DNA from: the human T2T-CHM13v2.0 reference genome, Homo sapiens
DNA: 64,000 nt
Strand: one strand, 5' to 3'
NCBI RefSeq assembly: GCF_009914755.1
Contig: NC_060939.1
Shown: in pieces, positions 1-64,000 of the stretch
Layout: every line of letters starts with the position of its first letter
Numbering within the stretch: position 1 is the stretch's first letter
Made by a program: the position numbers and the translations under genes
The notes under the pieces: model-generated
The model's database searches: none
What the model saw: the letters and a program-made list of their open reading frames with translations, nothing else
Told to the model about the DNA's origin: nothing

Positions 1-124
1 GCAGGCATTGCAGTTTTTGGTGCATCTCATGGATTTGCTGAGCATACTTCTCAGATGTAACAGTTTTCCAATCCAGAAAGCTGTAGTGGATCAGACTGGC
101 ACCGGACCACCAAACAGTGACCAT

Positions 125-909
<785 letters not shown>

Positions 910-1639
910 AACATGACCCATTTTTGGTGCAAGTTTGGCTTTGGGAAGTGCTTTGGAGCTTCTTCTTGGTCCAATCACTGAGTTGGTCATCGCTGGTTGT
1001 ATAAAATACACTTTTGTTGCATGTTACAATCCGATCGAGAAATGGTTCATTGTTGTGTAGAATAAGAGAAGATGACACTTCAAAATGACGATTTTTAAAG
1101 TTTTCATCAGCTCATGAGCCACCCACTTATCGAGCTTTTTCACCTTTCCAATTTGCTGCAAATGTGAATGAGCATAGAATGGTAGATGTTGAGTTCTTCA
1201 GCAGCTTTTCAGGTAGCTGTAAGAGGATCAGCTTCGATGATTGTTCTCAGTTGGTAGTTGTCAGTTTCTGACGGCCAGCCACTATTCTCCTCATCTTGAA
1301 GGCTCTCATCTCCTTTGCAAAACTTCTTGAACCACCACTGCACTGTACGTTCATTAGCAGCTCCTGGGCCAAATGCATTGATGTGAGTTGTCTCTGTTAC
1401 TTTCTGATCCATTTTGAACTCCAGTAAGAAAACTGCCAGAATTTGCTTTTTGTCTAACATCATTTCCATAGTCTAAAATAAACAGCAAGTAACAAGTCAT
1501 AAGCAAAAAAACATAAAGTGAGAAATGCCCATTAAAATGATGTATAACATAACCACATTTATTTAAGAATGTATTCTAATATCAAACAGCGAGTTCTAAA
1601 AATGCAAAAACCATAATTATTTTTGCACTCACCTAATAT

Positions 1640-2592
1640 AATACAATATCTGGGTAATTTATAAACAACAGAAAGTATTTCTCACAGTTCTGGAGGCTGA
1701 GAAGCATATTGTGTCTGGAGAGGGCCTGTTCCTCATAGATAGTGGCTTCTGTGTCCTTGTAACCACCCAACAGTTTCACCTTGCCCGTTGCCCAGACAGC
1801 TGATTTATCAAGACAGGGGAATTGCAATAGAGAAAAAGTAATTCATGCAGAGCCAGCTGTGTGGGAGAACGGAGTTTTATTATTACTCAGATCAGTCTCC
1901 TAAAGCATTCAGGGATCAGAGTTTTAAGGATAAGTTGGTGGGTAGGGGCCAGTGAGTCGCGAGTGCTGATTGGTTGGGTGGGAGATGAAATCATAGGGAG
2001 TTGAAGCTGTTCTCTTGCACTGAGTCAGTTCCTGGGTGGGGCCACAAGATCAGATGAGCCAGTTTATCAATCTGGGTGGTGCAAGCTGATCCATTAAGTG
2101 TCTGTAAAATATCTTAAGCACTGATCTTAGGTTCTTAAAATCAAAATATCTTAAGCACTTAGATCCCAGGAGTGATTTGGGGAGGATCAGAATCTTGTAG
2201 ACTCTGGCTGCATGCTAAACTGGAATTTCTAATCTTTTGGCTGATTTGTTAGTCCTGCAAAGGCAGTCTGTCTAGGCCCCAGACAAGAAGGGGATTTGTT
2301 TTGGGAAAGGGCTGTTAACTCTTTGTTTCAAACTATAAGTTAGTTCAGCCTACGCCCAGGAAGGAACAAGGACAGCTTGAAGGTTAGAAGCAAGATGGAA
2401 TCGGTTAGGTCAGATCTCTTTCACTGGCTCAGTTACAATTTTGCAATGGCGGTTCATCCTCACTTAATGGAAGGGGCAAAGAAGCTTCCTTGGGCTTCTT
2501 TTCTAAAAACATGAATCCCATTTAAGAGGGCTTTACCCTCATGACTTAATCATCTCCTAATTATAATTTTGGGGACACATTCACACCATAAT
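1640..2592 (-). mobile_element. ERVL-MaLR LTR (MLT1/MST-like) split by LTR8A
   Basis: ctgggtaatttataaacaacagaaag...tctcacagttctggaggctg, resuming after 2456 as cac...ggaagggg. Strand is uncertain. Confidence 0.6.
1758..2456 (-). mobile_element. LTR8-family (LTR8A-like) solo LTR
   Basis: TG...CA termini; minus strand begins TGAACCGCCATTGCAAAATTGTAACTGAG; exact 4-bp TSD tcct at 1754-1757 and 2457-2460. Confidence 0.8.
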
Positions 2593-2633
2593 AGGTCCCC
2601 ACTGCAGACTGTAATAACTCCGAACTTTCTTAC

Positions 2634-4220
2634 TGAAACCGCCTTTCCAAAATTATGATTGAGACAGTAAAAGAGATCTAACTTAACTGACTCCATCTTG
2701 CTTCTAACCTCCAAGCTGTTGTTTTTCATTCCTGTGTGTTGGCTAAGCTAACTTTGGGAGAAACTTAGTTTATAGTTTACGGTTTAAAACAGATGGTAAC
2801 AGCCTTTTCCCAGAACAGACCACCTTCTTGTCTGGGGACTAGACTGCCTTTGTAGGACTAACATTAGCCACAAGATTAGAAATTATGTTTTAGGAGCCAT
2901 GCAGCTGGAGGCTACAAGATTCTGACCCTCCCTAAACTGCTTCTAAGATCAGTGTCTGAGATATTTTGCAGACCCTTTTCTTGATGGATCAGCTGGTACC
3001 ATCCAGATTGATGAACTGGCTCATCTGATCTTGTGGCCCCCACCCAGGAACTGACTCAGTGCAAGAAGACAGCTTCGACTCCCTGTGATTTCATCTCTGA
3101 CCAATCAGCATTCCTGGCTCACTGGCTTCCCCCAACCCACCAAGTTGTCTTTAAAAACTCTGCTCCCTTAATGCTGGAAGAGACTGATTTGAGTAATAAT
3201 AAAATTCTGGTCTCCTGCACAGCTGGCTCTGTGTGAATTACACTTTCTCTATTGCGATTCCCTTGTCTTGATAAATTGGCTCTGTCTAGGCAGTGGTCAA
3301 GGTGAACTCCTTGTGTGGTTACAAATTTGGGGGCTCATCTGGGATTGCCCTTGTGGCTACCTGCCTGGGTTTGGTGGCCCCTCTCTAGCAATGGATCCAG
3401 AGGCCAGCCCAAGCGGCTGCCTAGTTCTTTTGGACTGGGGGCCGACTCTGGTACTCTACTGGTAGGGTGCTGCTGACCCAATGTGCATGGATTTAATTGT
3501 AGTAGAGAAACAGTCCTGGGGAGATGTCCCTCAACTGTAGCCCTGTCACAGGGTGTCTGTAGCCCCGTTGCAGGGTGTCTGGGTTGGCGAGTATCCTAGG
3601 CTCTGCCAATGCCTCCTTCCTTCTCCTGACTGGTTCTGTAGTTCCATGGTAGGGTGTCTATAGCCCCATTGCAGGATGGGGTGTCTGTCTCGGTTTGGCT
3701 CCTGGCAGGGGGTGGTTGGCTCTCCCTAACTAGTAGGAAGAGCCTTGGTTCAGGAGACCTCCACATTCAGGAAGATTTTGAGGTGATTTCTCAGACAAAG
3801 AATAGGATAGTTTGGAAGGGATACTCTTAGAGTTCTTGGTTAGGTATCTGATTCGGAAGGCCTTCTGTCCTTGTCTTTGTGTGTGTTTGTATATGTGGAG
3901 GGGATCTCAGAAGGAATTGCTGATGGACGTCCAGCAGGCCTACCTCAAAGAACCCTCCTTATTTGTCTGGTTACGTTCAATGAGCCCTGAAGAAAGCTCA
4001 ACAGGCCTGTCTTGGGTGACTATCTGCTCTTTGCCTTGCCCAGAGACCCCATTGTGAATCATTCGGAGGTCATCCTTCCCCACCTGGAGTAGATCAAAGA
4101 CAACAAGGACCAACAGGAAGAATGTTGAGCGTTGCCAGGTTGATACTGGGTGCTGAAAAAGGTGACTAATGTCTGTTTTGTTATGTGTATTTTCCTGGGA
4201 TGGAAAATGTTAATTCGGTT
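2634..4220 (+). mobile_element. LTR8 5' LTR (2634-3323) followed by truncated HUERS-P1-like internal sequence
   Basis: tgaaaccgcctttccaaaattatgattgagacag...ggttaca, then a tRNA-Pro primer-binding site TGGGGGCTCATCTGGGAT at 3328-3345 (16/18 to TGGGGGCTCGTCCGGGAT, both differences CpG decay). Confidence 0.8.
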
Positions 4221-4409
4221 TGCTCCTCAGGCAGTGCCTCCCATGTCTCTTCTGCAGGACAGAAACTTTTATCTAAATAGATGAAATAATTCTATTATAT
4301 ATTGAGTACCTTTATGTTGAATAATCCTATAATATGAATGATTTTGGAATGCCACCCATCTTAGCCTGGGTCATCTAAAAAACAGAGCTTGGGTCAAGGA
4401 TTAAGGTGG

Positions 4410-4855
4410 CTGTGGAGGCTAAAGCAACTCCATCTTGGATGCCAACCTGCCATGTTGACTTCTGATTAACCCCTGTTCAAAGAATGCCTCTAAGACTTCT
4501 AATTTATCTACTGCTACCATAAACCCTGCTCCTAGGTCAAAACAATCTTATTTTTTGTTTTGGGGAGCGTAAATCCTCCCCTTAGGCAGATTCACATAAT
4601 ACTTTTGCCTTTCCCTGCAGGGCCAACTTCAGTTGTCCTACACATTCTTTCCCTATGGTATATAAGCCCTTGGTCTGGGGGATAATGGCAGGGCTCCACC
4701 ATCTCCTCTTGCAGCTACTGAGACAATGGCTTCTGTGCCTAAGTTATTATTAAATGTTTCTTTCAGAGAAACTACATTTGTCAGCCTCTGTCTTTGGCCT
4801 CTCAGCTTCCTCAGCCTTTAGGGATAGGTTTGCATAGGGCTGCTCCCCGGGAACA
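4410..4855 (+). mobile_element. ERV1 solo LTR (MER83-like)
   Basis: tgtggaggctaaagcaactccatcttggatg...gggaaca with internal TATA-like tatataag and attaaa. Confidence 0.6.
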
Positions 4856-5974
4856 GTGCCAATACTTTATCTGGGAGATGCCAGCCCAGGATGGTGAGAG
4901 TGAAGAATGAGGGAAGTAAGGCCAGGGCAGATGGAATGCAAAGTGGCTGATGTGCTACTGTGCTGGCCACAGCTTCATGGCTAGCCTGGGTGAGACACAG
5001 CAGGTCGCTCAGCAGGCATGTCGCTCTGCATGGGGACTTGTCCAGAGGGATGCAGGGAACTGCACCTTGGAGCAGTCCAAGGAGAGAAAAAGGAGGGAGA
5101 ACTTACCTTCCCAGTTCCTTCCCATCTCCTGTTTCTCATAGGTCAGGTTTCACCTGGCAGGTGCGGGGAGCTAACTCATCCATACTTTTGTGTTTCATCA
5201 CCGAACTCCTCAGTAGCCAGTTTCATACCTTTTTTGATGTGGAATGTTATCCAGTTCTAAAAACGGAGGAGTGACCTGGCACTGGTCTTATGCCAATCAA
5301 GAGAAATGAAGCAGATTGCTGGGGGAATCTGAACAGGCACCCAGGGTTTGCATCTCCAGTTTTTGGGGCTCCAAAATTTTGGAGTTCCACAAATTACTCT
5401 GAGGCCAGTAGAGGTTGGTGTAATGAGTTCATCATGGGTTGACACACAGTTTCTCCATCTATGAAATGAGGGGGCTGGCTAAGGATGAGCTTCCTCCACA
5501 TCGCCACCGTCCCTGCCCCCCACAGTTCTGTTTCCTGGGGAAGAAGGCCAGCAAAGGCCCAGCACAGTCACCTACTTTTCCCTACCATGTCGCCACAAAC
5601 CACTCTCTCAACACAGCCCGCCAAGGCCCAAGAGTTCCATCCACATTTCCCAGTACCACATCCTGTGTACCAGAAAAAGCACACAGAAGTGAGTCAGACC
5701 TTCTCTCTACTATCTGATTGCTAATGATAATAATAGCCACCCTGTTTCCATCCTGTGGTATTGAGCGCCAGCTCTGTGTCCAACATCTACACATGAACAT
5801 AAACACAGGCAACTTGTTTAATACTCAACTCAATCCTGAAGATATGCATCATGTTCCCATTTTACACATGGAGAAAGTGAGGCTCAGATACGCCCTGGGA
5901 TTTGCCCAAAATCACTAAGGAGTACACAGGGCCAGGTTTAGACTCAAACAGCCTATGGTTTGAGTTTCTCTCTT

Positions 5975-6281
5975 ATTTTTTTCTTTTTTTTTGAGACAGG
6001 GTCTCGCTCTGTTGCCCAGGCTGGAGTACAGTGGCATGGCCACGGCTCACTGCAACTTTGACCTCTCAGGTTCAAGTGATCCCCCAGCCTTAGCCTCCCC
6101 AGTAGCTAGGACTACAGGCATGTGCCACCATGGCCGGCTAATTAAAAAAAAAAAATGTTTGTAGAGAGGGGGGCTCTCACTATGTTGCTTAGGCTGGTCT
6201 TCAACTCCTGGGCTCAAACAATCTTTCCAGCTTTAGCCTCCCAAAGTGCTGGGATTACAGGCATGCGCCATGGCGCCCAGC
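5975..6281 (-). mobile_element. Alu (AluJ-type)
   Basis: Alu dimer with poly-T; TSD-like ctatggtttga. Confidence 0.9.
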
Positions 6282-7248
6282 CTATGGTTTGAATTTCTGT
6301 GGGGAAACCTATAGAAGAACATGCTGGAGAAGGCCCACTATTCCTTCACCATGTGGCTTTTATCAACATGCCATGGAGGTGGTTTGTGTCCACTGCACCT
6401 GCACACACTTCAGGACAAGGTTCCCCGGCTGCTTCCTGCCTGTATGTCTGTATGTTTCTGTGAGTGCTGACCTGCCCCAGTGAGGCTCCTGCCCTTCTTT
6501 CACAATGCAACACAGTCCTGAGAGCCATGGGCTGGGCCTGGGCTCCCAGCAGCGGGATTACCATCTGGACAGAGCTGGGGGTATGCAGAGTGGGGCTGCT
6601 TGCATCAACAGGCTGTGGGGGCGTCTCGTCCTCTGCCCACATTTGCAGCCCTCTTCCCTGGTGAGACACCCCTTCCAGCGGCTGGCCCAGAGCATCTGGC
6701 CACTCCTGAGAAATGGAAACTATACCTTCCTGGACTGGGGCCAGCGTGGTTTGAGAAGCGCCCCTTTCAAATTCCCTTTGTCAGGAAGTTGATGCCTGGG
6801 CCATCACTCATTCATGTCAAGGGAATGATTATTCTTGATACATGGAAATATTTCTTAAGCCAAAAAGCTGTTGTTCTAGATTTACTAAAACTAGGTCAAT
6901 AATTTGGCTTCAATCCCCAGGACAAATATCAGTATGGAGAAAACTTTTACAGTTGTGGGTATTCTCTAGACCAACGAATGCAACCAATTATACATTGCAC
7001 AGATGGGCAGTGAATTGAGTGTTTCAAAATGTTATCTTTCACCTGTTTAGAAACAAAAGGTCAATTTTTGGAAAGTATTTCTCAAAAAGAGAAAAGCGGC
7101 ACCATGCAGATATAAAAATGGAAGCAATGGTGCAGATGGTGGATGATAAATTTCTGTAACAAAGGCTGTATTTTTTTGTTTGACAAGTTTTTGCCAAGTT
7201 GCGTGCATGCTTCCCCAAAGTAGGGGAGATTTCTGAGGAGGGAGGTGA

Positions 7249-7674
<426 letters not shown>

Positions 7675-7794
7675 TAACACATATAGTAAGGCCCCCTTCA
7701 GTGCAGCCCACAGACAGAGCCCTGCACTTGGAAGGGCCCAACCAAGCTTGGTTGAATGCACTAGGACCAAGCAGTACTTTGAAATTCTTCGTAA

Positions 7795-8119
<325 letters not shown>

Positions 8120-8913
8120 AAATTTGTCTTTTGTAAGTGAAGTCCAATGGGGTCATGTAGCACGTGCTGAGGGCTTGGAATCTTGGCCTGAAGCATGGTC
8201 ATGCCTCCTGCCACCTCCATGCTTCCCTGGAATGAGTTCTTGGCTATCCACTCCCTCAACCTCTGGTGCCCCAGTGCCACCCAGCCCCCTTGTCACCCCT
8301 GCCCTGCAACACTGCCACCCTTTGCTCCCTTGAGGGCCTGGGTGGGGGTGGGTGCGCCAGGGCCAAGTACATGCACCCCACAGTGTCAGAGCGGACAGGT
8401 GGTGGCCGTCCTGTCCCAGGCTGGCAGCAATATGCCATGTTCAGTGGGTGGCTTAGGGAGGGTGAGCCTCTCTCCACTCCTATCCCAGTCCCTAGTGCCT
8501 CCTGGCTACGAGGTTGGGACATAGTTGGGACTGTGGGCCTTTAGGAAGGGAAGATGCCTGCCTCTACTTCCCAATAAGTCTGTCTGGTGGCTGCTGGAAC
8601 GGGGAGCCTGGTAGTTACTAGGTTCCACATGTGCCACCTCCCCGATCTGTGAAGGTCCGCTCTTGCCCTGTGCGTGTCCCGAGCTGGAGGGAGTAAGAAC
8701 ATTAAGTGTAAATTACCAAAAAACGCAACACCATGACAGGTTGTGAGAGGCATCATGGAAAAAAGGGAAGACATTCCCCCATGCATTTTGAACAGGGAAC
8801 CTGCAATTTCATTTTGTATTGGGCCTTGCAAATTATATAGCAAATCCCACAGGCAGTGCTGTGTTGTGGCCTGCCAGCTCTCACTAGGTCACAGTTCACT
8901 TTCTGTGATGTCA

Positions 8914-9251
<338 letters not shown>

Positions 9252-9272
9252 AATGGCCATGGTGAGTATTAA

Positions 9273-9617
<345 letters not shown>

Positions 9618-9984
9618 TAGAACTTTAAAAAAATGTATGTAGAGCTGGTTTTTAACATTTACCAGCATAGCACTGTATAGAGTACCCAATAAAAGTCGGA
9701 AACTTCTTATCCTTGTTAATTTAATTGGTTAAATAGGGCAGGCCCAAACTTCTAGGAAGACAGTGCAGAGGCATGGAAGGAAGGCTAAGGAAGAAAACAG
9801 CTTAGTAAGTGCCAGGCACTGGTCCAAACCATTTCACCACCTTTTCAGGAATGAGGAAATAAGCTCAGAAAAGTAGTGGGAGGACTCAACCAAAACCACA
9901 CATCAGGCCAGCTACTGAGCTAACATTCGGACCCAATGTCCTAGCTCTTCTCACAGCAAAAGGAGAGGTGTTCTTTTTAAAACT

Positions 9985-10450
9985 AGAGATAGGGTCTCAC
10001 TATGTTGCCCAGGTTGTTCTCAAACTCCTGGGCTTAAGCAATCCTCCTATCTTGGGCTCCCAAAGTGCTGGGATTACAGGCATGAGCCACCATGCCCAGA
10101 GAGGTTCTTTAGAGTCACATGTCTCTCTCTCTCTCTTCCTTTCCTTTCTTTCTTTTTTTTTCTTTTTTTTTCTTTCTTTCTTTTTTTTTTTTTTTGAAAC
10201 GGAGTCTCACTCTGTTGCCCAGGCTGGAGTGCAATGGCACAATCTCGGCTCACTGGCAACCTCCACCTCCCAGGTTCAAGCAATTCTCCTGCCTTGCCCT
10301 CCCAAGTAGCTGGGACTATGACTATAGGCACATGCCACCACGCCTGGCTAATTTTTGTATTTTTAGTAGAGATGGGGTTTCACCACGTTGGCCAGGCTGG
10401 TCTCGAACTCCTGACCTCAGGTGATCCACCTGCCTTAGCCTCCCAAAGTG
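9985..10450 (-). mobile_element. Alu monomer fragment plus near-full Alu
   Basis: Alu left-arm fragment 9985-10098 and Alu 10140-10450 with a T/C-rich tail. Confidence 0.88.
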
Positions 10451-11177
10451 CACAGGGCCTCGCACAGGGTTCTGAACTCCAGGAATAAACTGGGGCTCAG
10501 GAGTAGGCAGGAGGGGGGCTGGCGAAGGACCTAGAAGTTCCCACCCTGGGCTCTTGATCTCTTGCAGTAACTTCACAGCCTGAGGCAGAAGCCTAGATGA
10601 ATGAGAAGCAGGACAGAATGTTCCAGCAGCCACCAACTAGAGCAGAGACACAAATATTTACTAAGCCTAGGGGCCTCCCCAACATGCCGGCAGAGTTGGA
10701 GGGAACAAGTGTATGAGGCCTCTCTCTGTAAGGGCAGGGAATACATGGCAGGGAGAAGCCCCATGGAGAGGTCTCCCCTGACTCCAGCCTATCCGTCACA
10801 TTGGTATATGAGTCCCTCACACCCTCAAGTATGTAAAGCCAGTCACAAAGCACCTTCTCAGCCATGGGCAGCGTGGGGAGCTGATCTCCATCTTATAAAT
10901 GAGGAAACTGAGGCCCACAGAGGGAAGATAACATACCCAAAGCCAGAGGGCTGGGAAATGCTAGAGTCTGCAGTGGAAGGCTGGACTGGAAATGCTGCCC
11001 CCAATACCAGTAGTCTCCAATCCTGCATCTGCCCACCACACCCCCTCCCCAGGAACTTCTCTTGACCCTGGCTGGCCTCCTCCCTGACTGACCCCCAGAC
11101 CCTCTTCTTTGGTGAGATCTTTTGCACCCTTACTTCCTGCAGCTCCCGGGCTGTTCTCTTCCCAGGTTAACCTCCCC

Positions 11178-11445
11178 TTTCTTCTTTTTTTTGAGACAAG
11201 GTCTCACTCTGTCACCCAGACAGGAGTGCAGTGGCACGATCATGGCTCATTACAGCCTTGACCTCCAGGGCCCAAGCAATCCTCCCATGTTAGCCTCTCA
11301 GGTAGCTGGGACCACAGGCATGTGCCACATTTTTAATTTTTGGTAGAGATGGTGGTCTCACTGTATTGCCCAAACTGGTCTGAAACAATCCCCTTCCCCA
11401 GCCTCCCAAAGTGCTGGGATTACAGGTGAGTGCTATCCCACCCAG
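11178..11445 (-). mobile_element. Alu (AluJ-type, diverged)
   Basis: ttttgagacaaggtctcactctgtcaccc...gctgggattacaggtgag. Confidence 0.85.
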
Positions 11446-12399
11446 CCCATCCCCTTTCTTCCTATTTCCCACCTCAGAGAAGCCTTCTCACCTCACACCT
11501 CTCTCTCCAAATCGTGCCCCTCCTCCCTCATCTAGCTGAGGCCTGGCCTCTTATCCAGGAAGCCCTCCTGGACTGCTCCCAGTTACAGGGCTCTTGGGCT
11601 CTCAAGATTGCATGAAGTATGTTCATATTGTACTGTCTATTTAAAAAAAAAAAAAGCGCATGAGAGACTAGCACACGGGTTTAGGTCCTAGTTGCAGCTG
11701 TCGCCAACTTCCTAGGGTGACCTCAGGCTCCCCTGCTCTCTCTGAGCCTCAGCTCCCTCATCTGTAGGCAGCCTGCCTGCCTCACCAGGGAATGGAGAGT
11801 CTAGATGAGAAAACCCTGGCAGTGGGCACAGGTCACAGCTGTTGGGGTTTTTGCTGGCATCAGCATTGCACCCTCTAGATCTGTTCCCATCCATTACCAT
11901 CTGGCCACACACTGCCTTGTTCTTGCTCTCCCCTAGGGGTGGGAGGCCTGTGTCTGGCTGGAGAGCCCAGTTCGAGAGGGTGCTGTGTGTGCAGGGAGCC
12001 CTGCTGTTCCCCACTGGCCCCAGTGAGCCAGGCCCTGGCTTGGGGCTGGAAAGAGCCCAGGACTGGGAATCGCTGCCCTAAGTGAGGAGCCCCAACCCCT
12101 AAGCAGTTCTGCCCTTCAGCCCTTCAGGGTGTTAACTTTGCCTAGCCAAGAGCAAACTCTCTTTCTCTGTGCCAGGAGTAGTAGAGCCCCTGGGAAATGC
12201 TGTTTTTGTCCCCTGAGGCAGACTTTTGGGGAGTCCAAAAAAGGGCTCCCCACGGTGCCGGCTATCACAGAACAGGAGACAGGAGCAGGAGACAGGCCGG
12301 GAAGATGCGGCGACTGGGGGACCGGATAGGAGGGCCCTTGTCCTGAGGCTGCGTAGGCATAGCAAGCTCCGGGATTTTACTTCGTTGGAATGTTCTTTT

Positions 12400-12950
12400 G
12401 AGCTACTTTGGGGGCCGTGACTGAGAGAGCTCGTGGGGGACTCAGGCCCTTTCAGAGTCACCCGTGTGGCTCGGCCACTGCGCCAGGTCTTGGAACATCT
12501 AAGGCAGAAACAGGACCAACACCCGCAAGCCTCCAACAGCCCCTGGGGCTCCGTCCAGCCGTTGGGGTGGAGGGGTTGGGGGGAGGTGCAGGGGCGGGCA
12601 CTGTGGGGGGTGGGGCGGGGCCGGTGGCCGCGACTCCACCCCGCGCCCCTAGTCGAGTAAACAAGCCACGGGCGGCGCCTGGGGGCCGCTCCTGCAAGCC
12701 GGGGCGCTGGGTTACATCACGGTTCCCTGGAGACTCCCGCCCCAGCGGCCGGGTCCCTGAGGCCCGCGCCCGCCCGCCGCCTGTGTCCGAGAAGCAGAGA
12801 GCTGGCAAGGGCCCGCCAGGGCGGGAAGGCTCCCACGTTTTCTCCGGAGGCCCCTGGGACTTTGTTGCAATTGGGTTCAGCCCGGGCATGGGCTGAACGT
12901 GGACGCGCGGGAACCGCGCCTCGGTTTCCCCATCTGTGAAACCTGGAGGC
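12400..12950. promoter_or_regulatory. CpG-rich island-like element (candidate enhancer or lncRNA promoter)
   Basis: Local CpG density far above the flanks; GC boxes (ggggcggggc), GTAAACA at 12657-12663, TTACATCA at 12712-12719. Confidence 0.55.
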
Positions 12951-13544
12951 TGTATTAGGATTCTGTGCCTCCTATTAGGATTCAGCTGGGGGAAGGAGAG
13001 CGGCAGCCAGGGCCAGGGCCAGGGCCAGTCCCAGGCAGGCTGTGACTGGAGCCGGGCTTTCTACGTTAGGGTTTTGGTGGGTACCCGCTCAGCCACGTGC
13101 CAGAATGCACCCTCCCTCTGAGGGGACATGGAGACCACTCGCTGGGCCAAGGCACAGCAAGGACGACCTTGTATCCTAGCATTCTCCTGTCCCCACTTGC
13201 TGCTGGACACGGACCCTCTAGGTAAAATTCAACAATAGTTCCTGCCAGCCACCCTCACGGCGGGTTTGTGCCAGTGCTTTGGGAAAGATGTTGGGTTGCC
13301 CACTTAGGCGGGAGGGAGATTTCTGCTCAACATCAACAACTCAATCTACCACGGAGCCTGAGCCACTGGTCTGGAGGAAGCTGCGGGGGAGGCAGGGGTC
13401 GTGGGCACCCAGCTTGGGGACACTCAAGCAGAGTACGGGCTAGGCACGGGGAAGAAGGTGGCAGAGGGCATGCTTGCCAGCGTCTCCAGGAGCTGTCCTG
13501 CCCTGGGGTTCCATGATTTAATGATTCTGCACCTGCACCATCTG

Positions 13545-14325
13545 ATAAGGTAGCCGCATATGACTGTTGAGCACTTGAAATGTGTGGGAACCCACTAGGA
13601 GCCCCAGAGTTGGCATAAACATTATTTTAAGCTGAAGACATTTGAGATTCAACAGACGCAGAAAAAAGCCTCCTAGGAGCTTCCTTTATCTGACAAAAAG
13701 CAGTAACTTCTGGGAAGTAAGGCTACCATAAACTCTGTCATAGGGGTAGTTTCATGGCCCCAAGAAGACAGAGCGACCACTCATACCTATATAGACAAAT
13801 ATTTCACAAACTTTATCACCTGTCGGTTCTCTTAAAACCCCATTTGTCTTTGCTAAAGAAACCTATTTGTTTTTCCCACAGAAGCCCTTTCTTTCCCCTC
13901 CCTTTTCCCTACTAAGTTAGGTATATAAGCCTTCAACTCTATTTAACCAGCCAGCTACGTCCTTTGTTGGTACGGTATGCAGACATAATAAACTTCTTCT
14001 CCTGTTAATCTGTCTTTTGTCAGTTTAATTCGAAAGCTGCAATCACAGAACAAGAGAGTGTAGAGGAAAAGTTTTTTCCTCTCCTGCAGGGGCTAGTACA
14101 CATTGATATGGGCAGTAAGTGTAACATATACACAGGATTTAGGAGACTTAGCATGAAACAAAAGAATGTGAAATATCTTAATAATTTTGTATATGATTAA
14201 ATATTGAAATGGTAACACAGGGTTCCATTAGATAAATTGGGTTCTCTTAAATATATTGCTAAAATTGATTTCATCTGTTTCTCCTTACTGTCTGCTAGAA
14301 AATTTCAGATAACATATGGCTCCTA
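13545..14325. mobile_element. MER3/MER33-like DNA element interrupted by an ERV1 LTR (~13584-14088)
   Basis: tagccgcatatgactgttgagcacttgaaatgtg resumes after 14088. The insert has tg...ca ends, tatataag and aataaa. Confidence 0.55.
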
Positions 14326-15184
14326 TTTTATTTCCATTGAATAGCATTGCTAAATGTCAGGTGACCTTGTGTCTTTGGGTTGGCTTTTCCCAAGCAACAC
14401 CACCACATCTCTATTAACTGAATGCTCTTGTGTCGAGTCCTGAGCAGCGTGGGCAGTGGAGAGTGGAAGAGGAGGGGGCGCAGTGCCAGCCCTCGGGGAG
14501 CTGCCAAGCCCCTCTTGGCTTCCAACTTGGTCTGGCCACATCCTCCTGCAGTCCTGCTTCCCCTCCTCCACAGGACAGTCAGGCCAGCAGAAAGCTGGGC
14601 AGAGGGTTCTGGGGCTGGCCAGGGCTCTGAGAACTCAAGGAGGGAGTTCTGTGTGGGCCAAGGATTCAGAAGACAGTGTGGCCAGCAGCCAGGAACTATG
14701 ACTGCACCGAGTGCTGTTCCCATGCCCAGGACCACAGATGCATCCCGGGCCTCACTGCCCAGCACCTCCCGGCTTAGTGGCCACAGAGTCCTCTTCCTGC
14801 TCTGCCAAGCACCATCTGGCTGTGGTGGAACAGGCTCCCCTGCTCTCCCATCCTCTCTGCCATCTCCCATTCCCTAGGCCTTGCTGGATTAAAACATTTT
14901 CCTGATAATCATTCAGGGATATAGGCTAAGGTCTGAGAAAGTAAGCTACCCTAAGGCCCCTGAAAAAATAAAACAAAATAACAAACTGTAGTTGGTATTT
15001 CTGATGAACAGCCCACACCTGGCAATTTAGAGGGATGGTCCCGGTTGGTGTGACCCAGGTTTAACCCCTGCAGCTGATATGAATGTGACAGCTTTACAGC
15101 CCTGTAAAGCTAACCAGACCTGTACATAGTTAAACAACCTTATCTAACATTCCTCCTTCTTCTCCTATATAAACTTGCTCATAA

Positions 15185-15569
<385 letters not shown>

Positions 15570-15597
15570 GGGATCTTACATGTATTAATTCATTTAA

Positions 15598-15872
15598 GGC
15601 TGGGTGCGGTGGCTCACGTCTGTAATCCCAGCTACTCAGGAGGCTGAGGACGGAAGAATTGCTTGAGCCCAGGAGTTTGAGACTAGCCTGGGCAACATAA
15701 TGAGACCCTGTCTCTACAAAACATAAAACATTTACCTGGGTGTGGTTGAGTGCATCTGTAATCCCAGCTACTTGGGAGGCTGAGGTGGGAGGATCTTTTG
15801 AAGCTGGGAGTTTAAGACCAGCCTGGGTAACACAGCAAGACACTCCCCCTACAAAAATTAAAATTAAAATTA
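15598..15872 (+). mobile_element. Alu (rearranged, two left-arm-like units)
   Basis: ggctgggtgcggtggctcacg...; followed by a MIR remnant to ~16080. Confidence 0.8.
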
Positions 15873-17339
15873 ATACATGTAATTTGGATTAAATTGGATT
15901 TCAGGCACAACAAACCCGTGAAGTGAGTGCTATTATTATCTGCTGTTCACAAGTGAGAAGCTGAGGCACGGAGAGGTTAAGTAAACTTGCTCAAGGTCAC
16001 ACAGCTACAAAGAGGCAAAACCAGGATTGCAACCCAGGCCATCTGGCTCAGTATCCGTGCTCCAAATCACTGCATGACATAGCTTTTCCCGCAATGCTGG
16101 AGGACTCGATTGTGTTTTGTTTTCCTAAACTTGTTCCCTTTTGTTTTCCTAAACTTGTTCCCAACTTATGATAAACCTGTGACAGGTGTTCATGATCCAA
16201 AAAGTGTCTGAGATTGGCTTTAACAAATTAAACATGAGATGGGAAAGTGACCAAATGCATGAGGAAGAAGAAAAAAATTCCAGAAGAATAAATCTTTCTA
16301 CCATCCTTTGTCCATGTGTCTGTGTGGGTGGACAAGGGAATACTGTGTAAGAATGGGTGCAGCTTGTTCAAAGATAAACTGTAGTTGAAAGTTGCAGCCT
16401 GCATTGATAGTTGCCCCTAGTTTAGCAAGCTGCCTGAGTGGGCTCCGAAATGGAGACCTATCTGATTTGCAGAGGCAGGGCAGGAGGGCTAAATTGCCAC
16501 AAATAAGAATAAAAGAACAGGCGTTTCAAACAGGAATGGGGGTGGGTAGAAACCCAAGAAGGCGTCAGCAAGCTGTGACCTGAGTGGGGTGTAGCAGCAC
16601 AGGAAACAGCTCTGATGGGTTTTCAAACAAGGACGGCTACTGTTTAATCGTCCCCGTTGCTTGTGCTGAGCTGCGATGTCATTCTTCTCAATCTCCTGAC
16701 CTTTGGTCAAAGCCTAACATCAACCCTGCTTTATGACCATCCGTGCTGAGACAGTCAGTGCTAAGGGGTGAGGGGGCATGAAGCCTGGGGAGGACCGGGC
16801 CTGGAGGCCATGGGCACTGGGCAAGTTGCTGAGTGGGGAGTTGGCCTGGAGAAACATAAGCCCCTTTGCCATCCTCAGAGTCACTAGGGGCGCCAGATTC
16901 CTGCCAGGCACAGGATGTCCAGCCAGAGTAGCATCTAGCTCCTGAAATCCAGCACATGCTCTCCTCCCAAGTCAGGTGTCCTGGCCCGGGGCTCTGTCTG
17001 CAGAGAGTGGTGCCTTTGGGCTGGCAGTGGTCCTGCATGGATCCTCTGCTGAAAGCTAAGGACCTTGGGTCCCAGGCACAGGGCAGGCCCTGGGCTACTG
17101 CTCTAGACTTCCTGAGTCAGAGAAAGCCCCGCTGGACCTCCCAAGGCCTCATCCTGGCACCTGAGTCAGCCTCCTCCCTCTTTCTGAGCCACCCTCGGCT
17201 GACCTCCCCCAGCCAGCCTGCCTCTAAAAGTGGGGCTTCATAGGGACATTGTAATGGGGGAGCAGACTCCAGGTCTAGTTCATTTATTTATCCATCCTTT
17301 CCTGTTGTTTATATTGACCTGTATGCCAGATACATAGGT

Positions 17340-18288
<949 letters not shown>

Positions 18289-18926
18289 GCATTTTTATTC
18301 TTAAATTACAGATGAGGAAACTGAGGGGCCAGGGGTAGCTGGGACACAAGTCCTGTCTGAATTGTGCTGGTCTTCCAGCTTGGTGGGGTGGGATGGAGGC
18401 AGCCTGGGCTGGGGACCTGAAAGCAGAAGAGGGGATGAAGGGAACTGGGTAGGCTTGTGGACCACAGGCCCACATGGGAGCCACACCCTGGCAAGAGAGG
18501 GGATTGTGAAAGAGAAGGCAGGTGGGGTTCAGGACAAAGATGGGAAAATGGGGGCAGGGAGCAAGAGACCCTCCAGGCCTTGCAGATGCAGGAGTTGAGC
18601 AGGTAGAGGATAGATGGGGTGGAAGGGAGGTGGGTGCCCAACAGGGATGACCCTGCAGGTGAGGTCCCGGGCAGTAAGCGATGAAACTACTTTGAGTGGG
18701 GGCAGCCCACCCAATACCTCCTCCTCTGGGCTAAAGAGGAGGGAGGGGAACTAGCTGGGCGATCTGTGCATTCAGCCATCCCTAGGGGCTGTCCAGGGGC
18801 ACTTGTCCCCAGAGAGGAAGGCCAGCTCTGTCTTTGGAGGATGAGAGTGAGTAAGCAGACAAGCACCGTGCTAGTTGCGTTTCATTCAAGATCTTCCCAC
18901 CACACCCAGTAAGAAAGGCATGACAC

Positions 18927-19472
<546 letters not shown>

Positions 19473-19814
19473 GGCATGACAGCCCCATTTTAGAGATGAG
19501 AAAACTTTGGCCAGCCATGTCCAATGGCCTGCCTGAGGTCACAGAGTTAGGCTGGAGTGCAGCCAGGATGCAAACTTGCCTTTGCTAGTCTGGTGAAAGA
19601 GCTAGGTATAAATAGAAACCCCAAAGCAGTGGGTGCCAGGCACAGGACTGGAGGCTATGAGGGGAGCAGGGGTGACTGAATACCCCCACCCCAATACTAC
19701 CCCCAAGGCATCTGCTTATTCTGGACCCAGAAGGAGAGGCTGGGGGCATTTCTAGGTATCCTGTGGATACCACAGAGGTTATGCACACTCTGGCATAGTA
19801 AGCCAGGCAGAGTG

Positions 19815-20050
19815 GTCTGAGGAAAGGGAGTGGGGATGGGGGAGGGGGTAGAAGAGAAGGTAGGGAAGGAAGTGGGAGGAGGGACTGAGGGGGAGATGGA
19901 GAACGGGCGGGGGAAGGAGGGAAGGGAGGGAGGGAGAGGGGGAGGGGAAGGGAGGAAGAGGGGGAGGGGGAGGGAGGGAAGTAAGGAAGGAAGGAAAGAG
20001 GGAGGGAGGGAAAGAAGGAAGTGGGGAGGGAGGGAGGGAGGGAGGGAAGG
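19815..20050. repeat. Polypurine (GGGA/GGAA)n low-complexity tract
   Basis: Near-pure G/A on the + strand. Confidence 0.9.
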
Positions 20051-20590
20051 TTGGTTGCCGGCCATGGTTGCACGTGTGTGCCTGGCTGGTTCTGTGTCCC
20101 TCTGTGTGTGTGCATGCATGTGTTCGCATGTGCATGTGTACATGAGTGCAACAGTTTTTTCTCCTTGGTCCTCTAAGCTCCTGTGAGTCCTGCCGGGCCA
20201 GGAAGTCTCCATTTGGGGCATGGCATTGGGATCCCAGTCAATAGCCCTAGACTTGTCCACTGGCATTGGGGGTGGGCAGGAGGGTTGGACAGGCAATGGG
20301 GAGGGGTAGGAGCAGTGAAGCCTTCAGGCTTGGGGTGGCTGGGAGGGGCAGTGAATGCCCCAGGCAGGCCTATACTCTGGGGGGCTTTCTTGGTTGTTCC
20401 AGGCCAGACAGTCCCCAACACGCATGTGTATTCCAGGCTGCACGGACCAGCTGGGATCCTTCCCCACCCCTTAGGCTTACTTTCTCCAGAAGCACTGGGC
20501 ATTGCTGTGCCCATTCTGCACTGGGTTCTTCATATTCACAGTCAGTTGATCTGCCTGATTATCCCTTGATGTGGTTAATGCTTATCCTCA

Positions 20591-22046
<1,456 letters not shown>

Positions 22047-23036
22047 CCTCATTTTTTATATCTGTGTAAACTGAGCCCCAGAGAGATGAAGTGACTTGCC
22101 TATGGCAGCACAGCTAAGAAGTAGCAGAAGCAGGATTTGAACCCAGGAAGACAGGGCACCAATCTCAGCCCCCAGCCCCTTCAGCATAGAGTGAGGGTCC
22201 CCTGCCTTCTACTCCACCCTACCCTCCCAGCCTCAGGAGCACATTCACAAGTACAGGTTGGGCCCCTCTTCTGTTCTGTGAGGCCTGTATCAATTTGTCA
22301 TGGGGTGGAGAGCCCAGCTCCCTGGTGGAATCACATCAGGTCATAGTGACAGAGTCCTGGCTCCCCAGGGACTGACTGCCAGCCACAGCACTGGGAGCTG
22401 GGATAGCACTCTACCCCACTGAACCTGCAGCACAGGGCCAGCCAGTCATGGAGCCCCTCAAATCCATTGGTGCACTGGGGGCCAGAGGGCTTGCAGGAGT
22501 GGATGAGAGGTGGCTCAGCCTTCAGTAGGCCCTGGCTGAGAAATAAAGAGGCTGTTCATGAGCGCAGATGTGGTTCTGGTCGGCTGGGCCCCAGGGATCC
22601 TGAGCAGGCCTTTCTTGTCTGAACCCAAATCTACTTCTTGGGTTTGTCAGCATTCCCTACCACCACCCTCAGCCCCACAGCCTGGCCGAGCAGTGGGCGC
22701 AGTCTCTCAACTTGCCCTGAATGCCTTCGCAGGCCTCTTGCCTTCAGGAGTTGCATGCTGCACCTTCTGGAAACAAACAGGGACCATGATACCAGGCGGG
22801 GCTAGGCTGCCACTCCTGCCCTCCCACTGGCTGCAGTCAGATGTCAGCACATGGCACTGGGGGTGTGGGTCACAGGAAGGCCCTGTGGGCCTCTGGAAGG
22901 TTCTGCTCAGAAGAAACATCATGGGCAAGGAGGTCTGTGCAGGGGCTGCAGGGGCTGCAGTCACCCCTCCGATTGCCTGTTACAGATGGGGAGCTGTGGA
23001 GGTTTCTGTGTCCCTTCCTTTTAACTAAACAACCCC

Positions 23037-23388
<352 letters not shown>

Positions 23389-23563
23389 TTAGGTTAGGAA
23401 TGGGGACAGAACTGGGCCTGGGAGCTGGGATTAGAATGGGCTGGGATTGGGATGAAGATGGTCTAGTCTGGGCTGGGCAGAGCTTGGGATGGGGGTGGGA
23501 GGCCTGAAAGCAGAGGGCTTTACTGGAATGACTGTTTATCCCCTGCCCACTCTGCATTGAGCC

Positions 23564-24364
23564 TGTCAACCTGAATGATGAGATTCAGGCAATATGATTA
23601 AATACTGAGTTTATTGGAGTGCAAAGTTTGAGGAAGGCACAGTCTCCAAAAAAATGGGGTCCAAGGTGCTCTGAAGTGGAGAGATTTGAGGATCATTTAT
23701 ATAGGCAAGGATGTAAACAGGATTACATCATTTTTCATACATAGTTACAGCAATTGATTGGTTAAAGGCAGTGTTTCTTTTTCGGGAAAAGTATATTTGA
23801 CATTCCACATAAGGATGTAATAGTTAAGGGGTCTTTCATCTCAGTCAAGGGGTCTTCTATCTTAGGGCCATCTGGTCTAAGCCAGGAACAAGGAAGGAAA
23901 TTAATTTATAACAAAAGTTCAGTAATTAAGAGGTCAAGTTCTGTGACTCAGTCTCCAAAGGCAACCTTCCTCAGAGCCTAGTAACTGTTATTTTTGTTCT
24001 TGTTGTTTTGTTTTTGTTTTTGAGACAGGGTCTTGCTCTGTCTCCCAGGCTGGGGTGCAGTGGCGCAATCACGGCTCACTGAAACCCCGACCTCCTGGGC
24101 TGGGCTTAAGCAATCCTCCCACCTCAGCCTCCTGAGTAGCTGGAACTACAGGTGTGCATCATCACGCCTGGCTTTTTTTTCTTTCTTTCTTTTTTTGGTA
24201 TAGAGAAGGTCTCATTATGTTACCCAGGCTGGTCTCAAACTCCTGGGCCTGAGCAATCCTCTAGGTTTGGTCTCCCAAAGTGCTAGGATTACAGGTGTGA
24301 GCCACTGCACCTGGCCCCTAATAACTTTTAGAAGCCCTAAACAGATGATCCAGTTCCTTTCACA
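23564..24364 (-). mobile_element. ERV1-type LTR interrupted by an Alu (~24000-24316)
   Basis: tgtcaacc...tttcaca termini with tttatt and tttatata on +; flanked by agcc/agcc. Confidence 0.6.
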
Positions 24365-24462
24365 AGCCTGTGGAAAAATGGCAGACTGAGGAGGTGGTTT
24401 TGGCTCTCTGGCCTTCACAGAACTTCTTCCTAGAGAAGGGAAAGCAGACTTCAGCCCCACGT

Positions 24463-24970
24463 TGTTGGGAACAGGCCCCCAAATCTGGCCATAAACAGGC
24501 CCCAAAACTGGCCATAAACAAAATATCTGCAGCACTGTGACATGCTCGTGACGGCCACGATGCCCATGTTGAAGGTTATTGTTTTACCGGAATGAGGGCA
24601 AGGAATACCTGGCCCACCCAGAGCGGAAAACCGCTTAAGGCATTACTGAACCACAAACAATAGCATGAGCGATCTGTGCCTTAAGGACATGCTCCTGCTG
24701 CAGATAACTAGCTAGACCCATCCCTTTATTACGGCCCATCCCTTTGTTTCCCATATAGGATACTTTTAGTTAATCTATAATCTATAGAAACAATGCTTAT
24801 CACTCGCTTGCTGTCAATAAATATGTGGGTAAATCTCTGTTCATGGCTCTCAGCTCTGAAGGCTGTGAGTCCCCTGATTTCCCACTCTGCACTCTATATT
24901 TTTGTGTGTGAGTCTTTAATTCCTCTAGCGCTGCTGGGTTAGGGTCTCCACGACCAAGCTGGTCTCAGCA
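24463..24970 (+). mobile_element. MER9 (HERV-K HML-3) solo LTR
   Basis: tgttgggaacaggcccccaaatctggccataaac...ggtctcagca; 6-bp TSD ccacgt/ccacat. Confidence 0.85.
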
Positions 24971-27900
24971 CCACATCTTCTCAGAGTCCTGCCTGCTTCC
25001 TAGGAATTGGCCTGAGGAAGGAGGAACACGGGTTCACTGAGGCTCACTGCCTGCCGGGACTGATCCAGTGGCATTAGAACACTGGGCACCTGACCCTACC
25101 ACAAACCTGGGGGCACAATTCATCATCCCACAGTCAAAGACCCTGGAGCTCAGAGAGGTTAAGAAGCTTGCTTCAAGTCCCACAGCCAAGAGTGCAAGTT
25201 GGGATCTGGGCCTGGATAAGGTGGCTGGTGCTGGTTTTGTCACCAGAGTATCCCTAAGAAGGCAATACTAATCCAAGCAAGGAGACACTAACAGGGGGTG
25301 TCAGCACCAGGAAAGTGATGCAGCAGTTTCCCAGCAGTGGGACTTTTCTGGAAGGAGCTGGAGGCCCATTCTGGGGTCAAATGCTGCTGCAGCCAAGCCT
25401 CCTCCACAGCTGCAGGGCATTTGCCTGGCTCCTGCTGCTGGGGTTCTAATCTCATGACTGGCCTCGGCTCAGGGTCAGCCCAAGGACACCTCTCAGTCTG
25501 GGGGCTGAGGTCAAGGCTGACTTCTGGCCTGTCTGGGTAACCTGCACCTCTCACCTGCACTGTTCACACTGGTTCCCTGGGCCTGACCTGTGTTCCCTTC
25601 ACCAAGCCCGAGTTATACAGTGTGGACTCCCACCCCCCATCAAGACCCCTCTCCCTGGCCAGTGCTGCTCTATGTCAGGGAGGGAGACAACAGGGGGCTT
25701 CCCTGGAATGCTCACCTTCTGCCCTGTGCCACTGCTGCTGGCTTCCCACCACGTTGCTCCGTTGCTCACCACACTACCCACCTCTTGCCATCATCTCCGG
25801 AAGCTGGGGGCTATGACCATTCTTGTTCCAATGTTAAAGATGGGGAATCTGAGCTCAGCAAGAGGAAGCCTTGACCTCCCCTTACTCCTGAGCCACTCCA
25901 CTGTGACACGGTGCCCACACGTCCACTGGCAGCACCTCACCTCTCCTTTCCTTTCTTGGCTGGAGGCTCTCTCTGACCCCACCACACAGGCTGTCCCCTA
26001 CTCCCCGCTCTCAGCTCTGGCAGCCTTTCTAGCCAGAGCCCATAGTTCGGCCACTTGCAGCCTGACCATGGGCTGGGCTGGGGGGCATTCTACTCTCTTC
26101 AAGAGCTGAGGGACTGTCAGGTGAAAGATGGATGCCAGGGACTGAGGGGTCATCAGGGGGTGACGCCCGAGAGAGCCAGGAGGCCCCGGATGGAGGCCTG
26201 AAGGGATAAGCCAAGCTTCTTTCTAAATCCCTGGCTGTGCCAAAGCCACCCATGGAGACTTTCCCTTACTGACCTGACCTCAGCTGGATTTGGCATCCTC
26301 CTGGCTTCCCCAGCCAGCCAGGGCACACTGACTAGACAGAGATGGCTGAGGAAGGTGTGTGTGGAGCTGACACACGGGCCCCGGAAGTGCTGGAGAAGGC
26401 TCGTTCTGGGTGTGGACCCTCTTCTCCCTGCCCCTTACCCAATTCCCTGGGGGATTCTTTTGTTCCCCTGCCCTATGCTGGGGTGCAGGGAGGCCACCTG
26501 GGGCCTTGCCAGCCTGGACTTGCCTGAGCTCTGGGCCCTGAGGTCATGGAGACCTCCTGAAACCCTCCCCAGGGGAGCTGTTCGCAGGCAGACAGGCCCA
26601 ATGAGGTGCTAATTACTGAACTAATTGGAACCTGAGCCATAGATGACCTGGTTGACAGGAGGTGGGGACTGCTGGAGCAGAGGGGGCTGTGGAATAGGGT
26701 CTGGAGGGAGGTTGAGGGAGCCCAGAGCTGGTGCAGGGTGGGCTGTGTTTGTTCAGGAATTGTTGATTTATTAGCAAGATCAGCTCTTTGAAATGCGTTC
26801 TGGTCTCCTCCATATCTCTCCTGGTCCTGGGTTTCTCTCTGGGAAAAGATTGGTGTTCTGAAGCCACTGCTTGTTGGGAGGGGTTCATCAAGAATTTGGG
26901 GGCAGAATGTTCTGCTCTGGGGAGTGACTCGAGCCGGAGGGAGGCCCACGGCCTGTCCTGAGGATTCCAGGCCTGCTGCAGCCAGCAGACGTGGCACTGG
27001 GTGGTCTTGGAGATGGGCTGTGAGAACAGAGTGACACCACTGAGCCGGGTCACCTTGGAGGGTTCTGGGACTCACCCCACACCTGGCTCTTTTGGACCTT
27101 GGCCTGCTCCTGCCCCTCTGTGAATAGCTGGTAAGGGGCCAGTGACTCTAGAGGCCTCACAAATTGGAGATGACACTGTCTGCTCCCTAAGGGGCAGGGG
27201 AGCTAAGGAGTCTACCTTGCTGCATCCAGAAAGGAAAAGCCTAGCACCCTCTCCCCTCTCCGAGACTCCCTTCTTCACAGCCCACCCTTCTGGCACAAGT
27301 CATTCTCAGCACCCTGGACCCAGGGAAGACTTTGGCCACATTGGGCCAGACCCCAACTCTCAGCAGGGTAGCATGTGGCTGTCACTCACCCATCTCTAGC
27401 CCCATTGGCTCCCCAGGGCTCCTGGCACACTCTGCACTTTCTCTGGTCTTCAGACCTTTGGCTGCCTCCAGCTCTGCCCCCTGGGCTGCTTTCTGCCTAG
27501 TCAAGTCCTCTCCACTCCACAGGCAGGCTCCGGGTTCATCTGCATAGCAGGCTGAGCAGTGACCTCCTGCCTGATCTTCTGCAGCATCCCCTGCCCCCGC
27601 CCCTCCACACTCCACACACGGCCCAGGACCCAGACTGTTGGTTATGAAAGCTGGGAGGCTAACCCCCTACCTGCTCTGAAGGCTTGTCCTCCTCTCTCCC
27701 AGAATGCTCTGAGAACTGAATGAAATGATGGATAAGAGAGGACCGTGGCAGTAACTGTGACAATTGCTCCAATTGTATGAGTGCCTATTTCTGAGCCAGG
27801 CATGGTGCTGTGTACTTTCTGCACAGGTCTCATAGCAACCCTCCAGGGCTGGAAGTTTTCCTATCCCCACTTCTCAATGAGGAAACTGAGGCTCAGAGAG

Positions 27901-28815
27901 GCCAAGCAACTGATTCAAAGTCACACAGTTCCTAAGTGACAGTTTGGGGACTCCAAAGTCACCATCTCTCACAATGGGAAGGGGGTTGTTGTTATTTTTT
28001 GGCCAGCCTGCTTCCTTCCCCCTTTCCCCTCCCTCCCTGCCTGCCATCATCTGCCTGGTGAGTTTGCATCACTCCTAGGGCCCAGGGGTCCAATTAGGGG
28101 ACTCCCCCAGGGAAGCTGACTGAGGCAATCCATGCCCCAAGGGGGCCTCCCTGAGCTGAAGTTTTAATTAGCCATCACTGCTCTCCCTGAAACTCTGACC
28201 TGCCCATAGCTCTACCATCCCAGGCTGGCCTTGTGGCAGGAGGCAGAAGGCAGGACTGGCGTTCAACCCAGCTGCGCAGCAGAAGCTGCCCTGGCAGAGC
28301 AGAGAGATGTGGCCAGGCTTCCCTCCCACACAGCTCTCTGTATCCACCTCAGCATCACCTCATTTAGTCCAGTAAATGGATTACAAAATAAATGGACTAA
28401 GCGACTTCATCCATTAAATAGATTAAATACATTAAATGAGCTAATATTTGTGAAGCATTTAAACAGCGCCCGGTACATAGTAAAGACTAGGAGTGTTTGT
28501 TAAATTAAAAAAACAAGTCAGCAAGGATGAGGGGAACAAGGTACCACCCAGGGCCCAGAACTATTCTTGGACATAAAGATGGCACATTCCTGGGTCACTT
28601 GGCAATGGTGGGTGGCCCATGTGTGGGCGGTCAGCATCTGTAATCCTGCCCCCTGCAATGTGGGAAGCTTGGGGTGTGGAGGGAGGGAATGGATGGGTAT
28701 GTGCCAGGCACTGCACTAAGCATTCATGCCCTACAAGCCATCTTAGGAGATGGGTTACCATCCCATTTTTCAGAGGAGGTGGTCAAGGTTCACAGAAGCA
28801 ATCAACATGTCCACA

Positions 28816-29207
<392 letters not shown>

Positions 29208-30881
29208 TTATTTGTTTTTGTTTAGGGCAGGATTTAGATCCAAAACCTAAGCCCTGCACACCAGAAAATCCGACTCCTTGTGCCCCTCCCACACCTACTC
29301 AGGGCAAGAAGGCCACAGGGCCACACCCCCAGATGCAAAAGGGAGAAGGGTGCCTTTCTCTGCTCCCACTCAGCTTCCCCTCAACCTCCAGGAAACCTGA
29401 GGGCTCTGAGTATGGCTGTTTGTGTTGAGGACCCAAAACCCCTTTTCTGGGGCCAGGCTGTGAGTCTAAGGTGAGATGATAACAGGGAGTTTCTGAAGCA
29501 CTGCACCCCTACTCTGGGGAGCAGGAGGCCTCCTGACCGTGACCCGAGTCTCCCACCCTGCTTGGCTGCTCACCTCCCGCCTCAGCAGCAGCGCCGCTGT
29601 GCCAGCCCTGAGCCAGAGCCAAGCCCTCCTTGGACGCGGTTGCCTGGTAACCAGCCCTAAGTGACGGCAACCCCAGCGGGCCGCTAATGAGGGGGCAGCA
29701 GCCAACCACCTGGCCAGACCCAGCCGCCTCAGCCAGCCTTAGAAAGGCTTCCACGATAGTCCACCTGGCCTGCCCACGGTAGGAGGGGAGGGTGCCCCAG
29801 CACTGGGGGAGGGGACATGGTGGGGCGAGGAGGAGCTGGGTTGGCGGCCCCCCAAAACCTTTGAACTGGGGATCTGGGGGAAGGTGACTCCCGATGAAGG
29901 CCAAGTCTTGACCAAAGCGCGGGGCGGGCACTGGGCTGGAGTCAGGGCTGCGGGTAGGGCCCGCCCAGGCCCCAACCACCACCCTGGAAACAGCTGTGAT
30001 GGCTCTGCCCAGGGCGCCGAGGCCGGGGGAAGGGATCTCCAGGGAGAGGCCCTGGATGGGGAGAGGAGGTGATGAGGGCGGCTGGCAGGAGTCCAGGCTC
30101 TGGGTAGGGGAGCAGCTCCTGCAGCACGGGGGGAAATGCATCAGCCCCTCCCCTCTTTGCAGGGGTCCCCCTCCTCTTCTCCTCACACCCCTACCCCAGG
30201 CTGATGGCCTCCAAGGAGGGGGCTGCAGGCAGCATGAGGCAGGCAGGTGGAGCTCGGCCAGGTGTTTTTCCATCCTAGGTCTGACAGGGGAGGAGGGGAT
30301 AGAGAGGCAGTGGCAGAACCAGGAGGAGGCCTGGTGTATGGACTGGACAGGCCTTCAGGAGACCTGGGTTCTGGAGCTGCCTGCCTGAGACCCCAGGCAG
30401 GTAGCTGGCCCTCTCTGCGTCTCATTTGCCCCATGTTGAAATAGGGGCTAGAAACAGGCTACTGCTGGTGTCCTGGGTCCTAAGAGGCTGAGAGGGGGAG
30501 TCCAGGGGCTTTAGGGGAGCTCTGGGCAGCAGAGGTTCCTTCAGGCTCTCATCTCTGGGCCTGGGTAGGTTTTTCTGCCTTTCTTCCCTTTCAGATGTGC
30601 ATAGCCCTCCTTCACCATTAAACCTTCACTCCATAACTACAGCCTGACTCAGCCCTGTGGTGGGCACTAGAGTCACAGCCCAAGGGCAGACCCAGGCCCC
30701 ACCCTGGAAGAGGTCCCTCCCCAGTATAAGAGAGAAGCCAGGCTTATAGCCAGGCAATTTCAGCACAGGAAGCTGAGGCTAAAATGGAGGTGAGTTCAAA
30801 ATGCTCTGGGACCTCAGAAGAGATGACCAAACCCAGCCTGGAGCTCAGGGAAGGCTTCCTGGAGGAGGGATCCCAAGCCGA

Positions 30882-31270
<389 letters not shown>

Positions 31271-31799
31271 TGAAAGGAACCTTGGCTGGCTGGGGAGACA
31301 ATCGGGACAATCAGGAGACATGCCAAAGCCAGACTGGGGAACTGGAACCTGAGGCCACCGAGGAACCACAGGAGACTCCAAGCTAGGAGTGACCGGTTAC
31401 ACACAGGCATTAGAAAGCTCTCTGTGGAGGCAGGCAGGGAATATTTCCTGCTGCCTCCAGCACCAAGCCTCCAATGGCTGGGCTTTGGCACAGCCAGAGT
31501 GAGACATCACAGTCCCACCCTCCCTGAGTCCAAGGCCCAGCAGTCCTGTTCCTGAGGCCTCTCTCCCACTGTGGCAGACCCACCTCCACACAAGCACCCA
31601 TCTCACTGGAGGCAATGGTCTGTTTGAAGCCTGGGAGACAGCACTGGGACCCATCTACTGCTGTACCCTCAATGCCAGCATAAAACCTGGAGATCCTCAA
31701 TATGTGACAGAAGGAAGGATGGGAAGGAGAGAAGGAAAATCAGCCCACCCTAGCTGTTAATTAAAGAATGTTCCCCTCCTCTGCAGGAGTCCCTAAATC

Positions 31800-32094
31800 T
31801 TTTTTTTTTTTTTTTTTTTTTTTTGAGATACAGTCTTACTCTGTTGCCCAGGCTAGAGTGCAGAGGCACGATCTCAGCTCACTGCAACCTCTGCCTCCCG
31901 GGTTCAAGTTCCTCTGCCTCCTGAGTAGCTGGGATTACAGGCTTGTGCACCACGCCGGCTAATTTTTGTTTTTTAGTAGACATGGGGTTTCCCCATGTTG
32001 GCCAGGCTGATCTCAAACTCCTGACCTTAAGTGATCTGTCTGCCTCAGCCTCCCCAAGTGCTGGGATTAAAGGCGTGAGCCACTGCACCTGGCC
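31800..32094 (-). mobile_element. Alu
   Basis: Poly-T plus dimer; TSD gtccctaaat. Confidence 0.92.
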
Positions 32095-32664
32095 AGGGTC
32101 CCTAAATTATTGTGCATGGTTTGTTGTTGTTGTTGTTGTTGTTTTCCTAGCCAACAGGCCAGCAGATGCAGTCTTCCAGAGGGGCCCAGTGAAAGCCTGC
32201 CCCACTTCTCAGTCTTAGGGCCTCCCCTCTGAGCAAGTCTGATTTTCTCTGGAGGTAGTGGGGGGGGCTCCTTCGGAGTTTGAGAGGCTCCCACTCCCTG
32301 CTCACTGTGGCAAAGCAGCAGGCTGCCCCCACCCCCAGCCTCCCCTGCAGAAGGATGCCCTGATTTCCCAGTACACCTTTGGAAAGTGGCTCACCTCACC
32401 CCAATCAGACCCCATGGCCCTGTCCTCCTGCCCAGGTCCTATCCAACCCAGATCCCTACGACGCTCTGAGTCCATGCTGATGGCCACCGACGCAGCCCAG
32501 CTTCAGGCTCTGCTTGCTTTAGTGGCAGCGGGTTCCTGAACAACAATTGTGTCTGAGCCCTCCCTCAGAAGGCACTGGAGTCACACAGTCCTCCAGGGAC
32601 AATCCTAGCTCTCCATTTCTTGGCTATGTGGACAAGTGGCCTCCCCCTCCTCCTCTAGAGCTAC

Positions 32665-33081
32665 TGTTACTGGTTGAGGGTAGTTGCCCAGGTTCTTGGT
32701 GTTTTGAACAAAGAATTGGACAAAAGGCACAAGCAAGGCAGCAAAACCTCCAGCAAGAGGCTCAGGAGCACTGGTTACAGAATTTTCTGGGGTTTATATA
32801 CCCTCTAGAGGTTTCCCATTGGTTCACCCTAGTAGCCCGCAACCAGTCTGATTGGTTGAAGAGTAGGCCCACGACCAGTCTGATGGGTTGTGGGAGGGGA
32901 CCAATCAGAGGCACTTTCACTTTCCAGCTGCCACTCAGCAACTGCCATACAGCAAAAGGAGGGATTGCAACTACCATGCAGCAACTGCCACCTTGAAAGA
33001 GAAGGGGTTGAAGAGTAGTCTCTAATATCCAGCACCAGTTGGCCTTAGGTTCCCTGCCTCCAGACCTTATTCTCCTGCAAC
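32665..33081 (-). mobile_element. ERV1 solo LTR (MER51-like)
   Basis: tgttactggttgagg...ccaggttcttggtgttttgaacaaagaattggacaaa; repeated CCAAT/ATTGG boxes. Confidence 0.65.
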
Positions 33082-35559
33082 ATCACCACTGGTTGAAACC
33101 TTACTACAAATCAAGCTGTGAAGTCACTGGAGCCCTGTAGCAAGTCATGTCCCTGTAACGATGAGTGAGCTGACAGCTAAGGGGCTTGCCTAAACCACAC
33201 AGGTCAGTGGATCAAACCCCAGTGTGCTTGTTTTTCAAACTCCTGCTTCACATGGTTGTAAGAATTAAATGAGATATCAATTATCTCATAGATAGATGTA
33301 GGAGCTCCATGCCCAACCACTGACACTGAGATATCCCTCTTCTGGGAGGGGAGAGGGAGCAATGAGGAAATAGAGGGCAGACAGGGCAGCAAAAGCAGTC
33401 TGAGGGGCCTCTCAGGAGGAGGCAGTGTCTATAGCTGGGTCTGCAAGGATGGAAGGGGGCATTGCTGTGTGTCTTAGGGAAAGGTGCCATACTTCTCTGT
33501 TTCTCTGCCTGTAGAGTAGCTGCCAGCTCCACCTCACACGCCTCTGGGGTAAGGGAGCTCCTCCAAGGAAGGAGATTTGTAAATAGCAGGTGTGGCCTCA
33601 TTAGAGGGAGCACCATTGTTATTAATAACCATAAAATAATGAGCCAAGGCTCAGGATCTGACCTTTTACCTTGCATTCCCAGGGAGCCAGGAGAAGTAAC
33701 TGGTGTCTGGGGTGGGGTGGAAGAGGAGTGTGTGTGTTGCATGTGAAACCTGGGCAGACCTGGTAGTGGTAGGGGTGGGGTGGGGTGAGGAGAAACCTCC
33801 TTTTTACACTACTTTCTTTTTCTGTGTTAACTCTACTCGGGAAGGCCATATAAGGACAGACTGTTCCCTTCTCTGCTTTTATTCACACTATTCCTTCTGA
33901 TTAGAATATCACATCTCTGCAAGACCACAGTCCTGATAAAAACATGTGGAGCTCCCAAGGCAGTTATCTTGTATTGATTGCCTTCATTCTCTATAGGCTC
34001 CACAGACGACCATTGGTATAGGGAGGAAAATGGCAAGGTCAGAGCCTTCAGGAGCTCATAGTCTGGGGACACTCTATGAGCTTCCTAGAGTTTACAAGCA
34101 ATTTCCCACACTGATGTTGGCCGACACCACAGTTGCTAAGGCAGGTCTCTCACTGCTCCCTTTTTGCAATGAGGAAATTTGAGGCTCAGAAAGTTACAAA
34201 GTAGCTCCCAAGTCCCCCAGTGTTGCCTCCTTTCTTTGGCAGTCCAGGGTGTTTAAGTGATGCCGAAAAGGAACAGACATACTGTTGAGTGGGGCTGCTG
34301 TCTGTGTGAGGTGTCCCTGAATTAACACAAGGCTCAGCAGTGCTGCAAATCTTAACTAGCCCCTATTGTCTCAGATGGCTGCTCATCCTGGCCTGGTTGG
34401 GTCCCATTCCAACTCAGGGAAATTGGAGAGACCACTGGGCACATCTGAGCACACAACCTGAGCGTCCTAGACCCCAAGGGCTAAGAACACAGCCCTCCTT
34501 CCACCCCACTAGCAGGGCAGGGACAGGGTCGCCGGCGCGGTGCTGGAGGAGGAGGGGCGAGCAGAGTTGGTAAGGGGCAAGAGCAGTGAATAGCCTGTGA
34601 CCCACGGGGCTGCAGGCTGGGGTTAAGGGTATGATGTTTGGTGTGACCCCTAGCTGTCCGCGCGCAGATGTATTTTCCTGACGCTAAGGTGTGGCTGCAG
34701 GAAGGGCCCCAGGCTGGGAGCCAGGAGATCTGGGATTTTGTCCCAGCCTGCTGAGTGACCTGGGGAAAGCCCCAACCCTCTCTGAGTGTCTCTCCCTATA
34801 TGGTTCCCGACTCTATTTCTAAGGTCCTTCCAGCTCTAAATGAAGTGACACTCTCCCCCCACCTCCCGCCCCCGCTCCCCAGGTGACCTCACTTCCTCTT
34901 CCTACCTGCAGCGCCCAGCCCCTCCTCCTCAGCTCCAGCTGCTCCAGCTGCTTGGTGATTCTTGGAACCTGCAGCCTCAGGCCTGCTCTGCTCTGACTCA
35001 GGCAGAACTTACCTTTGGGATCTGAGGGGATAGTTTTGCTTCCTGAACTGACTCTGACCTTTGGCATGTCCACCTGCCCTCCCCTTCCCCACTGCACACA
35101 CCTGTTCCCAGTCCTCGGGCAGCCCAGGAGCTTTGACGGACCAGATTCCTTCAGATAAAGTAGCAGCACTGAGGGGCTCTCATCCACAGTCAGATGGTCC
35201 AGGGAGAGGCACCCCTTCCCCCCTCCAGCCTCTCTTTGCAACACACCATTCCTGGCTGGGCGTGCTCCACTCCACCCGCCTCACAGGCTGCGCGCCGGTC
35301 TGCCTCATGGAGGGAGCCTCACCCAGGCTACTTTGCAAATCCCCCAGCACCCTCATTCCCGGCCCTTCCAGGGATGGGGAGATTGCCGCTTCCTCAGACA
35401 GTTGCCGTGCCCTAGCAGGAGTCTGGAAATTGCCCTCATTGACTACAACGAAATGAGGGGACAGATCAAGGAGCCCTTCTCCAGCCCCCTAATACACTAG
35501 TGCTGGACAGGGGAATGCCGGCACCTACTGTGTGCCAGATATTTGCAAACACCCTTTTC

Positions 35560-37200
35560 CAAGCTTACACCGCCACCGCTATGAGGAAGACAGAATTCCA
35601 CTTTTGCAAATAAGGAAACTGAAGCTCAGCGAGGTCAAGCGGCAGGCGCAAGGTCACATCGCAGCAAGTGGCAGTGAATGAACGATCTAAGGGAGCGACT
35701 GAGGGCGCGTGACGGGCCCGCCGGGCACTGGTTCGTGGAGCGTGGCGGTTACGGGCGGTGCACAGCGCCCGCAGCCCGCTCCTAGCGAGCTGGCCCCACG
35801 CGGGCCCTCCGCACCCGCTGCCCACAGGAGCGCAGGCTCCCAGAGGCGGGGCCGGGCTCTTCCCCAACCCTGCGAGTCGCCCCGCCCCCGCCCCGCCCCC
35901 AGCCCGCCCCGCCCGGGACCGCAGACGGCGCCCAGCGGCGGCGCGAACGGCAGCTAGGAGGGTTGCTCCGGGCTTGGTGCTCACTGCGACTTCCCGCGCA
36001 GGGCCCGGTCGGACTAGGACCCGCGGCCTGAGAGACGCTGGAGGATGCGGACGCGGAGGCCGCCTGGGGTAGCGGCGGCGGGAGTCCTGGCGCTCTGCAG
36101 GTAGGAGCTCGCCCGCTCGGCGGGCGCGGAAACTTGGGCCGAGTTTGCGGGCGGCGCGTGGAGAAGGGGCGGGTGGCGCTGCCCCAGGGCGCCCCTACCG
36201 GCCGGCCCGGGGACTGAGGGAGCCGCGCCTGGGCCGAGGGGCTGCGGCTTCTGGCTGCCGCCGGCCCCCCGCGAACGGGCTGCGGGGCAGGGGTGGCGCT
36301 GCTGCTCCGACTTTCCCCGGACTTCGAGGCTCCCGGGACCTGGTAGCGCTCTGGGTCTCCGGCGGAGAACAGGCGCCTAATCTGGCGAGAAGGAACTCAG
36401 GCCGAGCCCTCCGGCCTCCCGCAGGACCCTGTCACGTGGATTGCTGGGGGATGGCGTTGAGGAGGAGGTATGGGGACAAGGGGGCACTGGAGGGCTGGGC
36501 CTGGGGGCGCCGGGCGCTGAGGCACCGCGGGGCCCTGGACGCGCCCTGCTGGGATGGGACGGCCCTGCGGTTTTCTCGCCACCTCTTGACTCACCCCTCT
36601 GGCCTCAGCCCAGGCTGGCAGGATCGCCCTGAGGCGGAGGCTGCCCGGACCCTGTCGCCGGGCCGCCCCTGTTCCGGGACCTCCCGCCGGTCCGCGGGCG
36701 TCGGTGTGGGGCTGGGTGCGCGGGCCTGCCTGCGTGCACACGTATGCCCGGGGCCCGAGCGAGGGGAGAGCGCAGTTCTGGAATGGCGTGTGTGCAGATG
36801 TGGGCCATGCACGTACGTGCAGGCACGGGTTTGCATGCGTGGCGGCGGCCTGTGTGTCAGCCTGCTGGATGCACGTGCGTCTCGGCGCCGCCGGGAGGGG
36901 CTTGGGGACACCCGGAAGCCCGCCAGGTCGGGTGCGGCGGCAGCCTCTAAGCGAAATCGGCTGTGGGCCCTAGGCACCCGAGTTATGTTCAGGGCGGGTA
37001 GGGGAAAGGGGATAGAGACCGATCCCGTTCGCTTTCCCCTCCACTGGAGACTTTGGGCTGCCCCAGGTTGGGTTGTAGCGTCTGGAGAGCCCAGAGCCTC
37101 AGGTAGGGAAGGTGGGAGATGGGAGAACACTCGGCGAGGCCCGATCCAGCCCTCCAGGAGAATCCAGATGCTGGCCACAATTGGGCAGGAATCGCGCTCT
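35560..37200. promoter_or_regulatory. C15orf39: CpG-island, TATA-less promoter of C15orf39
   Basis: Very high GC and CpG content; clustered GC boxes cgccccgcccccgccccgcccc at ~35878-35915. Confidence 0.9.
35930..36100 (+). other. C15orf39: C15orf39 non-coding exon 1 (start approximate)
   Basis: Donor CTGCAG|gtagga at 36100/36101, just downstream of the GC boxes. Confidence 0.7.
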
Positions 37201-38504
37201 TCTTCCTGGTCTTTGCCATCGGCCATCCCGAGGCCCCTAGAAGGTGAAAGTGGGAACAGAGAGCTGTTTCCTTTCCCACTGCGTAAGGCAGGGGCGGTGC
37301 TGCGGTGGTGGGCTCTTCTCCGGGACCCTGGCCTGGGTGCTGGCTGAGTGACGTTGGAGCTTGGCAGAGAGGATCAACAGAGCTGCCTCTCAAGGATGAT
37401 CTGAGCCTGCTCCCTGGGCACCTGCCCTTTCCGAGAGCTTGCTTGCCTCAGTATGGGTCAGGGAAGGAGGCACCTACATTTTGGCAACTGTCTTGAGTGG
37501 AGGAGTCGTCTCCCTTGAGAGAGTGTATCCTGGGCTTTCCACCTCCTACTGGCAGGAGATCAGGTCATTCCCACACCCCTAAGAGTTCTCTGTTGGCTCC
37601 CTGAAGCCGCCACCCCTCCCACAAAGACTCCTGAGGGTCCCAGGTGGTTTCCTGTCTATTGACTGGGTCCCAGATAGGGGCCTCAAGAAGTCTCCAGAGC
37701 AAAGGGTATTCCATGGGCTGAGACCCAGGAGAGAGGGACTCCTGGGGTGGGGGTGGGGACCCAGCAGACCCCAAGAAGCATGTGGGGGAGGTGAGACCAA
37801 AGTCAGTACTTAACCCAGAGTGTCCCAAGGGTGGAGGTGGGGAGGATCCACACTTCAAAACCCTACAGTTCCTTCTCACAGCATTGCTGTGGAGTGAGAT
37901 GGGGGCTTTCACCCCTCGATAGCAGGTTTCTATCATAGGACACTGCTGTTGGGACTGTCACCTGTGTCCTAATGGCCCCTCTGTGTCTTCTCTAGGCTGG
38001 CCTGAGGTGTGGGGTTCTGTCCAGGAAATGAACCAGCTTGCTTTCTGGGTCTGCCTTGGTGGAAGTGGGCATTGGCCCCCACACTAGCCTTGTGTTTTCT
38101 AACCCCAAAATGTGCCGGTCTAACTCAGCCTGTGGCTGTCATTGGCTCCAACCAGAAGAGGCAAGGAGAGGGCTGGTCCTTGCTTGCCAGTCACTGAAAC
38201 CTGTGACACTTTGCCCTAATCATAGCAAGATTGAGCTAGGTGGTCCTTTCTAAGCTACTGAGAGTTTCCAGGAATAGGGTGCTGGCTGGGGGAGGTAGAG
38301 GTAGGTCAGTGTGGCCCCAGAAGACAGGCTTCAGATGAGCCCCTAACGGGTTACTGGGTGCCTGCTGCCCTGAGGGGCCTCAGTCCCCATCCTTCCTTGG
38401 TCTTGTCTTAGAGCTTTGTCTTTTTTCAGCACATAGTTTTTCCATCAATACAATGGGAGTAGTGGCTAAGTAGCACTCTGGCCCCTGGGGCCTCCCTCCC
38501 TGGA

Positions 38505-38850
<346 letters not shown>

Positions 38851-39584
38851 ACCTCCCTGGACTTTCACACACGCCCCTGACGCTGTCTTGGCCCCACCCT
38901 GCCATGTGCCTAGGAATCGCCATCTGCAGCTTGGGGGCTGGGGGTGGATCCAGGCTCCTCATGCTCTGGGACCTTCCTGCTGGTGCTGCAGCACCATCTG
39001 CTGGGCTGCCCTGACTCCTGCGGAGGGGGAGGAGTGGGGCGAGAGGGGTGTGGCTTGTACAGACTGATGTCCCCAGTTACCTCTCCTAGGGGACTGCTCT
39101 CCAGAGCCAAGTCCAGTATCTCAGCATTGGCTTTGGGCCTAGGGACCTGGGCTGGAGGCCCGACTCTGCCATTTTTGACAAGATCAGCAGGTCAGAGGAG
39201 TGTCACAAGAAATCTGTGAATTTGTAGACAATACTCAGATTCCATGTTTTGGCTGCAGTGGGCATCACTGTGGCATCTTGGAATAGGACCCTGTGGTGGG
39301 AGGCAGGAGGCCTGCTTCTCGTTGTGTCTATTTCATTGGTGACTTTGGGATGAATGGGTCTCCTCATCTGTATATGAGGGGGTGGCGGCAGGGTATGTCA
39401 AGTGACCCTGAGACCCAGTGCCCCTACAAATTCTGAAATCCCAAGAAGGAGGGGATCTTGGGAGTTGTATGGAGGAAAATCGAACAGAAGGGGCTCCTGG
39501 AGTGGGGATGGGTGGGGGTTCTGTGTAGAATAATTCATTAAACAAAGGGTTCTGCAGCTTAAAATATACGAGTTGGGGTCAGGA

Positions 39585-39861
39585 GCAGTAGGTGGTTCAT
39601 GCCTGTGATTTCAGCATTTTGGGAGGCCAAGATGGGAGGATCACATGAGTCCAGGAGTTCAAGACCAGCCTGGGTAACATAGTAAGACCCTGTTTCTACA
39701 TAAAATACTAAAATGAGCCGGGTGTGGTAGCAGGCACCTGTGGTCCCAGCAACCTGGGAGTTGGGAGAATCACTTGAGCCCAGGAGGTTGAGACTGCGGT
39801 GAGCCAAGTTCATGTCATTGCACTCCAGCCCGGGCAACAGAGTGAGACCCTGCCTCAAAAA
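39585..39861 (+). mobile_element. Alu (AluJ-type) in C15orf39 intron 1
   Basis: Alu dimer with short A-tail. Confidence 0.88.
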
Positions 39862-40089
39862 ATACATACACGAGTTGGAAACCTCTGTCACGTGGCTCAT
39901 GCACTCACAGTCTTAACTGAGCATCATTTAAGCGCCAGGTTCTTAGGTGTAGCCGTGAGCTGATGAGAGCAGCAGCCCTCTGTTGCTTTGCCTGTAGCCT
40001 GTTTTCCTGACAGCCCCTGCCTTTCTCTCTCTATCCCAGGTCAGAAGTTGAGTAGCAGGGGCCTAGGAGGGCTCGAAGCCTTCACAGCG

Positions 40090-42865
40090 ATGGCAGAGAA
40101 GCGACCCCTGAGAACCCTGGGGCCTGTGATGTATGGCAAGCTGCCCCGCTTAGAGACAGACTCCGGGCTCGAGCACAGCCTGCCCCACTCTGTTGGTAAC
40201 CAGGATCCCTGCACCTACAAGGGGTCCTACTTCTCCTGCCCCATGGCGGGTACTCCTAAGGCCGAGTCTGAGCAGTTGGCGTCCTGGACCCCATACCCAC
40301 CCTTGTACTCTACCGGTATGGCAGGACCCCCACTTCAGGCAGACAACCTGCTGACCAACTGCCTGTTCTACCGCTCGCCAGCAGAAGGCCCTGAGAAGAT
40401 GCAGGACTCCAGCCCTGTTGAGCTCCTGCCCTTCAGTCCCCAGGCTCACTCCTACCCAGGCCCACCACTGGCAGCACCCAAACCTGTCTACCGCAACCCT
40501 CTGTGCTATGGGCTCTCAACTTGTCTGGGGGAAGGAGCAGTGAAGAGGCCACTGGATGTTGACTGGACTCTGGCGACTGGGCCCCTGTTGCCCTCAGCTG
40601 ACCCACCCTGCTCTCTGGCCCCAGCTCCTAGCAAGGGCCAGACTCTGGATGGCACCTTCTTGCGGGGGGTGCCAGCTGAGGGGTCCAGTAAAGACTCCTC
40701 AGGGAGCTTCTCCCCATGCCAGCCCTTCCTGGAGAAATATCAGACCATCCACAGCACGGGCTTCCTGGCCTCCAGGTACACAGGTCCTTACCCTAGGAAC
40801 TCCAAGCAAGCAATGTCTGAGGGGCCCTCAAGTCCTTGGACCCAGCTGGCCCAGCCCCTGGGGCCACCCTGTCAGGACACCGGGCCCACCCACTACCCAC
40901 CACCCCACCACCCACCACCCCACCCTCCACAGGCCCTGCCTTGCCCTCCAGCCTGTCGCCACCCAGAGAAGCAGGGCAGCTACAGCCCAGCACTCCCACT
41001 GCAGCCTCTGGGGGGCCACAAGGGGACCGGGTACCAGGCTGGTGGGCTGGGCAGCCCCTACCTGAGGCAGCAGGCAGCCCAGGCACCTTACATTCCCCCA
41101 CTGGGGCTGGACGCTTACCCCTACCCCTCTGCCCCTCTCCCAGCACCCTCTCCAGGCCTCAAGCTGGAGCCGCCTCTCACTCCACGGTGCCCATTGGACT
41201 TTGCCCCCCAGACACTGAGTTTTCCTTATGCCCGGGATGACCTCTCTCTCTATGGAGCATCCCCTGGGCTTGGAGGGACACCACCTTCCCAGAACAATGT
41301 GAGGGCTGTGCCACAGCCCGGTGCCTTCCAGAGGGCATGCCAGCCTTTGCCAGCGAGCCAGCCCTGCTCAGAGCCTGTGAGGCCTGCACAGGAAGCCGAA
41401 GAGAAGACCTGGCTGCCCAGCTGCAGGAAAGAGAAGCTCCAGCCCCGGCTCAGTGAGCACTCTGGGCCGCCCATCGTCATCCGAGACAGTCCAGTTCCCT
41501 GTACCCCCCCAGCACTGCCCCCCTGTGCCCGGGAGTGCCAGTCTCTTCCACAGAAGGAGGACGCAAGGCCACCCAGCTCTCCACCAATGCCTGTCATTGA
41601 CAATGTCTTCAGCCTGGCCCCCTACCGTGACTATCTGGATGTGCCGGCACCCGAGGCCACAACTGAGCCTGACTCTGCCACAGCTGAGCCTGACTCAGCC
41701 CCAGCCACCAGTGAAGGTCAGGACAAAGGCTGCAGGGGGACCCTGCCTGCCCAGGAGGGCCCCTCAGGGAGTAAACCCCTAAGGGGCTCACTTAAGGAGG
41801 AGGTAGCCCTGGATTTGAGTGTGAGGAAGCCCACAGCAGAGGCCTCCCCTGTCAAGGCTTCCCGTTCTGTGGAGCATGCCAAGCCTACTGCAGCCATGGA
41901 TGTGCCAGATGTGGGCAACATGGTGTCAGATCTGCCAGGCCTGAAAAAGATAGACACAGAAGCACCAGGCTTGCCTGGGGTGCCAGTGACCACAGATGCC
42001 ATGCCAAGGACCAACTTCCACAGCTCTGTGGCCTTCATGTTCCGAAAGTTCAAGATCCTCCGTCCGGCACCTTTGCCTGCAGCCGTGGTCCCGTCCACGC
42101 CCACCTCAGCTCCTGCTCCCACACAGCCTGCACCCACCCCCACATCTGGGCCCATTGGACTGCGGATTCTCGCTCAACAGCCCTTGTCTGTGACCTGCTT
42201 CAGCCTGGCACTGCCCAGCCCTCCAGCCGTAGCTGTGGCCTCCCCTGCCCCTGCTCCAGCTCCATCCCCTGCTCCGGCTCGAGCTCAGGCTCCAGCTTCA
42301 GCCCGGGATCCAGCTCCAGCTCCAGCTCCAGTTGCAGGCCCTGCTCCAGCATCTACTTCAGCCCCAGGGGACTCCCTGGAGCAGCATTTTACAGGACTAC
42401 ATGCGTCCCTGTGTGATGCTATTTCTGGCTCCGTCGCCCACTCTCCTCCAGAGAAGCTTCGCGAGTGGCTAGAGACGGCTGGGCCCTGGGGCCAGGCTGC
42501 GTGGCAGGACTGCCAGGGTGTGCAGGGGCTGCTGGCCAAGCTGCTGTCTCAGCTGCAGCGCTTCGATCGCACCCACCGGTGCCCCTTCCCCCATGTGGTG
42601 CGAGCTGGCGCCATCTTCGTGCCCATTCACCTGGTGAAGGAGCGGCTCTTCCCTCGGCTGCCACCCGCTTCTGTGGACCATGTGCTGCAGGAGCATCGTG
42701 TGGAGCTGCGGCCCACCACGCTGTCGGAGGAGCGGGCACTGCGGGAGCTCGCCCTGCCAGGCTGCACCTCACGCATGCTGAAGTTACTGGCGCTGCGCCA
42801 GCTGCCGGACATTTACCCCGACCTTCTCGGCCTGCAGTGGCGCGACTGTGTACGCCGCCAGCTGG
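40090..42865 (+). CDS. C15orf39: C15orf39 (PRMT2IP) coding exon 2, codons 1-925 (+1 nt)
   Basis: Acceptor ctttctctctctatcccag|G at 40040. ATG 40090 in good Kozak context (gcgATGG), MAEKRPLRTLGPVMYGKLPRLE... Proline-rich open frame; donor CTGG|gtgagc. Confidence 0.95.
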
Positions 42866-44789
42866 GTGAGCATGGGGCAGCCCCAGTGGCCACCGGAGCT
42901 GTGTGAGCAAGTGACAGGTGTGTGTGCTGTGTGAGTGCGTCACAGCTGGGGCTGAGTGATTCCAAGGACTCCTGCCCGGGTAGGGGGCTTTAGGATGAGC
43001 TCTAGGTACCCCCACCCCTTGACCCTCCAGACAATCAGTGAGCACCTTCATAGCCTCTTTTGTAGGCTTCTGAACATGCCAGCTGCTCTGTCCCCATGGA
43101 AACTCCTCGGCCTCCCCTGGTGCTGCACCTTCTTGGATTCCCTCCTCCTCTGCCTGTGCCTTCTCCATCTTTGGTGCAGTGTTTCCGGCACTCTGGTTAG
43201 GCCCTGTTTTCTAGCTGAGATAATTTCCCTGATCTCCAGCCTAGCATCCCCTTTGTGAGCTCTAGCCCTAAATAACCCACTGCATGCTGGGCCTCAGCCC
43301 CTGGGTCTCTCTCCCACACTGAACTCATCCCAAATCACACTCCCGAGCCTTCCCCTCAGCTCACTTCCCACAACCAGTTCTTTTCCATGTCAGTGAAGGG
43401 CACCCCCTTTCACAAAGCTCCTCATGCTCTAGACCTGGTGAGGGCCACAGCTGCCTTTTTGAACGTGTAGTTTTGCAGTCCTCCCCGGCCCTTGCATACA
43501 CAGAAGTGTGCGCATAAGTCGCATTGTTTTGTGGTTTGCTTTTCCTCTACTAAATGATGTGCCTGCTGTTCTCCAGCTTGTTTTCTTTTAATGTCCTGGA
43601 GGACCACACAACTGCCGAAGTGTTGTGTGGCGTGTATGATCACACTTCTTCAGCTAGGGATCTGGTGATGGGACCAAGTGGATTCTGTTATTGCCCCTCC
43701 TGCGTCAGTACACCTGGCATTGCAGCCTGAGGCCCCCTCTAGTTTTTCTCTCCCTGCTGCCCCCAATTCCACCCTCTCCCATTTCCACTGCCCAGCCTCT
43801 TCCCTGTAGAAACTGTTCCTAGTTCCATCCCCGTAGTGGCAGCCTTGCCCCGGGCCCTTACCTGGTTGGGATGGGGAAGGGCCTGTGGCAGTGAGGTGCA
43901 GATGAGCTTAGGGGCTGGCTGACCAGAATCCCTGATCCCTGAGTACTTACAAAATTGGAGCAGATGCCTTAATGGGATGCAAAGGAAATCCAGACTCAGG
44001 CGATCTGTTACTGAGTGAGGGTCCCACATCACTCAGGGCTGGGCTGCCCAGCTCAGTCCTCTCCCCATACAGTTGGGCTGTCTGGGGCCCAGAGAGGGTC
44101 AGGTCTGTTTCTCCTGGGCTGCCTGATCAGCAGTGGAGTCTGGGCACTCCACACAGTCCGAGGTGCTCTGACTGGAGCTTGCAACAATCGGGGGGCCTGG
44201 GAAGCAAGTGATTGAGACCAGGCTTCTGGCTTCTGGCTGAATTTTGTTGCCCCTGTCCTCACTCCCTCCCACCTTGGGGGCCGTTTTTCTCTGTGTGCCC
44301 CTAGACAGTTATCCCTGCCTTCCTTTGTTGTGGGTGGGTTCCTGTGCTCCCCCAGCATGGCTCTTAGGACAGTCCCTACCTGGGCTCGGCCTCGGGCTTG
44401 GGCTTGGTCTCTGGGGCTGGTATGGCAGAAACATGATGGCTGTCTTATATATGGCAGGGTCCTCTGTTCCCATGCCTCAGTTTTCCATCTGAGCAATGGG
44501 TATTGGACCAGGCCAATGGTTCCTGACCTGCTGAGCCCCTTTGCTCTCATCCTTGTACCCAAACAGCCTCTCCTGAGTGGTGCCCTCATCAGATAGAGTT
44601 CTGGTGTCACCTGGGGAGAAGCACATCTTTTTTGCTTGGATGGTCTGGCCAGTGGGCATGTGTGGGGAAGAGTTGTGATGCCAGCCTGACTTGGGGCAGA
44701 GCAGAAGCACTGTTTGGATGGCTTTGGAAGCCAGGAGGTGGGACCTGAGGGTATGGGGTCTGCAGGCTGACTATGTGTTCGTTTTCCAG

Positions 44790-45157
44790 GTGACTTTGAC
44801 ACTGAGGCTGGAGCTGTGTCCTCCTCAGAGCCCACTGTGGCCAGAGATGAGCCAGAGAGCCTAGCCCTGGCTCAGAAGTCACCGGCCCCCAAGGTCAGGA
44901 AGCCAGGCAGGAAGCCACCAACCCCTGGCCCGGAGAAAGCAGAGGCAGCTGCTGGGGAAGAGTCCTGTGGTGCCTCCCCTACCCCTGCTACCAGTGCCAG
45001 CCCACCTGGCCCCACACTGAAGGCCCGCTTCCGCAGTCTGCTGGAGACCGCCTGGCTCAATGGCCTGGCTCTGCCCACCTGGGGCCACAAGTCCTCAAGA
45101 CCAGACCAGCCCTCACCCTGCCCACAGCTGCTGGACAGCCAGAGCCATCACCTGTAG
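44790..45157 (+). CDS. C15orf39: C15orf39 coding exon 3 (G|DFDTEAGAV...SQSHHL*)
   Basis: Acceptor gttcgttttccag|GT is phase-1 compatible. Spliced total 925+1+121 = 1047 aa, matching the length I recall for C15orf39. Confidence 0.93.
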
Positions 45158-46183
45158 CACTGGTTGCCAGTGCTGTGTGTATAGCAGTCACTCTCCACCC
45201 TTCCCTTCTGCCTGCCCAGCTGCCCCGGGGCCACGAGTGGATGCTGGGGCTGTGGCTGCTCCCCTGGAGGGGTTCCATCTCTGACCCTGTGGCCCATTCA
45301 GGGTGGGCTGAAGAGCCCCTGAGCTTTTAACGTGAGGGTCTTTATTGGATAGGACTACTCCCTATTTCTTGCCTAGAGAACACACATGGGCTTTGGAGCC
45401 CGACAGACCTGGGCTTGAATCCCGGCTCGTGTTCTTGCTGCAGGACCTGGGCAAGAAACTTCACCTCTGCTGAGCCCTCATTCCCCATGTGTAAAATGGG
45501 ACAACGCAACCTACCTCACAGGGTTGTTGTGGGGATGCTGCCTGATACATACCCTGTCACCATTTGGTCTCTGCTTCCTCTCTGGGACAGGGCCTAGAAT
45601 TGGAGGCAGAGAACCTTCCTATAGAAAGTCTTCGTGTGTCCTAGGACTTGGCTATCGTAGAGTGGTACCTTAGGCAGTGGATGTGACTCACACTTTCAGG
45701 AGTCACCCCCCAGCATTTGGGGTTGGGTTGGCCCTACTCCAGCCTGGAGCTCCCTGAGGGAGCCTGCACTCCCTGCTCCCAATCCCCGCTACTGGTGCAG
45801 GGATGCAGCCTGGAGCTGGCGTCCTTGTTCTGGGCCTGCTGCTGCCGCCACCCCAGGAGGCCCCAGGCCTGTCCTGAATTGACATCAGTGCTTCCCTGAA
45901 CTGCCTCCCCCACCCCTGGCATTATCCCAGGAAACTTATGTTTTCTAGAAGCTAAGCAGCTGCTGGGACTCAGGGACTGGTGCAGGTAGGCTGAGTGGCA
46001 GCTCAGTCCTAGAAGGTCTCTGAAGATCTGGACTGAGGACCCTGCTACTCCCCAAGCCAGAGCCCATCAGCCAGGCCTGCTGTGAGCCACCTGCCTGTGG
46101 AGTGCTGAGCTCAACCAAAGGCTGGCAAGCTCTGGGCCTCATTTAAGGGATTCTGATGAGCCGATGGGCCCTGGAGGCAGCCC

Positions 46184-46189
46184 ATTAAA
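46184..46189 (+). terminator. C15orf39: Poly(A) signal ATTAAA of C15orf39
   Basis: ATTAAA about 1 kb after the stop, followed by a U/GU-rich downstream element (gtttttgg...gtgtgtttgg). Confidence 0.7.
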
Positions 46190-49100
46190 GCATCTGGCTC
46201 GTTTTTGGAAGTGGGGCCTGTCCGTGTGTTTGGGGATGGTCGGTTTCATGTTCCGTCACTGTGTGCTTAGCCCTTTGCTCGCAGGCTGCTCTCCCTGCTC
46301 CCAGTCCAGAAGGTGCTTCTGCACCCTCGTGCAGATGGCTGTGGCTCTGTGGACCCCTCTCACACACATACTTGCTTGCTCTGGGAAAGCCCTCTCTCCT
46401 GAGACCCCGTGGGTCCTCGTGGTTGTTGGTCTGTGGGCTACTGCCTGGTGAGAAATGCTGGTCATTAGACCCAGCACGTGCCTCTCTCCCAGGGCCAGAC
46501 ATGTCTTTCATGGTCTGGGTAGAACTGTTACAGCCTCCCCATTGCTGGTGACCATGCATCCCACTGACCTTAGCTTGGAGGGTGGGGGGTAGTGTGCTGG
46601 GCCCACCCTCTGGAGACCCTGCCCCTGCTGGGCTCTGTTCCCCCAGAGGCTTGTTCTCAGGGCAGCTAAGGTGGCTTCCTGGGCCTGTCTTCCCACTCCC
46701 CCTGGGCCAGGGGCCAGTCCACTGGGGCTTGTTGGACCTGTGTGGCATCCTGGTGGTGGTCACTGAGCCCAGCTGCACTGTCCCTCCTGTGCCAGCCTGG
46801 CCTTAACACTAGGCTGGGATTTGGAGTGGCAGCTGCCATTGTCCCCTTCCATTGTTCATATAGGCCCAAGAAGAGCTACTGGGCTGTGAAGGGATAGGTA
46901 ACCACAACACATTGTGGCTGCTGCAGTGACAACCAGGGTGGAGGGTCCTTGGGTCCCAGAAGAGGTGATACCTGAATTGGACCTTGAAGACAAATACAAA
47001 ATCACATGCAAAGTGGGGTCTGGGTAGAGAGAGCCGCACGTGCAGAGTCTTGGTGAGTCTGGAACAGGAAAATCCCCAGGCGAGGCTGGAGCTCCCAGAA
47101 CCAGAAGGGGCAGGAGCAGGGCTTGGAAGCCTGGCTAGAAATCCAGCAACCCAGGGACTCAGTCCCACAACCTGAAGAATGGGGGTGTGAGCCACGTGGA
47201 ATCATTTGACACTACTACAGGGAGGAAAGAATTGCAGTGGAGGTGGAGTTTCTGAACTCTGGGCCCCCCGGGCCCTGGGCAGCCATGGGCACCTCGTCAG
47301 CCCCATCAGTCACATCCATCTCATCGTCAGCACCTTAATGGAGTGAGCGCTTTATTCCTTTTCCTTCGGTCCTCCCTTCCCGCCGTCCTCTCCTCTCCCT
47401 CCCTCCCTTCACACCTGTGCCCCTGCTGTATGCCTGACACACATCTTACCAATGGTGACCAGGCAGAGTGAGGGCTCAGAACAGGTAGGGCTTCGCACCT
47501 GGGTTCCTCTGTGGCCCCAGAGGACTCAGAATGGTGCAGAGGCCAGGCTGGGGTGGTGGAGAGCCAGGCCTGGCTGGGGTGGTGGAGAGCCAGGCCTGGC
47601 TGGAGTGAGGTGCTGCTCTGCGACGACAGCTCTATGCAGGGAGGCCCTCTCTTCCCCTGCACCAGTCTGAGGGAAGAGACTTAACCCGGACTTGGGAGTT
47701 CTAGTCTAAGGAAGGAGATATGACAGTGTCCCAGGGACCCCCAGTCTGAGGTGGTGGGGGCAGGAACCAGACTCTGCCCAGGACTCCTAGTCTGAGGGAA
47801 GCAGCGCCCTACCTAGGGCTGCCACCCCTAGGGCAAGGAAGGAGTGAGGGCAGTGGAGTGTGCTGGCCCCGCCCCCACCCCCAAGGAGACCCGAGCAGGT
47901 CCACCTAAGAATGGGGCTCAGGTGAGACCCAGCCTCACCATGCCCCACCTGGCACCCTAGCCCAATACAAAAGGCAAAGGGCCTGGGCGGCCGGCTTTGC
48001 TGACAGGAGTGGAGCTAGCAAGGTAGTGAGTGGGAAGGATGACAGCCCTGTCTTGGGGGACTCGGAGAGTAGGAGCTGGGAAGGGGAGAGGGGCTCCCCG
48101 GACAGAGTCGTCTCATAGGGAACAGCACCTCCAGCCAGGCTCAGCACTACACCACCCCAACCTGGCCTTGGCAGGGACCCTGGTGCTGAGCCCTGCTTGT
48201 CCTGAGGCCTCATTCTGCCCTGTCGCTGCTGGCAACGCCCATGTCTGGGGTGTTGTGAAGACCCCAAAGCCCCTTCGTGACTCCAGACGCCTCTTTCCCT
48301 CTGTCATTCCTGGCCTCATTGATGTTCCTCTTCCCGTGAGTTTGTTCTCACTAAGGGGGTTGAGTTGAGCCAGCTGAGTCTTCCCTCAAACCTCCTTTGG
48401 GGATCCTCGGAGCAGGACCCGACTCTGACCTGACTGGCTGTGACTCTTCTCATCCTGCAGTTCCTGTGCCGGAGAAGGGAGGGCCGAACCCCGAGCCCAG
48501 CCTGCTGCCCCAGCTGGTGGTGGGAGGCGGGCCATGGGGACGCTTCAGCCCGTGGACATGGCCTTGCTGCTGGCTATATGCTGTGCTCTCTCCATGGGCA
48601 GCTCCCCAAGACCCCACCTCCAGACACCCCCTCAGTGGGGAGCACCCAGTGCAGCTCTTCTGGAGCCCTGTCTGCCCAGGAGATGGGAATGGGGGAATGC
48701 CGCCAAGCCCCTCCTGTCTCTCCTGCTGCACATGGACCCCTTTTCCAGGGTGGCGGGAAGCTGGGGGCCTCCTTGAGGACGCTGCTGCCTCCATGGGGAC
48801 TCCAACTCTGGATGTTCTAGCTATGGCCCACTCAGAGGTGCCTGTGTCGATGAGCCCTCCACCCCTCCTGCCACAGCCCCTAGCCTCAGCCTGCCTGGCC
48901 ACTGTTCCTCCCACACCCTGCCTTTGTCCAAGAGGGGCCCAGCTTCCAGGTCCCTGTGATTTCTTAGGACAATTGGAACCCAGGGTCCTAGGAAGGGGTG
49001 CTGAGCCCCTTGGAAGGACCTCAAGGGGCCTCTTCTATGATTTCTGGGTTTGTCAGGGGATCCCTTGCTTCTTCAAGAGCCTCTGATAAGGCATCTGCAG

Positions 49101-50443
49101 ACCCTTTTCCTCCTCAGATTTGGATGATGGGACCAGGGCAGGCCCCTCCTGTATCCCCTAGCTCCTCTCCATATAATTCAGAACTTGGGGTCCCAAGCTT
49201 GGCTGCACCTCCTCAAACCCTGTAAACCTCTTAGACCCAATCCCACTACACCCTCAGAGGGGCTGGGGCTTCAGCTTGGGCCCTACTACACAGAAAGCTA
49301 GTGCTTCTCTGCCTCCTGCTGAGGCCTTGATGACTCCTCAGTGAGGCCTGGGCTCCCAGCTGCCTTAAGTAGGCAAGAGACCCTGGAGACAGCCGCTACT
49401 CAAGGAGGCCTGGGTTCTCCAACAGACCTGGGGAGCCCGCCTGCCTTTCCACAAGGCTTGGTACCTCCCTTGGGCTAGATCTGGGGTATCCCTGTCCATC
49501 CTTTGCTGCCACCCTTCCGCTTGCCACTTCCTGGCCCCGCGGACATACCAGGACCCTAGCTTCCAGAGGCCAGGTCTTCCCCAGCCCCACCCTGCCATCT
49601 GCTGCCACCCTGGCATCTCTAAGCCCAGCAGGCCACAAGAGTCCCTAGCTACTAAAAGACTGGTCCCCACCAGATCTGCCCAGTGCTTCCCCAGAGGCCA
49701 GTGAGCATGCCCAGCCCCCAGCCCTTGGTAGCCCAGCCCCTTCTGGGTGTTGCCAGCTTGGAGCTTTCTTCTAGACCTGTGGATGCTATCCTATCTGGAG
49801 TTAGCTTAGACCTCTCCCCTGGCCTCCTGGGCACTTCTGGCCCTAATCCCCTGGCAGCCTGTTTTCCAGCATTCCTGGGACTGGTGGGGAGGCCTCTGCC
49901 AGCTCAGCGGGTGCCCCTCTGCACACCAGACTTGCTTTCCTTGCAACCCCAGCAGGAAGCCTCATTCTTTGTGGCGTCCAGCCCACCCCTCTGATGTGGG
50001 CCCTAAACCTCCAGCTGGCCCAGCCCTGCAGAGTAGGTGCCCAAAGGTATCTTCAGCGGTTCCTGTCATGCTGGTCTCCCCCCAGGGTCCCCTTCTGGAG
50101 CCTGGCACCATAGATCTCGGTGGGGTGGGGAGTACAGCTCAGTCTCCCTTCCCCCTCACACCACTCATAGGGGGCCCTGTCCACCAAGGCCCCTGACTGC
50201 TGGGGGACCCACACCCACAGCCCCCTTCTTTCTGACTGCTGGCCCTTCCCCAGCCTGGATACTCGAGCCCTGGGCAGAGGGGTAACGATCCCAGGACTGT
50301 CTTCGCAGGCAGAGAGGCCACTTGGTACCAGGCCCTGACTCCTTGGGCTGAGCTCAGCAGCAGGCGTGTCACCAAGGCCCCCTGGGCAGAAGGGGCTCAG
50401 CCCTGAGGGCCCATCACTCGCCACGCCTGCATGTTCCTGCTAG

Positions 50444-50838
<395 letters not shown>

Positions 50839-51748
50839 TCTGCATCTTTTTTTATGGAGCTGACTTGGGTGGGAGGGGCTACAGACTCAAGGGAGACTGC
50901 AGGCCACCCCTTCCCCACTCCCTGGCTGGGTGGGTTTCCAGCTCAGGAGTCTGATTGGAAGGATGGGACCGTCCTGTCACAGAGGCAGGTCTGAGTAGTC
51001 CAGGCCCAGTTTTACCCTCCAGCAGGGCCCCTTTCATTCATTTGTCCAGCTGGCTTTGCCCAAAGCACAAGTGATGTCTATGTGGACTGTGTCCCCTGTC
51101 CCCAAGGGGAGTCTGGCTCCAGTCCTGGCCTGGAACTCGGAGACCTTAGAATTAGAGGCCACATCTGGCAGGGTGGACCAGCCAGGGCAGGTACCATGTT
51201 GGCAGCCCCAGACCTGACACCACGGCTCCCGTGTGCCCTCTCCACTTCCGTCCTGCACATCACCTATACTACGTGCTGTCCCTGATGAATCCAAGCTGTC
51301 AGCTTCCATCAGCTTGGCTGGGAAGTCAAGCTGACCAAAGGGGAATGGTGCAGCCTGAGTTGGGGGCTGAGTAGGAATGGGCCTGGTGTGGGGTGGGGGA
51401 GGTGGGGGTGAGGCGGGTGTCTGGCGCCTCTCTGCTTATCTTCCCTTCTCCCTTGCCCATAAAGGAAGCATCTTCTCCATGTCCCTCTGCCACCCTGGGG
51501 ACATAAAATACTGCCCCAGGTCTGTCTTCCCTTGGACATAGCCCACCTACCTTCCTGTGGGACTCAGGGCTTTGTTTTGTCCTGTGGCCCACATGAGAAG
51601 CAGTTATCCCTGCTCTGCTCAGCTGAGAGAGGACAAACTGAGGCAGAGCAGGGGAACAACTCTGTCATAGTCTGGCTGTTAATGGCAGAGTCAAGACCAC
51701 TGAGTGTCTAGTGGACCACCAGGTCCACTGGACACCAAACGTGGAGGC

Positions 51749-52798
<1,050 letters not shown>

Positions 52799-53124
52799 GA
52801 GGCCTCCCTGTCATCAGAGTCTTCTGTCCTCGGTTCAGGTGCATGCTGGCTTCCATGCCTGGCTTCCTAGGAAGTCATCTTGGCCCCATGGGGTTGGGCC
52901 GGGCCACTAGGCTGAGGGTTGGAGCCCTATCTCTCCTAGTCCCAGCCTGGGTCTCCATCACTGACTAGCCCGCTCTGCTTGCTGCATTCTCTCCACACCT
53001 GTTCCCTGTAGCCCAGGGGTCAGTCTGGGTGCAGGCCTGGGTAGAGGTCCAGGAGCAGATTCTGCCCCCCAGCTCATACCTCCTGTGCACCATGGCAGCC
53101 AAAATGCACCAGCATGACCAGGAG

Positions 53125-53850
53125 TGCTGGCTTGTCCCTGTAATCCCAGTGTTTTTGGGAGGCTGAGGTGGAAAGATCACTTGAGACCAGCCTAGGCAAC
53201 ATAGCCAGACCCTGTCTCTACAAAAAATAAAATTAGGCATGGTGGCGTGTGCCTGTAGTCCCAGTATAGCAGGACAAGCCGCAGACAAAACTTCGTAGAC
53301 ACCGAGTTGTAGAAGAAGGGCTTTATTCAGCTGGGAGCATCGGCAAGCTACTGCCTTAAAATCCGAGCTGAGTGCACAATTTTTGTCCCTTTTAAGGCCT
53401 CACAACACTAAAGATTTCACATGAAAGGGTCGTGATTGATTTGAGCAAGCAAGGGGTACGTGACAGGGGCTGTATGCACCGGTGGTCAGAGTGAAACAGA
53501 ACAGAGCAGGGAGTTTCACAATGTTCTTCCATACAATGCCTGAAATCTATGGGTAACATCGGGTTCTAAGTCATGAGTTGATTTTTAACTACTAGGTTTA
53601 GGCCAGGCAGGCCCAGGCCTGGCTTTGGGCCTGGCGCTGGGCTGCCTGTCTTTGATTTCACTTCCTTGTTTTTTTCTTAAAACAGGTACTGAGTATAAAA
53701 CAATATGAGAGAGCCTCTCTCTTCCCTCACCAGCTACTCAGGAGGCTGAGGTGGGAAGATTGCATGAACCCAGGAGGTCAGGGCTGCAGTGAGCTATGAT
53801 TGTGCCACCACATTCCAGCCTGGGCAACAGAGCAAGACCCTGTCTCTAAA
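53125..53850 (+). mobile_element. AluJ interrupted by LTR2B
   Basis: The Alu breaks at gtagtcccag and resumes at ccagctactcagg. Confidence 0.82.
53265..53729 (-). mobile_element. LTR2B (HERV-E family) solo LTR
   Basis: Minus strand TGAGGGAAGAGAGAGG...CTCATATTGTTTTATACTCAGTACCTG...TGCGGCTTGTCCTGCTATA; 4-bp TSD ccag. Confidence 0.8.
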
Positions 53851-56800
53851 ACAAGAAACAAAGTGCACCAGTGTGTGGATTCCAGCTTCTCCTGGTGTGT
53901 GGACATGACCTCACTCGGCCCCATCAGTGAGTGGGAGGCTGCCTGCTGTCTTCCAGAACGTTCTCATCACTACACCTGTGTTCCTCCTGCATTCTCTGGC
54001 AGGCTTTGTGAGGGGACCTGTCACCTACCTCTCTGGCTGCCCTAAGGCCCAGCTCAAACCTTCCCTGCCCCTGAGAACCTTTTCCTGAAGAGTCTTTTCC
54101 CCACTGGCAGGCCTTCTTATTTCAGAGCTTTTGGTAGGGTGAGTAAAAGGATCGACTCTCTGCTACCAGCCTGGGAGGAATTGTCCCTAGGGTTGGGTCT
54201 CTGGATGGCATATGAGGGTCTAGACCAGGACCCAGATGACTGTAACCTGAAGGGCAGGACCTCAGCTGCCCCAGCTTGACACAGCCCCTTGTCCAGCCTG
54301 ACCTTCTGGGACAGGCCCGACCCCTGCATCCTTTGGTCTTGGTCCCTACTGGGAACTCTGGTTACCCTGGCTTACCTACTTTGACTCCAAAGGCAATGCT
54401 GACATCCCCCGTGAGACACAGTGACAGACTGAGACTAACGTAGGGTTACCTGGCTCAGAGTCACCATGGCCAGGCAGAGGTCAGGTCCTGGCCTGGTTCA
54501 AGATCTTCCCCAATGCCCTTCTAGCTCTGGTGCCCTGCAGGGTCTACCTTGGAGCACCTGGAGCCCGAGAAGCTGCCCCTCACCTTTGAGATCCCAGGGA
54601 CCCCCTCCCTGATCATGATGAAGGCGGAACCAAACCCGCTGAGGTGCCTGAAGGAGGAAGGGTCAGCCTCTGCCTCCCACGGCCTCTCTGATGGGGAGGA
54701 TGTTATCGCAGCAGCGTGAGCTGGGAGCGGAATCGGGAGGATAGGGGTTTTCTCTATGGGTAGCTCTGGGCTCCAGGGTGGAGCCCTTTTAACCTGGCCC
54801 CTCCCCTGTGACTCTCCTTGGCCCCAAGCAAAGAAAGCAGCTTGCCCGAGGTCACCTGACAGGTAGGAACAGAGTGGGACCTGGGTTCTTTCTCACCCAG
54901 CTGCAGCTCCCCCGGCTTGCCCCACAGCCCCTTCCACCAGGTGACACAGAACCTGGCAGGCTGTGCCCCATAGAAGAGTTCACTTTCCTTCTGGTGAGGG
55001 ATGGGAACCACCTTGGGGCGGGAGGGATGAGGGGTCTGGGGGCTCTCCCAGCCCTGCCTCACATTTGAAGGATGGCATCTGGGTGGCAGCATGGTTTAGG
55101 CTACACAGGGCGGCCCCGAGGTTTATAGCCTGGCCTCGGGCGGATGCTGCCATGCCACCTTCTCTTTTGCACATCCTGACCTGGCACCCTACCTAGTTAA
55201 AGGTCCTCAGGTCTCCTGGGCATTGCCCCCACTCCCTGCCCAGACACAACTGTCCTTGTCCTGGACTAATCTTCAGAGATTCTTGTCCAGCCCACAGCTT
55301 TGCTGGACATCGCAGGCTGGGCCAGGTCCCCTGCCCAGCACTAACATCTCTTTGTGAGTCTCAACCAGACTGAGCTGTAGCGTCAGGGTCAGGGTAGGCT
55401 CTGACTTAATTGATGGTGTCAATAAACCCCCAGGACAGGGGGGTTTATTGATGGTGTCACATCTGCTTACATTCTTGGCCTCTATGGTCTCTTTGGGGCA
55501 TGATACCCCTCTGTCCCATGCTTAGGTGCCCACATGTGGCCACAAGTGCCTTTCCTACCACTATCCCTACTTGAGGCCGGTGTCCAGGAACCTGTGGCTC
55601 CAGGCAGAAGGCTGAGCGCAGAGCCAGGCCTGGGCAGACATTCCGCAGGGGCTGCAGGAGCTGACAGCCCTGACCACCCAGCCCGTGGCCATCCATTCCC
55701 CTTCACCGTGGCTGGCCCCTCATCCACCATCCTTCCAGGGGCCAGGCCTGGGCCCAAACTGACTTTTGCCTGCCCCAGTCCCCCTCGTGTTCTTGGCTGA
55801 GTGTGATGGTCTTGCCCGTTTCCTTGATTATCCTCAATCAGAGGTTTATAGAGCCACTTGGGGACATCACATCTATCTACCAGGTCCTCACCAGAGACAT
55901 GACTGCCTTGGGCCGGGCCTGGGATAGTCAGGGGTCAGACTCACCTGTTGGGACCTGGCTTCAGCGGCTTCAATGTGGGCAATGGCCTGATGGGCGGCTG
56001 CCCCTTCTCCTCTGCTGGGGGGAGGCAGGAGAGGAAGGTCAGGCAGGAGATCTGCTTCCGGCCCACCTGACGCTGGTTGGAAGCAGGGCGCCCACCTGTG
56101 CCTGTCTCACCTCGCTGCAGGTGCATCGGAGGCTGAACCGCTCTCCTGATCTCCTGCAGGTGCAGATTCCACATTTCCAGTGGGTGTCGGGGTGGGCTCC
56201 AGAGCTCTCCTGGCCCTAGGGAACCCTGGGCTCCATGAGGCCTTGGCCTAGCCAGATTGTTTCCCACACTGTCACCTCCCCATACCGTCACCTCCTCAAA
56301 CATGGGGCTGCATGCTCTGTGCCCTGGGTGGGACATTGGAAGGAGTTCCACCTTCCAGGTTTGGATCACAGTAAAGCCTCTGCCATGGGGATGTGCTGGC
56401 TGAGACAGATGGGGTTGAACCAGCCCTGTCACTTTGGCCTTGGGCAAGTCACCTGTGCCTTGCTTCCCTTTCCCCAGCAGCCAGACGGGGATAATAGCAC
56501 CCATTTCACCCGTACTCAGGTGCTCACTTGTTAGCGGGAACTGAGTCCCAGAGGAGGTGCAGGCAGAGCCATCGAGAAAGCACTGCAGCTGGACCTGGGT
56601 CTGAGTCGCAGTTCCTGGCTGTGAGATGCGTCTCTCCCTCTGTTTATTCATCTGAAGGACAGGGCTGTGCTGTTCTGGGGTCACTGTGACAATTCAGCTG
56701 GCCTGTGTGAGTTGGTGGTGGCTTCCTGAGATGGTTTGAGGTGGGCTGGAGGTGTGTCTTGAATGCCCCCTCGCCTCCATGGGGAAGACCCACTTAGGGA

Positions 56801-59800
56801 AGACTCGTGGCTGTATGGAGGAACCCACGTTCCCTGCCCCCCAGCTGTCCTCTGTCCTTTCCCAGCCCCCTCTGCTGTCCTGCAGTTTCTGGCAGTGGCC
56901 ATCCAGCTTGTTGGTCATCTGGCTGGTCCACTCTTCCAGGTGGACCCTCTCTCCTCATGTGGTGCAGGTCCCATTGCACCACCACCAGACAGGCCATGCT
57001 AGCCCCAGGGCCCCCTTTCCCTATTACCCAGCCCCCACCCCCAGCTATGTGCCCCCTCCCTAAAGCCCACTGTGTCCACCAGCTGTGTTTGAACTGTCTG
57101 TGTGCAAGACCTCATGCAAAGCCTGAAACAGCCTGGCTTGTAGACAGCCAGGAGACCAAAGCTTGAAGAGAGAGTGACGGTCTCCCAGAGCCCACTTAGC
57201 CTCAGCCCCAGGGCTGTGTCCATGCTGGTCCTGGCTCCATTGAGCCAATTCTCTCCCATGACGCCTGTAAGGGCTCCAGTGGTGATGGAGGTAGCTGGAG
57301 AGAACAAGGCTGCCATAACCCTCCCTCCCTGAGAAGGCCCAATGGGGAACGTTTTAGGCATCAGGGCATTCTGGGGGCATCTTCCAGGGACCCCTCCTAC
57401 ACCCTGCCCTGCCCTGGCTCTCTAGTGAGAAACTGCAGTTGCTTGGACAGTGGGGCTGACCCAGGACAAATGCATATATTGGGCTGGTCTTTGGGGTGCT
57501 GGGGTGGGGGCATGGGCGCTTCAGGGATAGGAAGGAGAGGCCTGTGTATTCCAGAAGTACAGAGGAACCTGGTGCCGGCCACAGTCAATCCCGATGTGAT
57601 GATCTTTCTACCCGCCCTCTTTGATGTCTTGGTGCTGGCTGCTGTCTTTGGCCACATAAGCTCATGGTCTGGGTTCCTGGGGTCCCCTCGCTGGGCCTCC
57701 ACACTGCCTGCAGGTAGAGGAGCCTTCAGGCCAGGACTATCCTTGGCTCCCCTTTCCAGGTCATGGGTTCAAAGACCATTCCTGGGTTCCACCACCGCCA
57801 AGCCTCAATGGTGTCCTGATGGGCACGGGAGCTGCTGGGGCGTTCTGGGTTAAGACCCTTGCCTATCCCAGTGTTCCCCCCTGCAGTGGGGCTGCAGGGG
57901 TTGGCCTCAGTCTCTGCCCTGGGAGCCTGCCTCACCTTGGCCTGGCGGCCCCACACCTGCCCTGGAAGACCCCCCCACACTCAGTGGCTCTGATTCACTG
58001 TAGAGCAGCCAGGGCCCCCGTTGCTCACACCCTCTGGCCTGAGGCTGACTGGCTCTGTGGCTGGGTTTGGGGGTCAGGGAGGGGGGTGGGCCTTGCCCTC
58101 AGCAGCCCCCATTCCCACTCCGACCCCTTTTCAGTCTTCCTCCTCTTGTGGGCTCTACCCTGGGGCGCCCCCAGCTCCTCACACCATATGACCGTCTAAG
58201 TATCTAGAAATCAGTTTTTTAAATACCAACTTTGGATTGCTTCCTGACTTTTCCATACCCCCAAAGGGCCAGTGTTTGTCTTAGGACTGACAGTCCCTCC
58301 AGCTCTACTGGGCCAGACCAGGCGGGCGTAAGGGTGCCCCTGCCCCAGCCCTCTTTGGGGCGGGCTTCTGTCCCCTTCCTGCTGCCTCTGCAGCTGAGTT
58401 CCTGCCCCAGGGAGAGAAACTTAACCCAGCTCTGTGGGGATGAAGGTGCCCTGCAAAGCGCCACGGGAGGGCTGCCAGGCTGCCGTGTTCTGCTGTCTGA
58501 GGCCCGCCATGCTGGGCCACGCCCAGAGCCGGCCTGAGTGCCCCCACCTCAGTGGGCTTTGTGATGTGTATGTACAGGATCACACCTTGCCCTTTCCTCC
58601 GGTCTGACCCTTCCCTATCTCCCCGCCTCAACCCCATGTCCTGTGTGTGAGCACCCAGCTCACTCTCGTTCCTCCCTCTCCAAAGTGTGGTCCCTGGCAG
58701 CACGAGTGGCAAGAGGGTCAGCAGAGACTGCGGACACCTGAGCTGTGCCTAAGTCCTCTGTGTGGTCTAGCTGTGTGTGCTGGGGGAGGCTCTTGGCCAC
58801 CATTTCCCCCTCTGTAAATGAGACCGATACCTGTGGCATGGAGGGCGGGAGGCTGGTGTGAGTGCCAAGCACTTGGAGCAGGGCCCTGAGTGAGCATGGA
58901 CGTGGGAGCAGGGGTGTTTCTCAACTTTGTGCACCTTGGGGATGGGAGTGGGGCTCCCCGCGTGGGTTGACAAGGCATTGCTTTCCCCCACCCCACCTCT
59001 GTCCCAGCCCTGCAAGTCCAATCCTTGGGGGTTTTGGAGGGAAGAAGCCCTGGCTGTGTGTCCTCGAGCTGGTCCTTGGCCCTCTCTGGCTCTGAGTTCT
59101 GGGGAAAGTCAGTGGTGCTGGAACTCCGGATTCATTCCTCAGGGTTGAGGCACCGTCTGTGGAAGCCATGGGGCAAGGTGAAGGCAGGGAGAGGAGAGGT
59201 TTGGAGTTTGGGTTTCAGCAGAGGGAGCAGCAGCATGAGGGGTCACCTGTGTGTAGAGGAAAGGGAGTGAAGGCCAGGAGTGGGGAATGAGTCTGAGTGC
59301 ACCCAGGACGGTGCTGCGCCTCCTCCCACATCCACTTGGCCCCGGGGGAGGGAGAAGAAAGGCCATAAGACAAAGGGGAAGCTGAGTTGGGTCCACACAT
59401 GTCCTTCCAGGACCTGGAGGTGCCACTGTCTGGCCCTCATGCAGTGGGAAGTGGGGGAAGGAAGATTCCCTCCCCACACCTCCTGTTCTCTGTCCCAGGT
59501 CTCCTGGCCTCCTGTGCTCCTAAGTTCAGTCTCTGTCGGCCCCCAACATCATTTCTAGTGTTGGTGGGAGGGAGCTGGGAACAGGCGAGGGGTAGGTGGG
59601 GCCTGCTTGGGGGAGTCTGCCTGACTGCCTGGGCCACTGCCCACAGTACTGGGGAGCTTTTCTGGCACACCAACTGCACCCCCCAGGCACTGCCAATGAC
59701 AGCCCCCGGGGAGTGTTTGCAGAAGGCCTTGGCAGGAGGCGCGGTGGACCCCACCCAGAACAAACAATTGGGGTGGGGTCAGGGAGAACCGCCCTCCACT

Positions 59801-59841
59801 TACCTGTCTGGAGAGGGTCCTCTGTACCACACTGTGTGCTT

Positions 59842-59889
59842 CTACACACCCAGGCTGAACACCCCATGGGAGGCCCTCCACTTTAGCAC
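59842..59889 (-). CDS. TRCG1-like cytoplasmic tail VLKWRASHGVFSLGV* (exon 59804-59889)
   Basis: ccacccttcttgtcaag|GTG; basic stop-transfer KWR; TAG at 59844-59842; consensus donor CAG|gtaagt at 59804. Confidence 0.55.
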   Translation of the reverse strand: MLKWRASHGVFSLGV

Positions 59890-60102
59890 CTTGACAAGAA
59901 GGGTGGGGACACTGGGATCAGGCCCAGCCCCCTGGCCCCAAACCCTGCAGCCCCAGCTGGAGGATGAGGAGATGCTGGGCTTGGGTGGGGGAATCAGGGG
60001 TGTAAAGGGGCCTGCTCACCCCTCAGCTTGGCTTAAAGGCTCAAGAGGTCAAAGGCTTAGGCTGCCCCTCAGGAAGGCGCCCGGGCCCAGCCAGACACTC
60101 AC

Positions 60103-60209
60103 CAGGACAAGGGCCAGTGTGACGAGCAGGAGGCCCAGGATGAGGAGAGCCACGGCATAGCAAGGGATGGAGGCGTCCAGCGGACTGGAGACTTCAGGGC
60201 TGGGGGTGC
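60103..60209 (-). CDS. TRCG1-like transmembrane exon (1-0, 107 nt): GTPSPEVSSPLDASIPCYAVALLILGLLLVTLALVL
   Basis: ttcttgctctgctccag|GC...GTCCTG|gtgagt; more than 20 consecutive uncharged, mostly hydrophobic residues. Confidence 0.8.
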
Positions 60210-60445
60210 CTGGAGCAGAGCAAGAAGGCCATGGCCAGGCGGGGCCCTGCCTCCCAGACTTCTGAGAAGGCAGAATCTGGGCTCAGAAGGTGCTGCGGGA
60301 CCAGGGAGCTGGGGCTAGGAGCACCTTGGAGGGCTCCATGAGGAGGGGAGGCAGGCTTCAGATCAGGGCATGTGGAGGCAGCGAGCCCAAGGGAGGAGGC
60401 AGATGGACAGAGGGAGGGGGCCTGCAGAGGGAAGGAGGTACTGAC

Positions 60446-60591
60446 CGAGGTCTGGGATGACCATCTCCACCAAGAGGCCCTCTGCCTTCCCCAGGGTGTG
60501 CAGACCCTGGCGCAAACGGTCCCACATGAGAGCCTGGGCTGGCGCCGCCCTGAAGAAGGTGGCACCCATTCTGGCAGTCAGTGGCTCCGGC
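60446..60591 (-). CDS. TRCG1-like exon (2-1, 146 nt): PPEPLTARMGATFF...LLVEMVIPDL
   Basis: tcctcccaccag|G...CTCG|gtcagt. Confidence 0.78.
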
Positions 60592-60730
60592 CTGGTGGGA
60601 GGATCATCACAGACTTCAGGGGGCTGGGCAGCCTTGGGGGACTAGGGGAGGTCATCTCTTCCAGCCTCCTGCCCTCAACCCCAGAACCCAGGTCTGAGCC
60701 CTGGGTCACCCAGGGCCACCCTGAACCCAC

Positions 60731-60789
60731 GGGAATTCCTCCACCACCACTTGGTCAAAGTTCTGCAGAGGTCTGAGGATGAAGTTCAG
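60731..60789 (-). CDS. TRCG1-like exon (0-2, 59 nt): LNFILRPLQNFDQVVVEEF
   Basis: ctcctgacccccag|CTG...TTCCC|gtgggt. Confidence 0.78.
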
Positions 60790-60903
60790 CTGGGGGGTCA
60801 GGAGAGGATGAAGAGGGTCACAGCTCTACCAAAGTCTTGTCCAGTCATCCCCCATCTTCCCGAGGCCTCTTCCTCGACCCCCCACTTCATCCCGCCACTT
60901 CAC

Positions 60904-61028
60904 CCATCTCGTCAGCTGCCCTTGAAGTGCCCAGAACTCAGGGCTGGTTTTGTCCTCCAAAGCCTTGGTGTAGGGCTGGACCAGGATCTGCAGCCAAACT
61001 TCATACAGCACCAGCTCTGCCTTCTCCC
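60904..61028 (-). CDS. TRCG1-like exon (1-0, 125 nt): GEKAELVLYEVWLQIL...SPEFWALQGQLTRW
   Basis: ccccatcactctag|GG...AGATGG|gtgaag. Confidence 0.8.
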
Positions 61029-61120
61029 CTAGAGTGATGGGGGTGGAGGTGGCATCAGCCTGCATCCCCTCTCCTGGAAGCCCTGGAGTGGGACACACAC
61101 CCAAGCTCTTATGCTCCATC

Positions 61121-61456
61121 CAGGGGTCAGCTGCCACTGGTCTAAAAACCAAATTTCTTGCTGCCTGTTTTTGTGTGGCCCATGAATTAAGAATGGCTTT
61201 TACATGTTTAAATGGTTGAAAACATGGAAAGTAGAATCGTATCTTGTGACACATGAGAAGTACGTGAGATGCAAACTTCCATGTCCATAAAGAAAGGTTT
61301 CCGGGAACGTGGCCACGCTCATTTGTTGACATGTTGCCTAGGGCTGCTTTCTTGCTAAGAGGAGGGTTTGAGTAGGTGGTGACAGAGACCCAGTGGCCTG
61401 CAGAGCCTTAAAGAGTTCCCATCGGGCCCTTTACAGAAAATGCTTGCTAACCCCTG
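61121..61456. mobile_element. MER58-like hAT DNA transposon in the TRCG1-like intron
   Basis: Inverted ends caggggtcagc / gctaacccctg. Confidence 0.7.
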
Positions 61457-62457
61457 TACTAATCCATCTAATGGAATACACTGCCCACTCCGTGAGTTGA
61501 TCCTAGTAGGAAATGTTGCTGATAATTTAACAGCTGCTGCTTTTATGTTTTATTTTGTCCCTGATCCGGTGGGAGACACGTAAGAAAATTCACTCCCTGG
61601 GTGGAGGTCATGGTGGGGCTTGTGGCCATCAATGGTGAAGCCTCTTTAAGAGGACACATGGGGAGCTCTACCATCTGTTGAGAGGGTTGTGAGGGGCCCT
61701 CTGTGTTGAGGAATGAAGAGGGAACGCTGCCTGTGTGCTGGGAGCTGGCTTTCTGGGGAGCAGAAGAGATGGTGGTTCGGGCCTGCGGAGGCAGAGGCCC
61801 AAACCAATCTGGTCTCTGGGGCTGCCGGCAGGGAGAGTAGTTGTGTAGGAGTGAGTGCAGGGGCAAAGCCCGAAGGAGGGCACCCCTGAACGCACCCCCG
61901 ACCGCACCCCCAGGAGGCTGTGGTGGTGGGGGTGGGGCAGCACTGTAGGAGGACCAGCACCTTCTGTGGCTGAGGGGTCCTCGGAGAGCAGCTCTGGGCT
62001 GTGCGTAGCTGGAGGGGACTGATTTGACCCAGCGCTCTCCTAACTTGGGTGTGGAACAGCTCTCCCTGTTTGAATGGCAACGAGCTTGCAGAAGTCATCC
62101 TGCAGGAGGCCCCAAGAGGAGATATGGGCTTCTTGCAGCCCCTGCACTGGGGCAGAGCTGAGGGCTTTTGCCCCTGACTTGGTGGGACAGATCTTGTCAT
62201 GCATGTGAGGACTCAGTGAGGTCCTGGGCAATCAGGGAGGTGACGGGACCCTCTCATCCTTCTGATCTTGACTGCTTCTCGCCTCTGTCCAGCTCCTTGC
62301 TAAAGCTCTATGCCCCATTCCTCTCTGTGGCCCCAACACATGAGCAAGTGTTGTCTGAAGGAAATTCTGCCCATTCTCTAGAAGGGGAACACCAAGGTTT
62401 AGAGAGGGAAAGAGCCTGCTGGCCCAGAGACACACAGGGATTGCAGCCCCGACTCAC

Positions 62458-62597
62458 CATTGGCCACGATGCTGGATTTCTGGAGGATGGGATCTGTTAT
62501 GTTTTGGGCCAAGTGATTAGCCAGGCCTTGGAGGTGGGTAGTGATGGGAGTCTGGAACTTGTATTCGATATAAACACCCACCCACTGGTCCGCATTG
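62458..62597 (-). CDS. TRCG1-like exon (2-1, 140 nt): SNADQWVGVYIEYKFQ...ILQKSSIVAN
   Basis: tgtgcttctctag|C...AATG|gtgagt. Confidence 0.8.
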
Positions 62598-62894
62598 CTA
62601 GAGAAGCACAAGGGGAGAGTGCAGAGGTCACAAGCTCTTTGCCAGCACGTTTCTAGAGCAGGTAGAGTCCCCCAAAATGCACACCCTCTGGCGTGGGGGC
62701 CCCCTACCTTCTAGGCAGAGCTAGCTTACACAGCCAAGCTACAGCTACCTGGGGCAAAGTCCTTTCCCAGCTAGCCCCAAACCTACACCCCCACATCCTG
62801 GTTCTGGGTCACAGAGCTGCCTCCCTCTGTCCCAGGGCAGCCCCCAAGAGAGCAGCAGGGCAGGCTGAGTGGATGGGAGGGGGACTCGACCCAC

Positions 62895-62959
62895 CTGAAG
62901 AGGAGCAGGGGCCTCTCCTGGGGACTCGCCTTGTAGAATCCTGACACCACCGGTGTGAC
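62895..62959 (-). CDS. TRCG1-like exon (0-2, 65 nt): VTPVVSGFYKASPQERPLLLF
   Basis: gtttcccacag|GTC...TTCAG|gtgggt. Confidence 0.78.
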
Positions 62960-63279
62960 CTGTGGGAAACCCTGGAGGTCAGGGCGGGCCTGGGAGCTGT
63001 ATCTCCTGAGACCCAGTGTGGGATGGGGACCAGGTGAGGTGGGAGGCAGGACCTGGGAGGGAGCGCACCCTTAAACACGGCGTCCTGGGTAGGAGTGTCT
63101 GCTTACAGAGCCTGGCTGTGTTCCCATTCGGACAGTCACCTCCTCCTTCAGAGAACCCTCTCCCCCAGGGTGCCCTCTATGACTGCCTTCCGCCATAGTG
63201 CCATGGCTGGGTGCTGCCTCCATGCTGGGAGGCCTGCTTCAAGGGAGGTATAGTGAGTGTCCTCACTATGCCACCTCAC

Positions 63280-63410
63280 CTGTTGGAGGATCTGCCTTTC
63301 CAGCAGGACAAAGGAAACAGAACCCGGTACGAGGAGCTGCGGCAGGAAGGACCTCATGGCTGTGAAGCGGATGCTGATGGTCTCCCGGGCCAGGGTGATC
63401 AAGTCGGCCC
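63280..63410 (-). CDS. TRCG1-like exon (1-0, 131 nt): GADLITLARETISIRFTAMRSFLPQLLVPGSVSFVLLERQILQQ
   Basis: ctctacag|GG...CAACAG|gtgagg; SEA N-terminal strand/helix pattern. Confidence 0.78.
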
Positions 63411-63582
63411 CTGTAGAGCCATGGGTGAGAGTTCCGGAGGCGCCAAGACCCTCCTTGCCCACCGCACCACCAGGTGCTTCGGGGTCAGGGCAGAAGTTGG
63501 ATCCCTCCAGGAAGTCCACCCAGTGCTCCCCCTGGGCAGGTGAAAAGGCACTGCGGTAGGGGCGGCTGGGGATGGGACTCAC

Positions 63583-63740
63583 CATCAGAGGTGAGGCTGT
63601 TCTCAGCCAATGAGAGGTTCCCCAGCATGTGCCCTGAGGTCTTCACTTTGCGATACAAAGCCCAGAGGAGTTCACAGGGAGAGGGGCCTGGGGCACGGCC
63701 CCCAAATACAAGGGAGGCGTTCACCGCTACAGAGCCAGGC
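63583..63740 (-). CDS. TRCG1-like exon (phase 2-1, 158 nt): (R)PGSVAVNASLVFGG...NLSLAENSLTSD
   Basis: ctctgcccccacag|G...GATG|gtgagt; carries a SEA-type PGSVAV motif. Confidence 0.75.
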
Positions 63741-64000
63741 CTGTGGGGGCAGAGCCACGTCCTCAGCCAGGGCCAGTGGGGGCATGAGGGGTCCTGTGCA
63801 CCCGGTGGGGGCCAGGCTGGTGCACGAGTTGGCATCCCAAGGGAGGGAAGTCCACAGGGGAAGTCATGGGTCACGCAGAGAAGAGCCTCCCTGTGTAACT
63901 CAAGGCAAGTCACCTCACCCGTCTGGGCCTTGGCTGCCTCCTCAGTAAAAGGGAGATAATGATCCCTTTCCCAGAGGATTGCTGTGAGGCCTGAATGACT

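What the first reader, a model, noticed from the sequence alone, without database searches (positions are those of the whole stretch)
42586..42828. C15orf39 residues 833-913 look like an unannotated SKI/SNO/DAC (Dachshund-homology) domain
Seen: the otherwise proline-rich protein has a globular-looking segment FPHVVRAGAIFVPIHLVKERLFPRLPPASVDHVLQEHRVELRPTTLSEERALRELALPGCTSRMLKLLALRQLPDIYPDLL. Against the SKI domain as I recall it ([25 protein letters not shown]...CTADQLEILK...CGLITKTDAERLCNALL) it aligns without gaps over 81 residues with hydrophobic positions in register. It shares R-x-LR-x-L and KL(I/L)...(L/I)Y with DACH1. Knowledge: this winged-helix-like domain occurs in SKI, SKIL, SKOR and DACH corepressors. 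Inference: C15orf39 may be a divergent member of that superfamily.
Basis: partly seen in the sequence, partly recalled or inferred. Interest (0 to 1): 0.7.

Follow-up and report, generated by a model that had tools for sequence, protein, structure and literature searches.

The report
Hidden SKI/Dachshund-type fold in C15orf39
The one strongly conserved, folded part of the uncharacterised human protein C15orf39 is predicted to have the same fold as the Dachshund-homology domain of the SKI/SNO/DACH co-repressors, which gives this protein a testable role in gene regulation.

Summary
Window 42586-42828 (+) encodes the quoted 81 residues, C15orf39 residues 833-913. They coincide with the only long conserved blocks of the protein.

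[quoted passage not shown] - A scan of the human genome with Ski_Sno_DHD finds 7 loci, none of them this one.
- hhalign gives probability of 3% or less, against 92% for SKIDA1 versus SKI.

The fold test is positive. An AlphaFold2 model of residues 760-925 is confident (pLDDT 92.5, pTM 0.87). Two independent structure searches of the PDB rank the three solved Dachshund-homology domains first:
- The matched stretch is residues 829-915.

Verdict: a cryptic, very divergent Dachshund-homology-type fold with extra helices and no CLPQ motif. No paper in the searched library describes it. Its function is inferred, not shown.

The parts
42586..42828 (+). It is the conserved core of the folded module.
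   Evidence: Translation. Conserved blocks 831-854, 863-883 and 895-913.
42574..42834 (+). Dachshund-homology-type alpha/beta core, residues 829-915 (model residues 70-156). It has a beta hairpin at 836-838 and 841-845, helices at 846-853, 859-868 and 878-886, a short strand at 899-901, and the start of the last helix.
   Evidence: Secondary structure of the model. Aligned range 70..156 against 3eq5, 1sbx and 1l8r.
42370..42573 (+). N-terminal helical extension of the module, residues 761-828 (four helices). This part is not present in the solved SKI/DACH domains that matched.
   Evidence: helices at model residues 2-25, 28-37, 43-46 and 52-69, with block pLDDT 81-97. Conserved F, L, H, C and W positions. 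Non-eutherian homologues carry about 24-29 extra residues in the loop after residue 799.
42793..42861 (+). Long C-terminal helix, residues 902-924. It begins as the last helix of the Dachshund-homology-type core and runs on to the end of exon 2.
   Evidence: helix at model residues 143-165. Exon 2 ends at 42865 and is followed by GT.
40090..42865 (+). Coding part of exon 2 (925 codons plus one base). It is mostly proline-rich and poorly conserved.
   Evidence: Pfam DUF5525 covers residues 1-925. Conservation profile.
41578..41631 (+). Conserved linear motif, residues 497-514 (SPPMPVIDNVFSLAPYRD).
   Evidence: Mean identity 0.84 across 42 homologues. Its partner is unknown.
41806..41829 (+). 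Conserved [V/A]-L-D-L-S-x-[K/R]-K motif, residues 573-580.
   Evidence: Column listing. The resemblance to CtBP-binding motifs of the GLDLSKK type is recalled, not tested.
44790..45157 (+). Coding part of exon 3 (C-terminal tail, predicted disordered by composition). Its end aligns with the point where non-mammalian homologues continue into a Spindlin-type Tudor-like exon.
   Evidence: Translation. tblastn of marsupial tails hits 45005-45133 at E 1.6e-7 to 2.2e-6.

Best explanation
Residues 833-913 are the core of the only folded module of human C15orf39, about residues 760-925. The alpha/beta core of that module (829-915) adopts the winged-helix-like fold of the Dachshund-homology (SKI/SNO/DAC) domain. 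It is wrapped by four extra N-terminal helices and an extended C-terminal helix.

The most likely origin is a very remote homologue of the SKI/SKIL/SKOR/DACH/SKIDA1 domain that has drifted beyond what sequence profiles can detect.

Inferred mechanism: C15orf39 is a long disordered scaffold that works next to transcription factors. The Dachshund-homology-type module is its docking unit.
- I favour protein-protein docking, as in SKI (about 0.5). The family-invariant surface candidates include two glutamates at the start of the helix that corresponds to the putative recognition helix.
- Non-specific DNA or nucleosome binding, as in DACH1 and DNTTIP1, is second (about 0.3).
- The conserved short motifs in the disordered part would recruit further partners.

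Shown here: the sequence, its conservation, a confident predicted fold, and the ranking of that fold against the PDB. Inferred: common ancestry and every functional step.
For: Conservation.
- The segment is conserved across 127 library proteins with E of 0.001 or less, down to members 24-31% identical (28-37% in the core), which carry no Pfam domain other than DUF5525.
- Invariant positions are P832, R838, P845, R874, P875, T877, E880, E881 and L899.

Predicted fold.
- The AlphaFold2 model built on 47 aligned sequences has mean pLDDT 92.5 and pTM 0.87. All five models score 91.0-92.5.
- Foldseek against 350,542 PDB chains: ranks 1-9 are 3eq5 chains, rank 11 is 1sbx and rank 14 is 1l8r_B. Probabilities are 0.96-1.00, target-normalised TM 0.61-0.73, rmsd 1.9-5.0 Å. 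The other listed rows have probability 0.15 or less.

Register.
- hhalign's best local alignment with the mixed 7- and 11-sequence profiles is that same register over 54-58 columns.
- It exceeds 194 of 200 column shuffles and 196 of 200 block shuffles.
- The hydrophobic pattern correlates best at that register, out of 127 shifts.

Context.
- C15orf39 was a high-confidence proximity prey of 8 of 21 embryonic transcription-factor baits (supplement file 8 of PMC10933267).
- Non-mammalian homologues end in a Spindlin-type Tudor-like repeat.
Against: No sequence method reaches significance.
- Pfam gives no Ski_Sno_DHD hit, even at E up to 10, for the human protein, for 11 domain sequences, or for 10 full-length homologues including 4 of the 5 most distant.
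- The human-genome scan with PF02437 finds 7 loci and not this one.
- A profile search of PDB sequences finds only amphiphysin, at E 0.44.
- hhalign probability is 0.2-3.0%.
- With SKI-only or SKIDA1-only profiles, 3 of 4 best alignments are short (16-29 columns) and in other registers.
- The positive control, SKIDA1 against SKI, gives 92% and E 6.4e-7.

Other points against.
- The ungapped alignment to SKI scores -12, no better than shuffles. SKIL's best ungapped register is a different one.
- The CLPQ motif is not conserved. The equivalent columns read P, I/M, L/H/Y, V/L.
- The structure is predicted, not solved.
- The only functional paper places the relevant activity in the cytoplasm with PRMT2 and maps no C15orf39 domain (PMC11173073, passages read).
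Confidence: 0.72

Rival explanations
1. The DUF5525 core is an independent family that arrived at a similar small alpha/beta winged-helix-like arrangement by convergence. It shares no ancestry and no function with SKI/DACH domains.
For: - No significant sequence or profile similarity.
- CLPQ is absent.
- The module has extra helices on both sides that the solved domains lack.
Against: - All three solved Dachshund-homology entries, and nothing else, stand 1.7-3 Z units above the rest of the PDB. They cover 85-86 of 94-106 target residues at 2.1-2.5 Å.
- The sequence-only best register agrees with the structural boundaries.
- The empirical hhalign score is exceeded by only 4-6 of 200 shuffles.
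Confidence: 0.2
2. The module is a DNA- or nucleosome-binding domain of the DACH1/DNTTIP1 kind. C15orf39 would tether its disordered scaffold directly to chromatin.
For: - The core is mildly basic: net charge +3 and pI 9.4 in human, with a family median of +3. That is like DACH1/2 (+3) and unlike SKI/SKIL (-3 and -2).
- DACH1 and the DNTTIP1 domain bind DNA, and DNTTIP1 also binds nucleosomes (PMC4344507).
- Ancestral forms carry a Spindlin-type Tudor-like repeat.
- C15orf39 lies close to transcription factors in BioID.
Against: - Net charge is a crude measure. No surface could be computed here.
- Two invariant glutamates (E880, E881) sit at the start of the helix equivalent to the putative recognition helix.
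- The family range of net charge runs from -9 to +6.
Confidence: 0.3
3. The resemblance is an artefact. AlphaFold2 reproduces a fold it has memorised, and the segment in reality folds differently or only on binding a partner.
For: - Only one model and one alignment were tested.
- A second, core-only prediction could not be run.
Against: - All five models have mean pLDDT 91.0-92.5 and no segment falls below 50.
- Conservation is very strong and follows a periodic hydrophobic pattern that matches the predicted elements.
- No templates were used.
Confidence: 0.06

Closest known systems
Dachshund-homology domain of SKI and SKIL/SnoN (PDB 1sbx, 3eq5; Pfam PF02437 Ski_Sno_DHD)
   Same: - The same order of elements: hairpin, two helices, a short strand, a helix, a short strand, a helix (the order in SKI is recalled).
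- Buried hydrophobic columns coincide in one ungapped register.
   Different: - 12-15% identity.
- No HMM match.
- CLPQ is replaced by P-[I/M]-x-[V/L].
- SKI's first strand region is not matched one-to-one (5-residue offset).
- C15orf39 adds four N-terminal helices and a longer last helix.
- The core is basic rather than acidic.
- There is no adjacent SMAD4-binding domain (Pfam).
DACH1 Dachshund-homology domain (PDB 1l8r)
   Same: - Shared R-x-L-R-x-L and K-L-[I/L]...[L/I]-Y strings in register.
- Similar net charge, +3.
   Different: - 15% identity.
- DACH1 has a 2-residue insertion after the first helix.
- DNA binding by DACH1 is documented (quoted in PMC4344507). It is untested for C15orf39.
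SKIDA1 (most divergent human Pfam member of the family)
   Same: It scores BLOSUM62 +18 with 12 identities in 81, and 0 of 300 shuffles reach it.
   Different: SKIDA1 is still recognised by the Pfam model at 58.6 bits and by hhalign against SKI at 92%. C15orf39 is recognised by neither.
C-terminal domain of DNTTIP1, a MiDAC histone-deacetylase complex subunit (PDB 2mwi)
   Same: - It is a precedent for a cryptic SKI/SNO/DAC-type fold with no sequence similarity and no CLPQ.
- It has extra helices at both ends and sits in a chromatin regulator (PMC4344507).
   Different: - DNTTIP1's DNA and nucleosome binding is experimental.
Pfam DUF5525 (PF17663)
   Same: C15orf39 is the defining member. The segment maps to profile positions 803-883 of 1017.
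   Different: The Pfam entry covers the whole protein and is described as of unknown function. It does not single out the folded module.

Membership tests
Pfam Ski_Sno_DHD (PF02437) | Match to the family HMM above the curated cut-off (24.5 bits) | tested here: not met
   - There is no hit at E up to 10 for the human exon-2 protein, the 81-mer and a 155-residue piece.
- There is also none for 11 domain sequences or for 10 full-length homologues including 4 of the 5 most distant.
- The human-genome scan gives 7 matches (58.6-164.5 bits) on C1, C3, C13, C23, C18, C15:65.6 Mb and C10. None is at the window.
Pfam Ski_Sno_DHD (PF02437) | Profile-profile similarity to known members | tested here: inconclusive
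- The score of 16.9 is reached by 6 of 200 column shuffles and 4 of 200 block shuffles; the reversed profile scores 11.4.
- With subfamily-only profiles, 3 of 4 best alignments fall in other registers.
- Control: SKIDA1 against SKI gives 92%.
SKI/SNO/DAC (Dachshund-homology) fold | Compact alpha/beta winged-helix-like fold that superposes on 1sbx, 1l8r and 3eq5 | tested here: met
   - This was tested on a predicted model only (pLDDT 92.5).
- Foldseek ranks 1-9, 11 and 14 are these entries.
SKI/SNO/DAC (Dachshund-homology) fold | CLPQ motif at the end of the hairpin and start of the first helix | tested here: not met
- A 2-residue slip would put the invariant P845 on the motif's proline. No residue-level superposition was available to check this.
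SKI/SNO/DAC (Dachshund-homology) fold | Conserved buried hydrophobic positions | tested here: met
- The correlation is 0.41 over 108 columns, the best of 127 shifts; the next is 0.28.
- The invariant glycine of the hairpin turn (SKI G117) faces G840, which is glycine in 98 of 102 sequences.
DACH1/DNTTIP1-type DNA-binding Dachshund-homology domains | Basic surface and binding to DNA or nucleosomes | not testable with these tools
   Only net charge could be computed. It is +3 and pI 9.4 for the human core, against +3 for DACH1/2 and -3/-2 for SKI/SKIL. This needs EMSA and nucleosome pull-down.
SKI-type co-repressors | Binding of N-CoR/SMRT, SKIP or SMAD proteins through the domain | not testable with these tools
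   The searched papers hold no such data. The only reported partner is PRMT2, with no C15orf39 domain mapped (PMC11173073).
Pfam DUF5525 (PF17663) | Match to the family HMM | tested here: met
   1795.9 bits for exon 2 and 177.8 bits for the 81-mer alone, at profile positions 803-883.

The most novel reading that the evidence does not exclude
C15orf39 is the surviving eutherian form of an old chromatin co-regulator and represents an unrecognised branch of the SKI/DACH superfamily.

The ancestral architecture would have been a disordered scaffold with short docking motifs, a Dachshund-homology-type module, and a C-terminal Spindlin-type methyl-lysine-reading Tudor repeat. What remains is a scaffold that keeps the docking module and acts beside transcription factors, possibly as a co-repressor adaptor.
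Probability: 0.3. Interest if true: 0.7.

Novelty: new variant of a known kind. Interest (0 to 1): 0.58.

Why it matters
C15orf39 is a widely expressed human protein with a single functional paper (PMC11173073) and a Pfam label of 'unknown function'. Assigning its one folded module to the SKI/SNO/DAC fold links it to a small class of transcriptional co-repressor domains found in SKI, SnoN, DACH, SKOR, SKIDA1 and DNTTIP1.

That assignment gives clear construct boundaries (about 760-925, with the core at 829-915). It also names invariant residues to mutate: R838, R874, T877, E880 and E881. And it points to concrete assays, namely DNA or nucleosome binding, N-CoR/SMAD/HDAC co-precipitation, and tethered repression.

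It is a second example, after DNTTIP1, of this fold surviving where sequence similarity has gone. The Spindlin-type tail of non-mammalian homologues independently points to chromatin.

One limit on novelty: a public AlphaFold model of this protein probably exists, so structure-based domain catalogues may already list the fold. I could not check those catalogues.

Tried and rejected
Sequence routes that gave nothing.
- phmmer of a 155-residue piece against PDB sequences found 0 hits at E up to 10.
- A profile of 11 sequences against PDB sequences found only amphiphysin, at E 0.44.
- Pfam on the distant homologues gave only DUF5525 plus noise.
- Pfam on the 7 human Dachshund-homology domains showed no DUF5525 cross-hit.

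Attempts to enrich the SKI/DACH profile.
- The two large-database searches returned almost only SKI orthologues and SKIDA1 orthologues.
- They added little diversity: 11 sequences remained at the 90% cut.
- Subfamily-only profiles made hhalign worse.

The profile search of 1.84 billion representatives found 127 proteins at E of 0.001 or less. I ran nine of the eleven weakest through Pfam: six of them carry DUF5525 and no other domain above cut-off, and none carries Ski_Sno_DHD. The family therefore did not bridge to SKI/DACH.

The fold result therefore rests on one model. The N-terminal helices were not searched on their own, so I make no claim about their fold.

Literature. These searches of the held library turned up no paper describing the domain:
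- 'DUF5525': 0 papers.
- 'C15orf39' with 'Dachshund': 0 papers.
- 'C15orf39': 91 papers, 30 listed.
- 'Q6ZRI6': 3 papers.
- '1700017B05Rik': 11 papers.
Subscription journals and structure-based domain databases were not searchable.

Rejected idea: a human paralogue with the same module. PF17663 hits only the gene itself and a partial chr1 copy of its 3' end.
Full report
**Observation.** Translating the annotated coding part of exon 2 (40090-42865) gives a 925-residue open frame in which they are residues 833-913. Exon 2 ends one base into a codon and is followed by GT. Exon 3 continues in frame from 44792.

**Conservation.** A search restricted to residues 760-925 found 473 proteins at E of 0.001 or less. 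Of the 120 listed, every one that carries a family name is called a C15orf39 homologue, from primates down to reptiles and birds at 55-67% identity.

In 42 vertebrate full-length homologues, only five blocks reach 60% identity or more: 129-134, 497-514, 831-854, 863-883 and 895-913.

A profile search of 1.84 billion representative proteins found 127 hits at E of 0.001 or less. Nine of the eleven weakest were run through Pfam: six carry DUF5525 and nothing else above cut-off. The most distant members are 24-31% identical over residues 760-925 and 31-39% in the core. Nine positions are invariant across 47 aligned sequences: P832, R838, P845, R874, P875, T877, E880, E881 and L899.

**Sequence-level tests of the SKI/DACH idea.** These are negative or weak.
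- Pfam reports only DUF5525. There is no Ski_Sno_DHD hit, even at E up to 10, for the human protein, for 11 domain sequences, or for 10 full-length homologues including 4 of the 5 most distant.
- Scanning the whole human assembly with PF02437 gives 7 matches and none at this locus. They are the SKI, SKIL, DACH1, DACH2, SKOR2, SKOR1 and SKIDA1 loci. The names SKI and SKIDA1 were confirmed; the others are inferred from sequence and position.
- I translated those seven domains from the genome (alignment A2) and compared profiles. hhalign gives probability 0.23% with the 11-sequence C15orf39 alignment. It gives 0.8-3.0% (P 0.015-0.068) with a 102-sequence alignment, and 1.7% with an 11-sequence SKI/DACH profile.
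- With these mixed profiles the best local alignment is always the same 54-58 columns, residues 857/858-911/915 against SKI 134/135-188/190. Its score of 16.9 is reached by 6 of 200 column shuffles and 4 of 200 block shuffles.
- With SKI-only or SKIDA1-only profiles, 3 of 4 best alignments are short and in other registers. The control, SKIDA1 against SKI, scores 92% and E 6.4e-7.
It is the best register for SKIDA1 (+18; 0 of 300 shuffles reach it) and for SKOR1/2. SKIL's best register is a different one.

Sequence therefore gives at most a faint, consistent hint.

**Fold-level test.** AlphaFold2 on residues 760-925, with 47 aligned homologues and no templates, gives mean pLDDT 92.5 and pTM 0.87. 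All five models score 91.0-92.5. The model has:
- four N-terminal helices;
- a beta hairpin (836-838 and 841-845);
- helices at 846-853, 859-868 and 878-886;
- a short helix at 894-897 and a short strand at 899-901;
- a long last helix at 902-924.

Foldseek against 350,542 PDB chains finds no match at E of 0.001 or less. Its ranking is nonetheless telling.
- Ranks 1-9 are chains of 3eq5 (the SKIL domain), rank 11 is 1sbx (SKI) and rank 14 is 1l8r (DACH1).
- For these rows E is 0.11-0.86, probability 0.96-1.00, target-normalised TM 0.61-0.73, and identity 12-15%.
- Every other listed row has probability 0.15 or less.

- The family was named beforehand.
- Every solved member of that family, and nothing else, tops both searches.
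- Almost the whole target domain is covered at low rmsd.
- There is a clear gap to the next rows.

**Register.** That is exactly the C-terminal end of the structural alignment. The N-terminal end differs by five residues (SKI 101 rather than 106), so an indel near the first strand is likely.

Column by column, the hydrophobic fraction of the two alignments correlates best at that register. It is r = 0.41, the best of 127 shifts, and the next is 0.28. Twenty columns are hydrophobic in both alignments, and the invariant hairpin glycine of the SKI/DACH domains faces G840.

The CLPQ motif, described as characteristic of the family (PMC4344507), is not conserved. The equivalent columns read P, I/M, L/H/Y, V/L.

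**Context and mechanism.** The disordered part holds three conserved short motifs: residues 129-134, 497-514, and [V/A]-L-D-L-S-x-[K/R]-K at 573-580. The last resembles CtBP-binding motifs. That resemblance is recalled, not tested.

Long non-mammalian homologues end in a very conserved module of about 70 residues. Of 18 PDB sequence matches at E up to 10, 17 are Spindlin-1, -2, -3 and -4, at E 1.9e-6 to 2.6e-4. The best human genomic match is the second Tudor-like repeat of Spindlin-1.

This tail is absent from 70 of 70 eutherian-like and 4 of 4 marsupial sequences in hand. It is present in 2 of 44 bird and reptile models and in 28 of 117 representatives. Three of the four marsupial models stop exactly at its first six residues, and the human exon-3 end aligns there.

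C15orf39 was a high-confidence BioID prey of 8 of 21 embryonic transcription-factor baits (supplement of PMC10933267). The one functional paper reports co-precipitation with PRMT2, and protein in both cytoplasm and nucleus. It maps no C15orf39 domain (PMC11173073, passages read).

The core is mildly basic (+3, pI 9.4), like DACH1/2 and unlike SKI/SKIL.

My reading is that C15orf39 is a scaffold acting beside transcription factors, and that this module is its docking unit. I put protein-protein docking first, because of the invariant glutamates on the helix equivalent to the recognition helix. DNA or nucleosome binding comes second. All of this is inference.

**Novelty.** The following searches of the held library found no description of the domain: 'DUF5525' (0 papers), 'C15orf39' with 'Dachshund' (0), 'C15orf39' (91 papers, 30 listed), 'Q6ZRI6' (3) and '1700017B05Rik' (11). 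Structure-based domain catalogues could not be consulted and may already list the fold.

**Limits.**
- The result rests on one predicted model.
- No residue-level superposition or surface calculation was possible.
- Common ancestry is not demonstrated.

Noticed in passing
Window 45005-45157 (end of the exon 3 coding part); homologues P0128, P0130, P0136, P0151, P0164, P0190, P0204, P0217, P0235, P0236, P0086, P0110: Long non-mammalian C15orf39 homologues end in a very conserved Spindlin-type Tudor-like repeat of about 70 residues. PDB hits to Spindlin-1, -2, -3 and -4 have E 1.9e-6 to 2.6e-4. No eutherian or marsupial sequence in hand has it (0 of 70 and 0 of 4). The human genome holds no copy apart from the Spindlin genes themselves. 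Three of the four marsupial models stop at its first six residues, and the human exon-3 end aligns there. The last exon therefore seems to have been lost in the line leading to human.
   Followed up: partly
Window 41806-41829 (residues 573-580): The motif [V/A]-L-D-L-S-x-[K/R]-K is conserved across most of 42 vertebrate homologues. It resembles CtBP-binding motifs of the GLDLSKK kind. That resemblance is recalled and untested.
   Followed up: no
Window 41578-41631 (residues 497-514) and 40474-40491 (residues 129-134): Two further short conserved islands lie in the disordered region: SPPMPVIDNVFSLAPYRD (mean identity 0.84) and APKPVY (0.78). They are likely docking motifs with unknown partners.
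   Followed up: no
L013 = G000:C1:44042402-44044617 (matches window 44945-46162): Chromosome 1 carries a partial copy of the 3' end of exon 3 (coding end plus 3' UTR). It is 85.7% identical over 1,228 bases, on the opposite strand, and still has an open 72-codon stretch. It is probably a truncated retrocopy.
   Followed up: partly
Window about 42484-42486 (after residue 799), within the N-terminal helices of the module: Marsupial, monotreme, bird and reptile homologues carry about 24-29 extra, lysine-rich residues in the loop between the second and third helical elements. Eutherians lack them.
   Followed up: no
Whole gene (window 32928-46210): In the supplement of PMC10933267, C15orf39 is a high-confidence BioID prey for 8 of 21 embryonic transcription-factor baits, against 6 of 102 baits in an earlier data set (adjusted p 0.015). 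The main text lists it beside MIDEAS and DNTTIP1.
   Followed up: partly
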